From NCBI GenBank assembly GCA_035285865.1, contig JAYKHS010000027.1, forward strand, positions 1-64,000: DNA of 64,000 bases, given 5' to 3'. A program made the position numbers and the translations under genes. The number at the start of each line of letters is the position of its first letter. Position 1 is the stretch's first letter. Below the pieces are notes generated by a model. The model had not been told where the DNA came from, did no database searches, and was given only the letters and a program-made list of their open reading frames with translations. Shown in pieces: positions 1 through 64,000 of the stretch. The stretch is from Candidatus Sericytochromatia bacterium. GTDB lineage: Bacteria > Cyanobacteriota > Sericytochromatia > S15B-MN24 > VGJW01.

Positions 1-720
1 TACCGCTCGCGACGGCCCTCCCACGAGGCCGTCCGGGCACGCATCCGCCATCACGCTGCTGCCCGGCCACGCTTCGGGTATCGGCGGCTGGGTGTCCTGC
101 TGGAACGGGAAGGCTTCCTGATGAACCACAAGAAGCTCTACCGGCTCTACAAACTCGAGCAACTCGCCGTCCGACGCCGCAAGCGCAAGAAGCGCATCGC
201 TGAACTCCGGGTCGTCAGGCCTCCCGCAACCCGACCCAATACCCGCTGGTCCATGGACTTCACCGCCGACGCCCTCGCCTGCGGCAGGGCCTTCCGGACG
301 CTCAACATCGTCGTCGACTTCACCCGCGAATGCCTCGCTCTTGAAGTCGACGTTTCCCTGCCCGGTGCAAGGGTCGTGCGGGTCCTCGAACGCCTCGTCG
401 AACTGCGCGGCAAGCCCGAGGTCATCGTCGTCGACAACGGCCCCGAGTTCGCGGGCAGGGCCCTCGACGCCTGGGCCTACGAGCAGGGCGTCACCCTGGC
501 CTTCATCCGGCCAGGCAAGCCTGTCGAGAATGCCTTCGTGGAAAGCTTCAACGGAAGATTTCGCGACGAGTGCCTGAACATGCACCACTTCCGCTCCGTC
601 CGACACGCCCGAGACCTCATCGAGGCTTGGCGAAACGATTACAACGGACAACGCCCACACAGCTCCCTCGGGAACCTTACGCCCGAGGAGTTTGCAACAC
701 GTCACCGACAGGTGGCATAA
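1..720 (+). CDS. IS3-family transposase OrfB (5' partial, rve integrase core)
   Basis: Frame is open from base 1 (RFGYRRL); motifs WSMDF, DNGPEF, PGKPVENAFVESFNG, YN..RPHSSLG. Confidence 0.95.
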   Translation, partial: YRSRRPSHEAVRARIRHHAAARPRFGYRRLGVLLEREGFLMNHKKLYRLYKLEQLAVRRRKRKKRIAELRVVRPPATRPNTRWSMDFTADALACGRAFRTLNIVVDFTRECLALEVDVSLPGARVVRVLERLVELRGKPEVIVVDNGPEFAGRALDAWAYEQGVTLAFIRPGKPVENAFVESFNGRFRDECLNMHHFRSVRHARDLIEAWRNDYNGQRPHSSLGNLTPEEFATRHRQVA

Positions 721-765
721 CCATGAATCCCGGTTTTGAGTTGGACGATAAGCGGGGGCAGGTCA
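1..765 (+). mobile_element. IS3-family insertion sequence (IS407-like group), right portion; the left end lies outside the window
   Basis: DDE transposase OrfB followed by a right terminal repeat-like sequence TTGGACGATAAGCGGGGGCAGGTCA ending in CA at 765. Confidence 0.85.
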
Positions 766-894
766 ACTCGACGGTTGGCCAAGCCGCCAAGGTTCTTCGG
801 CAGGCCGTTTCGGGGGACCTGGATCGGGCAAGCATCGCCCCGGCTATCCTTGGAATTCCCCGCAAAAGTTGCCCCGGTGTTGCCCCGAAGCATA

Positions 895-928
895 AAGCGG
901 GTCCCGGCGAAATCGCCGAAACCCGCTT
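895..928 (-). terminator. Stem-loop downstream of tRNA-Arg
   Basis: AAGCGGG..CGGCGA-AA-TCGCCG..CCCGCTT inverted repeat just past the tRNA 3' end. Confidence 0.55.
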
Positions 929-937
929 CCTGTCTAG

Positions 938-1011
938 CGCGCTCAGAGGGATTCGAACCCCCGACCTTCTGATTCGTAGTCAGACGCTCTATCCGGCTGA
1001 GCTATGAGCGC
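938..1011 (-). tRNA. tRNA-Arg (anticodon ACG), CCA not encoded
   Basis: Reverse complement GCGCTCATAGCTCAGCCGGATAGAGCGTCTGACTACGAATCAGAAGGTCGGGGGTTCGAATCCCTCTGAGCGCG folds as a cloverleaf with a GTTCGAA T-loop. Confidence 0.97.
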
Positions 1012-1160
1012 ATGCGCTGAAGGTCTGTCCATCATGCCGGACGCCGTGCCTGAGCGTCAAGCTTTGGCTCTTCGTGAAATTCCTGATCGGGGCGGAAGGT
1101 TGCTGTCTGCGGGTACGGACAATCTGAAGGCGATCAGGATTCGAAAGCGCACAGGTATCC

Positions 1161-2849
1161 ATGAACATCCAGGGTCCGAACGGAAATCGTAGTACCGGCC
1201 CCCTGAAGGGTACGGGACAGCTGCCACAGGGAAGCGCAGCTCCCGCCGCGGAAGACAGCTTCAAACTCCTGAAGAAGGACAGTCTCGTTCGCACGGGCCC
1301 GCTCTCACAGGAGACGCGAGCCAACGCCACCGACGCAAGCCCTGCGGAAATCGCTGCCGAGATCGACAAGATGCTGGGCGGACCGCCCGAGACTGGTTCT
1401 CGGTTCATCACGGCCCCAGGTGCCGCATGGTCGCTGCAGGAAGCCGTTGCGGTCCGCGATGCCCTTCGCATGGTGCCGGCCTCGGACCGTGCGGCCCTGC
1501 GCAACACCGTCTTCGAGAATTTCCCCGCTGGAACGGCCAACCTGAAAGAGGTCTTCGGTGACGCGAGTTTCTACTCCAACAACGTGAACGGAGTCACCCG
1601 CATCCGCATCTCGGACGCCGTTTCGAAACTGCCGGGCCGGGACACGCCCGATGACCTGAAATCCGTGGTCCTTCACGAAATCGGACACATCGTCCAGGGT
1701 CAGGGACGCTGGGACGCCAGCGAGATTCGCGAGTTCGGCAAGCTGTCCCAATGGACGCGCCCGGACGGCAAGATTGCCAACGGCTACGACAAGAACTTCA
1801 ACGCCATCGTGGCCGACGGGCAGGACAAACCGGTACGGACGGACAACTTCGTCTCCGATTACGCCAAGACAGCCCCTCATGAGGACTTTGCCGAGAGCTA
1901 CCGGGCTTACCTGAGCAACCCGGCTCAGTTGCTCTCCATGGCTCCGGAGAAATTCCTCTACATCAACGCCACGCGCAAGGCGTACTCCGTCGAGGACATG
2001 CTGCGCATGCAGGGTCCGGATGCCGACATGGCACGCGAACGCCTGGAGGCCACGCTGGATCAGTTGGCAGGGTCCAAGCTGAACCCGGAAACGCTTGCCG
2101 GCATTCGCGCCCAGTTCCCACCGGGCAGTCTCCCCAACACGGCGGGCATGGCCGGGGTCATTCGCAGCCTGCGGGAGATGGCCGGAAACCCGGACGCGCT
2201 CAAGGCCTTCGAGGCCAGTCCGGATGCGCTGGGCAACGCCCTGAAGGGCCTCTCTGCAGGCGAGATGAAAATCCTGGCGGATCCTGCGCTGCGCGCACAA
2301 CTGGTGGCTGACGTGAAGGGGGCGTCACTGGCACCCAAGGATTCGATCAATGCCAAGGACGTGGCCGCCCTTAAAGCCATGTTCAAATCCATCATCAATG
2401 ACAGCCCGAAGACAATCATGGGCGCCAGTTGGCTGCGGCAGAGCCCGAAGGCTCGCTTCGACTACATCAAGGGCAAGCTCATGAAGGCGCTGCCCAAACT
2501 CAGCCCAGAACTACAGGCCGTCATCAAGGCGGATCTGGCCAAGGGCACCAAGGGTGTCATCTTCGCCCTCGGCAACCACCCGACCTTCGTCCGGATGATG
2601 GAGGACATGTGGCCGAAACGGGCCTTGTTCGGACTCATCAAGTACAGCAACGGTGACCCGAAGATGGTCGCCCGCGCCAACAACGCCGTCGACAAGTGGG
2701 GCGAAGCCGAAATGCAGGCGTGGTCCGATCTGCTGGCCAAGGGTAATCCGAAAGCCATTGACGGCCAGATGAAGAACATCGACCTCATCCTTCGGAAAGA
2801 CAGCTTTGGTCCGATGAAGGCGGGGATGGAGGCCCAAGTCGCTGCCTGA
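1161..2849 (+). CDS. Zinc-dependent metallopeptidase-domain protein (HExxH...EDFAE) with a helical C-terminal region
   Basis: VVLHEIGHIV (HEIGH at 1674-1688) and downstream VSDYAKTAPHEDFAESY; low-complexity N-terminus with no signal peptide. Confidence 0.75.
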   Translation: MNIQGPNGNRSTGPLKGTGQLPQGSAAPAAEDSFKLLKKDSLVRTGPLSQETRANATDASPAEIAAEIDKMLGGPPETGSRFITAPGAAWSLQEAVAVRDALRMVPASDRAALRNTVFENFPAGTANLKEVFGDASFYSNNVNGVTRIRISDAVSKLPGRDTPDDLKSVVLHEIGHIVQGQGRWDASEIREFGKLSQWTRPDGKIANGYDKNFNAIVADGQDKPVRTDNFVSDYAKTAPHEDFAESYRAYLSNPAQLLSMAPEKFLYINATRKAYSVEDMLRMQGPDADMARERLEATLDQLAGSKLNPETLAGIRAQFPPGSLPNTAGMAGVIRSLREMAGNPDALKAFEASPDALGNALKGLSAGEMKILADPALRAQLVADVKGASLAPKDSINAKDVAALKAMFKSIINDSPKTIMGASWLRQSPKARFDYIKGKLMKALPKLSPELQAVIKADLAKGTKGVIFALGNHPTFVRMMEDMWPKRALFGLIKYSNGDPKMVARANNAVDKWGEAEMQAWSDLLAKGNPKAIDGQMKNIDLILRKDSFGPMKAGMEAQVAA

Positions 2850-2853
2850 ACCT

Positions 2854-3666
2854 ATGCCGCTCCACCCCTCGGTTGAACGGCTTGATCGGGCGCTCCTCCA
2901 GAAGTGGGCAATCGTGACCTCCTCCGGCGAATGGCCATACCATCGTCTGCCGGAGCGTCTCGCAGACATACTGGAACTGCCCGAGGCGATGCGTACCCTA
3001 CACGCCGCCATCTGGCGAGACATCTACCTCGCGGCCGACATCCTCGATGACTTTCAGGATGGCGATCTGAACGGTGAACCTGCGCAAAACATGGCTCCAC
3101 TGGTCAGCATCCTTTGCCTCTCTCGAGCCATGGCACTCGTTGGGCAGACAGTCGCGCCTACTGCAGTTCTTGATCTTGTCGCCAACACTTTGAGCGCTTT
3201 GGTTCAGGCTCAGGCTTGGGACCTCATGCCTGAGCAAGCATCAAAATTGACGCTGATGGCGAGCATCGAGAATCGCACCGGTGCCACCATGGGCGGCACG
3301 GTCGCCATGCTGGGTGTCTTGAGCGGACGGGAATATCCCTCGACCGAGACCCTAGGACGATGGGGGCACAACATAGGCGCTGCGCTTCAGTGGCGCAGCG
3401 ACCTCGATGCAGCCGCAGAAGCAGGCCCCACAAGCCATCGGTGGAAGTTGCTCGAGAAGAGCACGGCGGGCTTGGGTTTGGACCTGCCTGCACCCGCCGG
3501 GCTCGTACTCGCTGCGATCCGCTTGCGCATCCTCCAACTGCAGGCGAACGTTCTGTATGAGATGACTGGCAGCGAGCCCAGAGGCCTGCGCGAGGCCTTC
3601 GAAGAGGCATTTGACGTGGCACTGGACCTCAGGTTGGCCGAGCGACGTCTGAGCAGATTCGCGTGA
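2854..3666 (+). CDS. Class I isoprenoid synthase-fold protein, ComQ-like prenyltransferase
   Basis: First Asp-rich motif LAADILDDFQDGD; Q-x-x-D-L (AQAWDL); degenerate second motif IGAALQWRSDL. Confidence 0.65.
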   Translation: MPLHPSVERLDRALLQKWAIVTSSGEWPYHRLPERLADILELPEAMRTLHAAIWRDIYLAADILDDFQDGDLNGEPAQNMAPLVSILCLSRAMALVGQTVAPTAVLDLVANTLSALVQAQAWDLMPEQASKLTLMASIENRTGATMGGTVAMLGVLSGREYPSTETLGRWGHNIGAALQWRSDLDAAAEAGPTSHRWKLLEKSTAGLGLDLPAPAGLVLAAIRLRILQLQANVLYEMTGSEPRGLREAFEEAFDVALDLRLAERRLSRFA

Positions 3667-6053
3667 ATCAGCGTCACCTCACAGTTGGCCATCTGCTGCT
3701 GCAAGCCGTCGCACTCGTCGTGACACTCTGGACAACGACAGACTGGGTAGGCCAAACCTTCCACGGCTTTCGCGTCGATCGTGCGCTCTTTGTCTCCAGC
3801 TTCAACCAGGACAACTGGGAAGGCCCCAAGGCCGGCATCCAACCCGAAGACCAGATTCTAGCCTTGGATGGCATAACCTTGACCAGCTACCACCAGTTCG
3901 AGGCCCTGGTCCGCAAGAAGGAACCCAGAGACCAGATCACGCTCAGCATCGGTCGCCAAGGGGCCACCCAGTCCCTTGACCTTCGTCTCCAGACATTCTC
4001 GTGGGCCGATTGGCGCAGCAGCACGCTGCCAGCCTTGTTCCTCTGGGCCCTGCTTGTCGGCATGGCAACCGTGACCCACATCAGGGCACCGGCGAATGCA
4101 ACTGCCGGAATTCCCATGCTCGCCTTTCAGGGCGGATTGGCACTCTATCTGCTCACGGGAGTTGAGTTCGATCTCGGCGGTCGATTGGGGCCCTTGGTCT
4201 ATCTGGCATTCCAAGCTGTTTCATGGGCCGCATTGAGCCTTGCGGTTACATTTCCTACCCCGACAATCGCCCCGGGGCGCTCCCCACTCCCGCTGCGCCT
4301 TATGGTGGGCATGGCTGCCGGCACGCTTGGCGTGGTGACGGTCATCGCCTTGCACCGGGCAACGCAAAGGCCTGCTGACCATCAACTCTATACTTTGGTG
4401 GTCTGGCAAGGCACCGTGGCACTGGCCTTCCTCGCCACCCTCTCCCTGCTCGTCAGCCTCACGCTGCGTGCCTGGCGCACCCGCAACCTGCTGCATCGCC
4501 GTCAGGCCCAGATCACGCTTGTCGGCGCCCTGATTGCCTTCCTGCCGTGGACGCTGGTCTGGGCGATCCGTGACCCTGCGCTCCAGACCCTGGCCTATAG
4601 CGCAACCTTGCTGTGCTTCACCGCATTCCCCGCATCGATTGCCTATGCCATCGTTCGGGCACGCCTGTTCGACATCGAAGTGGTCCTTCGCCGGACCCTG
4701 CAGTACGTCCTGACCCTGCTCATCCTGGGCACCGGTTACGTCGGCAGCATGGCGCTGCTGACTTCGGGAGCCGGCAGTGCCCTTGGCCTCGGGGACAGCC
4801 CCACGGCAGCATCTGCGGCCACGGCCCTGCTGGCCTTGGCCTTCCAGCCCCTCTCGCGACGCATCCGCGAGCGGATCGACCGGGTCTTCGATCGGTCGGC
4901 CTACAAGCCCCAGCAGGTCCTGGGCACTTTCGGGCTGCAGACCCGGCAGGCCGCCACAGCAGAGGCTCTCTTCCACGCCCTTCAAGGAGCTCTGGATGCC
5001 TCGGTGCGGCCGACCTTCGTCAGCCTGTCGATGCCGGGCCATGGCAACTGGCAGTCAGGCCATCCCGAGACCGCCCTGACCTCCCCTCTGCTCCATGGTC
5101 AGGAGAGCTTCGGTGTCGTCACCCTGGGACCTCGGCAGTCCGGCCTGGAATACGGCACGGCAGACGAGGCCTTCCTTCAGAATCTGGTCAACCAGTTGGC
5201 CCTCGCCGCCGAAAACGTGCTGCTGGTGGAACGCGTCAAGGCCCAGGAGCGCGTGACCCAAGAGCTGGAGATCGCGCACCAGTTGCAGGAATCCCTCTTG
5301 CCGGACCGGCTGCCGAGCCTGCCTGGCGCGGATGTGGCCGTCTGGCACGAAGCGGCACTGGAGATGGGCGGCGATTTCCACGACGTGCTCGAACTGCCGG
5401 GCGGCAAACTGGGCCTACTGGTCGGGGATGTCTCCGGCAAGGGCCTGCCGGCAGCCATGCTGGGCGCCGTGACCTTGACGCTGTTCCGAGCCGTCGCCAG
5501 TCATCACCCCGACGATCCGGCAGAGGTCGTCCGCGCCGTCAATCGCTTGCTGCGTCGTCAACAGGGCCACCGATCGAGGATGTTCGTGGCCTTCACCTAC
5601 ATGATCCACGACCCGGCGTCTGGCCGGCTGATCGGCGTGAACGCCGGCAACCCCCAGCCACTGCACAATGGCGTGCCCATACCGGCCACGGGTCTTCCGC
5701 TGGGCGCCCCGATCGAACCGCATTACAAGCCGTTCGTGATCGATCTTCGGCCTGGAGACGAACTTGTGGCGCTCTCGGACGGCATCACGGACGCTCGGGA
5801 CCCCAATGGCCAGCGCCTTGGCGAAGAACGCGTCGCCCGGTGGCTGCAGACCCGGGACCGACAGGATGCGCGGGATACGCTGCAGCACCTGAGGTCGGCC
5901 CAGTTGACCCACCAGCGCCAGATGGGCCTGTATGACGACACCACCATCCTCGTCCTGCACCAGGGTGCCAGCACACCGCCTGTTCATCCTCACCGGCCCG
6001 AGACCGCTCCGCAGCGCCAGGCCTTCGGGGTGTTCCACCGACCCGGGGGCTGA
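3663..6053 (+). CDS. Membrane sensor: PDZ + multiple TM helices + GAF-like domain + PP2C/SpoIIE phosphatase
   Basis: PDZ signature KAGIQPEDQILALDG; hydrophobic segments; PP2C motifs GGDFHD, VGDVSGKG, SDGITD, DDTT; GTG start overlaps the upstream stop. Confidence 0.88.
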   Translation: MNQRHLTVGHLLLQAVALVVTLWTTTDWVGQTFHGFRVDRALFVSSFNQDNWEGPKAGIQPEDQILALDGITLTSYHQFEALVRKKEPRDQITLSIGRQGATQSLDLRLQTFSWADWRSSTLPALFLWALLVGMATVTHIRAPANATAGIPMLAFQGGLALYLLTGVEFDLGGRLGPLVYLAFQAVSWAALSLAVTFPTPTIAPGRSPLPLRLMVGMAAGTLGVVTVIALHRATQRPADHQLYTLVVWQGTVALAFLATLSLLVSLTLRAWRTRNLLHRRQAQITLVGALIAFLPWTLVWAIRDPALQTLAYSATLLCFTAFPASIAYAIVRARLFDIEVVLRRTLQYVLTLLILGTGYVGSMALLTSGAGSALGLGDSPTAASAATALLALAFQPLSRRIRERIDRVFDRSAYKPQQVLGTFGLQTRQAATAEALFHALQGALDASVRPTFVSLSMPGHGNWQSGHPETALTSPLLHGQESFGVVTLGPRQSGLEYGTADEAFLQNLVNQLALAAENVLLVERVKAQERVTQELEIAHQLQESLLPDRLPSLPGADVAVWHEAALEMGGDFHDVLELPGGKLGLLVGDVSGKGLPAAMLGAVTLTLFRAVASHHPDDPAEVVRAVNRLLRRQQGHRSRMFVAFTYMIHDPASGRLIGVNAGNPQPLHNGVPIPATGLPLGAPIEPHYKPFVIDLRPGDELVALSDGITDARDPNGQRLGEERVARWLQTRDRQDARDTLQHLRSAQLTHQRQMGLYDDTTILVLHQGASTPPVHPHRPETAPQRQAFGVFHRPGG

Positions 6054-6133
6054 GCGCTCCAAGGCCCCTGCGACCAGTCGCCATCGGCCATGCAGCCGAT
6101 GAGTCCGGCGTTCCGGGAGGGTAGTCATGGCGC

Positions 6134-7042
6134 ATGCCACTCACCCCCATGCTGCGTGTCGCCCACCTGTCCGACCTCCATTTCGCGCTCGTGCCCAGAG
6201 CGGGCTGGCCGGAAGGTCCGGACCTCCTGCGTCGCACGATCCAGGCCCTGAACCGCCTCGACCTGGATGCCGTCCTGATGACGGGCGACATTTTCGACCA
6301 GCCAGACCACGACAACGAGACGCTGTCCGCATTCCGTCGCGAGCTGCGCCCGCTGCGCCATCCCTGGTTCGCCGCCTTCGGCAACCACGACGTGGAGGGC
6401 CCGAGGGCGGACCTTGCCCGTCGCAGGCTGATTGACGCCCTCGGGGACAACGGCCTGTCCCATTCGGGCGCCCCTTGGTACTCCGTCCCCCTGCCCCACG
6501 GTCATCGCCTGGTCGTCCTCGACACCACCGACTCGGGCGAGGAGGGCTACCACGGCTGGCAAGGGCGCATGGGGCGCACTCAGGCACAGTGGCTACGACG
6601 CACCCTCCAGCGCCACGAAGACGAGCACATCGTCGTGGCCATGCATCACCCACCGTTCCCGGCCCTGCCCTTCACTCGGGCCCTGCGCTTTGCCGAGAGG
6701 GACGCACGGCGCGTGACCCGCGCCCTTGGGACAGCGGGGGAACATGTTCTTGGAACCCTCTGCGGGCATTACCATCACGCCGCCAGTGCCACCCTTGGCA
6801 ACGTGGCCATCCACGCCACACAGGCGCTCATCGAACACCCGCATCGTTTCCGCGTGCTGACATGGCATCCTGGCGGCTGCCGCTTGGAGTGGCACCTGCC
6901 CGTGGGCGGCTGGGCAACAGCGTGCTGCCCGCCCCGCCACCGTGTTCGCGGACGCATCATCCAGAGCCTGAGTGCCGTGGCCTCGCGTCAGCGCTTGGGC
7001 GGCCCCTCAATGACAAGGCCTGTCGTTATGCGTCGATGGTAG
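6134..7042 (+). CDS. Metallophosphoesterase (calcineurin-like, CpdA-like)
   Basis: HLSDLH, TGD, GNHD, MHHPP and GHYH motifs. Confidence 0.85.
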   Translation: MPLTPMLRVAHLSDLHFALVPRAGWPEGPDLLRRTIQALNRLDLDAVLMTGDIFDQPDHDNETLSAFRRELRPLRHPWFAAFGNHDVEGPRADLARRRLIDALGDNGLSHSGAPWYSVPLPHGHRLVVLDTTDSGEEGYHGWQGRMGRTQAQWLRRTLQRHEDEHIVVAMHHPPFPALPFTRALRFAERDARRVTRALGTAGEHVLGTLCGHYHHAASATLGNVAIHATQALIEHPHRFRVLTWHPGGCRLEWHLPVGGWATACCPPRHRVRGRIIQSLSAVASRQRLGGPSMTRPVVMRRW

Positions 7043-8016
7043 AGACCGGCCCGGCTGTCCACGCCACGGCCCGGCACCACCACGGCAGCCGTGCCGCCTC
7101 CGTCCAGGATCACCGCCTCGTCGATCACCAGCGAAGGGTCGGTTTCCCGGGCCTGCAGCAACCACTGGCCCAGTTCATGCACACCCACGCCACGCCCCTG
7201 GGCGGCATCGCCTTCGGTCGTCAACAGCACCATCCGACCCTCGGCCGTGACGCCGGCGACCGTTCGTGCGTTGGCGGTCCGGCTTGCCTGTCCGGCATTC
7301 AGACCTTGGACCGAGCGCGCACGGTCGTCCGCGAGGCTGCCGGCCGTCAGGAGGACTCCGTTGCCGCCGAAAAGGTCCGTCACGTTTCGGCCAGCCGCAC
7401 GCAGCCTCGCCAGCAGCGCAGTCGCCCTCTCGCCAGCAGCGGCTTCCCCCACGAAGAAACGTCCCTCGGCATCCCGTGCGAGGAAACTGCGCGGGACCGC
7501 GCCCCAACCCGACTTGATGGTCGCGGAGTCCACCCGGACCTCGCCGCCGGCGACGGTCGGACCGACAGGCCGACTGACTGGTGCGTCGGCCAGCGTCGAA
7601 AAGGAGCCGTTGACTGCCGCGACCCGTCCTTCAGCCATCTGGCGGACGGTCTGCGTTCCGAGGCCACCCTCAGCGGAGGGACCGACCCAGAAGCGGACTG
7701 GCGTGCCGGGCTCGACGACTAGCGCGTGCGTGACCTGGCCATTGACCAGCGTCCGCGCATAGCGAACCCCGGGCGCCAGCGTTGCCCACGCTGACGGAAA
7801 GGCCGTACGGGCAAGCGGGCCATCCGGGCGCGGCGGAAGGATTCTCAGCGGCGAGAAGGGACCGTCCTCGCAACCTGCGGATTCGGCCGGCCGACGCTGC
7901 GGTACCCAGCGATCGCGTGCCATGGGGGGCTGGGTCGGGAGGCCGTGCACCGAGGCCGGCCTGCGCTGCGGAGCAACAGGCCATGCCGCCGGACGGCGGG
8001 CAACGTCAAGGACCAT
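6988..8016 (-). CDS. Phosphodiester glycosidase (NAGPA/DUF2233) family protein; start uncertain
   Basis: AAVNGSF, NARTVAG and ILDGGGTA motifs. Confidence 0.7.
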   Translation of the reverse strand: MVLDVARRPAAWPVAPQRRPASVHGLPTQPPMARDRWVPQRRPAESAGCEDGPFSPLRILPPRPDGPLARTAFPSAWATLAPGVRYARTLVNGQVTHALVVEPGTPVRFWVGPSAEGGLGTQTVRQMAEGRVAAVNGSFSTLADAPVSRPVGPTVAGGEVRVDSATIKSGWGAVPRSFLARDAEGRFFVGEAAAGERATALLARLRAAGRNVTDLFGGNGVLLTAGSLADDRARSVQGLNAGQASRTANARTVAGVTAEGRMVLLTTEGDAAQGRGVGVHELGQWLLQARETDPSLVIDEAVILDGGGTAAVVVPGRGVDSRAGLYHRRITTGLVIEGPPKR

Positions 8017-8042
8017 AAGGGTTCATCGCCCCCCGGCCACCC

Positions 8043-8067
8043 AAGGTGACGTCAAGAAGAGCTTAAG
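8043..8067 (-). promoter_or_regulatory. Pho-box-like direct repeats (11-bp period)
   Basis: Minus strand reads CTTAAGCT / CTTGACGT / CTTGGGTG at 11-bp spacing, directly upstream of the NAGPA-family gene. Confidence 0.35.
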
Positions 8068-8864
8068 GCCCAGATGCCATCGGCCCGAAGCAAGCGATCG
8101 AGTGTTTCGGCAGGCCCAAGGCCAATGACCGGAACGTGGTGGCTGGCTGCCGCAAGGACCGCAGGCGTCGCATCCCCGACCGCCACGCCCACCGCGGCCC
8201 TGCGAATCATGGTGAGGTCGTTGTCTGCGTCCCCGAACACCATGACCTCGTGCCAGCCCGCCACAGCGAGCAGGGGCGCAAGGCGCTCGAGCGCCGTGGC
8301 CTTGGTGATGCCCGGGGGCACGATGTCGACGTGGAACGGAAGGCTGCGAAGGACTTCGGCATGGCCGTCGAGCAGGCGGGCAACCTCGGCGAGCACCTCG
8401 GTGACCAACGGTGGCGCTCCCAGGGCCACGACCTTCGAGGCCGCGCCGCCCAGGCCCTCGATGCGCGGCACCACCCGCGCCGGAGCCTTGACTCGGGCAA
8501 GGTACGTTTCCATGAGGGGATCGGCCACGCCCTCGTGCCAGAACTGCTCCTGGCTGTAACGCCCGACCATCAGGCCGGCTGACCTGAGGACCCCGGCCGC
8601 GAGCGTCACGGTTTCCTCAGGGATCAGATACTGCCAGAGCACCTCGCCGGTGGCGGGATTTCGGACGTCGGCGCCCTGAGCCGCGACCAGAGGCGTATCG
8701 AGCGCCAGTTGACGCCAGTAGGGCACGGCCTGGGGGTAGGAGCGCCCCGTCGCGAGCACGACCTTGAATCCGCGTCGGCGCGCATCCCCGAAAGCCTGAA
8801 GGACGGGACCGGCGAGGCGACCGCCATGATCAATCAGCGTTCCGTCGAGGTCGCTCGCGATCAT
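8052..8864 (-). CDS. Cof-type HAD-IIB hydrolase
   Basis: SDLDGTL, LATGR, ITKATAL and FGDADNDLTM motifs. Confidence 0.92.
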   Translation of the reverse strand: MIASDLDGTLIDHGGRLAGPVLQAFGDARRRGFKVVLATGRSYPQAVPYWRQLALDTPLVAAQGADVRNPATGEVLWQYLIPEETVTLAAGVLRSAGLMVGRYSQEQFWHEGVADPLMETYLARVKAPARVVPRIEGLGGAASKVVALGAPPLVTEVLAEVARLLDGHAEVLRSLPFHVDIVPPGITKATALERLAPLLAVAGWHEVMVFGDADNDLTMIRRAAVGVAVGDATPAVLAAASHHVPVIGLGPAETLDRLLRADGIWALSSS

Positions 8865-8905
8865 GCGGATCCGGACGTTTGACCCCGACCCGCCCGGGTG
8901 CAAAG

Positions 8906-9814
8906 ATGAGGGTCGTGGCACGTCAGGCAACCATTCAGATCATAACGGGCCTTTCCGGGGCGGGCAAGACGCAGGCGCTGCGCTGCTTCGAGGACCTCGG
9001 CTTCTTCTGCGTGGACAACCTGATCCCGCCCTTGCTCGAGGCCTTCGTGGAATTGACGCAGGAGCGCTATCCGCAGATCGCCGTCGTCATCGATACACGC
9101 GGCGGTGGCTTCTTCGACGAACTCAAGAGCACCATCGAGTCCCTCCGCAGCCGGGGCCAGCCGGTACGGCTCCTCTTCCTCGAGGCCGCGGACGAGGTGC
9201 TCTACCGCCGCTTCAGCGAGACCCGCCGCAGACACCCGATGTGGGGGGAGGGCTCGCTGGTCGAGGCCATCGCGTCGGAGCGCGCGCGTCTGACGGGCAT
9301 CCGCACGATGGGTAACGTCGATGTTCTCGACACGTCGCACCTGTCGTCGCGAGCGCTCAAGGAGCGCATCCTTTCAGCCCATGTGCTGCCGGATCAGGTC
9401 CACGCCGCGATGCAGCTCACCGTCGTCAGCTTCGGCTTCAAGCATGGCGTGCCGCTTGATGCCGACCTCGTCATGGACGTGCGGTTCCTGCCCAACCCGC
9501 ACTATGACCCGGTCTTGCGGCCCTTCACGGGTCTCGATGCCCCGGTGCGCGACTTCGTCCTGGGCCATCCCGTCACACGCGAGTTCCTGGCCCGCTTCCT
9601 GGAGATGGCCGAATTCCTGATCCCGCATTACCGGGCCGAAGGCAAGAGCCAGTTGACGTTGGCCATCGGCTGCACGGGAGGCCGGCACCGCAGCGTCGCC
9701 ATGGTGCAGCGTCTGTCGTCCATCTTGCGCGAGAGCCACCCCCACGTCGTGGAGACCCACCGGGACATCCAGCATCCCGTCGCAGAAGCTGCCTCCGGGG
9801 GCAGGGCCTCCTGA
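8906..9814 (+). CDS. rapZ: RNase adapter RapZ/YvcJ (P-loop NTPase)
   Basis: ITGLSGAGKT, FCVDNL, SFGFKHG, DVRFLPNP and IGCTGGRHRS motifs. Confidence 0.95.
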   Translation: MRVVARQATIQIITGLSGAGKTQALRCFEDLGFFCVDNLIPPLLEAFVELTQERYPQIAVVIDTRGGGFFDELKSTIESLRSRGQPVRLLFLEAADEVLYRRFSETRRRHPMWGEGSLVEAIASERARLTGIRTMGNVDVLDTSHLSSRALKERILSAHVLPDQVHAAMQLTVVSFGFKHGVPLDADLVMDVRFLPNPHYDPVLRPFTGLDAPVRDFVLGHPVTREFLARFLEMAEFLIPHYRAEGKSQLTLAIGCTGGRHRSVAMVQRLSSILRESHPHVVETHRDIQHPVAEAASGGRAS

Positions 9815-11121
9815 TGGGCGCCCTGGGCAAGTGGCTGGCCCCGGGCATGGGCCTCAAGCGCTGGCTCCTCATGGCCGCTGCCGGATTCGTCATCCAGGGC
9901 GGTGGCTTCATCCTGCTGACCATCGCCGCCTATCGACAACTGCGGTACGGCCAGGAACTCACGCCATGGATGGTCACGTGCGGCAGCCTCGGGTTGCTTA
10001 TGGGCCTCGGCATGGGCCTGTGGGGCGGCCGACGGGTCGTCCGGGCCGTGGCTGCAGCCGTGCGGGCGACCCCGGCTGCGCCGACCATCGTGGAGTCGTT
10101 GTACCGCAACCGCCCGCGCCGAGGTCCGCGCCTCGTCGCCATCGGGGGGGGGACCGGACTGGCCTCGCTGCTGCGCGGCCTCAAGGTCCATTCGGACCAC
10201 ATCACGGCCGTGGTCGCCATGACCGACGATGGCGGTTCCTCCGGCCGGCTACGCACGGAGATGGGTGTTCTCCCCCCGGGAGACGTCCGGAACTGCCTTC
10301 TGGCCCTCGCCGGCGAAGAGAAGCTCATGGCGGACCTCTTTGCCTATCGCTTCGAGACCGGTGGCCTCGAGGGGCACAGCTTCGGGAACCTGTTCCTCAC
10401 GGCGCTCTCGGAGCTGACCGGTGACCTCGAGCAGGCCATCCAGGCGGCCAGCCGCGTCCTTGCGGTGCGCGGACAGGTCTTGCCAGCGACGCTGGATGCG
10501 CTCACGCTTGCGGCGCGCCTCGAGGACGACAGCGAAGTGCGGGGGGAGAGCGCGATCTCGGCCTCGCATGCCCCGATCCGTCAGGTCTGGTGCGAGCCCC
10601 ACGATCCGGCGGCCTTGCCGGAAGCTCTACGCGCCATCCGCGAAGCCGATGCCATCATCCTGGGTCCCGGAAGCCTCTACACCTCGATCGTCCCGAACCT
10701 GCTGATTCCCGAGATCCTGTCCGAAATCAAGCGGTCCACGGCACCTCGAATCTACATCTGCAACGTCATGACCCAGCCCGGAGAAACCGATGGCTACAGT
10801 GTCGCCGACCATGTCGCGGCTTTGCAGCGCGTTGGAGGCCTAGACCTCTTCGACTGGGTGCTGGTCAACGACGAACTGCCCCAGGTGCTGCTGGATGCCT
10901 ACCTGGCCAAGGGACAGAAGCCCGTCCGCTTAGATCCCGGCGCTCTGGACGCTCTGGGCGTGAAGCCCATCGTCGGCGCACTCATCGACGAGCACTCCGT
11001 CGTCCGCCACCGGCCCGACGCCCTCGGCAAGGCCGTGATGGACTGGGTCACGGCGATTCGCCGCGAGCCTACGGGCAAGTTGTTGCCCTTTCCCCCCGGA
11101 CCAGACCGCACCCGCAGCTGA
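9814..11121 (+). CDS. yvcK: YvcK/GlmR gluconeogenesis factor with N-terminal TM segments
   Basis: IGGGTGL, DDGGSSGRLR, PPGDVRNC, GHSFGNL and GPGSLYTSI motifs; directly follows rapZ. Confidence 0.93.
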   Translation: MGALGKWLAPGMGLKRWLLMAAAGFVIQGGGFILLTIAAYRQLRYGQELTPWMVTCGSLGLLMGLGMGLWGGRRVVRAVAAAVRATPAAPTIVESLYRNRPRRGPRLVAIGGGTGLASLLRGLKVHSDHITAVVAMTDDGGSSGRLRTEMGVLPPGDVRNCLLALAGEEKLMADLFAYRFETGGLEGHSFGNLFLTALSELTGDLEQAIQAASRVLAVRGQVLPATLDALTLAARLEDDSEVRGESAISASHAPIRQVWCEPHDPAALPEALRAIREADAIILGPGSLYTSIVPNLLIPEILSEIKRSTAPRIYICNVMTQPGETDGYSVADHVAALQRVGGLDLFDWVLVNDELPQVLLDAYLAKGQKPVRLDPGALDALGVKPIVGALIDEHSVVRHRPDALGKAVMDWVTAIRREPTGKLLPFPPGPDRTRS

Positions 11122-11163
11122 CGTGACCGCCGGGTTGACCGACCGCAGCCCTCGCGTCCTGCC

Positions 11164-11916
11164 TCAAGCCAACAGCAGCCCCAGGCGAACGACGGCCGCA
11201 ACCGCCGCCGTCTCGGCCCTGAGAATGCTACCCCCGAGGGAAACGGCGAAGGCCCCACGTCGGCGGAGTTCTTCCCGCTCCTCGGGGGTCCAGCCACCCT
11301 CGGGTCCCACGCAGAGCACCACGCCAACAGCCGAATTGACCCGTTCGGCCCAGGCCTGGAGACCCGCACCCTCGGGCGACGCGGTCTCGTCGGCCAGCAG
11401 CAGGCACCATCCATCGGGTACGGCCAACCGGTCCAGCGTGACGGGGTTCCGCAGCTCCATCAGGACGGCGCGCTCGCACTGCTCCGTCGCCTCGGCCACC
11501 AGGCGGGCCCAGCGCTGACGCTTGGCACCCTCCTGACCGGGACGAACCTGGCCGCGCGCCGTGATCAGCGGCTGCAGGACAGGCAGGCCCAACTCGACGA
11601 CCTTCTCGAGCAACCACTCCTGCCGATCACCCTTGATGACGGCGCAGGCCAACACGGCGGGCCTCTGCCACTCAGGGGCGCTATCGGCTGCCGCCACCAC
11701 CTCGACCACAACCTCCTTGTGGGTCGCGGAGCGAATCACCGACTGCCACGCGGAACCAGCTCCATCGACCAGCACCAGGCCTTCCTCAGGGCCCATCCTC
11801 AAGACCCGGCCGATCTGGTGTGCGCGTTCGGCACCCAGCACCACCCGCGCACCCGGACCGTCGATGGGCTGGACCTCGAGAAATCGCGGCAGCGGCCGGC
11901 GGGCGCCCCGGCTCAA
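11164..11916 (-). CDS. rsmE: 16S rRNA m3U1498 methyltransferase
   Basis: RVLRM, EATEQCER, VGPEGGW and SLGGSILRAETA motifs. Confidence 0.93.
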   Translation of the reverse strand: MSRGARRPLPRFLEVQPIDGPGARVVLGAERAHQIGRVLRMGPEEGLVLVDGAGSAWQSVIRSATHKEVVVEVVAAADSAPEWQRPAVLACAVIKGDRQEWLLEKVVELGLPVLQPLITARGQVRPGQEGAKRQRWARLVAEATEQCERAVLMELRNPVTLDRLAVPDGWCLLLADETASPEGAGLQAWAERVNSAVGVVLCVGPEGGWTPEEREELRRRGAFAVSLGGSILRAETAAVAAVVRLGLLLA

Positions 11917-13262
11917 CGTCCGAGCACCGCCGGGTTGAGCATGCCCGTGCCCGGCTTGGGGGCACTCTTGAGACGCGTCACCGTCACGCCGCCCGCACGC
12001 AGCAGATCCACTTCACCGTGGCCCTCGACCAGCACGACGGGTGCCAGCAGGTTCTTGCGGTTGACCCGCGTGACGCGACCATGCATCCCGTTGGAAAGCA
12101 CCACTTCGGCATTCACGGGGTACGGGACGATGTATTTCAGGAAGGCTTTGACAATGCGGGCATCGAAGTGGGAGCCGGTGCCGTTGACGATGGTCTGGTA
12201 GACCAGGTCGGGCGGCAGGCCCTTCTTGTAGCAACGATCCGAAATCAAGGCATCGTAAAAGTCGACGATCGAGACGACTTGGCTCATCTCGGCGATCTGG
12301 TCGCCCTTGAGCCCCATGGGGTAGCCCTTGCCGTTGATCTTCTCGTGATGCTGGAACGCGCAGTTCTTGATGTCGTTGTTGGCCCACTGGTAGCTGCCGA
12401 GAATCATGATGCCGTTGGCCGGGTGCGTCGCCATGATGCGGAACTCTTCTTCCGTCAACTTGCTGGGCTTGTTCAGGATTTCTTCGGGCACCAGCGTCTT
12501 GCCGATATCGTGCAGCAGGGCCCCGATACCCAGCATCCGGAGCTTCTCGAGCGGATACTTCATCGCAGTGCCCACGACGAGCGCCAGGCTCATGACGTTG
12601 GCCGAGTGCGTGTAGGTGTATTCGTCGTAAATCCGCAGGTCCACCAGGTTCTGGATGAGTTCGGGTTCCTCGACGATGCGGCGGATGGTTGTCTGGACGG
12701 CCTGATCCACGCTGCCGATGTCGATGCGCGAGGCGTGTCTGACCTGCTGGGTGATGGTCTTGACGACCGAAAGGTTACGCTGGAGCACCTCCTCGCGGAT
12801 GCGCTGGGGCAGGCGCAGGGGCGTCGGCAACTTCATCCATGAGGGCATCGCCGGCTGCCCCTCGCCACGACCACGCACCTGAGCGACAGGGGGAGCCCCG
12901 ATCGCCCGCGGGGCCACGGGTGGACGGCCAGCCGTGCGGGGCAGTCCCGCCGGGCGCGCGGAGGGGGGTGCGGGCACCACGGGCGTCGGGGGTACCGGAC
13001 CTCTGCCCACCATGGGCGGCAAGGCATCGGGCCTGCGCGGCGATGTGGCCGATGCCTCGGGAGCAGGCTTCCGAACCGTGGGGGCCCCGGCGAGGTCCAT
13101 GACCCGGATGCCCTCGATGTCCATCTTGCGCAGCAGGGCAAGGTGGCGCTCCGTCAACGTCGTGCCGATGTTCCAGACCATCTGCAGCGTGGCAGGATGG
13201 AAGACAGGCTCAGCCAACACCATGCCGGGCTGCAGATCGTGGACGGGCGTGCGGTTGTCCAT
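11913..13262 (-). CDS. HD-GYP domain cyclic di-nucleotide phosphodiesterase with a Pro-rich linker
   Basis: DEYTYTHSANV, LLHDIGK and QHHEKINGKGYPMGLKG motifs. Confidence 0.92.
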   Translation of the reverse strand: MDNRTPVHDLQPGMVLAEPVFHPATLQMVWNIGTTLTERHLALLRKMDIEGIRVMDLAGAPTVRKPAPEASATSPRRPDALPPMVGRGPVPPTPVVPAPPSARPAGLPRTAGRPPVAPRAIGAPPVAQVRGRGEGQPAMPSWMKLPTPLRLPQRIREEVLQRNLSVVKTITQQVRHASRIDIGSVDQAVQTTIRRIVEEPELIQNLVDLRIYDEYTYTHSANVMSLALVVGTAMKYPLEKLRMLGIGALLHDIGKTLVPEEILNKPSKLTEEEFRIMATHPANGIMILGSYQWANNDIKNCAFQHHEKINGKGYPMGLKGDQIAEMSQVVSIVDFYDALISDRCYKKGLPPDLVYQTIVNGTGSHFDARIVKAFLKYIVPYPVNAEVVLSNGMHGRVTRVNRKNLLAPVVLVEGHGEVDLLRAGGVTVTRLKSAPKPGTGMLNPAVLGR

Positions 13263-13270
13263 GTCGCCCC

Positions 13271-14842
13271 TCAGCGCACCAGGGGTTCGCGCTCAGCCGG
13301 ATCGGTCCACCGCATGAAACCGGCAAGGCCGGGATCCGCCCCCGCCACGGCCACGCCCAGCGCATGAGAAACCGCACGATAGGCGTCGTGGCCCTTCAAG
13401 CCCGTCCGCAACTGGACCACATACTGGGCCTGGGCCCAGTCCATCCGGAACAGCGTCCGGGTGCGCTGGGCGAAGGGCAGGGCGTAAACACCCATGCCGG
13501 GCGCGCGGCGCTCGATGGCGCGCGCCTCCTCGGCTGCCCGACCGGCAGCCTTGCGGATCCGGCCGATGTTCTCGGGGTCGGCGACGTGCACCGGCACGCA
13601 GGCTCCGGCGTCGAGGTCCGGGGGTGGCACCAGATGCTCCCCGCGTCGATGGCGATGCATGTCGCGGAAACTGCCCCAATCCAGCGTCAGTTCGGCAACG
13701 TAGCGCTGCCCCACGCGCAGTTCGCGGGGCCAATCGTCATGGTTGCCACGATCGGCCAGGAGCTCGGCGAGCAGTTCCTTGCGGCGGCCAGCCCCGAGTC
13801 CTCTGGCCCAGGCAAGGACCTGGCGGTAGGAGCGACCGGGCACGGCCGCGTAGACGAGAGAGGCAAGGGCCTCTTCGTCGGCCTCGTGAGGCGGCAGCAA
13901 GTCAACCTCACCGGCAGCGCCCGCCGCCACGGCGAGACCGTTCTCACGCCAAGCCGCCGCATCGCCGGCATGTCCCTGCGGGACGGCAGGAGCCGCGCAC
14001 GCGTCGAGCGCCCGATCAAGGGTGGTGCATTCGGCCTGTCCCAACGTCGCGGCGCGCGCACGCACACCGGCAGCCCAGGCGTGCGGGTGTGCATGACGGG
14101 CCAACGTAGGCGCCAGGGGCTGCGTGCCGGCAGCCTCGCCCGTCAATCGCGCCCAGGTGTCGTCCGGGGCCTCCCGGCATGCCTTGGCCAAGGCCTCGGC
14201 CAGCTGTCGGCACTCAAGCAGGGTGCTGGCCGCGAGTCGACCGATCAGGCGCTCGAGGGTGCGGACGCTCAAGACCAGCCCCACCCCAGTCGAGGCGGCC
14301 ACAGGCAGCAGGTAGCGGGCGACATCGAAAGCCCGGGCCGCGAGGTTGCGCCCGTAAACATCGGGGGCCATGCCCTCCGGGCGGGGATGCTGGCGCTCAA
14401 GCGCGACACGCTCGGCCTCGAAGACCTCAAGGTAGGCGGCACGCAGACGCTCCCCGGCCGCGCGGACGGCTTCGCGAACCTCGGGGTCCTCAGCCGGGCA
14501 GACCAGCGGAACCCGGCTGAAGTCCTGATAGCGGGTCGATCGGGCCTGCGCGTCAATCAGGCCGTCATGCAGCACTTCGGCGGCCGCAAGGTCCGAAAGG
14601 CCTTCGAGGCAGATGGCCAGATGCCCTAGGTCCGCGATGGAGGCGTGGCCGTAATCGAAGTAGAACTTCTCCCAGAACCGCTCGGCCGAGTGCGCATGCA
14701 CCCACGTCAACGAGGCCTCGATGGGATCGGCCGACCTGCTGTATCGCGCCAAAGCATAGGCCTGCCGCTCCGGCGGAAGCGGTGGCAGAACGACGACGCG
14801 CCCCCCCTGGATCAGGGCAGGCGCGTCGACGGGACCCGACAT
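13271..14842 (-). CDS. thyX: FAD-dependent thymidylate synthase (double-length ThyX type)
   Basis: LARYSRS, FYFDYGHASIADL, STRYQDF, FDVARYLLP and C-terminal FRDMHRHR motifs. Confidence 0.8.
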   Translation of the reverse strand: MSGPVDAPALIQGGRVVVLPPLPPERQAYALARYSRSADPIEASLTWVHAHSAERFWEKFYFDYGHASIADLGHLAICLEGLSDLAAAEVLHDGLIDAQARSTRYQDFSRVPLVCPAEDPEVREAVRAAGERLRAAYLEVFEAERVALERQHPRPEGMAPDVYGRNLAARAFDVARYLLPVAASTGVGLVLSVRTLERLIGRLAASTLLECRQLAEALAKACREAPDDTWARLTGEAAGTQPLAPTLARHAHPHAWAAGVRARAATLGQAECTTLDRALDACAAPAVPQGHAGDAAAWRENGLAVAAGAAGEVDLLPPHEADEEALASLVYAAVPGRSYRQVLAWARGLGAGRRKELLAELLADRGNHDDWPRELRVGQRYVAELTLDWGSFRDMHRHRRGEHLVPPPDLDAGACVPVHVADPENIGRIRKAAGRAAEEARAIERRAPGMGVYALPFAQRTRTLFRMDWAQAQYVVQLRTGLKGHDAYRAVSHALGVAVAGADPGLAGFMRWTDPAEREPLVR

Positions 14843-14860
14843 GGTCGCCGAGTTCCCGGA

Positions 14861-15091
14861 CTACTTCTTGGCGGCGACGGCCGTGGCGCCGGGCTTGAGG
14901 TTGTACTTCTTCATGAACCGCTCGACCCGACCCTCGGTGTCGACGATCTTCTGGGTGCCGGTGAAGAAGGGATGGCAAGCGGCGCAGATTTCCACGCGGA
15001 TATGGCTGCGGGTGGACCCCGTCTCGAAGACATTGCCACACACGCAGGTCGCGTTGACGGTGTGGTACTCGGGGTGGATGTCAGGCTTCAT
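14861..15091 (-). CDS. rpmE: 50S ribosomal protein L31 (Zn-binding type)
   Basis: [23 protein letters not shown] and GRVERF motifs. Confidence 0.97.
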
Positions 15092-15186
15092 GTAGACGCT
15101 CCAGCAAAAGGCACAGGAAGCCTCATCATAGCCGGAGGAACGGGCAGCGGTCAACGGACCCCGGGGGCGATGGTAGGATGGGGGTC

Positions 15187-17826
<2,640 letters not shown>

Positions 17827-17838
17827 GCCATCGACACC

Positions 17839-18976
17839 ATGGGCTTTCCCGAATTCCGCAACGATCTCGTCTCCCTCCAGCAACGCATCGGCGAAGCCAG
17901 GAGGCATCTTTGACCCGGACCAACTGAGCAAGCGCGTCGCGCAACTCGAGGCCCAGGCATCGGACCCCGACTTCTGGAACGACTCCCGCACGGCCCAAGC
18001 CACGATGCAGGAACTGACGAACATGCGTCAGCAACTGGACCGGCTGCTGGGCTGGGAGCGCCTTGCGGATGACACGCACGTCCTGATCGAGATGGGCCAA
18101 GAAGCCGGAGATGACACGGTCCTGCCCGAGATCGAGGCCGGCGTAGCCAAACTGCGCGAAGGCCTCGACGCCTGGGAGGTCGAGCAACTGCTGGGTGGGG
18201 ACTACGACAACCAGCCGGCCATCCTCGAGATCAGCGCAGGAGCCGGCGGCACCGACGCCCAGGACTGGGCCGAGATGCTTTTGCGCATGTACACCCGCTG
18301 GGCCGAGCGCAGCGGCTACAAGGTCGAACTGCTCGACATGTCGCCGGGCGACGAAGCAGGCATCAAATCGGCCACGCTGACGGTGTCGGGCGCAGCCTAC
18401 CCCTACGGCCGCCTGGCCGCGGAGAAGGGCGTCCACCGACTCGTCCGCATTTCGCCGTTCAATGCCCAGGCCAAGCGCCAGACGGCCTTCGCCCGGGTGG
18501 CGGTCACGCCCGAGATCCCCGAAAGCGAGCCCGTCGACATCAACCCCGTCGAGCTGCGCATCGACACCTACCGGTCCGGTGGCGCGGGCGGTCAGAACGT
18601 CAACAAGGTCGAGACGGCCGTCCGCATCACGCACCTGCCGACGGGGATCGTCGTGGCATGCCAGAACGAGCGTTCCCAGCACCAGAACCGCGAGACAGCG
18701 ATGCGCATCGTCAAGGCCAAGCTGCTCGAACGGCAGCGCGAGGAACACGAACAGAAGGTTGCGGGCCTCAAGGGCGCCCATACCGATGCGGCATGGGGCA
18801 ACCAGATCCGCAGCTACGTGCTTCACCCCTACTCGATGGTCAAGGATCACCGGACGGGCTGCGAGACCGGCAACCCGGGACAGGTCCTGGACGGAGAGAT
18901 CAACGACTTCATTGAGGCCTACCTGCGTGCCAAGGCCTCAGGCGACTGGCAGGACGCCGTCGCGCTTGAGGAGTAG
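17839..18976 (+). CDS. prfB: Peptide chain release factor 2 with a programmed +1 frameshift at 17908-17914
   Basis: ATG 17839 reads through AGGAGG-CAT-CTT-TGA-C; the +1 frame continues DPDQL..DFWND and contains SPF and GGQ. Confidence 0.96.
17899..17914 (+). promoter_or_regulatory. prfB programmed frameshift cassette
   Basis: Internal Shine-Dalgarno AGGAGG followed by the slippery CTT-TGA-C. Confidence 0.93.
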
Positions 18977-18986
18977 GGTCGCCACC

Positions 18987-20006
18987 GTGTTCACGCCACA
19001 GAGCCTCGCCACCGTTCTGGACCGCATCGCGGGCACGCGGGTCATGGTCCTCGGAGATCCCATCGCCGACGAGTTCCTGGAAGGCCGCATCGATCGCATC
19101 AGCCGCGAGGCGCCGGTCCTGATCCTGCGCCACGCGCGGACGCGGCTCGTGCCGGGAGGCGCCGCCAACGCCGCGGCCAATATCGCGGCCTTGGCCGGCA
19201 AGGCCGAGATGGTCGGCGTGGTTGGTCAGGACGGCACGGGCGAGGGCCTTCGTGCCGAGTTGGACCGACTTGGCGTCGGAACCTCGGGCCTCGTGGTCGC
19301 GGACGACCGCCCCACCGTCACCAAGACGCGCATCTCGGCGACCTCCAACCAGTCCGTAACCCAGCAGATCGTGCGGGTCGACCGCCAGTCCGACGCTCCG
19401 CTGCCCGCCTCGATCTCAGGCGGCTTGCTGGAAGCCTACGCCCGCCTGCTGCCCGGTGTCGATGCCGTGCTGCTCTCCGAATACGGCAACGGCGTCCTCG
19501 CCCCCGAGATTCGCGAGCAGGCCCTCGCCTTGGCCAAGGCCGCCGGCAAGCCTGTCGTGGTGGATGCGCAAGGCGAACTGGCCCCCTACAAGGGTGTTGC
19601 GGCACTGACGCCTAACCAGCCCGAAGCCGAGGCCGTGGTCGGATTCGCCATCAAGGACGACGCCAGCCTGCAACGCGCCGGAGACCGCCTGCTGGCCGAG
19701 ACGGACGCAGAGGCCGTCCTCATTACCCGCGGCGCGCTGGGCATCGCACTGTTCGAGCGCGGGCACCCCAGGGTCGACATCCCGGCCTTCAACCGCTCCG
19801 AGGTTTTCGACGTGACGGGGGCCGGCGACACGGTGGTCGGCACGCTGACGCTCGCACGGGCCTCGGGCGCGACCTGGCGCGAAGCCACCATCCTCGCCAA
19901 CCTTGCCGCCTCCCAGGTGGTCCGTCGCTTCGGCACGGCCACCACGTCCCCCGGGGAGCTGCTCGCTGCGCTGGGCTGGGCCGAAGGTCTGGAGGACCTC
20001 GCGTGA
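18987..20006 (+). CDS. rfaE1: D-glycero-beta-D-manno-heptose-7-phosphate kinase (RfaE domain I, PfkB family)
   Basis: [23 protein letters not shown] and [11 protein letters not shown] motifs. Confidence 0.88.
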
Positions 20007-20512
20007 TCGCCACCGACCTGGATGCGGCCAGGCGCCAGGTGGCGGTTTGGCGCGCGGCCGGTGACACCATCGTCTTCACCAACGGCTGCTTCGACATCCT
20101 GCACGCGGGCCACGTCCGCTACCTGAACGCGGCGCGCGCCCTCGGCAATCGCCTTGTCGTGGGCCTCAACAGCGACGAGAGCGTCCGGGGCCTCAAGGGC
20201 CCCGAGCGCCCAATCAACCCGGAAACCGACAGGGCCGAGGTCCTCGATGGCCTGCGCGCCGTCGATCTGGTCGTGACCTTCGCGACGGCGACGGCCACAC
20301 CTGTCATAGAGGCCCTGTGCCCGCACGTCTACGCCAAGGGCGGCGACTACCGTCCCGAAACCTTGCCCGAGACCCCTGCGGTCCATGCCGGTGGCGGGCG
20401 CATCGCGCTGCTGCCGTTCCTCGAGGGCCGCTCGACCACGGGCCTGGTCCAACGCCTCGCCGCCTCGCCTGCCGTCTCCCGAACGACAGACGTCCCATCG
20501 CCCACGGAGTAG
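20003..20512 (+). CDS. rfaE2: D-glycero-beta-D-manno-heptose 1-phosphate adenylyltransferase (RfaE domain II)
   Basis: [27 protein letters not shown] and RSTT motifs. Confidence 0.93.
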
Positions 20513-20517
20513 TTGCC

Positions 20518-21036
20518 ATGTCCGAGAACGCACCCCGCACCCGCCTGAATCCGCTCGACCTTACGGTCCTCGCCGTTCTGTTCGTCGCCCTGGGCGCCTT
20601 CGGGGCGGCCAAGGCCGGCAAGACCGGCATCGCCGCGAAGGTCCGCGGCGAGACCATCGTCGAGATCGACTGCTTCATCCGCGGCTCCGTGGCGCATCCC
20701 GAGCGTCTGCTCAAGCCCGGCGACAAGACCTTCATCACGCTGCGCAACGTGCCCTACAGCGCCGTCATGGTCTCGGCGGTGCAGGCCCGCCCCAAGGGCA
20801 CGTCCGTCCCCTCGGCGGACGGACGCCGCGTCGTGTCGCTGCCCGATCCTTCCGAGCCCTTCGGCAAGGACATCGTGGTCACCATCCGCGAGAAGGCCAT
20901 GCTGACGGATGACGGCGTCGTCTTCGGGGACAGCAAGGTCAAGGTCGGGACGCCCATCGAGATCGAGGGATTCGCCTATCGCCTGCGCGGCTCGATCGTA
21001 GATGTCCGCACCACGGGGGCCGCGGCGCAGCCGTGA
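20518..21036 (+). CDS. DUF4330-like membrane-anchored protein
   Basis: N-terminal NPLD plus a TM helix; ITLRNVPY and KVKVGTPIEIEG resemble cyanobacterial DUF4330 proteins. Confidence 0.7.
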   Translation: MSENAPRTRLNPLDLTVLAVLFVALGAFGAAKAGKTGIAAKVRGETIVEIDCFIRGSVAHPERLLKPGDKTFITLRNVPYSAVMVSAVQARPKGTSVPSADGRRVVSLPDPSEPFGKDIVVTIREKAMLTDDGVVFGDSKVKVGTPIEIEGFAYRLRGSIVDVRTTGAAAQP

Positions 21037-22361
21037 CGGACGCTCCGGCCATGGGCGTGCTTGCCGGCCTCGCCGAGCGGGTGCGCGACCGGCACGAACA
21101 ACTCGTCGGACCCTGGGTCCCGACTTCGTGGATTGCCCGGCATGCCCCCGAGGTCACGCTTGGCGGCGCCAGCCTGCTGTTGCTGGCGTCCCCGTGGGTC
21201 AGCACCGGCACGAACGCAGCCCTCGTGCTGCTTCTGGCCCTGCTGGGCGGCTGCTGGGTGCTGGCAAGGCCCGGTGAAGTCTTCCCGCGCTCGGCGCTTG
21301 CGTGGCCTGTCGGCCTCTTCTTCGCCGCGTTGCTCGTCGCGACGCTGGGCTCCCCCTTCCTCGCGGCGTCCGTGAAGGGCCTCGCCAAGTTCGCCATCTA
21401 CGGCCTCGCCTACATGGTCTTCCGCCGCGTCATGGCCCATGACCCCGGTGCCCGAGGGTTACTGGCCGTGGCGATGGTCGTGGCTGCTCTTGCCGAGGCG
21501 GCTTTCGGGCTCTACCAGTTCAAGATCAAGGTAGCCCCTTTGGCGACCTGGGAGGATGCCGAGTCCGAGTTGCACCTGACGCGGGTATACGGCAGCCTAC
21601 GGAACCCCAACTTGATGGGGGCCTACCTCGCCGTGACGTGGCCTGCCGCCTTCGCCCTTGCTCTCGCTGCCCGCGGCCTGCCTCGCGTGATTGGCTGGAC
21701 GACACTCCTCGCCATCCCGGCCTGCCTGTACGTGACCTACTCGCGCGGGGCCTACCTCGCACTCGCAAGCGAAGCCACCATCCTGGGAGGCGCGTGGCTG
21801 CTGGCCAACAGACGCCCGGGCGGTCTGCCCCGCGCCGTCTGGATCGGTCTCGCACTCGTCGGAACTGCTCTGGCCGGTTGGTTGCTGTGGACCTACGTGC
21901 CCACACTGCAGGCGCGCGTTGCGAGCATGGTCAACGTCACGGGCGACTCGTCCAACGTGTTCCGCACCAATGTCTGGCGCGCCACGATCGCGCTCATCCG
22001 CGACAACTGGTGGCTGGGGGTCGGCATCGGCAACGATGCCTTCCGGCACGCCTATGCGCTGTACATGATCTCGGGTTTCGAGGCACTGGGAGCCTACAAC
22101 ATCTTCCTCGAATGGTGGGCAGAAGCCGGTGTCACCGGACTCTGCGCGTTCCTCGCGCTGCTCGTCGCCGTCGTTCGCCGACCGCGCCAGGTGCGTGCGG
22201 CGTGGCCCTGGGCGGCAGCCGTCACGGCAGCCGTCGTGGGCCTGTGCATCCATGGACTCGTTGACACCGTGTTCTTCCGGCCCTCCGTGCAGTTGGCCTT
22301 CTGGTGGTGGGTCGCCGTGGCTGCGGCCTGGCCCGAGCCCTTCGACGAGGTGCGCCCATGA
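21033..22361 (+). CDS. ictB: IctB-family / O-antigen ligase-like membrane protein
   Basis: APLATWED, TRVYGSLRNPNL, TYSRG, DSSNVFRTNVW, GIGNDAF and GLVDTVFFRP motifs. Confidence 0.8.
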   Translation: MTDAPAMGVLAGLAERVRDRHEQLVGPWVPTSWIARHAPEVTLGGASLLLLASPWVSTGTNAALVLLLALLGGCWVLARPGEVFPRSALAWPVGLFFAALLVATLGSPFLAASVKGLAKFAIYGLAYMVFRRVMAHDPGARGLLAVAMVVAALAEAAFGLYQFKIKVAPLATWEDAESELHLTRVYGSLRNPNLMGAYLAVTWPAAFALALAARGLPRVIGWTTLLAIPACLYVTYSRGAYLALASEATILGGAWLLANRRPGGLPRAVWIGLALVGTALAGWLLWTYVPTLQARVASMVNVTGDSSNVFRTNVWRATIALIRDNWWLGVGIGNDAFRHAYALYMISGFEALGAYNIFLEWWAEAGVTGLCAFLALLVAVVRRPRQVRAAWPWAAAVTAAVVGLCIHGLVDTVFFRPSVQLAFWWWVAVAAAWPEPFDEVRP

Positions 22362-23491
22362 CCGCGGCCATCGACCGGACCTCGGTCCAGCGCATCCTCC
22401 TCGTGCAGTTCGGCGGGATTGGCGACGTCCTGCTGGCGTTCCCGGCCCTGCAGTCCCTGCGTGAAGCCTATCCCCACGCCAGAATCACGCTGCTGGTCGA
22501 ACCACGCGCCCAGGGCGTGCTGCAGTTCAACCCCGTCATCGACGAGGTGCTGACCTTCGCTGCCAAGGACGGACCGACCCTCGCCGCATTCTTCCGCCTC
22601 GTGGCCGAGTTGCGCGAACGTCGCTTCGACCTGGCCATCGCCTCGGGCCGCCGCATGGTCATGCCCTTGCTGTTGCGCCTGACCGGGGCCCGCCTGCGGG
22701 GCGGCTATCAGGCCAATGCGCTCAGTTGGCTGCTGACCCATCCCGTAAAGCTCTACACCGCCCAATACGCCGCAGGCCTCTACCACGACATCGTCACGCC
22801 CTTCGTCGACGCCCCGGCACGACTACCGCAAGTGGTCGTGGCCCCGGACGACCAGACGTGGGCCGACGCGTTCCTGGCCCGCATGGGTCTCGCCGGCATG
22901 CCGTTCGTCCTGTTGCATCCCGGGTCCTCCCGGGTCGCAGTCCAACGCGGCATCCAGAAGACCTGGGATCCCCGCTCGTGGGGGGCACTGGCCCGCCTGC
23001 TGCTGGATCAGGGGCATCACGTGGTACTCGCGGGAGGTCCCGATGACGACATGGCCATCAAGACCATCATGGCCGACCTCGAAAAGCATCCCGCGGCCGC
23101 CGAACACCTGCCTGTCGTCGAGACGGCCCCGCTCGGGAAAGAGGCACCGGGCGCTCGACTGGTGCTCGCCTACGGACACACGCGCAGCCTCGGTCAGTTC
23201 GCCGCGATGGTGCGCCGGGCCAGGGCGCTCGTCGCCGTCGACTCGGCACCGATGCACATCGGCATCGGCACCGGCACGCCGACGGTCGGCCTCTTCGGGC
23301 CCACCGACCCGCAGAAGCTGATGCCGGCCGGCACCATCCACCAAGCCGTGCACGTCCAGGATCTGGCCTGCCGACCCTGCCTGTGGGACCGGCGCCGCAC
23401 CACGTGCGAGGCCGTGACCTGCATGAAGTCCCTCTCCCTGGAGCAGGTGGCCGAGGCCACGCTCCGCATCCTGCCTCCATCGACACCATGA
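22358..23491 (+). CDS. Glycosyltransferase family 9 (heptosyltransferase-like)
   Basis: GGIGDVLL, LLHPGSS, DSAPMH and LFGPTDP motifs. Confidence 0.9.
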   Translation: MTAAIDRTSVQRILLVQFGGIGDVLLAFPALQSLREAYPHARITLLVEPRAQGVLQFNPVIDEVLTFAAKDGPTLAAFFRLVAELRERRFDLAIASGRRMVMPLLLRLTGARLRGGYQANALSWLLTHPVKLYTAQYAAGLYHDIVTPFVDAPARLPQVVVAPDDQTWADAFLARMGLAGMPFVLLHPGSSRVAVQRGIQKTWDPRSWGALARLLLDQGHHVVLAGGPDDDMAIKTIMADLEKHPAAAEHLPVVETAPLGKEAPGARLVLAYGHTRSLGQFAAMVRRARALVAVDSAPMHIGIGTGTPTVGLFGPTDPQKLMPAGTIHQAVHVQDLACRPCLWDRRRTTCEAVTCMKSLSLEQVAEATLRILPPSTP

Positions 23492-23967
23492 CCACTCCGA
23501 AACCCGATCCTCTGGCCCAGGCGGCCGCGCATGTCATCCTGCCCTCGAGCGAGGCGGATGCCCGCTATGGCGAGGGTCGTCCCGGCCTGGAGGAGACGCT
23601 CGACGAATGGGCCCACCAGGCGAGATACAACCTGACGGAGGCCTTCGGCGTGGCGTGGACGGGCTTGTCCGAGGGCACTGCCGAAAACCTCGAGACACTC
23701 GCCGACCACTGGCCCGAACGCCCCGATGACGAGACACTGGCAGGGATGGCCTTGGAATGGGGCGCTCTGCTCGGTGAAGAACTGCAAGCCGATCTTGGCG
23801 GCCACTGGGTCCAGCGTGCGGATGCGATGCACCACGCCATCCGCTTTCCCCGGCTGGCGTTGGACTTCCTGCCGATGCACGCCATTCTGGCTCGCTTCAT
23901 CGTTGGCGACGGAGCCAATCTGCAGGCGATCCAGGAAGACATCGTCCACCGATTAACCTCCAATTAA
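23488..23967 (+). CDS. Hypothetical protein (GALLGE..LGGHW, DUF3806-like)
   Basis: Start overlaps the GT9 stop (ATGA); typical codon usage. Confidence 0.6.
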   Translation: MTTPKPDPLAQAAAHVILPSSEADARYGEGRPGLEETLDEWAHQARYNLTEAFGVAWTGLSEGTAENLETLADHWPERPDDETLAGMALEWGALLGEELQADLGGHWVQRADAMHHAIRFPRLALDFLPMHAILARFIVGDGANLQAIQEDIVHRLTSN

Positions 23968-23992
23968 ACAAGTTTTCAGCTTTCCTTGGCCA
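23952..23992 (+). promoter_or_regulatory. Pho-box-like tandem direct repeats
   Basis: ATTAACCT, ATTAAACA, TTTCAGCT, CTTGGCCA at an exact 11-bp period in an AT-rich patch. Confidence 0.5.
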
Positions 23993-24032
23993 TAACCATG
24001 CCAGAACCCCTCTCCACCCCCCGGAGCTCCAG

Positions 24033-24335
24033 ATGCGCAAGCTGCTGACCTTCGTCGAACCCTCGCTCGGCCTGACCTATCAGGACCTTTACGCCGAACT
24101 CGGCGACCACCTGGCCATGCACATCGAGGACACGATGCGCCGCTTCACACCCGACGAGGCTCCCAACGTGCTTCGCTATCACCGTCGTCAGGTCGAGCGC
24201 CGCCTCGAGGCCAGCCGCCTGGCGTCCCGCCTGGGCGTGGACGTAGCCGTCATCCACGCTTCCTGCACCTCCGAGGGGGCACGTCTCCTGCTCGAAGCCC
24301 TCGATGCGCGGGAAGCAGCACGCGCCGAAGCGTGA
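24033..24335 (+). CDS. Hypothetical protein
   Basis: GGAG RBS; stop overlaps the next GTG start. Confidence 0.6.
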   Translation: MRKLLTFVEPSLGLTYQDLYAELGDHLAMHIEDTMRRFTPDEAPNVLRYHRRQVERRLEASRLASRLGVDVAVIHASCTSEGARLLLEALDAREAARAEA

Positions 24336-25759
24336 GGTTTCTGCGGGAGGCCGTGCTTCCCTTGCTGCTGGCCCTGGTCCTTCTGGTCCAGGGCCTTCCG
24401 GCCTTGGGATCGACCTTCCAGCTTCGCATCATCAAGGGCGAAACCCGATTCGAGATGGTCGCGGACATGCCCCGCTGGGTGCGCCGCGAGCCCTTGGCGG
24501 ACGGATTGCGTTGGACCTTCACGGTCCGGACGCCCCATCAGTACCGCATCGACAAGATGCTGACGCGCGGCCCCGTCAGACTGGTGACGCTGTTCCACAA
24601 GGGGCGCACCCTGCTGGTGGACATCCATTGGCGCTTCCCGATGCCCGAACTCGTGCCCACGGTGACGGAGCATGGCATCGCGTTCGTCATCCCGCGGGCG
24701 GTGACCCGCGGATCGACCATCGAACTGGCCCAAGGCCTCCAGTACCAGCGCATCTCGCGATGGACGGACGCTGGCCCCCTGACGATGCACTTCCTGCGGG
24801 CCCACCTCGGGCGAGTCACTGTCACTCCTGTTCCGGCCTATCGCTCGACGTTCCGCGGTCTCGACACCCTGTCCCGCATTGTCCAACGTCGCGGTGCTCT
24901 CGCCGGGGTCAACGGCAGCTTCTTTTCGCCGCGCGCACAGGCTCCCATCGGCCTGCTCTTCAGCCATGGGGAGATCCTGTCGGGTTCTTTCTTCAACCGC
25001 TCGGTCTTCGGCATCCGCCGCGACGGCACCTGCTTCACCAGCCAGGCCAAGATGTTCGTGGCCATCGGCGACGACAGCGGCAAGGTCTGGACGGCCCAGG
25101 CCGTCAACCGTCCTGCCTTGAAGGGCGGTATCACGCTTTACACACCCCACTGGGGTCCCCGCACGGGAACCCGGCCCGACCCCAGCCGCCGCGAGTGGTC
25201 CATCTCGCGGGAAGGCGAGGTCCTCAAGGTCACGACCGGCAACTCCTTCATCCCCCGCGAGGGGCACGTCATCTCGGTGCAGGGCAAGGGCATCTACGAG
25301 ATGCGCAATCGGCTGACGCAAGGCACCAGCGTGGTGGTCTACGCCAAGCTGGCCGGGCGTTTCGCGGGTGCGTGGCACGCCATCGCGGCGGGACCGACCC
25401 TGCTCGAGAACGGGCAGGTCCGGGTGACGGCGCGAGAAGAGCGACTGCCGGCAGACATCGCCCGCGGACGGGCAGCACGAACCGCCGTCGGCTACATGGG
25501 TGGCCAGGAGATCCTGCTGGCTGCGGTCGATGACCGCAAGGGGCTGTCGGTCGGGATGACCCTGTATGAACTGGCCCGCCTGATGCGCGAAGCCGGCTGC
25601 AAGGACGCCGTGAACCTCGACGGCGGACCTTCCACCACCATGGCCATTCGGCAACGCGTGATGAACAACCCGCGCGACGGCAAGGAACGCCCCATCCACA
25701 ATGCGCTGCTCATCTACCCCCACGAAGCGGCACCCAGCGATGGTGACGCAATTCCTTGA
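24332..25759 (+). CDS. Secreted phosphodiester glycosidase (NAGPA) family protein
   Basis: Signal peptide; AGVNGSFF, AARTAVG, AVNLDGGPST and ERPIHNAL motifs. Confidence 0.85.
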   Translation: MRFLREAVLPLLLALVLLVQGLPALGSTFQLRIIKGETRFEMVADMPRWVRREPLADGLRWTFTVRTPHQYRIDKMLTRGPVRLVTLFHKGRTLLVDIHWRFPMPELVPTVTEHGIAFVIPRAVTRGSTIELAQGLQYQRISRWTDAGPLTMHFLRAHLGRVTVTPVPAYRSTFRGLDTLSRIVQRRGALAGVNGSFFSPRAQAPIGLLFSHGEILSGSFFNRSVFGIRRDGTCFTSQAKMFVAIGDDSGKVWTAQAVNRPALKGGITLYTPHWGPRTGTRPDPSRREWSISREGEVLKVTTGNSFIPREGHVISVQGKGIYEMRNRLTQGTSVVVYAKLAGRFAGAWHAIAAGPTLLENGQVRVTAREERLPADIARGRAARTAVGYMGGQEILLAAVDDRKGLSVGMTLYELARLMREAGCKDAVNLDGGPSTTMAIRQRVMNNPRDGKERPIHNALLIYPHEAAPSDGDAIP

Positions 25760-26600
25760 GGACCGCGCGCCCGGATGCCACACTGGCCCCGTGCGTGAAC
25801 CTGCCGAACTCGTGGCGCGCCTCTCCCGGCGCTGCGCCGTCTGGCCTTCCGCCCTCGTGGCCCTCTCCGGCGGGGTGGACAGCGCCGTGGTGCTAGCCAT
25901 TGCCGCAAGTGTGCTGCCGGCCCGGGTCCACGCCGTCACCAGCCACGCTCCCTCCGTGGCCCCGGCCGAAGTCGCCGCGGCACGGTCCGTGGCCGAGCGC
26001 CTCGGGGTTACCCACCATCTGGTCGATCCCGGCGAGATGAACAACCCGGCCTATGTCGCAAACGATCGCCGGCGCTGCTTTCACTGCAAGGACGCCCTGT
26101 ACGGCAGCCTGCGCAGACTTGCGGACGAGTTGGGTGTCAGCGTCGTGGCGAATGGCGTGCACGCCGACGACCCGGGTGACGACCGCCCGGGCCTTGAAGC
26201 CGCCGCCTTGCATGGAGTTGCCAGCCCACTGCTCGACGAAGGCCTGACCAAAGACGAGGTCAGGGCCGTGGCCCGGCACCTGGGCCTGCCCGTCTGGAAT
26301 CGCCCCGCAGATGCTTGCCTTGCCTCCCGCCTGCCTCACGGCACGAGCGTCACGCTCGAACGCCTGGACCGGGTCGGCCAGGCCGAGGCCGCCCTGGCGG
26401 CACTCGGGCTCTCGGGACACCGGGTGCGGGACCACGACGCACTCGCCCGCATCGAGGTCCTAGCGGAGGCCTTCGGCTGGGTGCTGGATCACCGGGAGGC
26501 AATTCATGCGGCCGTGGTCGCGGCAGGGTACCGGGACGTGACGTTGGACCTTGCCGGCTACCGGCCCATGGGCACACAAGCGGAGACGCGGCCTTCATGA
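25740..26600 (+). CDS. larE: ATP-dependent sacrificial sulfur transferase LarE
   Basis: PP-loop SGGVDS; RCFHCK, DDRPG and ACLASR motifs. Confidence 0.92.
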   Translation: MVTQFLEDRAPGCHTGPVREPAELVARLSRRCAVWPSALVALSGGVDSAVVLAIAASVLPARVHAVTSHAPSVAPAEVAAARSVAERLGVTHHLVDPGEMNNPAYVANDRRRCFHCKDALYGSLRRLADELGVSVVANGVHADDPGDDRPGLEAAALHGVASPLLDEGLTKDEVRAVARHLGLPVWNRPADACLASRLPHGTSVTLERLDRVGQAEAALAALGLSGHRVRDHDALARIEVLAEAFGWVLDHREAIHAAVVAAGYRDVTLDLAGYRPMGTQAETRPS

Positions 26601-27355
26601 GCCTCGACCGACGGCAGGTCACGGACCTGCTTAACGCCGTGGCAGAAGGCCGACTGGCTGTCCGTGACGCACTCGAGCACCTGGCGGTCATGCCGGTCCA
26701 ACAGGCCGGTGATGCCCTGCTCGACACCCACCGTGCCCTCCGCACGGGATTTCCCGAAGTGGTTTACGGTGCCGGCAAGACACCCGCGCAAATCGAAGCC
26801 ATCGTCGCGCGTCGGCTCGGCGACGGCCTGCCCTTGCTCGTGACCCGCATCGACGGCGGAATCGGCCGCGATCTGGCCTCACGCTATCCGGGCCTGGTGC
26901 ATCGGGCCGAGACCGCCCTGTTGCATGGTCCGATGCCCGAAGCCCCCGCCCGAGGCCCCGTAGCCGTGGTTTCGGCCGGGACCTCGGATCTTCCGGTGGC
27001 GGAGGAAGCGGCCATCACGCTCGAACTGCACGGTGTCCGCGTGACTCGTGTGGCCGATGTCGGCGTGACGGGCCTGCACCGCGTGCTGGGCGCGCTGCCA
27101 GTCCTGCGCGAGGCCGTGGCGCTGGTCGTCGTGGCCGGCATGGAAGCTGCCTTGGCCTCGGTGGTCGCAGGCCTGGTCGCCCGCCCCGTCATTGCAGTGC
27201 CCACCAGCGTGGGTTATGGCGCCCACTTCGGCGGCCTCGCTGCGCTGCTGGGCATGCTGAACGCGTGCGCCCCGGGCGTCGGAGTCGTCAACATCGACAA
27301 CGGCTTCGGGGCCGGCATGCTGGCCGCGATGGTGGCCGACGGGTATCCGTTGTGA
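26597..27355 (+). CDS. larB: Nickel-pincer cofactor biosynthesis protein LarB
   Basis: RTGFPEVVYG, AGTSDLPVAEEA, PTSVGYG and VVNIDNGFGAG motifs. Confidence 0.95.
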   Translation: MSLDRRQVTDLLNAVAEGRLAVRDALEHLAVMPVQQAGDALLDTHRALRTGFPEVVYGAGKTPAQIEAIVARRLGDGLPLLVTRIDGGIGRDLASRYPGLVHRAETALLHGPMPEAPARGPVAVVSAGTSDLPVAEEAAITLELHGVRVTRVADVGVTGLHRVLGALPVLREAVALVVVAGMEAALASVVAGLVARPVIAVPTSVGYGAHFGGLAALLGMLNACAPGVGVVNIDNGFGAGMLAAMVADGYPL

Positions 27356-28572
27356 AGATCGCCTACCTCGACGCGATGAACGGTGCCGCCGGCGACATGC
27401 TCGTGGCGGCAGCGATCGACGCCGGTGCGAATCTGGAAAAACTCCGAGCGGATCTGGAAGGACTCGGACTCGGGCCGATCGGGCTGCGCACGGAGCGCCG
27501 GCAAGAGCACGGGATGGTGGCCACGCGCTTCGTCGTGGAGGTACCGGACGCCCAACCCGAGCGTCATCTGCGCGACGTGCTGGCCATCCTGGTCCGGTCG
27601 GGCCTCGACCGCGCGCTCGTCGCACGCGCCTCGCGGGTCTTCCATCGTCTGGCCGTGGCCGAAGCACGCGTCCATGGCACCACCCCGGACGAGGTGCATT
27701 TCCATGAGGTCGGGGCAGTGGATGCCATCGTGGATGTCGTGGCCTTTGTGCTGGCCCTCGACCAACTGGGCATCGAGAAACTGGTCTCCTCCCCGCTGCC
27801 CCTGGGGTCTGGAACCGTCACCTGCGCCCATGGCGTCATGCCGGTGCCCGTGCCTGCCGTCGTGGCCTTGCTCGAGGGCCTGCCCACCACGGACAATGGC
27901 GAGGAGGGCGAATTGGTCACGCCGACCGGTGCTGCCCTGCTCGCGACCCTTGCGGAAGACTGGGGCAGGCGACCTGCCATGCGCCTGCTGGCCAGCGGCA
28001 CGGGGGCCGGCTCGCGCAGCGGTCGCCGTATCCCGAACGTCTGCCGCCTCCTCATCGGCGAGACGGACCCCGTGCCGGCCGCTCCCCCGGAACAGCCGGG
28101 GGCGGCAAGACCAGAGCGCGATGAGGAGCTTGCCGTGCTCGAGACCAACATCGACGACCAGAACCCCCAGTTCTACAGCCACCTGACGGAGCGACTTCTG
28201 GAAGCCGGTGCCATCGACGTGTTCATGTCGGCCATCGTGATGAAGCAGGGCCGGCCGGGCGTGAAGGTCACGGTCCTCGCCCCTCCGGCGTGCCGGCAGG
28301 CTTGCGAGGAACTGATCCTGACCGAGACGACGTCCCTGGGTGTCCGCAGCTACACCGTCCGCCGCAGGGCGCTTGCCCGGGAGATCATGACGATCGAGAC
28401 CGACTATGGCCCCATCCGCGTCAAGGTGGCCCGCCACCTCGGCCAAGTGGCCAGCGTCAGCCCCGAGTACCGGGACTGCGTAGCCGCGGCAAAGGCAAAA
28501 GCCATTCCCCTGAAGCAGGTCTGGCAGGCAACCCTCGCTAAGGCGCTCCAGCTGCCCGCCCTCGAAGGCTGA
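27352..28572 (+). CDS. larC: Nickel insertion protein LarC
   Basis: GAAGDM, VHFHEVGAVD, ELVTPTGAA, ETNIDD, ETTSLGVR and PEYRDC motifs; a single continuous ORF. Confidence 0.94.
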   Translation: MKIAYLDAMNGAAGDMLVAAAIDAGANLEKLRADLEGLGLGPIGLRTERRQEHGMVATRFVVEVPDAQPERHLRDVLAILVRSGLDRALVARASRVFHRLAVAEARVHGTTPDEVHFHEVGAVDAIVDVVAFVLALDQLGIEKLVSSPLPLGSGTVTCAHGVMPVPVPAVVALLEGLPTTDNGEEGELVTPTGAALLATLAEDWGRRPAMRLLASGTGAGSRSGRRIPNVCRLLIGETDPVPAAPPEQPGAARPERDEELAVLETNIDDQNPQFYSHLTERLLEAGAIDVFMSAIVMKQGRPGVKVTVLAPPACRQACEELILTETTSLGVRSYTVRRRALAREIMTIETDYGPIRVKVARHLGQVASVSPEYRDCVAAAKAKAIPLKQVWQATLAKALQLPALEG

Positions 28573-28632
28573 CCCGTCCGGCTGGCGCGTCCGGCTGGTG
28601 CGGTCGCTGCCCGCGCGGGTTATGATGCCGGC

Positions 28633-29157
28633 ATGGTCGAAATGAAGGTGTCCGGGATCATCCTCGAGCCGAAGTCCCGCAGCCCGATCGTCGTGCTCAA
28701 GGACATCGCCGAGAAGCGAGCCCTCCTCATCTGGGTCGGCGAGCCCGAGGCCAACGCCATCCTGATGGGCCTCGAGCAAGTCGAGACTCCGCGTCCCCTC
28801 ACGCACGACCTGTTCCTCGCCACGGTCACCGAACTGGGCGCAACCTTGCGGGAAGTGGCCATCCTGGCGATGCGGGAAAAGACCTTCTTCGCGGAGCTCG
28901 TGCTCGAGACCCGACAAGGCGAGCACCGCATCGACGCCCGCCCCTCCGACGCCCTTGCCATGGCACTCCGCGCCGAGGCGCCCATCCGGGTGGCCGAGGA
29001 AGTCCTCGAGGAATCCGGAATCCCCATCCGGCAGGAAGGCGAGGAAGGTGCCCCGGCTGCACGCAAGGACGATGAGGACTTCCGACGCTTCCTCGAGAAC
29101 GTCAAACCCAGCGACTTTTCGCGCCTGGGCGGGGGTGACCTGCCCGGCGAATCCTGA
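28633..29157 (+). CDS. Bifunctional nuclease family protein (DUF151)
   Basis: LIWVGEPEA, RPLTHDL and DARPSDALAMA motifs. Confidence 0.92.
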   Translation: MVEMKVSGIILEPKSRSPIVVLKDIAEKRALLIWVGEPEANAILMGLEQVETPRPLTHDLFLATVTELGATLREVAILAMREKTFFAELVLETRQGEHRIDARPSDALAMALRAEAPIRVAEEVLEESGIPIRQEGEEGAPAARKDDEDFRRFLENVKPSDFSRLGGGDLPGES

Positions 29158-29190
29158 GCCGGATGGCCGGGCGTGCGTCCCGGACAGGCT

Positions 29191-29826
29191 TCACGCGGTG
29201 ACGGGCGTCTCGGGCAATCCAGACAACACCGGCAGGATGCGCCCGCTCAACTCGCCGGCTTCCGTCCGCCAAGCCTCCGCGGCCGATTCTGCGGCAGCTC
29301 GGGCGGGCATCTCGACGGAATCCGTCAGCGCCTCCGTGACGACACCGACGAGACGCGCTGCGAGGCGCGCTTCACCCAGACACTGGGGATGTCCGTATCG
29401 CAGGACACGATCCACCAGCATCGCCAGTTCGACCCCGATTTCGAGCATCGCGAGAGGAAGGCGCGCCCATCCCTGCAAGGCCACATCGACGCAACTATGC
29501 CGGATGGAGACCTCTTCGGCGGTGGTGGACGGAAGAACCAGCGCCTGGGATAGCCGCAACTGCGCCTGGGCGTCCTGATCAGCCAATGCAAGTAGACGGT
29601 CGCCTAGGGAACGGGCACGCTCGGCATCCCGATCCATCTCCTCGACCATCGCCTCGTAGCCGGGCTGCCGCGCCGTGGTCCTGGCCGAACGCGCCATCAG
29701 GGAGGCGGCGGATGCGAGCAGGAGGGCCGCGGTACCCGGCACCCCGGGCCCGTGGGGCTCGGCGATCTCGGCGATCACGTCGGCGGCTACGTGCTGGCGC
29801 AGCGGCAGGAAAACTGGAGCGTCCAC
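29191..29826 (-). CDS. Cyclodeaminase/cyclohydrolase (FTCD C-terminal-like) protein, divergent
   Basis: Helical pattern AALLLASAASL..LLALADQDAQA..GHPQCLGEA; start uncertain. Confidence 0.5.
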   Translation of the reverse strand: MDAPVFLPLRQHVAADVIAEIAEPHGPGVPGTAALLLASAASLMARSARTTARQPGYEAMVEEMDRDAERARSLGDRLLALADQDAQAQLRLSQALVLPSTTAEEVSIRHSCVDVALQGWARLPLAMLEIGVELAMLVDRVLRYGHPQCLGEARLAARLVGVVTEALTDSVEMPARAAAESAAEAWRTEAGELSGRILPVLSGLPETPVTA

Positions 29827-29991
29827 CTGCGCATGATAACCCGGCCCGCAGGCTCCTTGCCGATTGACGGGCCAAGGGGCATCATGGCGCATCCGCAGGT
29901 CGCGGAACCCGCAAGACCTGTGCGACGTCCCCTCATCGCATCCCCCGTCGGTGCAACGGCACCGGTCCAAGCAAGAGGAATCGTTCCCGAG

Positions 29992-30759
29992 ATGTCCCAG
30001 AAGAAGCTTTACGTCGCCGCCATCGTGGCGGGCACCGCCGCGCTGGCCGGTTGCGACCTGTCCGGTGGGCTGCCCAGCGGCACCATCGCGACGGCGACCC
30101 CCACTCCGGCGCCCAACGCTTCCGCGACGCCGATCGCCTTCGCCGGTTTCCCCAGCAACGCCACCCTGACGGGTCGGGTCACCTTCAACGGCGGAGCGCC
30201 TGGCGTCATCGACCTCGAGTACAAGACCCCCGGCGGCAACCGCTCGCCGGTAACGGCCAAGACAGACGCCAACGGTTACTTTAGCTGGGACAATATCGCT
30301 GAAGGGACCGCTGTCCAAGTCATCTGGGATGATGGCAACAAGTCTGCCGTGACTACGTCAGACTTTAACGTGCCGGGGATATTCGTCTCCGATGCTGTTC
30401 AGGCCAAAGCCAGCCCAGACAAAATGAACCCAATGGTTAAGATGGACATCCAGTGGCAGCCTAATCCTTCACCGGCAATCGGCACGTCCGCCAATGGCAC
30501 CTTCGGCTTCTCGGCAGTAATCGCAAATCTCGACGCCAAATATCAAGTCTCGATTTTTGGCACCGACAAGAAGGCGAAGTTCACTGTAGACATCCCATCG
30601 GGTGCGACGAGCGTCAATCTCTCGGGGAACTCAAACTATATTGGGTTGCCCACCGGCGACTACTTCTACCAGATTAAGTTCTTCAAGAATGATTCGTCTG
30701 CATCGTTCGGAGGGTCGAACTTCTACGGGTCTACCAAGTACATCCCCTTCAAGAAGTAG
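29992..30759 (+). CDS. Surface lipoprotein with carboxypeptidase-regulatory-like beta-sandwich domains
   Basis: Lipobox LAGC; TPTP linker; TLTGRV..AKTDANGYFSW. Confidence 0.75.
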   Translation: MSQKKLYVAAIVAGTAALAGCDLSGGLPSGTIATATPTPAPNASATPIAFAGFPSNATLTGRVTFNGGAPGVIDLEYKTPGGNRSPVTAKTDANGYFSWDNIAEGTAVQVIWDDGNKSAVTTSDFNVPGIFVSDAVQAKASPDKMNPMVKMDIQWQPNPSPAIGTSANGTFGFSAVIANLDAKYQVSIFGTDKKAKFTVDIPSGATSVNLSGNSNYIGLPTGDYFYQIKFFKNDSSASFGGSNFYGSTKYIPFKK

Positions 30760-30771
30760 TCCTGCCATCCC

Positions 30772-30806
30772 CCGCGGCCCCTCGCCCACAAGGCGGGGGG
30801 CCGTGG
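30772..30806 (+). terminator. GC-rich stem-loop after the lipoprotein gene
   Basis: CCGCGGCCCCTCGCC-cacaa-GGCGGGGGGCCGTGG. Confidence 0.5.
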
Positions 30807-30825
30807 CTCTCGGACCCTGAACACC

Positions 30826-31608
30826 GTGCCCCCAATCAAGATAGCCACCTGGAACGTCAACGGCATCCGCGCCGTCACCCGCAACGGCTTCGCCGGCTGG
30901 CTGGCAACCGAGGCCCCGGACGTGCTGTGCCTTCAGGAGGTCCGGGCCCTGCCGGATCAGGTTCCTGCAGAGGCCACGGCCGAAGCAGGCTGGCATCGCA
31001 CGTGGCACGCCGCCGAGCGCAAGGGGTACAGCGGCGTGGCGACGTGGACGCGCACGCTCTGGCCGACCCACACGGGTCTCGGCGAAGCACGCTTCGACAC
31101 CGAGGGCCGCGCCATCTGGACCGACCTGCCGGATGGCATCCGCCTGCTGAACGTGTATGTGCCCAATGGCGGCCGAGACCTTGAGCGCGTGCCCTACAAA
31201 CTCGACTTCTACGCCGCCATGCTCGCCGAGATCCAGGCCGGCCATGCCCGTGGCGAACGCTTCATCATCTGCGGCGACTGGAACACGGCCCATCAGCCCA
31301 TCGACCTCGCCAACCCGAAGGCCAACCAAGGCACGACAGGCTTCTTGCCCGAAGAGCGGGCGTGGGTGGACCGCTTCCTGACCGAGGGCGACCTCGTCGA
31401 CCCGTTCCGAGACCGGCACCCCGGTGAGTCAGGCCACTACACATGGTGGAGCAACCGGCCCGGTGTCCGCGATCGGAACATCGGGTGGCGCATCGACTAC
31501 TTCCTGGTCTCCCGGACGCTGGCCCCGCAGGTCCTCGACGTCGCGCACCGCCCCGACGTCAAGGGATCGGACCACTGTCCGGTGGTGTTGACCATCGGCC
31601 CAGGCTGA
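30826..31608 (+). CDS. xth: Exodeoxyribonuclease III
   Basis: TWNVNGIRA, CLQE, KGYSGVA, GDWN, GWRIDY and GSDHCP motifs. Confidence 0.95.
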   Translation: MPPIKIATWNVNGIRAVTRNGFAGWLATEAPDVLCLQEVRALPDQVPAEATAEAGWHRTWHAAERKGYSGVATWTRTLWPTHTGLGEARFDTEGRAIWTDLPDGIRLLNVYVPNGGRDLERVPYKLDFYAAMLAEIQAGHARGERFIICGDWNTAHQPIDLANPKANQGTTGFLPEERAWVDRFLTEGDLVDPFRDRHPGESGHYTWWSNRPGVRDRNIGWRIDYFLVSRTLAPQVLDVAHRPDVKGSDHCPVVLTIGPG

Positions 31609-32287
31609 CGCCGAGGTCCACGACTCGCGCCATGTCCGCAGGGCCCGTCACCTTGAGATTGGCGGGGTCTCCCGGAACCACCGCCACCCCGTGTCCGGCA
31701 AACTCGAGCAGCGACGCCTCGTCCGTGGGCGCGAACGCCAGGCCTTCGGCCTTGGCATAGGCCTGCCGCAACAGATCCGCCCGGACGATCTGGGGGGTCT
31801 GCACCTGCCACAGGTCCTCACGAGGCACGGTGGCCGCGACCATGTCCGTGCCCGAATGAAGGCGCTTCACCGTATCGACCAGTGGACAACCGGGGATGGC
31901 CGCCCCCGTCTCGAGTGCGCGGGCAAGCACGGCCGCGACAATCACCCCGGAAGCCAGGGGACGCGCCGCATCGTGCACCGCCAGCCAGTCCGCGCCTGCA
32001 TCCAGGGCGGCAAGCATCCCGGAGCGCACCGAATCTGCGCGCGTGGCCCCTCCGATGGCCCAAACCAAGGGCCACGGCCAATCCGCTTCCGCCAGCACCC
32101 CCTGAAGCGCCGGCTGGTCGTCGACCGCGTACACGACGACGACGCCCGCCACCATCGGCCACGTCGCGATGGCCTCCAAGGTCCGCACGAGCATGGGGCG
32201 ACCAGCGAGCGGGGCCAGGGCCTTGTTGAACCCCAGCCCCATGCGCGTCCCCGAACCCGCGGCCGGCACGATGGCCCAGAGCCGCAT
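31559..32287 (-). CDS. ispD: 2-C-methyl-D-erythritol 4-phosphate cytidylyltransferase
   Basis: PAAGSGTRMG, VHDAARP, QTPQ, TDEAS and NLKVT motifs; the 3' end overlaps xth. Confidence 0.93.
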   Translation of the reverse strand: MRLWAIVPAAGSGTRMGLGFNKALAPLAGRPMLVRTLEAIATWPMVAGVVVVYAVDDQPALQGVLAEADWPWPLVWAIGGATRADSVRSGMLAALDAGADWLAVHDAARPLASGVIVAAVLARALETGAAIPGCPLVDTVKRLHSGTDMVAATVPREDLWQVQTPQIVRADLLRQAYAKAEGLAFAPTDEASLLEFAGHGVAVVPGDPANLKVTGPADMARVVDLGVSLGRWSTPPDSGPIP

Positions 32288-32297
32288 CGCCCAGCCC

Positions 32298-32663
32298 CTA
32301 CTCGGCCTTGGCTTCGCCCTTGGTGTCGGCCTTGACCTCGACCTCGATGCGGGTGACGGGCTCCTGGGGGGCCTGCTCACCGGAAGCCTGCCGTGCAGCC
32401 TGCTGCCAGAAGGCCATCAGATTCCGCGCACCCTCCTCGATCTGGCGGGTCGCCTCGGCAACCTGGCGATCGAAGGCGTCTTCCATCTCCTTCATCTTGG
32501 CCACGGTGGCCTCATCCTTGACCAGCCCGTGGACCGTCTCGCGCAGCACGCGTACGCCGACGCCCGCGGTCTCCCTCGCGGCGTCCGCGATGCGCTCGGC
32601 GCTCTCGCGGGTCGTCTGCGCCAGCTTTTCGGCGCTCTGCTTCAGTTCATCCATCTCGGCCAC
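32298..32663 (-). CDS. Hypothetical coiled-coil protein
   Basis: GAGGAGG RBS before GTG; lies between deoB and ispD on the same strand. Confidence 0.6.
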   Translation of the reverse strand: MAEMDELKQSAEKLAQTTRESAERIADAARETAGVGVRVLRETVHGLVKDEATVAKMKEMEDAFDRQVAEATRQIEEGARNLMAFWQQAARQASGEQAPQEPVTRIEVEVKADTKGEAKAE

Positions 32664-32729
32664 GGGTCGTCCTCCTCGGTCGTCCCCCATCGGGACACCC
32701 ACCACGTGTCCCAATGGTACACCCCGGCG

Positions 32730-33914
32730 TCAGACGGCGGCGCCCAGTTCCCGCCAGAATCCATCGCCCACGAGGCTGCCGCCCAGTTCCCAGGCCTGGG
32801 CGATCGTCACACCCATGTCCCCGAAGCCGGCACGGTCTCCGAGCGGACGCCCGGCCACGCCGGGCATGTGGGCGAGGACGGGGATGTACTCGCGCGTGTG
32901 ATCGGTCGAAACATCCGTCGGGTCGTTGCCGTGGTCCGCGGTGATCATCAGCAGGTCCCCGTCGCGCAGGCGGGGAAGCAGGTCAGCCAGGTGGCGGTCG
33001 AAGGCCTCGAGGGCACCGGCCATGCCCTTGGGGTCGTTGCGGTGGCCATACATGCTGTCGAAGTCGACCAGGTTCGTGAAGACCAACGAGCCTTCCGGGG
33101 CCTCGGCCGCAAGGCGGATGGTCGCGTCCATCCCCTGGGCGTTGTCAGCCGTATGCACGGACTCGGCGACGCCAACACCCGCGAAGATGTCGTGAATCTT
33201 GCCCACGCCGATGACCTTGTGGCCCTTGGCACCCGCCAGATCCAGCACGGTGGGGCCGGGCGGCAGGACGGAGTAGTCATGGCGCCCCCCCTGGTTGCGG
33301 GCCCACTTGCCGGCGCTGCCCGTGAAGGGTCGTGCGATGACCCGGCCGACCCGCCACGGGCCGTCGAGGATCTCGCGTGCCTTGCGGCAGGCCTCCCAGA
33401 GCTCTTCCAGCGGGACCACGTCCTGATGGGCAGCCAGTTGGAACACCGAATCCCCCGAGGTGTAGAGGATCCACTTGCCAGTCCGCAGATGCTCCTCGGC
33501 CAACTCCGTCAGGATCTCGGTGCCCGACGCGGGCTTGTTGCCCAGGATGCCGCGCCCGGTGGCCCGAACGAACGCATCGAGCACCTCGGGGGGGAAACCA
33601 TTCGGAAAAGTGGGGAAAGAAAAGTCGAGAGGCAGGCCGCACATCTCCCAATGACCCGTCTGGGTGTCCTTGCCCGGCGAACGCTCGGCGAGACGGCCCC
33701 ATGAGGCCAGAGGTGCGGAGACGGGGGCCACGCCGGCCACGGGCGTCACGTTGCCCATGCCCAGTCGCTGCAACGTGGGCAGGTTCAGGCCACCCACCAC
33801 CCGAGCGGTATTGCCGAGCGTGTTGCTGCCCGTATCCCCGAAGGCCGGGGCATCCGGCAATTCGCCGACTCCCACCCCATCCAGCACGATCCAGAAGACA
33901 CGTCCGAGCATCAC
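32730..33914 (-). CDS. deoB: Phosphopentomutase
   Basis: IVLDGVG, GKDTQTGHWE, NLVDFDSMYGHRND and TADHGNDP motifs. Confidence 0.96.
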   Translation of the reverse strand: MMLGRVFWIVLDGVGVGELPDAPAFGDTGSNTLGNTARVVGGLNLPTLQRLGMGNVTPVAGVAPVSAPLASWGRLAERSPGKDTQTGHWEMCGLPLDFSFPTFPNGFPPEVLDAFVRATGRGILGNKPASGTEILTELAEEHLRTGKWILYTSGDSVFQLAAHQDVVPLEELWEACRKAREILDGPWRVGRVIARPFTGSAGKWARNQGGRHDYSVLPPGPTVLDLAGAKGHKVIGVGKIHDIFAGVGVAESVHTADNAQGMDATIRLAAEAPEGSLVFTNLVDFDSMYGHRNDPKGMAGALEAFDRHLADLLPRLRDGDLLMITADHGNDPTDVSTDHTREYIPVLAHMPGVAGRPLGDRAGFGDMGVTIAQAWELGGSLVGDGFWRELGAAV

Positions 33915-33920
33915 GCCCTC

Positions 33921-35240
33921 CTATCCGGGAAAACCGCCATGAATCGCGTGCACGAGCGGGGGCGGCGACGCCGGCCCCGTCCCGACCCTGTAGGCCTGTT
34001 CCACCGCAAGCCGTCCGGCTTCCAGGCGTCCATCGTCCGAAGCCAGCACCTCAGCCAACGGTTGCCCTGCCGCCACGACATCTCCGATCTTGGCCAGGAG
34101 GCGAACGCCGGCCCCGAGATCCAGCGTGTCTTCCTTGGTGCGACGACCGGCACCGAGGGCCACCACCGCATCGCCGATGCCTCGGGCATCGAGGTCCACG
34201 ACAGTACCGGACGCCCTGGCGACCACCTGCGTGGCCAGAGGAGCGCAAGGCAGGCGGGTCGGATCGTCCACCAGCGCCACATCGCCGCCCTGGGCTTCGA
34301 CCAGCGCCCGGAACCTCTGCTTGGCGGTCCCGTCGTCCAGCAGCGCAGCCAGACGTTGCCGGGCAGCAGCCGGATCCGCATCGAGCCCACCGGCGACGCA
34401 AAGTTGCGCGCCCAATTCGAGACACAGCGCCCGCAGGTCGGCAGGCCCCCCGCCCGACAGCGTCTCGATGGCCTCGGCCACCTCGAGGGCATTGCCCACG
34501 TTGGCCCCCAGAGGCTGGCCCATGGCACTCACGACGCAGATCACCCGCTTGCCGAGTCGCTCGCCAACCTCCCGAAGCATCGAGGCCAGAGCCTCGGCCT
34601 CGGCCTCGGTCTCCATGAAGGCACCTCGGCCTGTCTTCACGTCCAGCAGGATGATGTCTGCGCCGGCAGCGATCTTCTTGGAGAGGATGCTGGCACAGAT
34701 GAGGCCCGGACACTCGATGGTCGCCGTCACGTCGCGCAGAGCGTAGAGGCGACCATCAGCAGGCGTCATGCCCGCAGACTGGCCGGCGACTGCCACACGC
34801 AGGCGACGCAGCTGTTCCTTGAACTGCACGGGATCGATGGCCGTACGGAATGAGCCCAAGCTCTCCAGCTTGTCGATCGTCCCTCCCGTGTGGCCAAGGC
34901 CGCGGCCCGACAACTTGGCCACCGTGGCCCCCGCTGAGGCCACGAGCGGTGCCAGCACCAGCGTCACCTTGTCGCCGACGCCACCCGTGCTGTGCTTGTC
35001 CACCCGAGGCCCGGGCACATCCGAGAGGTCGAGGACCTCACCGGAGTGCGCCATGGCACGGGTCAGCGCGACGGTCTCGTCCAGTGTCAGACCCCGGCAG
35101 GTGCACGCCATCAGCCACGAAGCGACCTGATAATCCGGATACTCGGGAAGGTGGGCGACCAGGCCCTCGAGATCGGTGCGCGTCAGCTCCAGGCCATCCC
35201 GCTTGGCCCGGATCAGGGGCAGGATCTCAGGCTTGGGCAT
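33921..35240 (-). CDS. pdp: Pyrimidine-nucleoside/thymidine phosphorylase
   Basis: DKHSTGGVGDK, SGRGLGHTGGTIDKLE and YALRDVTAT motifs. Confidence 0.95.
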   Translation of the reverse strand: MPKPEILPLIRAKRDGLELTRTDLEGLVAHLPEYPDYQVASWLMACTCRGLTLDETVALTRAMAHSGEVLDLSDVPGPRVDKHSTGGVGDKVTLVLAPLVASAGATVAKLSGRGLGHTGGTIDKLESLGSFRTAIDPVQFKEQLRRLRVAVAGQSAGMTPADGRLYALRDVTATIECPGLICASILSKKIAAGADIILLDVKTGRGAFMETEAEAEALASMLREVGERLGKRVICVVSAMGQPLGANVGNALEVAEAIETLSGGGPADLRALCLELGAQLCVAGGLDADPAAARQRLAALLDDGTAKQRFRALVEAQGGDVALVDDPTRLPCAPLATQVVARASGTVVDLDARGIGDAVVALGAGRRTKEDTLDLGAGVRLLAKIGDVVAAGQPLAEVLASDDGRLEAGRLAVEQAYRVGTGPASPPPLVHAIHGGFPG

Positions 35241-36096
35241 CGTGGCGCGTCTCCGGTGTCTCATCCGACGCAGGCGGTTCGTCCTTGCGCAGGGGGCGCA
35301 CCTGAGGCTTCATGCCCGGCTTCAGGAGGGCGATGAAGCGCTCCTGCTGGTCCATGGCGTCCTGGGAGTCGGCAAGCTGTTCCCGCAGGTCTGCAGTCTG
35401 ATGCTGGAGCGAGATGACCAGCGATCGCAAGTCATCGACCTCACGGGCCGTCGACAACGTCTGACTGGCCAGGACCTCGCCCAGCCCGTGACGCGCCTTG
35501 TCCAAAGCCTCCTCGGTCTGGGCCAGCCGCGCGATCGTCGTCTCGTAGCGCTGCATCAGGTCCTGCCACTGGCGCTCCTGGATGGCCACCTGCTGGTGAA
35601 TCGCATCCAGTTCACCCGCCAGTCTACCGTTCTCGGCACGCAGCTTCCGGGCCTCGTCCTGCAGGGCAGCAAGTTCGCCGTCATCGCGCGCGGGGGCCAC
35701 CGCCTCGACCGACGGCTTGCCCTGGCGTCTCAGGGCCGTCAATTCATCACGGACCTGTCGCCGTTCGAGCGACAGATCGTCGATTCGCGCCATCGCGTAA
35801 TCCAACTGATTGCGCAGATTGATTTCGCGCCGCTGATGCAGGGCACGCAGACTCTCCACGTACTGACGCAGGCGGGTGACTTCGGTCGACGCATCCCGGT
35901 AACGCGCCGCCACATCGGCAAGCACCCGCCGCACCTGACCCAGCATCGACTGGCCAAGGCGCTGCCGCTCGTCCCGCAGCTTGCGGGCGTAGCCTTGCCA
36001 ATAGTGGAGCTGCTGGTTGCGTTCCTCAACCGTCTGGTTAAGTTTCTTGACGTACGCGACCAGCTTCTCGATTTGCTGCTCGTAACGGGTTGACAT
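35227..36096 (-). CDS. Long coiled-coil hypothetical protein
   Basis: Heptad-rich, E/Q/R/L-rich 289-aa ORF overlapping the pdp start. Confidence 0.7.
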   Translation of the reverse strand: MSTRYEQQIEKLVAYVKKLNQTVEERNQQLHYWQGYARKLRDERQRLGQSMLGQVRRVLADVAARYRDASTEVTRLRQYVESLRALHQRREINLRNQLDYAMARIDDLSLERRQVRDELTALRRQGKPSVEAVAPARDDGELAALQDEARKLRAENGRLAGELDAIHQQVAIQERQWQDLMQRYETTIARLAQTEEALDKARHGLGEVLASQTLSTAREVDDLRSLVISLQHQTADLREQLADSQDAMDQQERFIALLKPGMKPQVRPLRKDEPPASDETPETRHDAQA

Positions 36097-36245
36097 GCTT
36101 TATCTGGCGGCCGCCGTGGCTCCTCCTGGCGCGGGCATCGTACCCGTCTTCTCCTTGCAGGATAAGGCAGTTTCGAACTTCAGGCGGTGACGAGTTACCA
36201 TCGCATCCCCCTTGTGTATAATTTCGGGGCGTGTGAGGGACCACC

Positions 36246-37241
36246 TTGAGCAAGGTCGTATTGTCGGGGGATCTGGGCATATTTCGCCTGGACCTGCTGA
36301 TTCGCCTTCTTGAAGCCGTGAAGGCCACCGCCGAAATCCAGATTGAAAGCCGCGAACGAGCCATTCTGGGTCTGGCGGGCGGACGCCTCGTCTTTGCGAG
36401 CACGGCGACCCTCCAAGGGTTTTCGGCGCTGCAGCAGATCGTGACGTGGCGGCAGGGCGGGTTCGGCGTCAGGACCGCGGACGCCCCGTCTACGCAGGCC
36501 GACTTCCAGAATTTCCAGGACAACGCGAGCATCTTTCGGCACCTGCAGGGCGTCATGGGCCGCGTGCAGGGCGGACCGCCCGGTGCTCCCCCGGCCGCCC
36601 CTCCCGGAGGCGGACAGCCCTCCTCGGGGCCGCCGGGTTCGCGTCCTGCGGCTGCGGCACCTGCCGCGACCGGCGGGGGTCTCGTGGCCGCCGGAACCCC
36701 GCAAGGCCAGGCTGCAGCCTCCAAGGGTCCCTTCAAGCCCAGTGCCGGAGCCGGTCCGTTGGCTCGGGTGCCTGAGCTGACGGACAAGGGCCGTGTCACC
36801 CTGCGTACCATCCAGACCAACTTCGCGATGCGCGGCGTGCAGGTAGAAGGCGACAACTGGCGCTTCCTGGGCAAGGTAGACGGCCAACTGACCCTCTACC
36901 AGATCGGCCAGAGTGTCAGCGTCCTTGGCGAGAAGCTCCTCAAGCTGACCGCCGAAATGGAGCAGCAGGGCTTCCTGCGCTTCGTGGCGCGTGACGATGT
37001 CGCGGAACAGTTCAAGAGCCAGAAGTTCCGCTTGGGCGAGTACATGGTCGCCAAGGGCATCATCACGGAAGTGCAGCTCGAAGCCGCCCTGCGCAGGCAG
37101 TCCGAATTGGCGCGCAAGGGCCGGTACATGTGGCTGGGCGAGATTCTGGTCGAAATGAACTACGCCCGGCCATCGCAGGTCCAGGATGCCATGGCCGTCC
37201 AGAAGCGCATCCAGCAACAGCAACAGCAGCAGCAGAGTTGA
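36246..37241 (+). CDS. DUF4388 (PATAN-like) protein with a C-terminal MshEN c-di-GMP-binding motif
   Basis: N-terminal LSGDL..L..L pattern with W..GGF; C-terminal RLGEYMVAKGIITEVQLEAALRRQ plus a second copy WLGEILVEMNY; poly-Q tail. Confidence 0.75.
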   Translation: MSKVVLSGDLGIFRLDLLIRLLEAVKATAEIQIESRERAILGLAGGRLVFASTATLQGFSALQQIVTWRQGGFGVRTADAPSTQADFQNFQDNASIFRHLQGVMGRVQGGPPGAPPAAPPGGGQPSSGPPGSRPAAAAPAATGGGLVAAGTPQGQAAASKGPFKPSAGAGPLARVPELTDKGRVTLRTIQTNFAMRGVQVEGDNWRFLGKVDGQLTLYQIGQSVSVLGEKLLKLTAEMEQQGFLRFVARDDVAEQFKSQKFRLGEYMVAKGIITEVQLEAALRRQSELARKGRYMWLGEILVEMNYARPSQVQDAMAVQKRIQQQQQQQQS

Positions 37242-39820
37242 TTCCGTCCGTCCACGGATATCCTCGTCCCGGCGCCGACGGCTATACGCCGATGATGCAG
37301 CAGGTGCTGGACATGAAACACCGGCATCCGGATTGCCTGCTCATGATTCGGATGGGCGACTTCTACGAGATGTTCTTCGGGGACGCCGAGCTGGCCACCC
37401 GGGACCTCGAGATCACCCTGACGGCGCGCGAGAGCGGCCCGCACCGCGTCCCAATGGCCGGCGTGCCCCATCACGCTTTGGACGGCTACCTCGGTCGTCT
37501 CGTGGCGAAGGGGCACCGAGTCGCCATCTGCGAGCAACTGGAAGACCCCAAACAGGCCAAGGGTCTCGTGAAGCGCGACATCACCCGCCTCGTCACCGCG
37601 GGCACCCTGCTGGAATCGGGCCAGTTGTCCGAACGACGGCACCACTGGCTGGTCGCCATCCGTCGCGGGAAGAAAGCCTGGGGGCTCGCCACCTGCGATG
37701 TCTCCACAGGTGCCTTCCGGGCAACGGAACTGACCGATCCGGCCGCGGTACGCGAGGAGCTCGAACGCCTACAACCGGCTGAAGTCCTCTTGCCGGTGGC
37801 TCCGGCGCTCTGGGAAGCGCTTGCGTGGGGCCGGGGGCCCTTCGTGCTTACGCCCGACCGATGGGATGCCGACTGGCGCGCCGCCATGCCCGACGGGCCC
37901 GGCCTCACGCCACGCCCGGATGCCTGGTTCATCCCCGACCGCGGCGAGACCCGCATCCGCGACCAATTCGGCATCGCCAGCCTGGAAGGCTTCGGCCTGC
38001 GGGACCGCCCCGAGGCAGTCGGCGCGTGCGGGGCCATCCTCGCCTACCTCGAGGAAACTCGCCGAGGTTCCCTGCCGGCATTCCGCACCATCCAGTGGAT
38101 GGACCGCTCTCGAACCATGGTCATCGACGCACCGACCCAACGAAATCTCGAACTCATGGGGACGGCTCGGGACGGGCAGTTGCGTGGCTCGCTGCTGGAC
38201 GCCCTCGATCAGACGGGTACGGCCATGGGCGCCCGCCTGATGCGCGAGTGGCTGCTGCATCCGTCGCTTGATCTCGCGATCATTGCCGAACGCCAGAGCA
38301 TCATCGGCGAACTCGTCGGCCGCCCCGCCGTCCGCCAAGCCGTGACCAATCTGTTGGCCAAGGTCCGGGACGTGGAGCGCCTGACGAACCGTGCCGTCTC
38401 GGCGACGGCCCAGGCCCGGGACCTGGTGGCTCTGAAGGATTCGCTGCACGTGCTGCCCGCGCTCGCCCACGCGTTGGTCGGCGTGGCCTCGGAGGGTGCG
38501 CTGGCGCGCCTGGCCGTGGTCGATCCGGACCTAGACGATCTGGCGGGCCGAATCGCCCACACGCTGGTGGACGCGCCGCCGTCCAGCCTGACGGAAGGCG
38601 GATTGATCCGCGCCGGCGTCGACACCGACCTCGATCGCCTGCGGGAGATGGTGGCAGACAGCCACGGATGGCTGGGGCGCCTCGAACAACACGAGCGCGA
38701 GCGCACCGGCATCCGCAGCCTCAAGATCGGCCACAGCCGGACCTTCGGGTACTTCATCGAAGTCACGAACGCGCACCGCGAGGCCGTGCCCGAGGAGTAT
38801 CAGCGCCGCCAGACCTTGGTCAATGCCGAGCGCTACATCACCCCTGAGCTCAAGGACCATGAGGGCGAGCTGCTGTCGGCGCAAGGCAGGGCCCACCAGC
38901 TCGAATACACGCGCTTTGCCGAGCTTCGCGACCGGGTCGCGGCCTCCTCGGGTCGGCTGCTGGGCCTCGCCTCAGACCTGGCTGCGCTCGACGTGCTTTC
39001 CAGTCTGGCCGAGCAGGCCGTGCGGCACCAGTGGGTCCGCCCCAGCGTCGACGATGGGACGGACCTCATCCTGCAGGATGCCCGTCATCCGGTCCTCGAG
39101 CGCCTACTCCCGCCCGGAGCCTATGTACCGAACGACCTGCACCTCGATACGGCAGACCAGCGCCTGCTCATCGTGACCGGCCCCAACATGAGCGGCAAGA
39201 GCACATGGATGCGACAGGCCGCGCTGGTGGTCGTGATGGCGCAGATGGGCTCGTGGGTTCCGGCACGCCGCGCCCGAATCGGTCTCGTGGACCGGGTCTT
39301 CACCCGGATCGGTGCCGTGGACGATCTGGCCACGGGGCAGTCGACCTTCATGGTGGAGATGAACGAGACTGCCGCCATCCTGAACCAGGCAGGCCCGCGC
39401 GCCCTGATCCTGCTGGACGAGATCGGACGTGGCACCTCGACGCACGACGGCATCAGCATCGCGTGGGCAGTGGCCGAGGACCTTGCCGCGCGCGTGGGTG
39501 CACGGACGCTCTTCGCGACGCACTATCACGAGCTCGTGGCTCTGGGGCGGACGCAGCAGGGCGTCCGCAGCTACAGGGTGCTCGTTCAGGAACAGGACGG
39601 GGGCATCGTCTTCCTGAGACGGGTGGTCCCGGGTGCAGCCGACCGCAGCTATGGCCTCGAGGTTGCCCGCCTCGCCGGACTGCCGCCGCAGGTGCTGGAT
39701 CGCGCGCGCACGGTGCTCTCCGAGATCGAACGCCGCAATCGATTGTCGCTGTCGCTCAGACAGGCATCCCTGGAAGCCGGCACCGTGGACCAACTGGGGC
39801 TGTTCGGCTCCGGATCATGA
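37238..39820 (+). CDS. mutS: DNA mismatch repair protein MutS
   Basis: TPMMQQ, MGDFYEMF, TGPNMSGKST, STFMVEM, DEIGRGTST and FATHYHEL motifs. Confidence 0.97.
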   Translation: MIPSVHGYPRPGADGYTPMMQQVLDMKHRHPDCLLMIRMGDFYEMFFGDAELATRDLEITLTARESGPHRVPMAGVPHHALDGYLGRLVAKGHRVAICEQLEDPKQAKGLVKRDITRLVTAGTLLESGQLSERRHHWLVAIRRGKKAWGLATCDVSTGAFRATELTDPAAVREELERLQPAEVLLPVAPALWEALAWGRGPFVLTPDRWDADWRAAMPDGPGLTPRPDAWFIPDRGETRIRDQFGIASLEGFGLRDRPEAVGACGAILAYLEETRRGSLPAFRTIQWMDRSRTMVIDAPTQRNLELMGTARDGQLRGSLLDALDQTGTAMGARLMREWLLHPSLDLAIIAERQSIIGELVGRPAVRQAVTNLLAKVRDVERLTNRAVSATAQARDLVALKDSLHVLPALAHALVGVASEGALARLAVVDPDLDDLAGRIAHTLVDAPPSSLTEGGLIRAGVDTDLDRLREMVADSHGWLGRLEQHERERTGIRSLKIGHSRTFGYFIEVTNAHREAVPEEYQRRQTLVNAERYITPELKDHEGELLSAQGRAHQLEYTRFAELRDRVAASSGRLLGLASDLAALDVLSSLAEQAVRHQWVRPSVDDGTDLILQDARHPVLERLLPPGAYVPNDLHLDTADQRLLIVTGPNMSGKSTWMRQAALVVVMAQMGSWVPARRARIGLVDRVFTRIGAVDDLATGQSTFMVEMNETAAILNQAGPRALILLDEIGRGTSTHDGISIAWAVAEDLAARVGARTLFATHYHELVALGRTQQGVRSYRVLVQEQDGGIVFLRRVVPGAADRSYGLEVARLAGLPPQVLDRARTVLSEIERRNRLSLSLRQASLEAGTVDQLGLFGSGS

Positions 39821-39852
39821 AAAAAGGGTCCCGACCAGAATGGCCGGGACCC
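39820..39852 (-). terminator. Intrinsic terminator between convergent genes
   Basis: GGGTCCCGACCA-gaa-TGGCCGGGACCC stem with an A-tract on the left (U-tract on the minus strand). Confidence 0.7.
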
Positions 39853-39865
39853 CGAGCAACTTGGT

Positions 39866-40480
39866 TCAGCGCGGCTGCTGCAGCTTCTGCAGAATGACGG
39901 CCAGCACCTCGGGCGTGGCGTATTCGTTGATGGCAAACTGCCCGTTGGCGGCGCGGTAGGTCTGGTGGAGGTTGTTGTCCATCTTGAAGCGCTGGACGGC
40001 CACGCCGAGGGGCTCGTCATAGGCTCCGGCCGCAGAGACCTGATAACCGAGGCGACCAAGCGCGGCACGAAGCTGGACCACGGCGTCCTGGTTGCCGGTG
40101 CCGGGGCCAAGCGTTCCGTTTCCGGCATAGGTCCCGACCTCGGCACGGAAGGCATCGAGGTTGGCCTTGGTCGGATGAAGCTGATACTGGGCGGCAAGGG
40201 CCCGATCCTGAGGCGTCAGCGTGGTGGCAGCGTCATCCACCGGCTGTCCGAAGAGACGCTTCACGAAGTTGACGATGCCCCGGAACATGTTGCCGGCGAC
40301 TTCCATCGCCTTGGCGAAGAAGCCCTGCAACACGACCATCGTGCCTCCTGCCGCGGCAGGTGCCTGAGGGGCAGGCGTGGCCGGCACTGCGACCGGAGCG
40401 ACAACGGGAGGAGTCGGCGCTCCACCGGCGGCAACCTGGGCACGGAAGACCATCGGACGATGCGAAACGGAAGCAATCAT
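39866..40480 (-). CDS. Peptidoglycan-binding domain (PG_binding_1) protein
   Basis: LGPG..DAVVQLRAALGRLGY..GAYD..AVQRFK; Pro/Ala-rich N-terminus. Confidence 0.7.
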   Translation of the reverse strand: MIASVSHRPMVFRAQVAAGGAPTPPVVAPVAVPATPAPQAPAAAGGTMVVLQGFFAKAMEVAGNMFRGIVNFVKRLFGQPVDDAATTLTPQDRALAAQYQLHPTKANLDAFRAEVGTYAGNGTLGPGTGNQDAVVQLRAALGRLGYQVSAAGAYDEPLGVAVQRFKMDNNLHQTYRAANGQFAINEYATPEVLAVILQKLQQPR

Positions 40481-40576
40481 CTCGGAACCTCGGCTGCTTG
40501 GGGGGCGACACCCCTTCCATCGCCGCCGGCCTCACCCTTTCGGTAAAGGAAGCCTCAAGGAGGGCTGAAGCCTGAA

Positions 40577-41470
40577 CTAAGTCTCGGAGTCGAGACGACG
40601 CGCGAACCAGAGGCGGTCGACCCTCCGCGAAGTCACCTCGGCAGGGTCGAAAAGGGCCTCGACACCACGCACGCCCGCAACCGTAAGGAAGCGCAGGCGC
40701 TCCCGGCCCGCCGCACGCGCAGCCAGCTTGAAACGGTCGAGCAACGCGCCGGAGAGGCCAGTGGGCCGATGACGCAGACGCACTGCAATCTCGTAGAGCA
40801 ACACGGTCTCGTCATCCTCGGACATCCCGAGAATGGCCGCCACGGGCTCATCGCCATGCCAGGCAACCGCCCCCAGCGCAGCGCCGTCACGGGCGTCATG
40901 CAGGGCGTGAAGCAGCCGCCGGCAGCGATCAGGTGTCGGCCAGTCGGGGAAAGTCAGGTAGGCGCCGTTCAGGCTGCCGATGTTGACGGACGAGAGCATC
41001 GCGCCGACCCGTGCGAAGGTCGCGGGCTCAAGCGGACGCAGGACATAACCCTCCGGGACAGGACGGGGGATGGGTGCGGCCTGCGCCAGGTCGTATTCGT
41101 GGGCGACCCGCTGGTAAGCCCTGTAGCCCGGCGGTACCGCCATGCGCTCGAAGACAGGAGTGCCCGGCAGGCCGAGGATCGCCTCCTCGGGCACGAGAAC
41201 GGCCGAGATGCCAGGTTGCCGAATCAGCTCCGGCAACCACGGGAGGCTGGTGGGTACCTCGAGGGCGCGCACGACCAGCATCGGACCGTGCCGATCGATG
41301 AGTGCGGCGGCATCGTCTTCGAGCCAGATGCAGCCCGGTGCATCCCCGAAGCGACGAACCCCCGCCTCCATCCAGCGTGAGCCAAGCGGCTGCCCCATGC
41401 GGGCCGCACCTGCCTGCAGCACGCGCAGCACCTCCGGCGCATCGAAGAGGCCGGCGGACCTGAGTGCCAC
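40577..41470 (-). CDS. GNAT-fold N-acetyltransferase-like protein
   Basis: C-terminal LLYEIAVRLRHRPTGLSGALL (motif A-like). Confidence 0.6.
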   Translation of the reverse strand: MALRSAGLFDAPEVLRVLQAGAARMGQPLGSRWMEAGVRRFGDAPGCIWLEDDAAALIDRHGPMLVVRALEVPTSLPWLPELIRQPGISAVLVPEEAILGLPGTPVFERMAVPPGYRAYQRVAHEYDLAQAAPIPRPVPEGYVLRPLEPATFARVGAMLSSVNIGSLNGAYLTFPDWPTPDRCRRLLHALHDARDGAALGAVAWHGDEPVAAILGMSEDDETVLLYEIAVRLRHRPTGLSGALLDRFKLAARAAGRERLRFLTVAGVRGVEALFDPAEVTSRRVDRLWFARRLDSET

Positions 41471-41473
41471 GAG

Positions 41474-42826
41474 TCAGTCCGCCGGGGGCGGCTCGAAGCC
41501 GTAACGGAGGATACCGTCGCGCTGATCGGCGTCCGGAGGAAAGAGGCGAGCCAAGGCCGGAACCTCTGCCACCATCTTGTGCGCCCCGAGCACGGCCGAA
41601 ACGCGCCCGTCGAGGCGGCTCCAGACCGGCATCGACAGAATCCGGGCCGCCTGACCGACCGAACCCGAAACCAGTTCCTGCAGCAGGACACGCGCGACAT
41701 GAGCATCGGCCCGCGCCTCGAACAGCAGGTCGGCCAGCGCGCTGGCGCGAATGCGCGCCTCGGTGTCGGTTGCAAGGAGTGTGGCGAGGGCTTCCCGCTC
41801 CTTCGCCCGAAACGGATCCGAGACATCCGGTATCCACGCCAGATCGTCGAAGAGCGGCCCCTCTGACTCCGCTGGTGCCTCGTCTGCTTCCACTGCAGAT
41901 TCGCCTTGGGATGAGTCGAGGACGTCCTGATCGGCCTCATTCACCACGTTCACGACAGCCGATGCAGCCTCGGAAGGCTGGCCGGCCAGTGGAGGCATCC
42001 CATCGAGTCCCCCCAGCCCTCCCAACCCGGAAAGCCCGGGCAATGGATCCCCCAGACCAGGCAGCCCACTGCCGATACCGCCCAGGCCCCCGAGGCCGCC
42101 AAGCCCGCCCAGGCTACCGCCACCATCCAAGGACAAGGACGATTGCCCCTTGGGCTGGACCGATACTCCCTGCGTCGAGGCACCCGAACCAACGATCCCG
42201 CTCACATGGGCTGCGGCCGAGGAGCGGCCGGACTCCGCGGCTGCCTTGGGCAAGGCAGCCTGCGTCACCCTCCATGTCACGTCGTCCTCATTGGGCTGGT
42301 AAGGCACGTCGAGGACCTCTGCCAGCAGACGATGTACCACGGCGAGCTCCATGAGATGGAAGCGCAGTGATGCCAGATCGGCAACGGCATCCGCCTTGCG
42401 GTACGCCACCTTTTCCTGCGGATCATCCACCTGAATGCCATCCGCAAAATTGGTCTCCAGCGTCCGCAGGTCTTCGGTCATGTCCGCGACGCGCAGCAAG
42501 GCCTTGGTCTTCAGGTTCAGCTTCAACTCGATGCCGAGGTCCATGTGATGATGCCAGCGGACCAGTTCGGGCTGAGATGCATCGAGTGGATACGCCTCCT
42601 TCATGGCCCGAAATGAGGCGATCTCCTGTTCAAGCGTCCCGATGAACGCGTTCTGGGCCCCCATGGACTCCACGACTTTTTTCATCACGACGGCCTTGCG
42701 TCCTTCGGCCTTCTTGATGAGGACCTGAAGGTCCTGCCGACGGGCCTCGATGTAGGCTTCCTGCTCGCTCTCGGGCAAAGCCGAGAACTCCTCGACGGAC
42801 ATCAGGTTGGGAATGAGTTCGTTCAT
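41474..42826 (-). CDS. Hypothetical protein: coiled-coil N-terminus, Gly/Leu repeat linker, helical C-terminus
   Basis: Long ORF with typical codon usage; (GGL)n tract. Confidence 0.7.
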   Translation of the reverse strand: MNELIPNLMSVEEFSALPESEQEAYIEARRQDLQVLIKKAEGRKAVVMKKVVESMGAQNAFIGTLEQEIASFRAMKEAYPLDASQPELVRWHHHMDLGIELKLNLKTKALLRVADMTEDLRTLETNFADGIQVDDPQEKVAYRKADAVADLASLRFHLMELAVVHRLLAEVLDVPYQPNEDDVTWRVTQAALPKAAAESGRSSAAAHVSGIVGSGASTQGVSVQPKGQSSLSLDGGGSLGGLGGLGGLGGIGSGLPGLGDPLPGLSGLGGLGGLDGMPPLAGQPSEAASAVVNVVNEADQDVLDSSQGESAVEADEAPAESEGPLFDDLAWIPDVSDPFRAKEREALATLLATDTEARIRASALADLLFEARADAHVARVLLQELVSGSVGQAARILSMPVWSRLDGRVSAVLGAHKMVAEVPALARLFPPDADQRDGILRYGFEPPPAD

Positions 42827-43014
42827 GACCGAAGGGCCTGCATCAGTACAGCGACGTAGCGACAAGGGATGCATACCCGCGCAGGTGGACGGTGTTCACA
42901 ACAGGCGAACCGTGGAAGGCGATGCAGACGCCCCGCATGCGCAAATGACACGCCAGCCCCCAAAAGATGGAAGGGCGGGGCACGCGCCGGACGTGGCCCC
43001 GCCACGATCCCGGA

Positions 43015-43272
43015 TCAAGCGAACTGCGGCAGGAACCCGCCTGGAGCCGGCGGCTGCTGAGCCGCGGCGTTACGGGCCTGATCCTGCCGGGCCGTCATCT
43101 CCTCGACCTTGGCCGACATCTGCGAGAAAGCATCGAAGGCCCCTCCCAGCTGCTGGAAGATGCCCCCGATCTGCTGCATCTCAGGCACGAACTTGCCAAT
43201 GGCGTCGAAGATGCCGCCGAGGCCCTGCATGCCCTGTGAAATGCCACCGATGATGTTTGCGACCCCACCCTT
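43015..43272 (-). pseudogene. Paralog 1 of the small amphipathic protein family; ATG lost (AAG), possibly truncated or a sequence error
   Basis: Homology extends upstream of Met 43230 as GGVANIIGGISQG; GGACAAGGGT here versus GGACAATGGGT in paralog 2; RBS retained. Confidence 0.65.
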
Positions 43273-43476
43273 GTCCGTTTCCCCCTCCTGGATGACCAGA
43301 CGGCCCCCCGACCGCCTTCAGCCAAGTTTTTCTTGTCGCTCCTGAAGGACCCGGCACATCTACAATTCACGAGTCCTTCATCCCTTGCCGCAGGGCACGC
43401 GGGGTCGTGGCCTCCGCCAAGGATGGCAAAGCGGGGGCGGTCCATCCGGACCACCCCCGCCAAAGCCAAGACCCAA

Positions 43477-43740
43477 TCAGGCCGCAGCTGGCTGCTGCGC
43501 CGGCAAGGCAATCGGCGGCTTTGCGGCAACCTGCGCGTTGTTCTGCTGGTCACGCTCCTGGTTCATGGCATCCAGCTTGGCGGACATCTGCGCGAAGGCA
43601 TCGAAAGCCCCGCTGACCTGCTTGAACATGTCTCCGACCTGCTTCAGCTGCGGCACGAACTGACCGATGGCGTCGAAGATGCCACCGATGGCCTGGAGGC
43701 CCTGCTGAATCCCGCTTACGACGTTGGCGATACCACCCAT
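43477..43740 (-). CDS. Small amphipathic helical protein, paralog 2
   Basis: MGGIANVVSGIQQGLQAIGGIFDAIGQFVPQLKQVGDMFKQ; G-rich RBS; downstream hairpin at 43431-43460. Confidence 0.85.
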   Translation of the reverse strand: MGGIANVVSGIQQGLQAIGGIFDAIGQFVPQLKQVGDMFKQVSGAFDAFAQMSAKLDAMNQERDQQNNAQVAAKPPIALPAQQPAAA

Positions 43741-44116
43741 TGTCCTGTCCCCCCTTGCTCTCCGGCGCGCCCCCCGGCTGCACCGACCACAAGACGTTCA
43801 TCATCGATGTCGAGGTATCGGACGCCAGATTTCACGATTCATTGACCCCGCGGAGACAGAGGCGAAAAGGTACGCCGGGGTGCCCCGATCAGACCGGGCA
43901 TCCACGCGCTGTCGGCCAAGCCGCCACCGATGAGCGTCTCCTTGTCCCAGCGCGATCTCAAGGCTCTTCACAACCGCCCGCATCAGGATTAGGCCTGGCT
44001 TGGCGAACGCCCCCGTGCCAACGGGACCAGACCCCGAAACGTGCAAGAGGCGGGCAGTGTCCTCGGACACCACCCGCCCACTGACTACCGACCGGGTTTA
44101 CCCGCGTCGCCAGAAA

Positions 44117-44491
44117 CTACTTGCCCAAGGCCTTCAGAATGGCGGAGGGGTCGGTGTTGCCACCTTTGAGGAGGTCGAGAACACCATTGACCTTGCCACT
44201 GGCTTCCTGCACTTGCTGCAGGCTGGAAAAGCCAGATTCCGCGAGCGGATTCGGCTTGGCCGGCGCCGTTGCGGGCTTTGTCGCCGCACTGAGCGCCGCA
44301 TCTTTACCGCCCTCCTCACTGGCCGCCTTTTCGCCCATCTTGGCCATCACGTCGAAGGCACTGCTGGCCTGCTTGAACATGTCGCCGATCTGCTTGAACT
44401 GCGGCACGAACTGGCCGATGGCCTCAAAGACACCACCAATGGCCTTGATGCCCTGCTGGATACCACTGATGAGATTGGCAGCTCCACCCAT
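44117..44491 (-). CDS. Small amphipathic helical protein, paralog 3 (C-terminally extended)
   Basis: MGGAANLISGIQQGIKAIGGVFEAIGQFVPQFKQIGDMFKQ; AGAGGAG RBS; hairpin at 44049-44078. Confidence 0.85.
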   Translation of the reverse strand: MGGAANLISGIQQGIKAIGGVFEAIGQFVPQFKQIGDMFKQASSAFDVMAKMGEKAASEEGGKDAALSAATKPATAPAKPNPLAESGFSSLQQVQEASGKVNGVLDLLKGGNTDPSAILKALGK

Positions 44492-44686
44492 GTTCCGGCT
44501 CTCCTCTAATCTTCGGGTGCACCCTGGGCACCGCCTCTGGTTACTTGTTGCCCGACTTCTGCACCTTTTCGCTAAATTTCACATCCGGCTAATCAGCCAT
44601 CACGAAAATCAGACACAAGGTCCACCCCAAAGTCCGACGGGGGTGGCCCCCCGACCACCCCCGCCAAGCCTTGCGAGCGAAACCAA

Positions 44687-44953
44687 TCAGGCCGCTGCCG
44701 CTTGCGGTGCAAGCGCTTGCGGCTGAGGCGGCCTGGCAGCCACCTGGGCGTTATTCTGCTGATCCCGCTCCTGGTTCATCGCGTCCAGCTTCGCGGACAT
44801 CTGAGCGAAGGCATCGAAAGCCCCGCTGGCCTGCTTGAACATGTCGCCGACCTGCTTGAGCTGCGGCACGAACTGGCCGATGGCGTCGAGCACGCCACCG
44901 ATGGCCTGAAGGCCCTGCTGAATGCCGCTGACGACGTTTGCAATACCACCCAT
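44687..44953 (-). CDS. Small amphipathic helical protein, paralog 4
   Basis: Near-identical to paralog 2; hairpin at 44638-44663. Confidence 0.85.
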   Translation of the reverse strand: MGGIANVVSGIQQGLQAIGGVLDAIGQFVPQLKQVGDMFKQASGAFDAFAQMSAKLDAMNQERDQQNNAQVAARPPQPQALAPQAAAA

Positions 44954-45078
44954 GGTCCGATTCCCCCGATACGTTTTCGGGACGCCCCCCGGGCCTCCCC
45001 ACCCCACACTCGGGTCATCGCCTCGGTCCGCCGCGTGCGCGCAAGATTTCACATCGTCTTCATCCTGCTGCAGGAGAG

Positions 45079-46860
45079 TCAGGACAAGGGTGCCGGGTCG
45101 GCCAACCGACGTGCCAGCTCCTCCTCTGCCAGATTCGCGAAGTCCTTGAGCAATCGGACGTCCTCATCCGAAAACCTCCGGGGCTGGACGTGCATCAGGC
45201 AGAGGGTGCCGACCGCCCAGCCATCCGCATCCCTGAGCGGCACGCCAGCATAGAAGCGAAGGCGCCTTTCGGTGTAGGCAGGATTGTCGCCATGCTGAGG
45301 ATCCGCAGCCAAATCCTCGATGATCAGGGGATCCTCGCGCAAGATGGCGTGGGCACAGAGCGAGACGTCCCGAGCACACTCGGATGCCAGGTATGCCGAG
45401 GGCGTCTTGAACCACTGGCGATCCGAATCGATCAGGCTCACGACGGCCACCGGGACGCCGAAGGCACGGCGCACGAGGCGTGTCAGCCTCTCGAAGCGCT
45501 CGTCGGCCGGCGTGTCGAGCAAGCCCAGCGCAGCCACGCCCTTCAAGCGCAGAACCTCCTGGTCCGGCAAAGGTGCTCGCGTCCAGCGAGGCTGCCGATG
45601 CATCATCCAGGCCTCGACGCGCGCACGCAGGTATTGCGTCGAGCAAGGCCACGTCACGACATCCAGCACGTGGTCACGATCCGTCTGCGTCAACCAGGCA
45701 CGCTCCTGAGCCTCGGGAAGGATCACGACACCCGGATGACCGGTCACGACGGGCCAGGCCGAAGGCGACACAATCCAGACAGCCCCGGCGTCAATCGTGC
45801 CGGACGGGACCGGAGCTTCACGACAGATGATGCCGCATTGCCCGAGGACCGCCGCGACGACACTGCGTATCTCCGGCTCATCGACGGCGAGCACGACCTC
45901 CGGGGGGTGGGTCGGGGAAGACAAGCGCGAGCGGAGAACACGTCGAACCTCGACCGAAGGTGCTTCCGGTGCCTCCCCGGTCCGCTCGACCACGAGAGTG
46001 GCTCCCTCCGCTGCAGCCACGATCTCGCAGGTGGAACCCGACTGACGGGCCAGGTCCCTCGCGCGCCCCAACAGCGCGTCCACGCCGTCATCGGAGCGCA
46101 TCGGGTCATGGTGGAACAGAGCCAGCTTACCGACACCTGCGGCGACGGCCACATCCACGACGTACTCGACGGTACTGTGCCCCCAGCCCGCACGCCCTCC
46201 ATACTCCTCCGCCAGGTACTGCGCATCGTGGATCAGCAAATCTGCTCCAGCCACGAAGGCCACGTGCCTCCGGTCTCCCGGGTGCACGAATCCGGCGGGC
46301 GATTCCGCAGGGACCGCCGTCGCATGCGCATGCGGCTCGTGATCCGTCGCGTAGACCAGCGAGGCGCCGCGACACTCGAGCCGGTAGGCCAGGGTCGCCG
46401 CGGGATGGTTGAGACTCATGGTCGACACGGAAACATCATCGATGGTCAGTCGTTCCTCCCGAAGCTCGTGGAAGCGGATGCGAGAGCCGAGTTGGTCAAG
46501 GCTCACGGGAAAGTAGGCATATTCCATCTGGCCGGCGAGTACATCACGCAGTTCCTGGCCAAACCCGGCGGGCGCATAGACGTCCCAGGAGTTTCCATTC
46601 GCGAAAAGCGGAGCAAAGAAAGGAATCCCCTGGATGTGGTCCCAGTGCGTGTGTCCAATAAGGAGATGGCCCCTGATCGGGCCTTTTTGCTGAGCCAGCA
46701 AATGTTGACCAAGGCCGTGGAGACCCGTTCCGGCGTCCAGAATCAGCAAGGTTCCACCGTCGCTCATAACCTGCACGCAGGAGGTGTTGCCTCCGTAGCG
46801 AATGGTGGCAGCCCCCGGCTTGGCGATGGAGCCACGGGTGCCCCAGAACGTCACTTCCAA
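45079..46860 (-). CDS. MBL-fold metallohydrolase fused to a degenerate REC-like domain and a C-terminal GAF domain
   Basis: FWGTRGS, YGGNTSC, LDAGTG, HTHWDHIQG, GWGHS and FHHDP motifs; GAF motif LLDTPADERFERL..RFYAGVPL. Confidence 0.85.
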   Translation of the reverse strand: MEVTFWGTRGSIAKPGAATIRYGGNTSCVQVMSDGGTLLILDAGTGLHGLGQHLLAQQKGPIRGHLLIGHTHWDHIQGIPFFAPLFANGNSWDVYAPAGFGQELRDVLAGQMEYAYFPVSLDQLGSRIRFHELREERLTIDDVSVSTMSLNHPAATLAYRLECRGASLVYATDHEPHAHATAVPAESPAGFVHPGDRRHVAFVAGADLLIHDAQYLAEEYGGRAGWGHSTVEYVVDVAVAAGVGKLALFHHDPMRSDDGVDALLGRARDLARQSGSTCEIVAAAEGATLVVERTGEAPEAPSVEVRRVLRSRLSSPTHPPEVVLAVDEPEIRSVVAAVLGQCGIICREAPVPSGTIDAGAVWIVSPSAWPVVTGHPGVVILPEAQERAWLTQTDRDHVLDVVTWPCSTQYLRARVEAWMMHRQPRWTRAPLPDQEVLRLKGVAALGLLDTPADERFERLTRLVRRAFGVPVAVVSLIDSDRQWFKTPSAYLASECARDVSLCAHAILREDPLIIEDLAADPQHGDNPAYTERRLRFYAGVPLRDADGWAVGTLCLMHVQPRRFSDEDVRLLKDFANLAEEELARRLADPAPLS

Positions 46861-47016
46861 CTTGTCTCTCCTGCGTCGCCCACGGGTACCTTCCCAAGCT
46901 GCCGAGTCCATGCGCGGCGGTCAGCTGGCCCAGACCTGCAGGCATCATGCCACGTGCAGGCGCAAGGCTCTGTCACCCGAAAACCTGGCAAGGCACTCAC
47001 CCCTGTACGGTCTGAC

Positions 47017-48564
47017 TCAAGGGGTCAAGCCGATCCCCGCGAAGCGGATGCCGGCAAGATCAGCCATGTCCCGCTTCCAAGTGGTCAGATCCCCTGCATT
47101 GAAGCGTTGCAGGTCATCGTGGCCGCAAGCACGCGCCATGACCTGCATCAAGGAGACGCTGGCCTCGAGGAAGCGCTGCAAACGCAGCCCGCCATTGGCA
47201 ACGTCGAGTCGAGCACGCAGTTCGGGCTTCTGGGTCGCGATACCGGCAGGGCAGAGGTTCGTATGGCACATGCGGGCCCCCACGCAACCGATGGCCTGGA
47301 TGGCAGCGTTTGCGAGGGCCACCCCATTGGCTCCGAGCGCCAACGCCTTGACGAAGTCAGCAGGTGTCCTGAGCCCACCGGTCACGATCAAGGTCACGTC
47401 TGTCGCCCCGCGACGATCAAGATGACGACGCGCACGCGCCAGCGCCGGGATTGTCGGCACGGAAATGTTGTCCCGGAACAGCAGCGGTGCAGCCCCGGTC
47501 CCGCCGCCTCGGCCATCGAGGATGATGTAGTCCACCCCGACGTCGAGCGCGAAGTCGAGATCCGCCTCTATGTGGTTGGCCGAGAGCTTGAATCCCACGG
47601 GAATGCCCCCGGACCGCTCGCGCACGTGCGCTGCCATGGCCCGGAAATCCTCGACCGTCCTCAGGTCGGTGAACGTGGCGGGCGAAATGGCATCCTTGCC
47701 TTCCGGCACCCCGCGGACACCGGCAATCCTGCTGGTAACCTTCGCGCCGGGCAGATGCCCCCCTGTGCCGGTCTTGGCACCTTGTCCCCCCTTGAAGTGG
47801 AAGGCCTGCACGCGCCCGAGCACATCCTCGCGATAGCCGAACTGCGCGGAGCCCAGTTCGAAGAAGTAGCGACTGTTCGCCTCCTGCTCCTCAGGCAACA
47901 TGCCCCCCTCGCCGGAGCAGATGCCCGTCCCGGCCAGTTCTGCACCCCGGGCAAGCGCGACCTTGGCCTCTTCGGACAACGATCCGAAGCTCATGTCGGA
48001 GACCAGCAACGGGATGGCGAGGCGCAAGGGCTTCTTTGCGCCGGGGCCGACGATGAGCTCCGTCGCGACCGGAACTTCATCCAGCAAGGGCTTGCGGGCG
48101 ACCTGAGCAACGAGGATCTGGATATCCTGCCACGCCGGAAGCAGATGTCCGGGCACCCCCATGGCATCCACGGGACCGTGATGGCCCACCTTGGAGAGGC
48201 CGTGCAGGGACAGTTCGTGGATGAATGCCACGTGAGGTTCCTCAGGTGTCGGCTGAGCCACCGGAAGGGTGCCGGAAGGCGACGCTGCGGTGGCTGGTGG
48301 TGCTGAGGACGCAGTCGGCGGGATCCGGTTGTGGCTGCCGTCGCAAAAGGGTGGCGCACCGGTCTGCTTGCACATGCAAAGCCAGACCTCCTCGTCACGA
48401 GCAGCCGTGAAGGGAACAGGAACAATACCCGTGCCCCGATGCGACCCGTCGCAGAACGGCTGGTCCTTGGAACGGCCGCACGCGCACCAGTAAAGCGTCT
48501 CACCGGCCTTGACGGGCACGGAAACAGGCTTCAGGCCAGCAACGACGGGCTTCGATTCGGACAT
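47017..48564 (-). CDS. FMN-binding glutamate synthase family protein with two N-terminal CDGSH [2Fe-2S] domains
   Basis: WCACGRSKDQPFCDGSH, LCMCKQT..PFCDGSH, MSFGSLS, GQGAKTGTGG and CVGARMCHTNLCPAG motifs. Confidence 0.92.
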   Translation of the reverse strand: MSESKPVVAGLKPVSVPVKAGETLYWCACGRSKDQPFCDGSHRGTGIVPVPFTAARDEEVWLCMCKQTGAPPFCDGSHNRIPPTASSAPPATAASPSGTLPVAQPTPEEPHVAFIHELSLHGLSKVGHHGPVDAMGVPGHLLPAWQDIQILVAQVARKPLLDEVPVATELIVGPGAKKPLRLAIPLLVSDMSFGSLSEEAKVALARGAELAGTGICSGEGGMLPEEQEANSRYFFELGSAQFGYREDVLGRVQAFHFKGGQGAKTGTGGHLPGAKVTSRIAGVRGVPEGKDAISPATFTDLRTVEDFRAMAAHVRERSGGIPVGFKLSANHIEADLDFALDVGVDYIILDGRGGGTGAAPLLFRDNISVPTIPALARARRHLDRRGATDVTLIVTGGLRTPADFVKALALGANGVALANAAIQAIGCVGARMCHTNLCPAGIATQKPELRARLDVANGGLRLQRFLEASVSLMQVMARACGHDDLQRFNAGDLTTWKRDMADLAGIRFAGIGLTP

Positions 48565-48775
48565 CCATCCCCCTTGCGGCAAAGCCGCGTGGCATCCCGT
48601 CACCACGAGCCACACCGGGCGGCCACGGGCGACGCTCAAGAGCCTACCGCAAAGAACATGCGACGGCCAAGGTGCGCGGAATCCACGCGGCCGAGGGACA
48701 TCCATCCGGGCACTTGACGCCTGCCGAACACCTCGCTAGCCTGCCTGACGTTTCCATCACCTGCAGGAGGCTCCC

Positions 48776-49237
48776 TTGAACAAGGCAATCATCGGTACCT
48801 GGCTGGCCGCGGCAATCGTCACATGCGCGGGCACCGCCGCACGCGCCTCCGGCCACGAGAAGCATCCGGCAAAGCACGATGCCGCGAAACATCAGGCGGC
48901 CAAGCACGATGCCGGCGCCAAGCACGCCGAGCCGGCGGTCTTCGCACACGGCATGCTCGTCGACCACCACGGCATGACGCTGTACACCTTCGATCCGGAT
49001 GTGGCGAACTCGGGCAAGAGTGTCTGCAACGACGGCTGCATCGCGGCCTGGCCTGCCCTGGTCGCCGGCAAGAACGACAAGGCCGTGGGCAAGTTCTCCG
49101 TGGTCACGCGCGACGACGGCTCGCATCAGTGGGCCTACGAGGGCAAGCCGCTCTACCTGTGGGTTCAGGACAAGAAGGCCGGTGACGTGACGGGCGACGG
49201 TTTCAACAAGATCTGGCACATCGTCAAGCAACACTGA
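48776..49237 (+). CDS. Secreted COG4315 / Lipoprotein_15 repeat protein
   Basis: Signal peptide; GMTLYTFDPD, CNDGCIAAWP, QWAYEGKPLY..D..GDVTGDG motifs. Confidence 0.88.
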   Translation: MNKAIIGTWLAAAIVTCAGTAARASGHEKHPAKHDAAKHQAAKHDAGAKHAEPAVFAHGMLVDHHGMTLYTFDPDVANSGKSVCNDGCIAAWPALVAGKNDKAVGKFSVVTRDDGSHQWAYEGKPLYLWVQDKKAGDVTGDGFNKIWHIVKQH

Positions 49238-49377
49238 ACCTGCCGCGAACCTCGGCCGGGACGACGTCGGAGAACTTCCGAACGTTGTCCCGGACTTTGT
49301 CCGGGTGCCTCGAAGATTTCATGAAAATCTTGGCCACCGTCGGGCATGACTTCCTTGTCCTGATTCCGGAGTACCTC

Positions 49378-50157
49378 ATGAAGCGCATCAAGTGGCTGAC
49401 CGCATCCCTGCTGGGCACCGCGCTCGCAGCGCCGGCCTCTGCGGAAGAAATGCCCGGCGTCCTGCCCGGCCTCGAGAAGGCCCCGCCGTTCGTCGCGGAG
49501 GTGGAGGTCCACAATGCCCAGGCCAAGGGAGTGGTCTATCGCCTGAACTACGTCCCCGGACGGATGCGCCTCGAATCGTTGTCCGGCACGCCGAACGGCG
49601 AACATCAGGTCATCATCAGCGACCTCGTGGGTCACGTCTCCTATGTGGAGGTCTTCGGATCGTGGTACCGGGTCCGTAACGACGCCCTTGGCATGGGTGG
49701 CCTGAGCTACGGCCAGACCGGCGGCTTCAGGAGCCGCAAATTGGGCCGCAAGACCGTCGAAGGCCGCCTTTGCGAAGGCACCGAACTGACGAGTCCCGAC
49801 GGCCGCACCCGTGTCGAGCAGTGGCTCTGGAACAACATGCCGGTACTGGCCACCGTGCACCAGGCCTCAGGCGTGACCACGGCCAAGTATCGCTCGTTGA
49901 CCGCGCAGCGGACCCCGGATTCCTGGTTCCAGGTCCCTGCCGGCGCGCGGGTCGAAGACCTGTCCATTCCGGGGGCACCCGGAGGCAGTGGGTCAGGAGG
50001 CATGTCGTCCATGCCAGCGATGCCGGCAATGCCCCCGGGCTACGCGATGCCGCAGGGCATGCCCCAGGGCGGCGGCCAGGACATGGCCCAGCTCCAGAAC
50101 ATGCTCAGGCAATTGCAGCAGAACGCCAACCCCGAGTACGTGGCACCCGTCGACTGA
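49378..50157 (+). CDS. Secreted hypothetical protein (DUF4412-like) with a Met/Pro/Gly/Gln-rich tail
   Basis: Signal peptide ending ASA; LGRKTVEGRLC and PDSWFQVPAG. Confidence 0.6.
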   Translation: MKRIKWLTASLLGTALAAPASAEEMPGVLPGLEKAPPFVAEVEVHNAQAKGVVYRLNYVPGRMRLESLSGTPNGEHQVIISDLVGHVSYVEVFGSWYRVRNDALGMGGLSYGQTGGFRSRKLGRKTVEGRLCEGTELTSPDGRTRVEQWLWNNMPVLATVHQASGVTTAKYRSLTAQRTPDSWFQVPAGARVEDLSIPGAPGGSGSGGMSSMPAMPAMPPGYAMPQGMPQGGGQDMAQLQNMLRQLQQNANPEYVAPVD

Positions 50158-50205
50158 TCGGCCCGGATGACAGCGGGGCCGCCTGCGGTTCATCATGGAG
50201 TCATC

Positions 50206-51351
50206 ATGGAAACTGCAGAGGCCGTCGTCGTCGGTGGGGGCATCATCGGGGCGAGCATCGCCTATCATCTGGCCGCCCGGGGCGTGGAGCGCGTCGTGCT
50301 GCTCGAGCGCGAGCAGCTTTTCGGGGCCGACTCCACCGGCAAGTGTGCGGGTGGCATCCGGGCGCAGTTCACCACGCCGGTCAACATCGCGCTGTCGCTG
50401 GCCAGTGTGCCGCGGTTCGTCGCCTTTGCCGAGGAAATGGGCGTTCCGGCCGTGTTCAACCAGGTCGGCTACATGTTCATGTCGACGACCGAGGACAACT
50501 GGCAGCGGATGCAGCAGAACGTTGCCCTGCAGCGCAGCCACGGGCTGGACGTCGGCCTGCTGACCCCGGATGAAGTGCGTGCGCGCGTGCCGCACCTGCG
50601 GATCGACGATTTGCTGGGGGCCACATGGTGTCCGACGGATGGCATTGCCGATCCCAACGACTTCCTGTTGGGTTACCTGAAGCGCGCCCGCGAGCTGGGC
50701 GTCCGCGTCGAGACCGAGCGCGGTGCGACGGCATTGGACCTGAAGGCCGGCAAGGTCACGGGCATCCGCACCAGCAAGGGCAACATCGCGACCCCCCATG
50801 TCATCAACGCCACCGGGGCGTGGGCCGCTCAGGTCGGCAGGATGGTCGGACTGGATTTGCCCATCGTGCCCGTGCGCCGGCACATCACGACCACCGGTGC
50901 CCTCGACTGGATCTCCAGCCGCGATCCGATGATGGTCGACAACGGCTCCGGGCTGTACATGCATCCCGAGGGGCAGGGCCTGCTGATGGGCATGGCGCGC
51001 CACGACGAGCCGCCGGCCTTCCGGACGGATGTCGACGAGGACTTCGTGATGACCATCGTCGAGGCAGCCATCCATCGGATGCCCCGCCTCGAGGAAGCCT
51101 CCATCGCCACCTCGTGGGCCGGACTCTATGAGGTCACGCCCGACCACCACCCCATCCTCGAGGCGCACGCCGAGGTGCCCGGACTGTTAACCTGCGCGGG
51201 CTTCAGCGGACACGGATTCATGCACGCCCCGGCCGCCGGCGAGATCGTCAGCAGGCTCGTCTTGGGAGAGGCTCCGGGCCTCGACATCACGCCCCTGCGT
51301 GCCGACCGGTTCAAGGACCCGGCCCTGACGCACGAGGTCATGGTCATCTGA
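50206..51351 (+). CDS. FAD-dependent oxidoreductase (DAO / sarcosine oxidase beta-like)
   Basis: VVGGGIIG, STGKCAGGIR, WAGLYEVTPDHHP and GFSGHGF motifs. Confidence 0.92.
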   Translation: METAEAVVVGGGIIGASIAYHLAARGVERVVLLEREQLFGADSTGKCAGGIRAQFTTPVNIALSLASVPRFVAFAEEMGVPAVFNQVGYMFMSTTEDNWQRMQQNVALQRSHGLDVGLLTPDEVRARVPHLRIDDLLGATWCPTDGIADPNDFLLGYLKRARELGVRVETERGATALDLKAGKVTGIRTSKGNIATPHVINATGAWAAQVGRMVGLDLPIVPVRRHITTTGALDWISSRDPMMVDNGSGLYMHPEGQGLLMGMARHDEPPAFRTDVDEDFVMTIVEAAIHRMPRLEEASIATSWAGLYEVTPDHHPILEAHAEVPGLLTCAGFSGHGFMHAPAAGEIVSRLVLGEAPGLDITPLRADRFKDPALTHEVMVI

Positions 51352-51370
51352 CCCAGGGCGCCCGATCAAG

Positions 51371-51443
51371 AGCCCCCGACAGGAATCGAACCCGCAACCA
51401 CGCGATTACAAATCGCGCGCTCTACCAGTTGAGCTACGGAGGC
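51371..51443 (-). tRNA. tRNA-Thr (anticodon TGT), CCA not encoded
   Basis: Reverse complement GCCTCCGTAGCTCAACTGGTAGAGCGCGCGATTTGTAATCGCGTGGTTGCGGGTTCGATTCCTGTCGGGGGCT. Confidence 0.97.
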
Positions 51444-51483
51444 GCCCTTCAGGTATAACCCGCGGCCGCCTCGGTGCCAAGGG

Positions 51484-52065
51484 TCAGGTCGGACGGACCG
51501 TCCGATTGACCGCCGCCATCAGGTCCACGTCCGACGTACCCTCGACCCAGCGCACCACGGCGTCCTCTGCTCGGACCAGCGCGCCATCCAGCGCCTCCCG
51601 TTCGTCGCCCCGAAACCGCGACAACACCCAATCCGCCAGATCCCAGCCTTCCGGACGGGCACCCACACCGACCCTCAGACGCGCAACATCCTGCGTGGCC
51701 AGATGCCTGATGATGGACTGCAGGCCTTTCTGGCCGCCGGCCGAGCCCTGGCGCCGATACCGCAGCCCTCCCACGGGCAGATCGATGTCATCGGAGACCA
51801 GCAGGATGTCCTGAAGCGGAATCTTGTGGAAGGTCTGCAGGGCCTTGACCGACTCTCCGGAGAGATTCATGTAGGTCATCGGCCACAACAGCAGGACGCG
51901 CTCGCCGCCTGCACGCACGTCGGCGACCTCGCCCTTGAACCGGGCCTCGCGTCGCGGGATGCCGGAGAATCGGGCCGAGAGGCGATCCAGGACCATGAAC
52001 CCGGCGTTGTGGCGGGTTTCCGCGTACTCGGCCCCAGGATTGCCCAGGCCGACGACCAGTTTCAT
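51484..52065 (-). CDS. pth: Peptidyl-tRNA hydrolase
   Basis: MKLVVGLGNPG..TRHNAGF, TYMNLSG and RLRVGVG motifs. Confidence 0.95.
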   Translation of the reverse strand: MKLVVGLGNPGAEYAETRHNAGFMVLDRLSARFSGIPRREARFKGEVADVRAGGERVLLLWPMTYMNLSGESVKALQTFHKIPLQDILLVSDDIDLPVGGLRYRRQGSAGGQKGLQSIIRHLATQDVARLRVGVGARPEGWDLADWVLSRFRGDEREALDGALVRAEDAVVRWVEGTSDVDLMAAVNRTVRPT

Positions 52066-52072
52066 CTCCGAC

Positions 52073-53074
52073 CTACTCAAAGAGCATGGAGACCGACAGG
52101 TCCTCGTGGATGCGGTTGATGGCCTGGGCCAGCAGGTCCGCGACGGAGAGCACCGTGATCTTGTCCAGCTTGCGCGAGGGTTCGAGCGGGATGCTGTTCG
52201 TGATGGCCAGTTCGACGATGGGGGACTCTGCCAGGCGCTCGATGGCCGGGCCGGAAAGCAGGCCGTGGGTGGCGGCCGCATAGACCTCGGCAGCCCCTTC
52301 CCGGACCAGCAGGCGCGCCACCTCGGTCAGCGTCCCGGCCGTGTCGATCATGTCGTCGACGATGATGGCCGTCTTGTCCCGGACATCGCCGATGACGCTC
52401 ATGACCTCGGCGATGTTGTGCTTAGGACGACGCTTGTCGACGATGGCGATGGGCACGTCCAGCTTCTTGGCGTAGACCCGGGCCCGAGACACGCCGCCCA
52501 CGTCCGGGGAGACGATGACCATCTCGCGGTCAGCCTTGCGCTTCTGTTCCATCCAGCGGGCCAGTACCGGCGTGGCGTAGAGGTGGTCCGAGTTGATGTC
52601 GAAGAACCCCTGGATCTGCGGGGCATGCAGGTCAAGACAGACCACCCTGCTTGCCCCCGCCGTCGTCAGCAGGTCCGCCACCAGCTTGGAGGTGATGGCC
52701 TCGCGTCCCTGGGCCTTGCGGTCCTGCCGGGCGTAGGCGAAGTAGGGAATGACGGCGATGACCTGGTGGACGCTGGCACGTTTGAAGGCATCGAGCAGGA
52801 TGCACAGCTCGACAAGGTTGTAGTTGACGGGATGGCAGATGGGCTGGACCAGGAAGACATCTGCGCCGCGGACCGACTCCTGGATCTGGACGTAGATCTC
52901 GCCGTCGGCGAAGTTGGCGATCTTGACGGGGCCTACGGGCAAGCCCAGGAGACTGGCGATCTCGGCCGCAAGGCCCGGGCTGGCCGACCCGGAGAAAATC
53001 TTGAGCGGGCGTCCCGTACCGGAGGCTGGCGTCTGCAGCGGGGTCGGGGTCGCGTCGAGGGCAGTCACGGTCAA
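52073..53074 (-). CDS. prs: Ribose-phosphate pyrophosphokinase
   Basis: FADGE, YARQDRK, DLHAPQIQGFF and DDMIDTAGT motifs. Confidence 0.97.
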   Translation of the reverse strand: MTVTALDATPTPLQTPASGTGRPLKIFSGSASPGLAAEIASLLGLPVGPVKIANFADGEIYVQIQESVRGADVFLVQPICHPVNYNLVELCILLDAFKRASVHQVIAVIPYFAYARQDRKAQGREAITSKLVADLLTTAGASRVVCLDLHAPQIQGFFDINSDHLYATPVLARWMEQKRKADREMVIVSPDVGGVSRARVYAKKLDVPIAIVDKRRPKHNIAEVMSVIGDVRDKTAIIVDDMIDTAGTLTEVARLLVREGAAEVYAAATHGLLSGPAIERLAESPIVELAITNSIPLEPSRKLDKITVLSVADLLAQAINRIHEDLSVSMLFE

Positions 53075-54495
53075 GGGGTCCTCGTGGCGGGTCGGGACAT
53101 GGCGTGTCGGCGGGCCACCCAGCCCTCCTTCACGACCTGCTGGGCACGCCCCAGAGCCAGGGCGCCCTCGGGCACATCGCGCGTCAGGGTGGAACCGGCG
53201 GCCGTGTAGGCACCGGCCCCGACGACGAGCGGCGCGACGAGCGTGTTGTTGGTGCCGATGAAGGCCCCGGCCCCGATGGTGGTGGGGTGCTTGCGCTCGC
53301 CGTCATAGTTGCACGTCACGGTGCCGCAGCCGATGTTGGCGGCAGCCCCGACGGTCGCGTCCCCGAGGTAGCTCAGGTGCGCGGCCTTGGCACCGTCCCC
53401 GAAGCGCACCTTCTTCATCTCGACGAAGTTGCCGATACGGGCCTCGGCACCCACCTGGACGCCATCCCGCATCCGGGCGTACGGGCCCACCTGGGTCCCG
53501 GCACCGATGACCGCATCGGCCAGGTCCGAGGAGCGCACGGCGACTCCGTCTCCCAGCTGCACGTCCTGAAGGCGGCTCTGGCTGCCGATGCGGCAACCGC
53601 GGCCAGTTGCCGATCGTCCGTAAATCTGGGTGAAGGGCTCGATCACGGTGTCGGGTCCGAGGCAGACCTCCGGACCCAGGTGCGTGGTGGCCGGGTCCTC
53701 GATGGTAACCTGTCGCTCGAGCCAGTAGGCCGCACGGCGCTGGCGCCAAAGCGCACCCGCGGCCACGAGCTCCGCGCGATTGTTGATGCCGACGGTCTGT
53801 GTCCAGTCGACGAGCGTATGGGTGGAAACGCGTGCGCCGGCTCCGACCAAGGCCGCGATGGCGTCCGTCAGGTAGTACTCACCCTGGGCGTTTGCCGTCC
53901 CCAGAGTGTCGAGGGCGCGGGACAGCGCCGGCCACGAGGCAAGATACACGCCCACGTTGATCTCGGCGATGGCGCGCTCCTCGGGCGAGGCATCCTTGTG
54001 CTCGACGATGCGGGAGACCCGCCCGGAGTCGTCCCGCACGATCCGGCCAAGGCCGGTCGGGTCGGGCATCACGGCCGTCAGGAACGTCAATTCGGCCTGT
54101 TCCCGGGCGTGGGCCTCGAGCATGGCCTCGAGGGTCGCGGTCTCGAGCAACGGCACGTCGCCGTTGAGAATGAGCACGCTGCCACCAAAGCCTTCGAGTG
54201 CCGGACGCGCCTGCATCACGGCGTGGCCGGTACCCAGCTGGGGCTCCTGCAGCACCGGGGTCACGCCCGGCCAGCGGCGCCCCAGGTAGGCACGGACCTG
54301 ATCCGAACCATGGCCCGTGATCACCACGGCCCGTTCAAGTCGGCCGGAGGTGCGCAGTTCGGCCAGTCGGGCAAGCACGAAACCCAGCAGGGGCTCGCCC
54401 GAGATTTCATGCAGCACCTTCGGGAGGTCGGAGGCCATGCGAGTGCCCTTGCCCGCAGCCATCACCAGGGCGACACAACCTGCGCTGGCTGTCAC
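53071..54495 (-). CDS. glmU: Bifunctional UDP-GlcNAc pyrophosphorylase / glucosamine-1-P acetyltransferase
   Basis: AAGKGTRM..PKVLH, QLGTGHA, GEYYLTD, GNFVEMK and HLSYLGDA motifs. Confidence 0.96.
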   Translation of the reverse strand: MTASAGCVALVMAAGKGTRMASDLPKVLHEISGEPLLGFVLARLAELRTSGRLERAVVITGHGSDQVRAYLGRRWPGVTPVLQEPQLGTGHAVMQARPALEGFGGSVLILNGDVPLLETATLEAMLEAHAREQAELTFLTAVMPDPTGLGRIVRDDSGRVSRIVEHKDASPEERAIAEINVGVYLASWPALSRALDTLGTANAQGEYYLTDAIAALVGAGARVSTHTLVDWTQTVGINNRAELVAAGALWRQRRAAYWLERQVTIEDPATTHLGPEVCLGPDTVIEPFTQIYGRSATGRGCRIGSQSRLQDVQLGDGVAVRSSDLADAVIGAGTQVGPYARMRDGVQVGAEARIGNFVEMKKVRFGDGAKAAHLSYLGDATVGAAANIGCGTVTCNYDGERKHPTTIGAGAFIGTNNTLVAPLVVGAGAYTAAGSTLTRDVPEGALALGRAQQVVKEGWVARRHAMSRPATRTP

Positions 54496-55604
54496 GGCCG
54501 TTCCCTCCTGCGCGGCTGATCGTACCACGGCGCCACGTCGTCGCCCGTCGGCTCCCCGCCTTCATCCTCGGCCTCGCCAAGCTGGTCCCGCAGACGCTGG
54601 TTCGCGAGGCGCCGCGAATCGGCCCGTGCCTCGCCCGGCAAACGGACCAACCGGCGACCCTCGCCCTCCCGGGCGCCACCCGTCCACTTCGTGCCGGCCT
54701 CGACCTTGCGGGAGCTCTGCTGCCGCAGACGCCACGCCTCCTCCAGCTCGTCGACGAAACGCAAATAGGAGGCCCTGCGGCTTTCCGACATCGCGCCCGA
54801 GGCGACGACCCGGCATCCCGGTTCGTTGCGGTGGCTGCATTTCGAGAGCGGACATCCGGCCGCGTGGGGCGCGGCCTCCGGGAAGACCCACGCCAGATCC
54901 TCGGGCGGCCAATCCGGCAAGGCGAGGTGGCTGTATCCCGGGGTGTCCGCGACGAGGCCCCCGTGCACCGAATGGAGGGACGCGAAGGTGGTGGTGTGCC
55001 GTCCCCGGCCCGAACGCTCGGAGACTTCGCCCTCCCGCAGAGCCAACCCCGGCGACAGGGCATTGACCAGTGCGCTCTTGCCGACACCCGACGGACCCGC
55101 CAGCACCGTGATGCGGCCCGAGAGCCACATCGGCAGCTCTCCCATCTCGTCCCGGCGCACCGAAACCGCCGTCGCGGCATAGCCTACGGAACGATAGTGC
55201 TCTACCCGTTCACGGGCCACGGCGTCGGGCACGAGGTCGGTCTTGGTCCACACAATCCTGGGCTCGAGCCCGCTCATGTGCACGAGGATGAGGAACCGGT
55301 CGAGGGTGCCAGGCTGGAACTCAGGTTCATCCGAGGCCACGACCACCACGACCTGATCCACGTTGGCGACCGACGGCCGTCGCAGCGCATTGCGTCGCGG
55401 GGCCAGAGCCGAGATGACCGCAAGATCATTGGCCGGGTCGAGTCCATCCAGGGTGACGGTATCCCCGATGAGAACAGCCCCCTGCTCCTTGCGCAGACGA
55501 GCCCGAACCTGGCATGCCCAGTCACGGTCCCCCGCGCGGACCCAGAAGACGTTGTTGACCCGGCGAACGACCGTGCCTTCCAGGGAGGGGGCAGCCCCGG
55601 CCAT
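54492..55604 (-). CDS. rsgA: Ribosome small subunit-dependent GTPase A
   Basis: TKTDL, GPSGVGKS, GRHTT, DTPG and Zn finger CPLSKCSHRNEPGC. Confidence 0.94.
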   Translation of the reverse strand: MAGAAPSLEGTVVRRVNNVFWVRAGDRDWACQVRARLRKEQGAVLIGDTVTLDGLDPANDLAVISALAPRRNALRRPSVANVDQVVVVVASDEPEFQPGTLDRFLILVHMSGLEPRIVWTKTDLVPDAVARERVEHYRSVGYAATAVSVRRDEMGELPMWLSGRITVLAGPSGVGKSALVNALSPGLALREGEVSERSGRGRHTTTFASLHSVHGGLVADTPGYSHLALPDWPPEDLAWVFPEAAPHAAGCPLSKCSHRNEPGCRVVASGAMSESRRASYLRFVDELEEAWRLRQQSSRKVEAGTKWTGGAREGEGRRLVRLPGEARADSRRLANQRLRDQLGEAEDEGGEPTGDDVAPWYDQPRRRERP

Positions 55605-56674
55605 CAGGCCTTCCCGGACTCCACGGGCTGTCCTTCCTCGTGGCGTCGCCGCAACTGGCCGCAGGCCCCGTCGATCTCGGCACCCCGCTCGCGACGCACC
55701 GTCGCCGGATGACCGGCCGCATCGAGGACATCCCGGAACGCACGCACCCGCGCGGCTGGCGAGGTCCGGAAGACCGTGTCGGTTGCATTGAAGGGGATCA
55801 GATTGATGTGAACGGGAAGGTCGCCGATCCAGCGCGACAAGGCCCGGGCCTGGTCGGGATGATCGTTGACGCCGTCGAGCAGCACGTACTCGACCGAAAT
55901 CCGCCGTCCCGTGAGGTCGAAGTAATCGACCATCGCCTCGCGCAGCTCCGCCAGTGGATACCGCTTGTTGATGGGGACAAGGCGATCCCGGAGCGCATCG
56001 TCCGGGGCATGCACCGAGACGGCGAGTGTCAGTTGCAGTTTCTCGGCGGCGAGGCGACGGATGCCGGGCACGATGCCGGACGTCGACAGCGTCAGGTGCC
56101 GCATGCCGATGCCGACGGACTTGTTGAGCAGATGGACGGCGGCCAGCGTCTCGTCGTAGTTGAGAAAGGGCTCGCCCATGCCCATGAAGACCACGTTGGT
56201 TATGCGATGGCCCGCCTCGACCTGCATCCGCAGCACCTGCTCGACCATGTCGCCGGCCGTGACGTTGCGTTGGAAGCCGGCGAGTCCCGTGGCGCAGAAC
56301 GCGCAGCCCACGGCACACCCCACCTGCGTCGAGATGCAGGCCGTGACGCGCTCGGGGCCCTCGAGGCCGTCTCCATAGGGCATCAGGACCGACTCCAGGG
56401 TGCCGTCACGATGCCCGAACAGATACTTTCGCGTCCCGTCGCTGGCCTCGCGACGCTGCAAGAGCCTCAGGCGTCCAGCGTCGACGTGCCCCCCCAGCCA
56501 CTCACGGAAGGCCGCCGGCAAGTCGCTCATGCCCTCAGGGGCGAAGCAACCTTCCTTGAAGACCCAGCGCGCCAGTTGGCGGGCACGATAGGCAGGCTGA
56601 CCGGCCGAGACCACGAGGGCCTCGAGGCGGTCGGCCGTCAGGCCGGGCAGGTGGGGACGTTCGGTCGGGGTCAA
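55604..56674 (-). CDS. rlmN: Dual-specificity RNA methyltransferase RlmN
   Basis: CISTQVGCAVGCAFC, MGMGEP and GACGQL motifs. Confidence 0.95.
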   Translation of the reverse strand: MTPTERPHLPGLTADRLEALVVSAGQPAYRARQLARWVFKEGCFAPEGMSDLPAAFREWLGGHVDAGRLRLLQRREASDGTRKYLFGHRDGTLESVLMPYGDGLEGPERVTACISTQVGCAVGCAFCATGLAGFQRNVTAGDMVEQVLRMQVEAGHRITNVVFMGMGEPFLNYDETLAAVHLLNKSVGIGMRHLTLSTSGIVPGIRRLAAEKLQLTLAVSVHAPDDALRDRLVPINKRYPLAELREAMVDYFDLTGRRISVEYVLLDGVNDHPDQARALSRWIGDLPVHINLIPFNATDTVFRTSPAARVRAFRDVLDAAGHPATVRRERGAEIDGACGQLRRRHEEGQPVESGKA

Positions 56675-58068
56675 GGTTGGACGTGCTGGATACGGGCGAG
56701 GAAGAAGCCCTCCGTGCCGTGACGGTGGGGCATCAGGGTGATCATGCCACGCGCGGCCTCCTCCGACCACGCCGCTGGCAGCCACGGGCGCATGTCGGCC
56801 GCCCGCGCCCGAGGTTCCGACGCCAGAAAAGCCTCCACCACGCCCTCGTTCTCGGCGCGGGCAAGGGTGCAGGTCGCATAGACGAGGACGCCACCCGGCC
56901 GCAGCAGGGCGAAGGCCGTCCGCAGCATCCGCGCCTGCAAACGCGCCAGTTCTTCCGTCCGTTCGGACGTCCAGCGCCAACGCAGGTCGGCCTTGCGGTA
57001 CAGCGTGCCCAGTCCGGAACAGGGTGCATCGAGCAGAACCCGGTCGCAGCCTCCGGCCACCAATCCGGCCTCCGCCAGCGCCACGGGATCAGCGGCATCC
57101 GCCTCGACGACTTGCGGCGTGCCCAGTTGCCAGCGCCGGACATTCTCGCGCAACCGCTCCAGGCGGGACCCGCGGAAATCCACGGCCACGACCGTCCCTT
57201 GGCCGGCGAGCCGATGGAGGATGTGCCCGGTCTTGCCTCCCGGCGCGGCCCCCAGGTCGGCAATCCGTTCTCCCGGCCGGGGGTCGAGCACGTGGGTCGC
57301 GAGCATGGCGGCGGGTCCCTGCACGGCCCATTGCCCCTCGGCGAAACCGGGCAGATCCGGCAAGCGTCCCGGCGAGGCCACCCTCAACTCCTCGGGCACG
57401 AGCGGCCCCGCTTCCGCCGCGACGCCGGCCTCGAGCATCCGGGCGACCAGCGCCTCGCGGTCGACGTGGACCCGCAGGGCAAAGGGCGTGGGCCGCTGCG
57501 CCGCGACCGCCAAGGCGAGTGCATCCGCTGGCCCGCGCTCGGCCCACCACAGCTCCACCAGCGCATCCGGCAGGGACAAGGCAGCGGCGACCCCGGCAGG
57601 ATCCAAGGTGGCTGGGTCCGACGCCGCCATCGCCGCGACGTGGCGACTCCAGGAACGCTCTTCCGAGCCAGCCAGGCGGCGCAAGACGGCATTCACCATG
57701 CGTGCGGCACCCTCATGGGCCACCAGCCGGGCCAGCTTCACCGACTCGGAGACCACGGCGTGGTCCGGCAGCCGGTCCATGGCCACCAGTTGGACGGCGC
57801 CCGTGCGCAGCACCTCCCGGACGGGCGCATCCAGACGTTCCAGCGGTCGGTCGAGCAGGGGGGCGAGGAGGCCGTCAACGTAGCGCTCGAGCCGCGTCGT
57901 CTCCTGCAGTAGCGCCGTCAGGAACTCGCGGTCGCGGTCGGCCCAGCCTGCAGGCATGTCCTCGAGCAGGCGGTCGGGCCAGGCTCCGGACTCGGTCACG
58001 GCAAGGCGCTTGCGGACGGCCAGCCCCCGCGGGGAGGCCGGCAGGCGCCCTGCGCGTCCTCTGCCCAC
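56671..58068 (-). CDS. rsmB: 16S rRNA m5C967 methyltransferase (Sun/RsmB); start uncertain
   Basis: NusB-like N-terminus; DLGAAPGGKT, DAPCSG and YATCT motifs. Confidence 0.92.
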   Translation of the reverse strand: MGRGRAGRLPASPRGLAVRKRLAVTESGAWPDRLLEDMPAGWADRDREFLTALLQETTRLERYVDGLLAPLLDRPLERLDAPVREVLRTGAVQLVAMDRLPDHAVVSESVKLARLVAHEGAARMVNAVLRRLAGSEERSWSRHVAAMAASDPATLDPAGVAAALSLPDALVELWWAERGPADALALAVAAQRPTPFALRVHVDREALVARMLEAGVAAEAGPLVPEELRVASPGRLPDLPGFAEGQWAVQGPAAMLATHVLDPRPGERIADLGAAPGGKTGHILHRLAGQGTVVAVDFRGSRLERLRENVRRWQLGTPQVVEADAADPVALAEAGLVAGGCDRVLLDAPCSGLGTLYRKADLRWRWTSERTEELARLQARMLRTAFALLRPGGVLVYATCTLARAENEGVVEAFLASEPRARAADMRPWLPAAWSEEAARGMITLMPHRHGTEGFFLARIQHVQP

Positions 58069-58080
58069 GTCCCGAGAGTA

Positions 58081-59211
58081 TCACGGCGCAGGCACGATCC
58101 ACCGCAGGCGCGGCGTCCCGAGATCGGCCACGAGCAGCCCGCCCTGCCACGCAATCAGGCCCGCCGGCCGGATGAAGCGCGCCTTGGCCGGCGGGCCGTC
58201 GTCCCCGGACGTTCCCGATTCACCCGTCCCCGCCAGCATCTGTCGCACGCCTCCGGCGGAGAGGTGCAGAATCCGGTGCGTTTCCCCGCTCGCCACGAGC
58301 ATCCCGCCTGCGCCGTCCCCAAGCAGTGCGGAAGGCTCCGGGACGGCCTCCGCAAGCACGGTCCAGCGGCCCCCGGGCGTCAGCGAGAGGATGCGGCCGC
58401 TGCCGCCCTCACCCACCACCAGGTGGCCGTCCGCACGCATCAGCAACGACAGCGGACGATCGAGCGGCGTGCCTCGCGCCACGATGCCGGACTCCGCGGG
58501 CCCGGACTGCCCGGTTCCGGCAAGGACCTCGCCGCCACCGGCGGCATCCAGGCGAAACAGCCGATGCCCGAGGAAGTCCGCGACGAGCAAGCCCCCCGAG
58601 GCATCGACCGCCAGGCCTGCGGGGCCTTGCAGCATCGGCAGTCCGGCCGGCCAAGGGAGGGTCCCGAGCACGCCCGCACGATCCAGCGTGCGCAAGCGAC
58701 CGTTGCCGTAATCCGCGATCACCTGACGGTCGCCCCAGACACAACCCGCGAAGGGAGTCCAGAGTTGCCCATCCGGCCCGGCGCCGCCATCCCCGGACCA
58801 GCCACGGGCACCCCAGCCGATGCGCCGACGCAACAGGTCGTCCCCGAGCGACCAGACGGCGTGCCCACCGGCATCCGCGAGCCACGCCTCGCCATCGGCC
58901 AGCCAGAGGCCCGCCGGTGCCTGCAGGACCGCAGGCAGGTCCGGGGTGCGGATGCGTCCTCCAGCGAGGCGCTCGACCCACGAGGCAGATCGCGGCGTCG
59001 GCTCGGGGGGGCGAGGGCCTGTGGACGACGGATCGGCCACGCCCGAGTGGGCATCCACCGATCCTTGACCGACAGGGGCTTCCGGACGCGGCGCAGATGA
59101 CGGTCCCGGAACCGGAACGGGGATCTGGACGCATGCAACCAGCAGGCAGGCCATCACGCCCGAGGCCGGCGAGCATCTCCGGACACGGGCCCACGTCTCA
59201 CGGAAGACCAT
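58081..59211 (-). CDS. NHL-repeat beta-propeller lipoprotein
   Basis: Lipobox LVAC; repeats GWSGDGG..QLWTP, PAGLAVD and GTSGDDGP..ARF..P. Confidence 0.75.
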   Translation of the reverse strand: MVFRETWARVRRCSPASGVMACLLVACVQIPVPVPGPSSAPRPEAPVGQGSVDAHSGVADPSSTGPRPPEPTPRSASWVERLAGGRIRTPDLPAVLQAPAGLWLADGEAWLADAGGHAVWSLGDDLLRRRIGWGARGWSGDGGAGPDGQLWTPFAGCVWGDRQVIADYGNGRLRTLDRAGVLGTLPWPAGLPMLQGPAGLAVDASGGLLVADFLGHRLFRLDAAGGGEVLAGTGQSGPAESGIVARGTPLDRPLSLLMRADGHLVVGEGGSGRILSLTPGGRWTVLAEAVPEPSALLGDGAGGMLVASGETHRILHLSAGGVRQMLAGTGESGTSGDDGPPAKARFIRPAGLIAWQGGLLVADLGTPRLRWIVPAP

Positions 59212-59276
59212 GCCACCAGCGTGCGCGTCACAAGCGCACGAGGAGATCTCGCTCGCGTGGCATGCCGATGAAGCCT

Positions 59277-60431
59277 TCAGGGCAAGCGGTCGAGGGCCAG
59301 GATGCCGGCTCCGAGGCCAGGATCTGCCGCCGGCCGCGTGGCCTGCCGGAGCAGGGACAGGATGCGCTCCCGCGGCGCACCCGGATGGCCCTCGAGGAGC
59401 ATCGCCAGCGCACCGGACACGAAGGGGGCCGCCATCGACGTACCCGAGTCGACACCCCAGCGCCCGCCGGGCAGCGTGGACAGGATGCCCTCACCCGGCG
59501 CGGCCAGGGCCACGCCAGGGCCGTGGTTGGACCAGCGGCAGCGACGCCCCTCGCGGTCGACGGCAGCCACGCCGAGGATTCCTGGCGTGTTGGCGGGCTG
59601 GGTGACGGCCGCCCCTTCGTTGCCCGCCGAGGCCACGATCCACGCCCCCTGATCCGCAGCCCAGCGGGCAGCCCGTTCATAGAACGGACTCAAGCGCGTG
59701 TCGCGGGAGTTGAGCGACATGTTGACGATGCTGGCCCCGCGCCGGACGGCCCACGCGAGGCCCTCCAAAGCCGCGGCATCGTGGCCGCGTCCCCGATCCA
59801 TCACCTTGACCGGCAGGATGCGAATCCTCCAGCACAGGCCTGCCCCGCCGACTCCATCATCACCCGCGGCCCCGAGAATCCCCGCGACGTGCGTGCCATG
59901 CCCGTCACGGTCGGTCGTGTCCGCATCGTGGGCGAGGGTGTTCCATCCCGAGAGGACGCGACCGCGCAGTTCCGGATGGCCCGGATCGACGCCGGTATCC
60001 AGGATGGCGACGAGGCGATCGCCCCCATCCCGGCCGCGGGCCCACGCCGAGCGGGCATCAAGGTGGCCGGGTGCCAACGCCCACTGACGATCCAGCAGGG
60101 GGTCGCCGGGCAGGTCCGGAGCGGCACCGACATCGGCTTGCCGGATCCACGAGGGTGCAGCCGCACGAACGCCCGGAAGGCGCTCGAGCCGAGCCAACAG
60201 AGGCTGCCATGTCCCGGGCGGAGTGGCCCAGAAGGCCATCGTGCCACCCATGTCCCAACTCCGCTGCGGCGAAGGCAGACCGGCCTGTCCCCGCCACGGA
60301 TGATCGCTGCCGAGGGCCATCGCGACGATACCGACAGGCTCGACGACGGGCTCCGGCCCTGCGGGCACGGATGCACCGCACGCCAGCAGCGTGGGCAGAA
60401 ACCAGGAGAGCAGTCGGGCAGCACGGTTCAT
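59277..60431 (-). CDS. Subtilisin-like S8 serine peptidase (lipoprotein)
   Basis: Lipobox LLAC; catalytic motifs VAILDTG, GHGTHVAG and SGTSMAAP. Confidence 0.92.
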   Translation of the reverse strand: MNRAARLLSWFLPTLLACGASVPAGPEPVVEPVGIVAMALGSDHPWRGQAGLPSPQRSWDMGGTMAFWATPPGTWQPLLARLERLPGVRAAAPSWIRQADVGAAPDLPGDPLLDRQWALAPGHLDARSAWARGRDGGDRLVAILDTGVDPGHPELRGRVLSGWNTLAHDADTTDRDGHGTHVAGILGAAGDDGVGGAGLCWRIRILPVKVMDRGRGHDAAALEGLAWAVRRGASIVNMSLNSRDTRLSPFYERAARWAADQGAWIVASAGNEGAAVTQPANTPGILGVAAVDREGRRCRWSNHGPGVALAAPGEGILSTLPGGRWGVDSGTSMAAPFVSGALAMLLEGHPGAPRERILSLLRQATRPAADPGLGAGILALDRLP

Positions 60432-60539
60432 CGGCGCACCCCCGAACCGCACGCTGCCCGCGACCGGCAAGGAACTCCACGGCAGACCGGGCCGGAGAAT
60501 TCGGCCCAAAGCCCTTCCCAAGTGGCGGAGAATCTGTTA

Positions 60540-60581
60540 GTTAAACGTTAGTCAGGGTCTCCTTAGTCAGAAATTAACCTC
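60540..60581 (+). promoter_or_regulatory. Pho-box-like direct repeats upstream of the GH1 gene
   Basis: GTTAAACG, GTCAGGGT, CTTAGTCA, ATTAACCT at an 11-bp period; shares ATTAACCTC with the site at 23952. Confidence 0.45.
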
Positions 60582-60587
60582 TTCCCC

Positions 60588-61940
60588 ATGGCCTCCACTC
60601 AGCGTCCTCCGTCATCGCTTCGCCTGCTGGCACCCGGCCTCGCGCTGCTGGCCGCAGCCTGCGGCGTCCTTCCCGGCAAGAACCCCACGGTCGCGACCGG
60701 GGCCACCGTGGCGAGCAAGGCTGCGAACGGGTTCCTCTGGGGCGTGTCCACGGCAGCCTATCAGTGGGAGGGCAACAACGACCGCACGCAGTGGTTGGCC
60801 TTCGAGCTGGCGGGCAAGACCGAGGAGCGTGCCGGGGCAGCCGCCGACGGCTGGACCCGCTACCGCGAGGACATCGGCCTGGCCCGCGGGATGGGCCTCT
60901 CCGCCTTCCGCACCAGCCTCGACTGGGGCCGCCTGGAACCGGAAGAGGGCCGCATCGATCCCGAGGCCGTTGCCCGCTATCACGACATGCTCACCGCGAT
61001 TCGCGAGGCCGGGATGACGCCCATCGTGACGCTGATGCACTTCAGCTATCCGAAGTGGCTCGAGGACCGCTACGGCGGTTGGGAGAACCGGAAATCGGTC
61101 TATGCTTTCGAGCGATTCGCCGGCTTCGTCGCCAGGGAGTTCGGGCGGGACATCGAGTGGTACCTGACGTTCAACGAGCCCAACGTCTTCCTGGGCGGCT
61201 CGTATGTCACGGGCGCCATCGCGCCCGGACGCAAGGACGTCGGCCGTGGGCTGCTTGCCGCGCGGAACTTCGTGCTGGCGCATCAGGCCGCCTACAAGGC
61301 CATCCATGCATCCGACGCCATCGCTCGGGTCTCCTTCAACAACTATGCCGCGGCCTACAGCCTGTCGCTCAAGGCCCAGCCCGAACCCTCCACGGACATC
61401 CCCGAAGACCTCGGCAAGGACTGGATGTTCAATGCCCAGCGCCCGGTGGGCAACAAGGCGAAGTGGCTCGACTACGTGGCGCTAGACTACTATTGCCGCT
61501 GGCGCATCGGTCCCGGCTTCCAGATCAAGCCGGCATGGCAATGGGAGGTCTACCCCCAGGGCCTGCACCACGCCGTGAAGAACTACCACAAGTGGACGGG
61601 CCTGCCGGTGCTGGTGGCCGAGAACGGCTTCGCGACGGACGACCTGAAGCCCCGCGAGGACAGCTGGACCCGCGAAGCCTACCTGGTGCAGCACGTGGCC
61701 CAGTTGGAGAAGATCCGGGCCGAGGGCGTTCCCGTCCTCGGTTACGTCCATTGGTCGATCACCGACAACTGGGAGTGGGGTTCCTACAGGCCACGCTTCG
61801 GCCTGTACTCGGTCGACTGCCGCAACCGCGACTACCGGCGCGTGCCCACGGAATCCGTCGGTATCTACGCCCGCATCGCGGCTCAGGGCGGCACCGACGC
61901 GGCCATGCGGCAGCAGTTCCGGGGCCCAGCCGGGCTCTGA
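60588..61940 (+). CDS. Glycoside hydrolase family 1 lipoprotein
   Basis: Lipobox-like AAAC; FLWGVSTAAYQWEG, TFNEP, AENG and DNWEW..RFGL motifs. Confidence 0.93.
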   Translation: MASTQRPPSSLRLLAPGLALLAAACGVLPGKNPTVATGATVASKAANGFLWGVSTAAYQWEGNNDRTQWLAFELAGKTEERAGAAADGWTRYREDIGLARGMGLSAFRTSLDWGRLEPEEGRIDPEAVARYHDMLTAIREAGMTPIVTLMHFSYPKWLEDRYGGWENRKSVYAFERFAGFVAREFGRDIEWYLTFNEPNVFLGGSYVTGAIAPGRKDVGRGLLAARNFVLAHQAAYKAIHASDAIARVSFNNYAAAYSLSLKAQPEPSTDIPEDLGKDWMFNAQRPVGNKAKWLDYVALDYYCRWRIGPGFQIKPAWQWEVYPQGLHHAVKNYHKWTGLPVLVAENGFATDDLKPREDSWTREAYLVQHVAQLEKIRAEGVPVLGYVHWSITDNWEWGSYRPRFGLYSVDCRNRDYRRVPTESVGIYARIAAQGGTDAAMRQQFRGPAGL

Positions 61941-61974
61941 TCCCCCCCGAGGGACGGCGCGACAGGTTACAATG

Positions 61975-62008
61975 AAGGAAAGGGACCGGTCCCGGGTCCC
62001 CCCTTTTC
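61975..62008 (+). terminator. Putative intrinsic terminator after the GH1 gene
   Basis: AAGG..GGGACC-loop-GGTCCC..CCTTTT. Confidence 0.4.
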
Positions 62009-62011
62009 AGG

Positions 62012-63124
62012 ATGTCGCGCGTGACCGAGACCGTGGCCGCACCGTTGCGGCATACTCCCCTGCACGATCGCCATGTGGCGCTGGGTGCCCGCATGGTGGG
62101 TTTCGGGGGCTGGGCGATGCCGGTCCAATACAGCTCGATCATGGCCGAGCATCAGGCCGTCCGGGGCAATTGGGGCATCTTCGACGTCTCGCACATGGGC
62201 GAGTTCCGCGTCAGCGGCCCCGAGGCCCGCGAGTGGCTGTCGTGCCTCGTGCCCGCCAATCTGGAGGCGCTGGCCGTCGGGCACGCCGTCTACACGATGT
62301 TCACGCGTCCGACCGGCGGCGTCGTCGATGACCTCATCATCTACCGGTTCCCGGACCACCTCCTTCTGGTGGTCAATGCGGCCAACCGCGACAAGGACTG
62401 GGCGTGGCTGCAGCGCCATCTGCCCGAAGCCAACGGGCAGGCGACCCTCGAGGACGTCTCGGATGCCTGGGCGCTCATCGCGGTGCAGGGTCCTGCAGCG
62501 GCCCGCGAGCTGTCGCGCCTGTCGGGATCTGACCTGACAGGCGTCGGTTCCTTCGGCATCACGACGCTGCGGCTGGCTGACCTCGACTGCCCGGCCGGGC
62601 GGACGGGCTACACCGGCGAAGACGGGTTCGAAGTACTCGTTCCCGCCGATGCAGCCACCCGCGTCTGGGACCTGCTGATCGCCGAGGGGGCAGTGCCGTG
62701 CGGCCTCGGTGCTCGCGACACCCTGCGTCTCGAGGCCGGCCTTCCCCTGTATGGCCACGAGTGGGACGACGACACCACCCCGATCGAGGCCGGCTTCGGC
62801 TGGGCCGTGCGCAACCCGGGCCCGTACCTGGGCCGCGACGTGCACGTCCGCCAGAAGGGTGAAGGCGTCGTCCGGCGCCTGCGGGGTCTGGTCCTGACCG
62901 ACCGGGCACCTGCGCGCGAGGGCTACGTGGTGGTGGACCAGGAGGGCACGGTCCTCGGCACGGTGGCCTCGGGCACCTTTTCCCCGACGCTGGGCCATCC
63001 TGTGGCCACGGCCTACCTGCCTGCGACCTTGCCCACGGGCCACGAAGTCTCCGTCCGCGTGCGTGACCGCCTCGTACCCGCCCGTGTCGTCGCCCTGCCG
63101 TTCTATCGCCGCCCTGCAACCTAG
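62012..63124 (+). CDS. gcvT: Glycine cleavage system aminomethyltransferase T
   Basis: FDVSHMG, RTGYTGEDGFE and GLGARDTLRLEAG motifs. Confidence 0.97.
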   Translation: MSRVTETVAAPLRHTPLHDRHVALGARMVGFGGWAMPVQYSSIMAEHQAVRGNWGIFDVSHMGEFRVSGPEAREWLSCLVPANLEALAVGHAVYTMFTRPTGGVVDDLIIYRFPDHLLLVVNAANRDKDWAWLQRHLPEANGQATLEDVSDAWALIAVQGPAAARELSRLSGSDLTGVGSFGITTLRLADLDCPAGRTGYTGEDGFEVLVPADAATRVWDLLIAEGAVPCGLGARDTLRLEAGLPLYGHEWDDDTTPIEAGFGWAVRNPGPYLGRDVHVRQKGEGVVRRLRGLVLTDRAPAREGYVVVDQEGTVLGTVASGTFSPTLGHPVATAYLPATLPTGHEVSVRVRDRLVPARVVALPFYRRPAT

Positions 63125-63140
63125 CCCCTCGGAGGTCTCC

Positions 63141-63509
63141 ATGATCCGCTTCGCCACGTCCCACGAATACGCCCGCAAGGAAGGCGACCGCTACCGCGTG
63201 GGCATCACGCCGTTCGCCTCCGAGCAGTTGGGCGACGTGGTCTACGTCGAGTTGCCCAAGGTTGGCCGCACCTACGCTGCAGGCGAGGAGTTCGGCGTCG
63301 TCGAATCGGTCAAGGCCGTCTCGAGCCTCTACATGCCGGTCGCAGGCACGGTCGTCGAGGTCAACGACCCTGTCGTCCAGGATCCCGGCATCCTCAACTC
63401 CGACCCCATGGACCGCGGCTGGATGGTCGTCATCGAGACCTCCGACCCGTCCGCCTTCGACGCCCTGCTGACCGAAGAAGCCTATCAGGCCGAGATCGCG
63501 AGTCACTGA
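63141..63509 (+). CDS. gcvH: Glycine cleavage system H protein
   Basis: [22 protein letters not shown] and VESVKA (lipoyl Lys) motifs. Confidence 0.96.
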
Positions 63510-64000
63510 TGACCTACGCTTACCTCCCGCACACGCCGGCCGACCGGGCGGCCATGCTCGACAGCATCGGGGTTTCCTCGATGGATGCCTTGCTGAGCCA
63601 CATCCCCAAAGCCCTGCGGGAGGTCCGCCTGGACCTGCCTCGGCCCCACGCCGAAGCCGAGATCCAGCAGCGCCTCGCGCGGCTCGCGGCCCGCAACGTG
63701 TCCGCCAGCCAGCAGGCCAGCTTCGTCGGGGCCGGGGTGACCCATCGCTACCGCCCCGCAGCCGTCGACCAGATTGCCTCGCGGTCCGAGTTCTACACCG
63801 CGTACACGCCCTACCAGCCCGAGGTCAGTCAGGGCACGCTTCAGGCCATCTTCGAGTTCCAGTCGATGATCTGCGAACTGACGGGCATGGACGTGGCCAA
63901 CGCGTCGATGTACGACGGCTCGACAGCGGTCGCCGAGGCGGCCCTGATGGCCGTCCGCGTCACGAATCGTCCCCGCGTCCTGGTCTGCGGCTCGGTCCAT
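63509..64000 (+). CDS. gcvPA: Glycine dehydrogenase subunit 1 (3' partial)
   Basis: [44 protein letters not shown] and NASMYDG; runs off the window end. Confidence 0.95.

Follow-up and report, generated by a model that had tools for sequence, protein, structure and literature searches.

What could an HExxH metalloprotease-like protein, a prenyltransferase-fold protein and a multi-spanning phosphatase accomplish together in Candidatus Sericytochromatia, an uncultured, diderm sister group of Cyanobacteria? The preliminary description of this locus, which lies in a 64,000-nucleotide window (the whole stretch of DNA analysed), proposed an isoprenylated-peptide system akin to ComQXP, and our analysis supports it in part. 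At roughly even odds (about 0.5), we propose that the prenyltransferase-fold protein (PT) lipidates the Trp-free C-terminal tail of the zincin protein (P1), which would serve as an allele-specific ligand, and that the PP2C domain of the sensor acts through a partner switch; the chemistry, the export route and the target in this proposal are inferences. The features discussed are as follows.

1161..2849, forward strand: P1, 562 aa; N-terminus, zincin domain, helical C-terminal half with NHLP-type folds, variable tail
1428..1985, forward strand: zincin (Peptidase_Mx) domain of P1, residues ~90-275; putative protease
2115..2327, forward strand: first NHLP/Os1348-type leader-like fold of P1, residues ~319-389; predicted PT docking surface
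2436..2510, forward strand: region of P1 aligned to the homologues' second NHLP-type repeat, residues ~426-450; diverged in the window's genus
2808..2849, forward strand: allele-specific C-terminal tail of P1, codons 550-562, ending MEAQVAA, no Trp; candidate signal core
2810..4421, no strand assigned: hypervariable allele cassette; last ~13 codons of P1, all of PT, sensor residues 1-253 (PDZ, TM1-5)
2854..3666, forward strand: PT, 270 aa; trans-IDS-like prenyltransferase fold; in-frame CTG at 2842 as possible alternative start
3663..6053, forward strand: sensor phosphatase, 796 aa; TM1, PDZ (~40-112), TM2-10 (121-397), GAF-like (459-518), PP2C/SpoIIE (579-766)

Organization and conservation of the locus

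The tight coupling first described was confirmed: the open reading frames of P1, PT and the PDZ/10-TM/GAF/PP2C sensor (1161-2849, 2854-3666 and 3663-6053), all on the forward strand, are separated by 4 nt (2850-2853) and joined by a GTGA overlap (3663-3666), respectively, and are followed by a metallophosphoesterase gene. The survey of other genomes found PT and sensor homologues as neighbours across the host's order, with all three genes contiguous in 22 of its 27 genomes, a recurrence of gene order that argues against a chance arrangement. P1-sensor pairs with no PT in between occur in four genomes, three of which have an unlinked PT of the same clade. At a sister locus, the partners of a receptor from the sensor's family are a small NHLP peptide and a radical SAM enzyme. 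A GTDB scan yielded only Sericytochromatia-type and Bacillota records and, having used a single motif, is no census. Promoter and terminator scanning stayed at chance level, the ESM Atlas gave no usable match, and the literature searched held no description of the triad.

The sensor joins a ComP-type input to a PP2C output

The proposed build of the sensor, with PDZ, multiple TM, GAF-like and PP2C parts following a first TM segment, held up. Pfam matched PDZ_2 (E 6e-7, over the cut-off) and SpoIIE (E 2e-36), with GAF_3 below the cut-off (E 5.5e-4); the GAF-like part is shorter than in the f3 and f4 homologues listed. There are ten hydrophobic segments, the PDZ domain lying between the first and second, and an eleventh peak falls inside the PP2C domain. 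When aligned, the sensor and ComP inputs were homologous over 342 columns (97.8%, E 1.2e-12), as the suggested likeness to ComP had anticipated, and 45 sensor-input homologues were collected. A PP2C output, not a histidine kinase, is likewise upheld by the SpoIIE match and by the four metal-binding Asp motifs, intact in 18/18 homologues.

PP2C proteins of the RsbU/SpoIIE type are partner-switching phosphatases. The sensor shares their catalytic domain and motifs (PF07228), and the window's genome (G000) encodes three STAS and two RsbW-like proteins, none of them in the triad locus; the sensor differs from this type in its fusion to a ComP-type PDZ/TM input and its co-encoding with the probable precursor and putative maturase.

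PT resembles ComQ but lies outside its clade

PT has the isoprenoid-synthase fold attributed to it (best Z 20.4, rmsd 3.0 A over 250 residues), and both its FARM (D62-D71, nt 3037-3066; first motif LAADILDDFQDGD) and its degenerate pseudo-SARM QWRSD (Q179-x-x-S182-D183, nt 3388-3402) are present as originally quoted. Among 23 triad PTs, D65, D66, D69, Q179 and D183 are invariant, the KT-motif Lys is kept in 18 (the window's PT has R141 there), and the pseudo-SARM position is Ser in 17, Asn in 4 and Thr in 2, as against Asn in 7/7 ComQ sequences.

The chance of finding in PT an ordinary polyprenyl diphosphate synthase (IPPS) of the chain-elongating kind, with an incidental neighbourhood, appears negligible. 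Pfam does match polyprenyl_synt (E 2e-7), the top fold matches are IPPS enzymes (Ord1 is also matched, Z 16.3), and Foldseek and VIA-align did not separate PT from IPPS, no ComQ-family structure being among the matches listed. However, RRG, GKxxR and a DDxxD second motif are absent from the window's PT and from all 23 triad PTs, whereas RRG and DDxxD each occur in 20/20 IPPS; PT falls outside the IPPS clade (branch value 97), so that the grouping with elongating synthases named as a refutation was not seen; two ordinary IPPS genes lie elsewhere in the genome; and the synteny with the sensor and the allele swapping described below also speak against this reading.

PT aligned to ComQ at 99.7% in HHalign, and the window's PT scored 72 bits with a profile of other triad PTs, 43 with ComQ and 25 with IPPS. 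In two quick trees, the second with 48 of 101 rows dropped (long branches, near-duplicates), ComQ rows formed their own clade (branch values 98-100), with PT not inside. The window genus sits on a long branch (2.3-2.6 changes per site), which makes its exact place unsure and affects the AU test of its position within the triad clade, itself borderline (p 0.046). The observed fold and motifs support PT as a non-elongating, ComQ-like, trans-IDS-like transferase of putative activity; the ComQ likeness first claimed thus stands for the alignment and the non-elongating character, and fails for clade membership. A pseudogene was rejected, for the frames are open and dN (0.25-0.44) is far below dS (1.3-4.1), values that are rough with dS near saturation and that point to purifying selection on old alleles.

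A ComQ-like enzyme outside Firmicutes, the setting proposed in the preliminary description, had already been published: StheQ of Sphaerobacter thermophilus which, in the available part of that report, has one Mg site, at the FARM, and is paired with StheX, a 69-aa peptide with Trp second from the end (bioRxiv 10.64898/2026.08.29.745113). According to the same part, StheQ needs N215 and D219, and mutants at N215, at D219 and at the K141-equivalent position lose 83-98% of activity. By equivalences derived from motif spacing, the PT of the window's genus has K141R, Ser at the N215 position (S182) and Ala at the D219 position (A186), which weighs against tail lipidation.

P1 is probably a precursor fused to a zincin

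Of the claim that a metalloprotease stands in place of ComX, the metalloprotease-like domain survives as a sequence feature; a precursor that carries a fused zincin describes P1 better than a substitute for ComX does. HEIGH (residues 172-176, nt 1674-1688) is followed by HEDFAE (residues 240-245, nt 1878-1895), whose EDFAE supplies the downstream Glu of a putatively active zincin, and Peptidase_Mx is matched just over the cut-off (E 2e-6). Among 23 P1 sequences HE.G is invariant and the second His is present in at least 90%; two long f3 forms that were inspected show no evident HExxH. A fold search of P1, within which alone the NHLP part was searched, gave nothing at E 0.001 or better, its best rows being ATLF-like zincins. 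The low-complexity N-terminus (~1-88) has three TG[PQ]L repeats and no visible hydrophobic signal peptide; the idea that TG[PQR]L generally marks proteins for export was discarded as too weak (21 of 1865 N-termini versus 10 of 1765 internal stretches).

The C-terminal half of P1 consists of NHLP-type precursor folds, which had been overlooked. NF038399 matches 16 of 24 P1 C-halves (best E 2.8e-12), TIGR04509 11 and TIGR03793 7, all counted at E up to 0.1 and with listed scores below the cut-offs, and the homologues' NF038399 and TIGR03793 matches fall on P1 residues 332-359. No NCBIfam NHLP family matches the P1 of the window directly, a point against tail lipidation; a profile from which its genus was left out ties it to its NHLP-bearing homologues (E 2e-22). 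P1 is probably the precursor.

Where, then, might a prenyl group be placed? The Trp acceptor of a ComX-like peptide was not found. The PT-sensor junction leaves no room for a small ComX gene, and PF05952 had no match in the window's genome (83% complete), in a search that stayed below the cut-off in its controls too. Fourteen small open reading frames ending in Trp lie within 1000-6300, none shared with three other alleles, and a hidden ComX was accordingly dismissed, as was the P1 C-half as ComX (four-sequence ComX profile, probability 0.8%, not significant). Trp occurs in 3 of 39 P1 tails and ends none of them.

PT could instead prenylate an internal Trp of P1 (W184, W198, W424, W484, W513 or W521), with proteolysis freeing a ComX-like peptide. 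The characterised trans-IDS-like peptide prenyltransferases covered by the available part of PMC13290415 all act on Trp, which counts against a Trp-free tail; moreover, W198 is nearly invariant, the first NHLP fold contains Trp in 21 of 24 homologues, and the Asn of ComQ is retained by 4 of 23 PTs. Yet all these Trp residues lie outside the allele cassette, the window has Leu361 at the NHLP-fold position, W484 is found in 9 of 24 homologues, and many homologues, including the group with an Asn-keeping PT, lack Trp in their last 60 residues. We consider such chemistry quite unlikely.

The 39 tails end mostly in Gly (10) or hydrophobic residues (Met 8, Ala 7, Leu 4, Ile 3, Phe 3), as ligands of PDZ domains often do. 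Together with the substitutions and long branch of the window genus and the P1-sensor pairs without PT, this favours a PT that, in the window's genus at the least, serves as chaperone or adaptor and catalyses little or nothing, the unmodified C-terminus of exported P1 being an ordinary PDZ ligand in protein-based kin recognition or secretion monitoring. We regard this as unlikely: neither the FARM, which binds Mg, nor Q179/D183 varies among the PTs, most of which also keep the KT Lys; the variable receptor part spans five TM helices, as would befit a ligand bearing a lipid; and unlinked PTs could serve the PT-less pairs.

An allele cassette with a pherotype pattern

Judged from sequence, variation at this locus follows a pherotype pattern, which the preliminary description missed. 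Within species the cassette flanks are 97-100% identical and its interior ~60%; its GC is 0.605-0.613 and GC3 0.68-0.70, against 0.62-0.68 and 0.79-0.86 in the flanking genes. Between G001a and L165, P1 is 100% identical up to codon 549, PT 58%, PDZ 66%, TM1-5 66% and the later TM segments 100%. Run X4 matches both window flanks at 97-99%, diverges at 2830 and 4421 and carries another tail (runs X5 and X6, too patchy, were left out). Tandem duplication as the source of G001's two copies was rejected, as L165, which may not be independent of G001, joins a full P1 to allele B in one copy. As in ComQXPA, an enzyme-peptide-receptor block is polymorphic within species.

In favour of a match between tail and receptor, G106 and G109, which share a tail, are 89% identical in PDZ, 91% in TM and 70% in PT, as against 50-62%, 50-52% and 47-52% in four different-tail comparisons of their group. 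Tail and cassette are not tightly in step, however, and this counts against the tail reading: the tails of G000 and G007 differ by one residue with PT only 55% and PDZ 65% identical, and in family f3, where G037 and G133 have a common tail and PDZ domains only 43% identical, the variability of the cassette scarcely exceeds that of PP2C.

The P1 tail also holds the likely PT ribosome-binding site (GGAGG at 2828-2832) and overlaps the PT start in the window's genus, so that the tail may simply hitchhike. It would do so if PT made an allele-specific small-molecule isoprenoid signal, such as a prenyl-indole of the Ord1 kind, and P1 served as scaffold, activator or carrier. PT variation far beyond the needs of the tail (G000/G007) fits such a signal, as does a Gln that precedes the second motif, has been linked to the binding of indole and is present in 23/23 PTs; and L084 and L093, from the class's other order, have PT and sensor but no P1, the sensor orthologue there adjoining none, which in turn weighs against tail lipidation. 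On the other hand, the f4 tails lie 9-42 nt from PT and still vary chiefly at the end (in eight of them YQGGG[DE]PP is constant and the final two residues are the most variable), P1 directly precedes the sensor even without PT, and NHLP folds are precursor leaders in PalX, as the available part of PMC10853753 describes. A small-molecule signal is, in our estimate, rather improbable.

A predicted P1-PT complex

The P1-PT complex model scored 0.76 versus 0.24 for the best control, on a scale whose mark 116 of 157 solved pairs attain, as do 2 of 215 mismatched ones; its runs share at least 61% of contacts, with partner pLDDT of 71-72. The NHLP fold of P1 is predicted to sit on the PT helices flanking L134, a docking site surrounding the equivalent of StheQ A167, whose mutation abolishes StheX binding (bioRxiv 10.64898/2026.08.29.745113, available part). 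The high score may be an echo of the likeness to PalQ-PalX and StheQ-StheX. No confident contact between tail and active site was listed, and ~160 residues separate the tail from the docked fold, both against tail lipidation.

Proposed mechanism and relation to known systems

In the tail-lipidation reading, PT would use its first Asp-rich motif, which is intact, to ionise a prenyl diphosphate, as fold and motifs suggest, and would bind P1 through the first NHLP-type leader fold, as PalQ binds PalX. The prenyl group would pass to the short, flexible, Gly/Pro/Ala-rich tail, the weakest step; no side chain is universal in the tails, so the acceptor is probably not Trp, and the terminal carboxylate or a backbone amide are candidates common to all of them. 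The modified tail might leave the cytoplasm cut off, possibly by P1's own zincin, or whole P1 might pass through a flagellar-type export apparatus. The tail would then bind the PDZ and TM1-5 of the allele-matched sensor, with which it co-varies, and PP2C would dephosphorylate a STAS anti-anti-sigma protein and shift an RsbW-type switch, components that the genome encodes. The fuller picture, a kin-specific system whose ComQ-like enzyme docks on a RiPP-leader fold within a large, possibly self-processing, type III-exported metalloprotease and lipidates its Trp-free C-terminus (e.g. as prenyl ester or N-prenyl amide), with a ComP-type input wired to PP2C, is tentative, and we would lean somewhat against its holding in full.

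The triad would work like ComQXP and PalPXQ but is a member of neither. PalP-PalX-PalQ of Paenibacillus alvei likewise combines a trans-IDS-like enzyme, a precursor of NHLP type and a membrane sensor encoded next to them; its precursor binds the enzyme and is modified at the C-terminal end, both of which are only proposed for the triad (PMC10853753, available part). There, the small peptide PalX has Trp as its last residue and PalP is a histidine kinase; in the triad the NHLP folds lie inside a zincin fusion of 560-700 aa whose tail is Trp-free, and the output is PP2C. Both ComQXPA and PalPXQ prenylate their precursor at C3 of Trp, for which the triad tails offer no conserved terminal Trp. ComQXPA of Bacillus and Paenibacillus shares an enzyme with FARM and pseudo-SARM, a homologous TM1-PDZ-9TM input, and polymorphism of enzyme, peptide C-terminus and receptor N-terminus (PMC4008528 and PMC9620489, in their available parts; loci L111-L125). 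The triad differs in having no small ComX, no Trp, Ser for Asn in the pseudo-SARM, the precursor gene first, no kinase or response regulator, a diderm host and a PT outside the ComQ clade. The ChrPC P domain and Ord1 are, like PT, non-elongating all-helical prenyltransferases with Gln before the second motif; they act on internal Trp or on free Trp/indole, and the available part of PMC13290415 describes no link to a PP2C receptor. PMC12715784, as far as its available part goes, concerns an ABBA-type enzyme and was set aside as a comparison.

Significance

If the tail-lipidation reading is true, pherotype-style lipid-peptide signalling extends to a diderm, uncultured sister group of Cyanobacteria, and a ComP input module can drive partner switching. 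Because every characterised enzyme of the class modifies Trp, this reading predicts new chemistry, and the P1 tail would be the first non-Trp acceptor among trans-IDS-like peptide prenyltransferases. The locus also suggests that RiPP precursors may be hidden inside 600-residue proteins, where small-ORF mining overlooks them. Its natural alleles, in which precursor bodies are 100% identical and enzyme, tail and receptor differ, are ready-made swap experiments that bear on how ComP-type PDZ/TM inputs recognise their ligands.

Organization of the triad locus

The preliminary description had placed three tightly coupled genes here; the window does contain their ORFs, with a 4-nt gap at the first junction and a GTGA overlap at the second, and every protein motif that it quoted. 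Their proposed identities (metalloprotease-like, isoprenoid synthase-like and PDZ-PP2C) were matched by Pfam domains: Peptidase_Mx in P1, polyprenyl_synt in PT, and PDZ_2 and SpoIIE in the sensor, with GAF below threshold. The locus is laid out as follows:

1-720, contig edge, IS3-type transposase fragment preceding the triad locus
937-1011, minus strand, tRNA-Arg(ACG), just upstream of P1
1161-2849, plus strand, P1
2854-3666, plus strand, PT
3663-6053, plus strand, sensor
6134-7042, same strand as the sensor and 80 nt 3' of it, calcineurin-like metallophosphoesterase

In genus relatives different genes lie upstream of the triad. The metallophosphoesterase also follows it in four other genomes (G007, G082, G010 and G025) and is broken into two ORFs at locus L019. 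Within the 2828-2856 region a GGAGG lies 9 nt 5' of an in-frame CTG (2842) and 21 nt 5' of the ATG (2854), and in G082 and allele G001b the PT frame likewise runs back across the P1 stop; because of this spacing and frame extension, translation of PT may start at the CTG rather than the ATG. Elsewhere in the window, the product of 13271-14842 (523 aa) has a Thy1 (ThyX-like) domain within the N-terminal half; its gene lies between an HD-domain gene and secA.

PT belongs to a non-elongating class

The model of PT shows an isoprenoid-synthase fold (pLDDT 85.7, Z 20.4), and close homologues of PT carry the name Ca. Sericytochromatia. Such a fold would also suit an ordinary chain-elongating synthase (IPPS), a reading that is extremely improbable: RRG/GKxxR occurred in 0/23 triad PTs, RRG and the DDxxD second motif in 20/20 ordinary IPPS, and quick trees separated the two. 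The genome itself (G000) encodes two ordinary IPPS elsewhere. D65, D66, D69, Q179 and D183 are invariant among the 23 triad PTs, which carry Ser (17), Asn (4) or Thr (2) at the ComQ-Asn position (N215 of StheQ from Sphaerobacter thermophilus); in the window's genus the KT Lys is replaced by Arg and the StheQ D219 position by Ala. StheQ requires N215, D216 and D219, according to a preprint (bioRxiv 10.64898/2026.08.29.745113).

The suggested kinship with ComQ held in part: a PT profile aligned with Bacillota ComQs at 99.7%, but two quick trees gave ComQ, the remaining triad PTs and IPPS a group each and left the window's genus unplaced on a long branch. On the basis of its motifs and of the ComQ alignment combined with separate tree groups, PT is a predicted member of a non-elongating, trans-IDS-like class and not ComQ proper. 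A one-motif GTDB scan returned, outside the Sericytochromatia lineage, 11 Bacillota loci, nine with a comQ-(X)-P-A layout and two without an adjacent comX; two tested peptides from these loci matched Pfam ComX.

Related domains were also seen in other settings. At five loci (L033:6137-9846, L095:4349-7873, L098:7081-10729, L099:1437-3674 and L083:6561-8519) a PT domain with a second motif of the QxxSD/TD type forms the N-terminal part of a 650-675 aa protein; the C-terminal domain had no Pfam match and is possibly, by analogy with ChrPC, a terpene cyclase. Four of the five have a 40-44 aa Trp-free, Pro-tailed ORF upstream, and in L033 and L098 a histidine kinase gene lies downstream. In a cyanobacterial genome (G209, L035:6111-8094), a related PT with a QIMTD second motif has as neighbours Nif11-like ORFs and further ORFs for short leader peptides.

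P1 probably carries a precursor-type fold and is modelled as docked on PT

P1 consists of a low-complexity N-terminus, a zincin domain and a helical half. Sixteen of 24 homologues matched NF038399, of the NHLP clan, in this helical half (best E 2.8e-12); NF038399 gave no match in the window's own P1, onto whose residues 332-359 and 426-450 the homologues' matches map, and a profile built without the window's genus detected its C-terminal half at E 2e-22. PalX, on which Paenibacillus alvei PalQ acts, is a precursor of the NHLP type and binds PalQ (PMC10853753).

Modelled as a complex, PT and P1(272-562) scored 0.76, against 0.24 for the best control, with a contact agreement of at least 61% and a partner pLDDT of 71-72; the mark used was reached by 116/157 solved and 2/215 mismatched pairs, counts that apply only roughly to a model with its own alignments and Mg. 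As modelled, PT binds P1 through P1 319-341 and 365-389 on PT 132-139 and 204-235, an interface that includes G216, A220, R223 and L224 of PT, all invariant in five close homologues, and flanks the position equivalent to StheQ A167. No confident contact of the P1 tail was among the contacts listed. That PT makes a small-molecule product is unlikely.

The last six residues of P1 were modelled at pLDDT <50. None of 39 P1 tails ends in Trp, and three hold a Trp within the last 12 residues; Gly, Pro and Ala make up 47% of tail residues, and no universal side chain was found, Asp, the commonest tested, occurring in 22/39. Every characterised trans-IDS-like peptide prenyltransferase targets Trp (PMC13290415). 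Chemistry on an internal Trp of P1 would keep that target, and we consider it very unlikely, no such Trp lying in the allele cassette.

The sensor input recurs with other outputs

The ComP-like N-terminus recognized earlier was corroborated, the sensor input aligning with that of ComP over 342 columns (97.8%, E 1.2e-12). Its PDZ follows the first of ten hydrophobic segments, the layout also modelled for the ComP input (PMC9620489). The proposed PP2C output also stood, with PP2C motifs intact in 18/18 homologues. Since 45 longer proteins carry the PDZ/TM input with varied outputs (kinase, GGDEF, cyclase, Ser/Thr kinase or PP2C), the module is a general one. Three STAS proteins and two RsbW-like ones are encoded in G000, all outside the triad locus.

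The triad is conserved across the order

The class, represented by 47 genomes, was searched with a profile from 13 PTs, and the surroundings of its best matches were retrieved. The expected pairing of prenyltransferase and sensor was recovered, P1-PT-sensor being contiguous in 22 of 27 genomes of the order, a count that includes G130 (sensor with an internal stop), G061 (sensor off the contig end) and G001 (split into two alleles). Two genomes (G100, G088) have only a variant, PT followed by a long P1-like protein and a short TM/GAF/PP2C, which is also present in G037 and G133. In family f3, paralogous loci (L024:6679-12240, L032:6562-12888, L066, L078, L164) run from PT through a P1-like protein of 980-1230 aa, in which NHLP-type repeats occur several times, to a short TM-GAF-PP2C that lacks a PDZ; HExxH was not evident in two long P1-like sequences inspected, and four long-form tails finish in GG-hydrophobic motifs such as RGGLLRFL.

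Genus g8, whose three genomes are 81-99% complete, had no P1 match. G025, at L027/L102/L167 (on C4) and at L149 and L169, holds three tandem full-length P1 genes with differing tails before one PT and one sensor, a split fourth copy ~5 kb upstream and additional stand-alone copies. Outside the order, one of 20 class genomes gave a weak P1 match, and in two of the 20 (L084, L093) PT lies next to the sensor with no P1 present. In family f5 (L151-L158) the closest sensor homologue is kept with no adjoining P1; the gene upstream is often for a Na+/H+ antiporter, and PT is found ~20-25 kb off or on a different contig.

In four genomes a P1-like gene lies directly 5' of a sensor gene with no PT between, and three of the four have an unlinked PT of the same clade. 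PDZ domains prefer C-termini as ligands, and PT could be a non-catalytic adaptor, the unmodified P1 tail being the PDZ ligand; weighing the PT-less pairs against the retained PTs and their invariant residues, we hold this quite unlikely.

An allele cassette spans the P1 tail, PT and the sensor input

The ends of the two G001 contigs overlap exactly, over 94 and 119 nt, and the sequence enclosed is 57-70% identical, the divergence beginning at window-equivalent 2810 (codon 550) and stopping near 4423. In a further contig, L165, the cassette of one G001 contig is joined to a P1 that shares 99.4% identity with the other's; the cassettes are therefore alleles. Between them P1 is 100% identical to codon 549, PT 58%, PDZ 66%, TM1-5 66% and later TM 100%. 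Purifying selection acts on PT, whose dS is raised; the PT of allele G001a is 66% identical to that of G007 vs 58% to its conspecific allele.

In the window's species, run X4, from a different study than the possible source run, matched both cassette flanks at 97-99% with no cover at 2928-4373 and loose ends at 2830 and 4421, the former reading ESRIVG-stop in place of EAQVAA-stop in the P1 frame. In run X2, the cassette pieces among those listed had depths of 9-32, the flanks being at ~50; two of these pieces show 10-11% difference and one shows almost none.

Cassette and tail may vary together, judging from pairs that are few and related. Among f4 congeners (P1 zincin 84-91% identical), the sole same-tail pair has PDZ at 89%, TM at 91% and PT at 70%, vs PT 47-59% and PDZ 50-62% in six different-tail pairs; between G010 and G061, PT and PDZ of the triad share 63% identity and the tails differ, whereas the PT-less pair, with the same tail in both, is at 91-97%, and the unlinked PTs are 95% identical. 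However, the G000 and G007 tails are one residue apart, yet their PTs are 55% identical, family f3 shows little excess cassette divergence, and in the window's genus the P1 tail overlaps the RBS of PT.

A proposed pherotype-like system

In ComQXP the enzyme, the end of the peptide and the receptor N-terminus are polymorphic (PMC4008528), and the triad cassette also varies in enzyme, precursor C-terminus and receptor N-terminus. The simplest reading, to which we give about even odds, is a pherotype-like system with P1 as precursor and its Trp-free tail as core. The claim of a ComQXP-like operon thus survives as a likeness of working to ComQXPA and PalPXQ but not as membership: unlike these, the triad lacks a conserved terminal Trp acceptor and a small precursor, P1 being large, and its sensor output is PP2C rather than a kinase; unlike ComQXPA, its PTs mostly lack the pseudo-SARM Asn. 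No description of the triad was found in the literature searched, subscription papers being mostly beyond reach.

In the pherotype-like reading, PT would transfer a prenyl group to the P1 tail as putative acceptor, the zincin may process the precursor, and the PP2C output would act through a partner switch, the Rsb mechanism being the basis for this role. P1 would be exported, its N-terminus presumably resembling type III substrates; use of either flagellar-type cluster of G000, both with FlhA, is a guess:

C26:109500-121500 (L187, L188) and C22:94000-118000 (L189, L190), FlhA clusters in G000

One is a full flagellar/chemotaxis cluster; the second, reduced one (FliK-like, FlgF/G/H/I/J/B/C, a sigma factor, FliE, FliF and FlhA, with an RsbW-like gene 8 kb off) is possibly a dedicated export system.

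At a sister locus (G000:C3:82810-87167; L194-L196, L198, L200), with a weak syntenic counterpart in G000, genes for a small NHLP-type peptide (73-82 aa, with a Gly-rich end in C, e.g. AGWGIGC), a radical SAM/SPASM protein and a hydantoinase-like protein converge on a receptor; in L195 an M50 peptidase gene lies upstream. The receptor, PDZ/TM-GAF-PP2C, is of the same family as the triad sensor, and the sister locus supports the general logic proposed for the triad.
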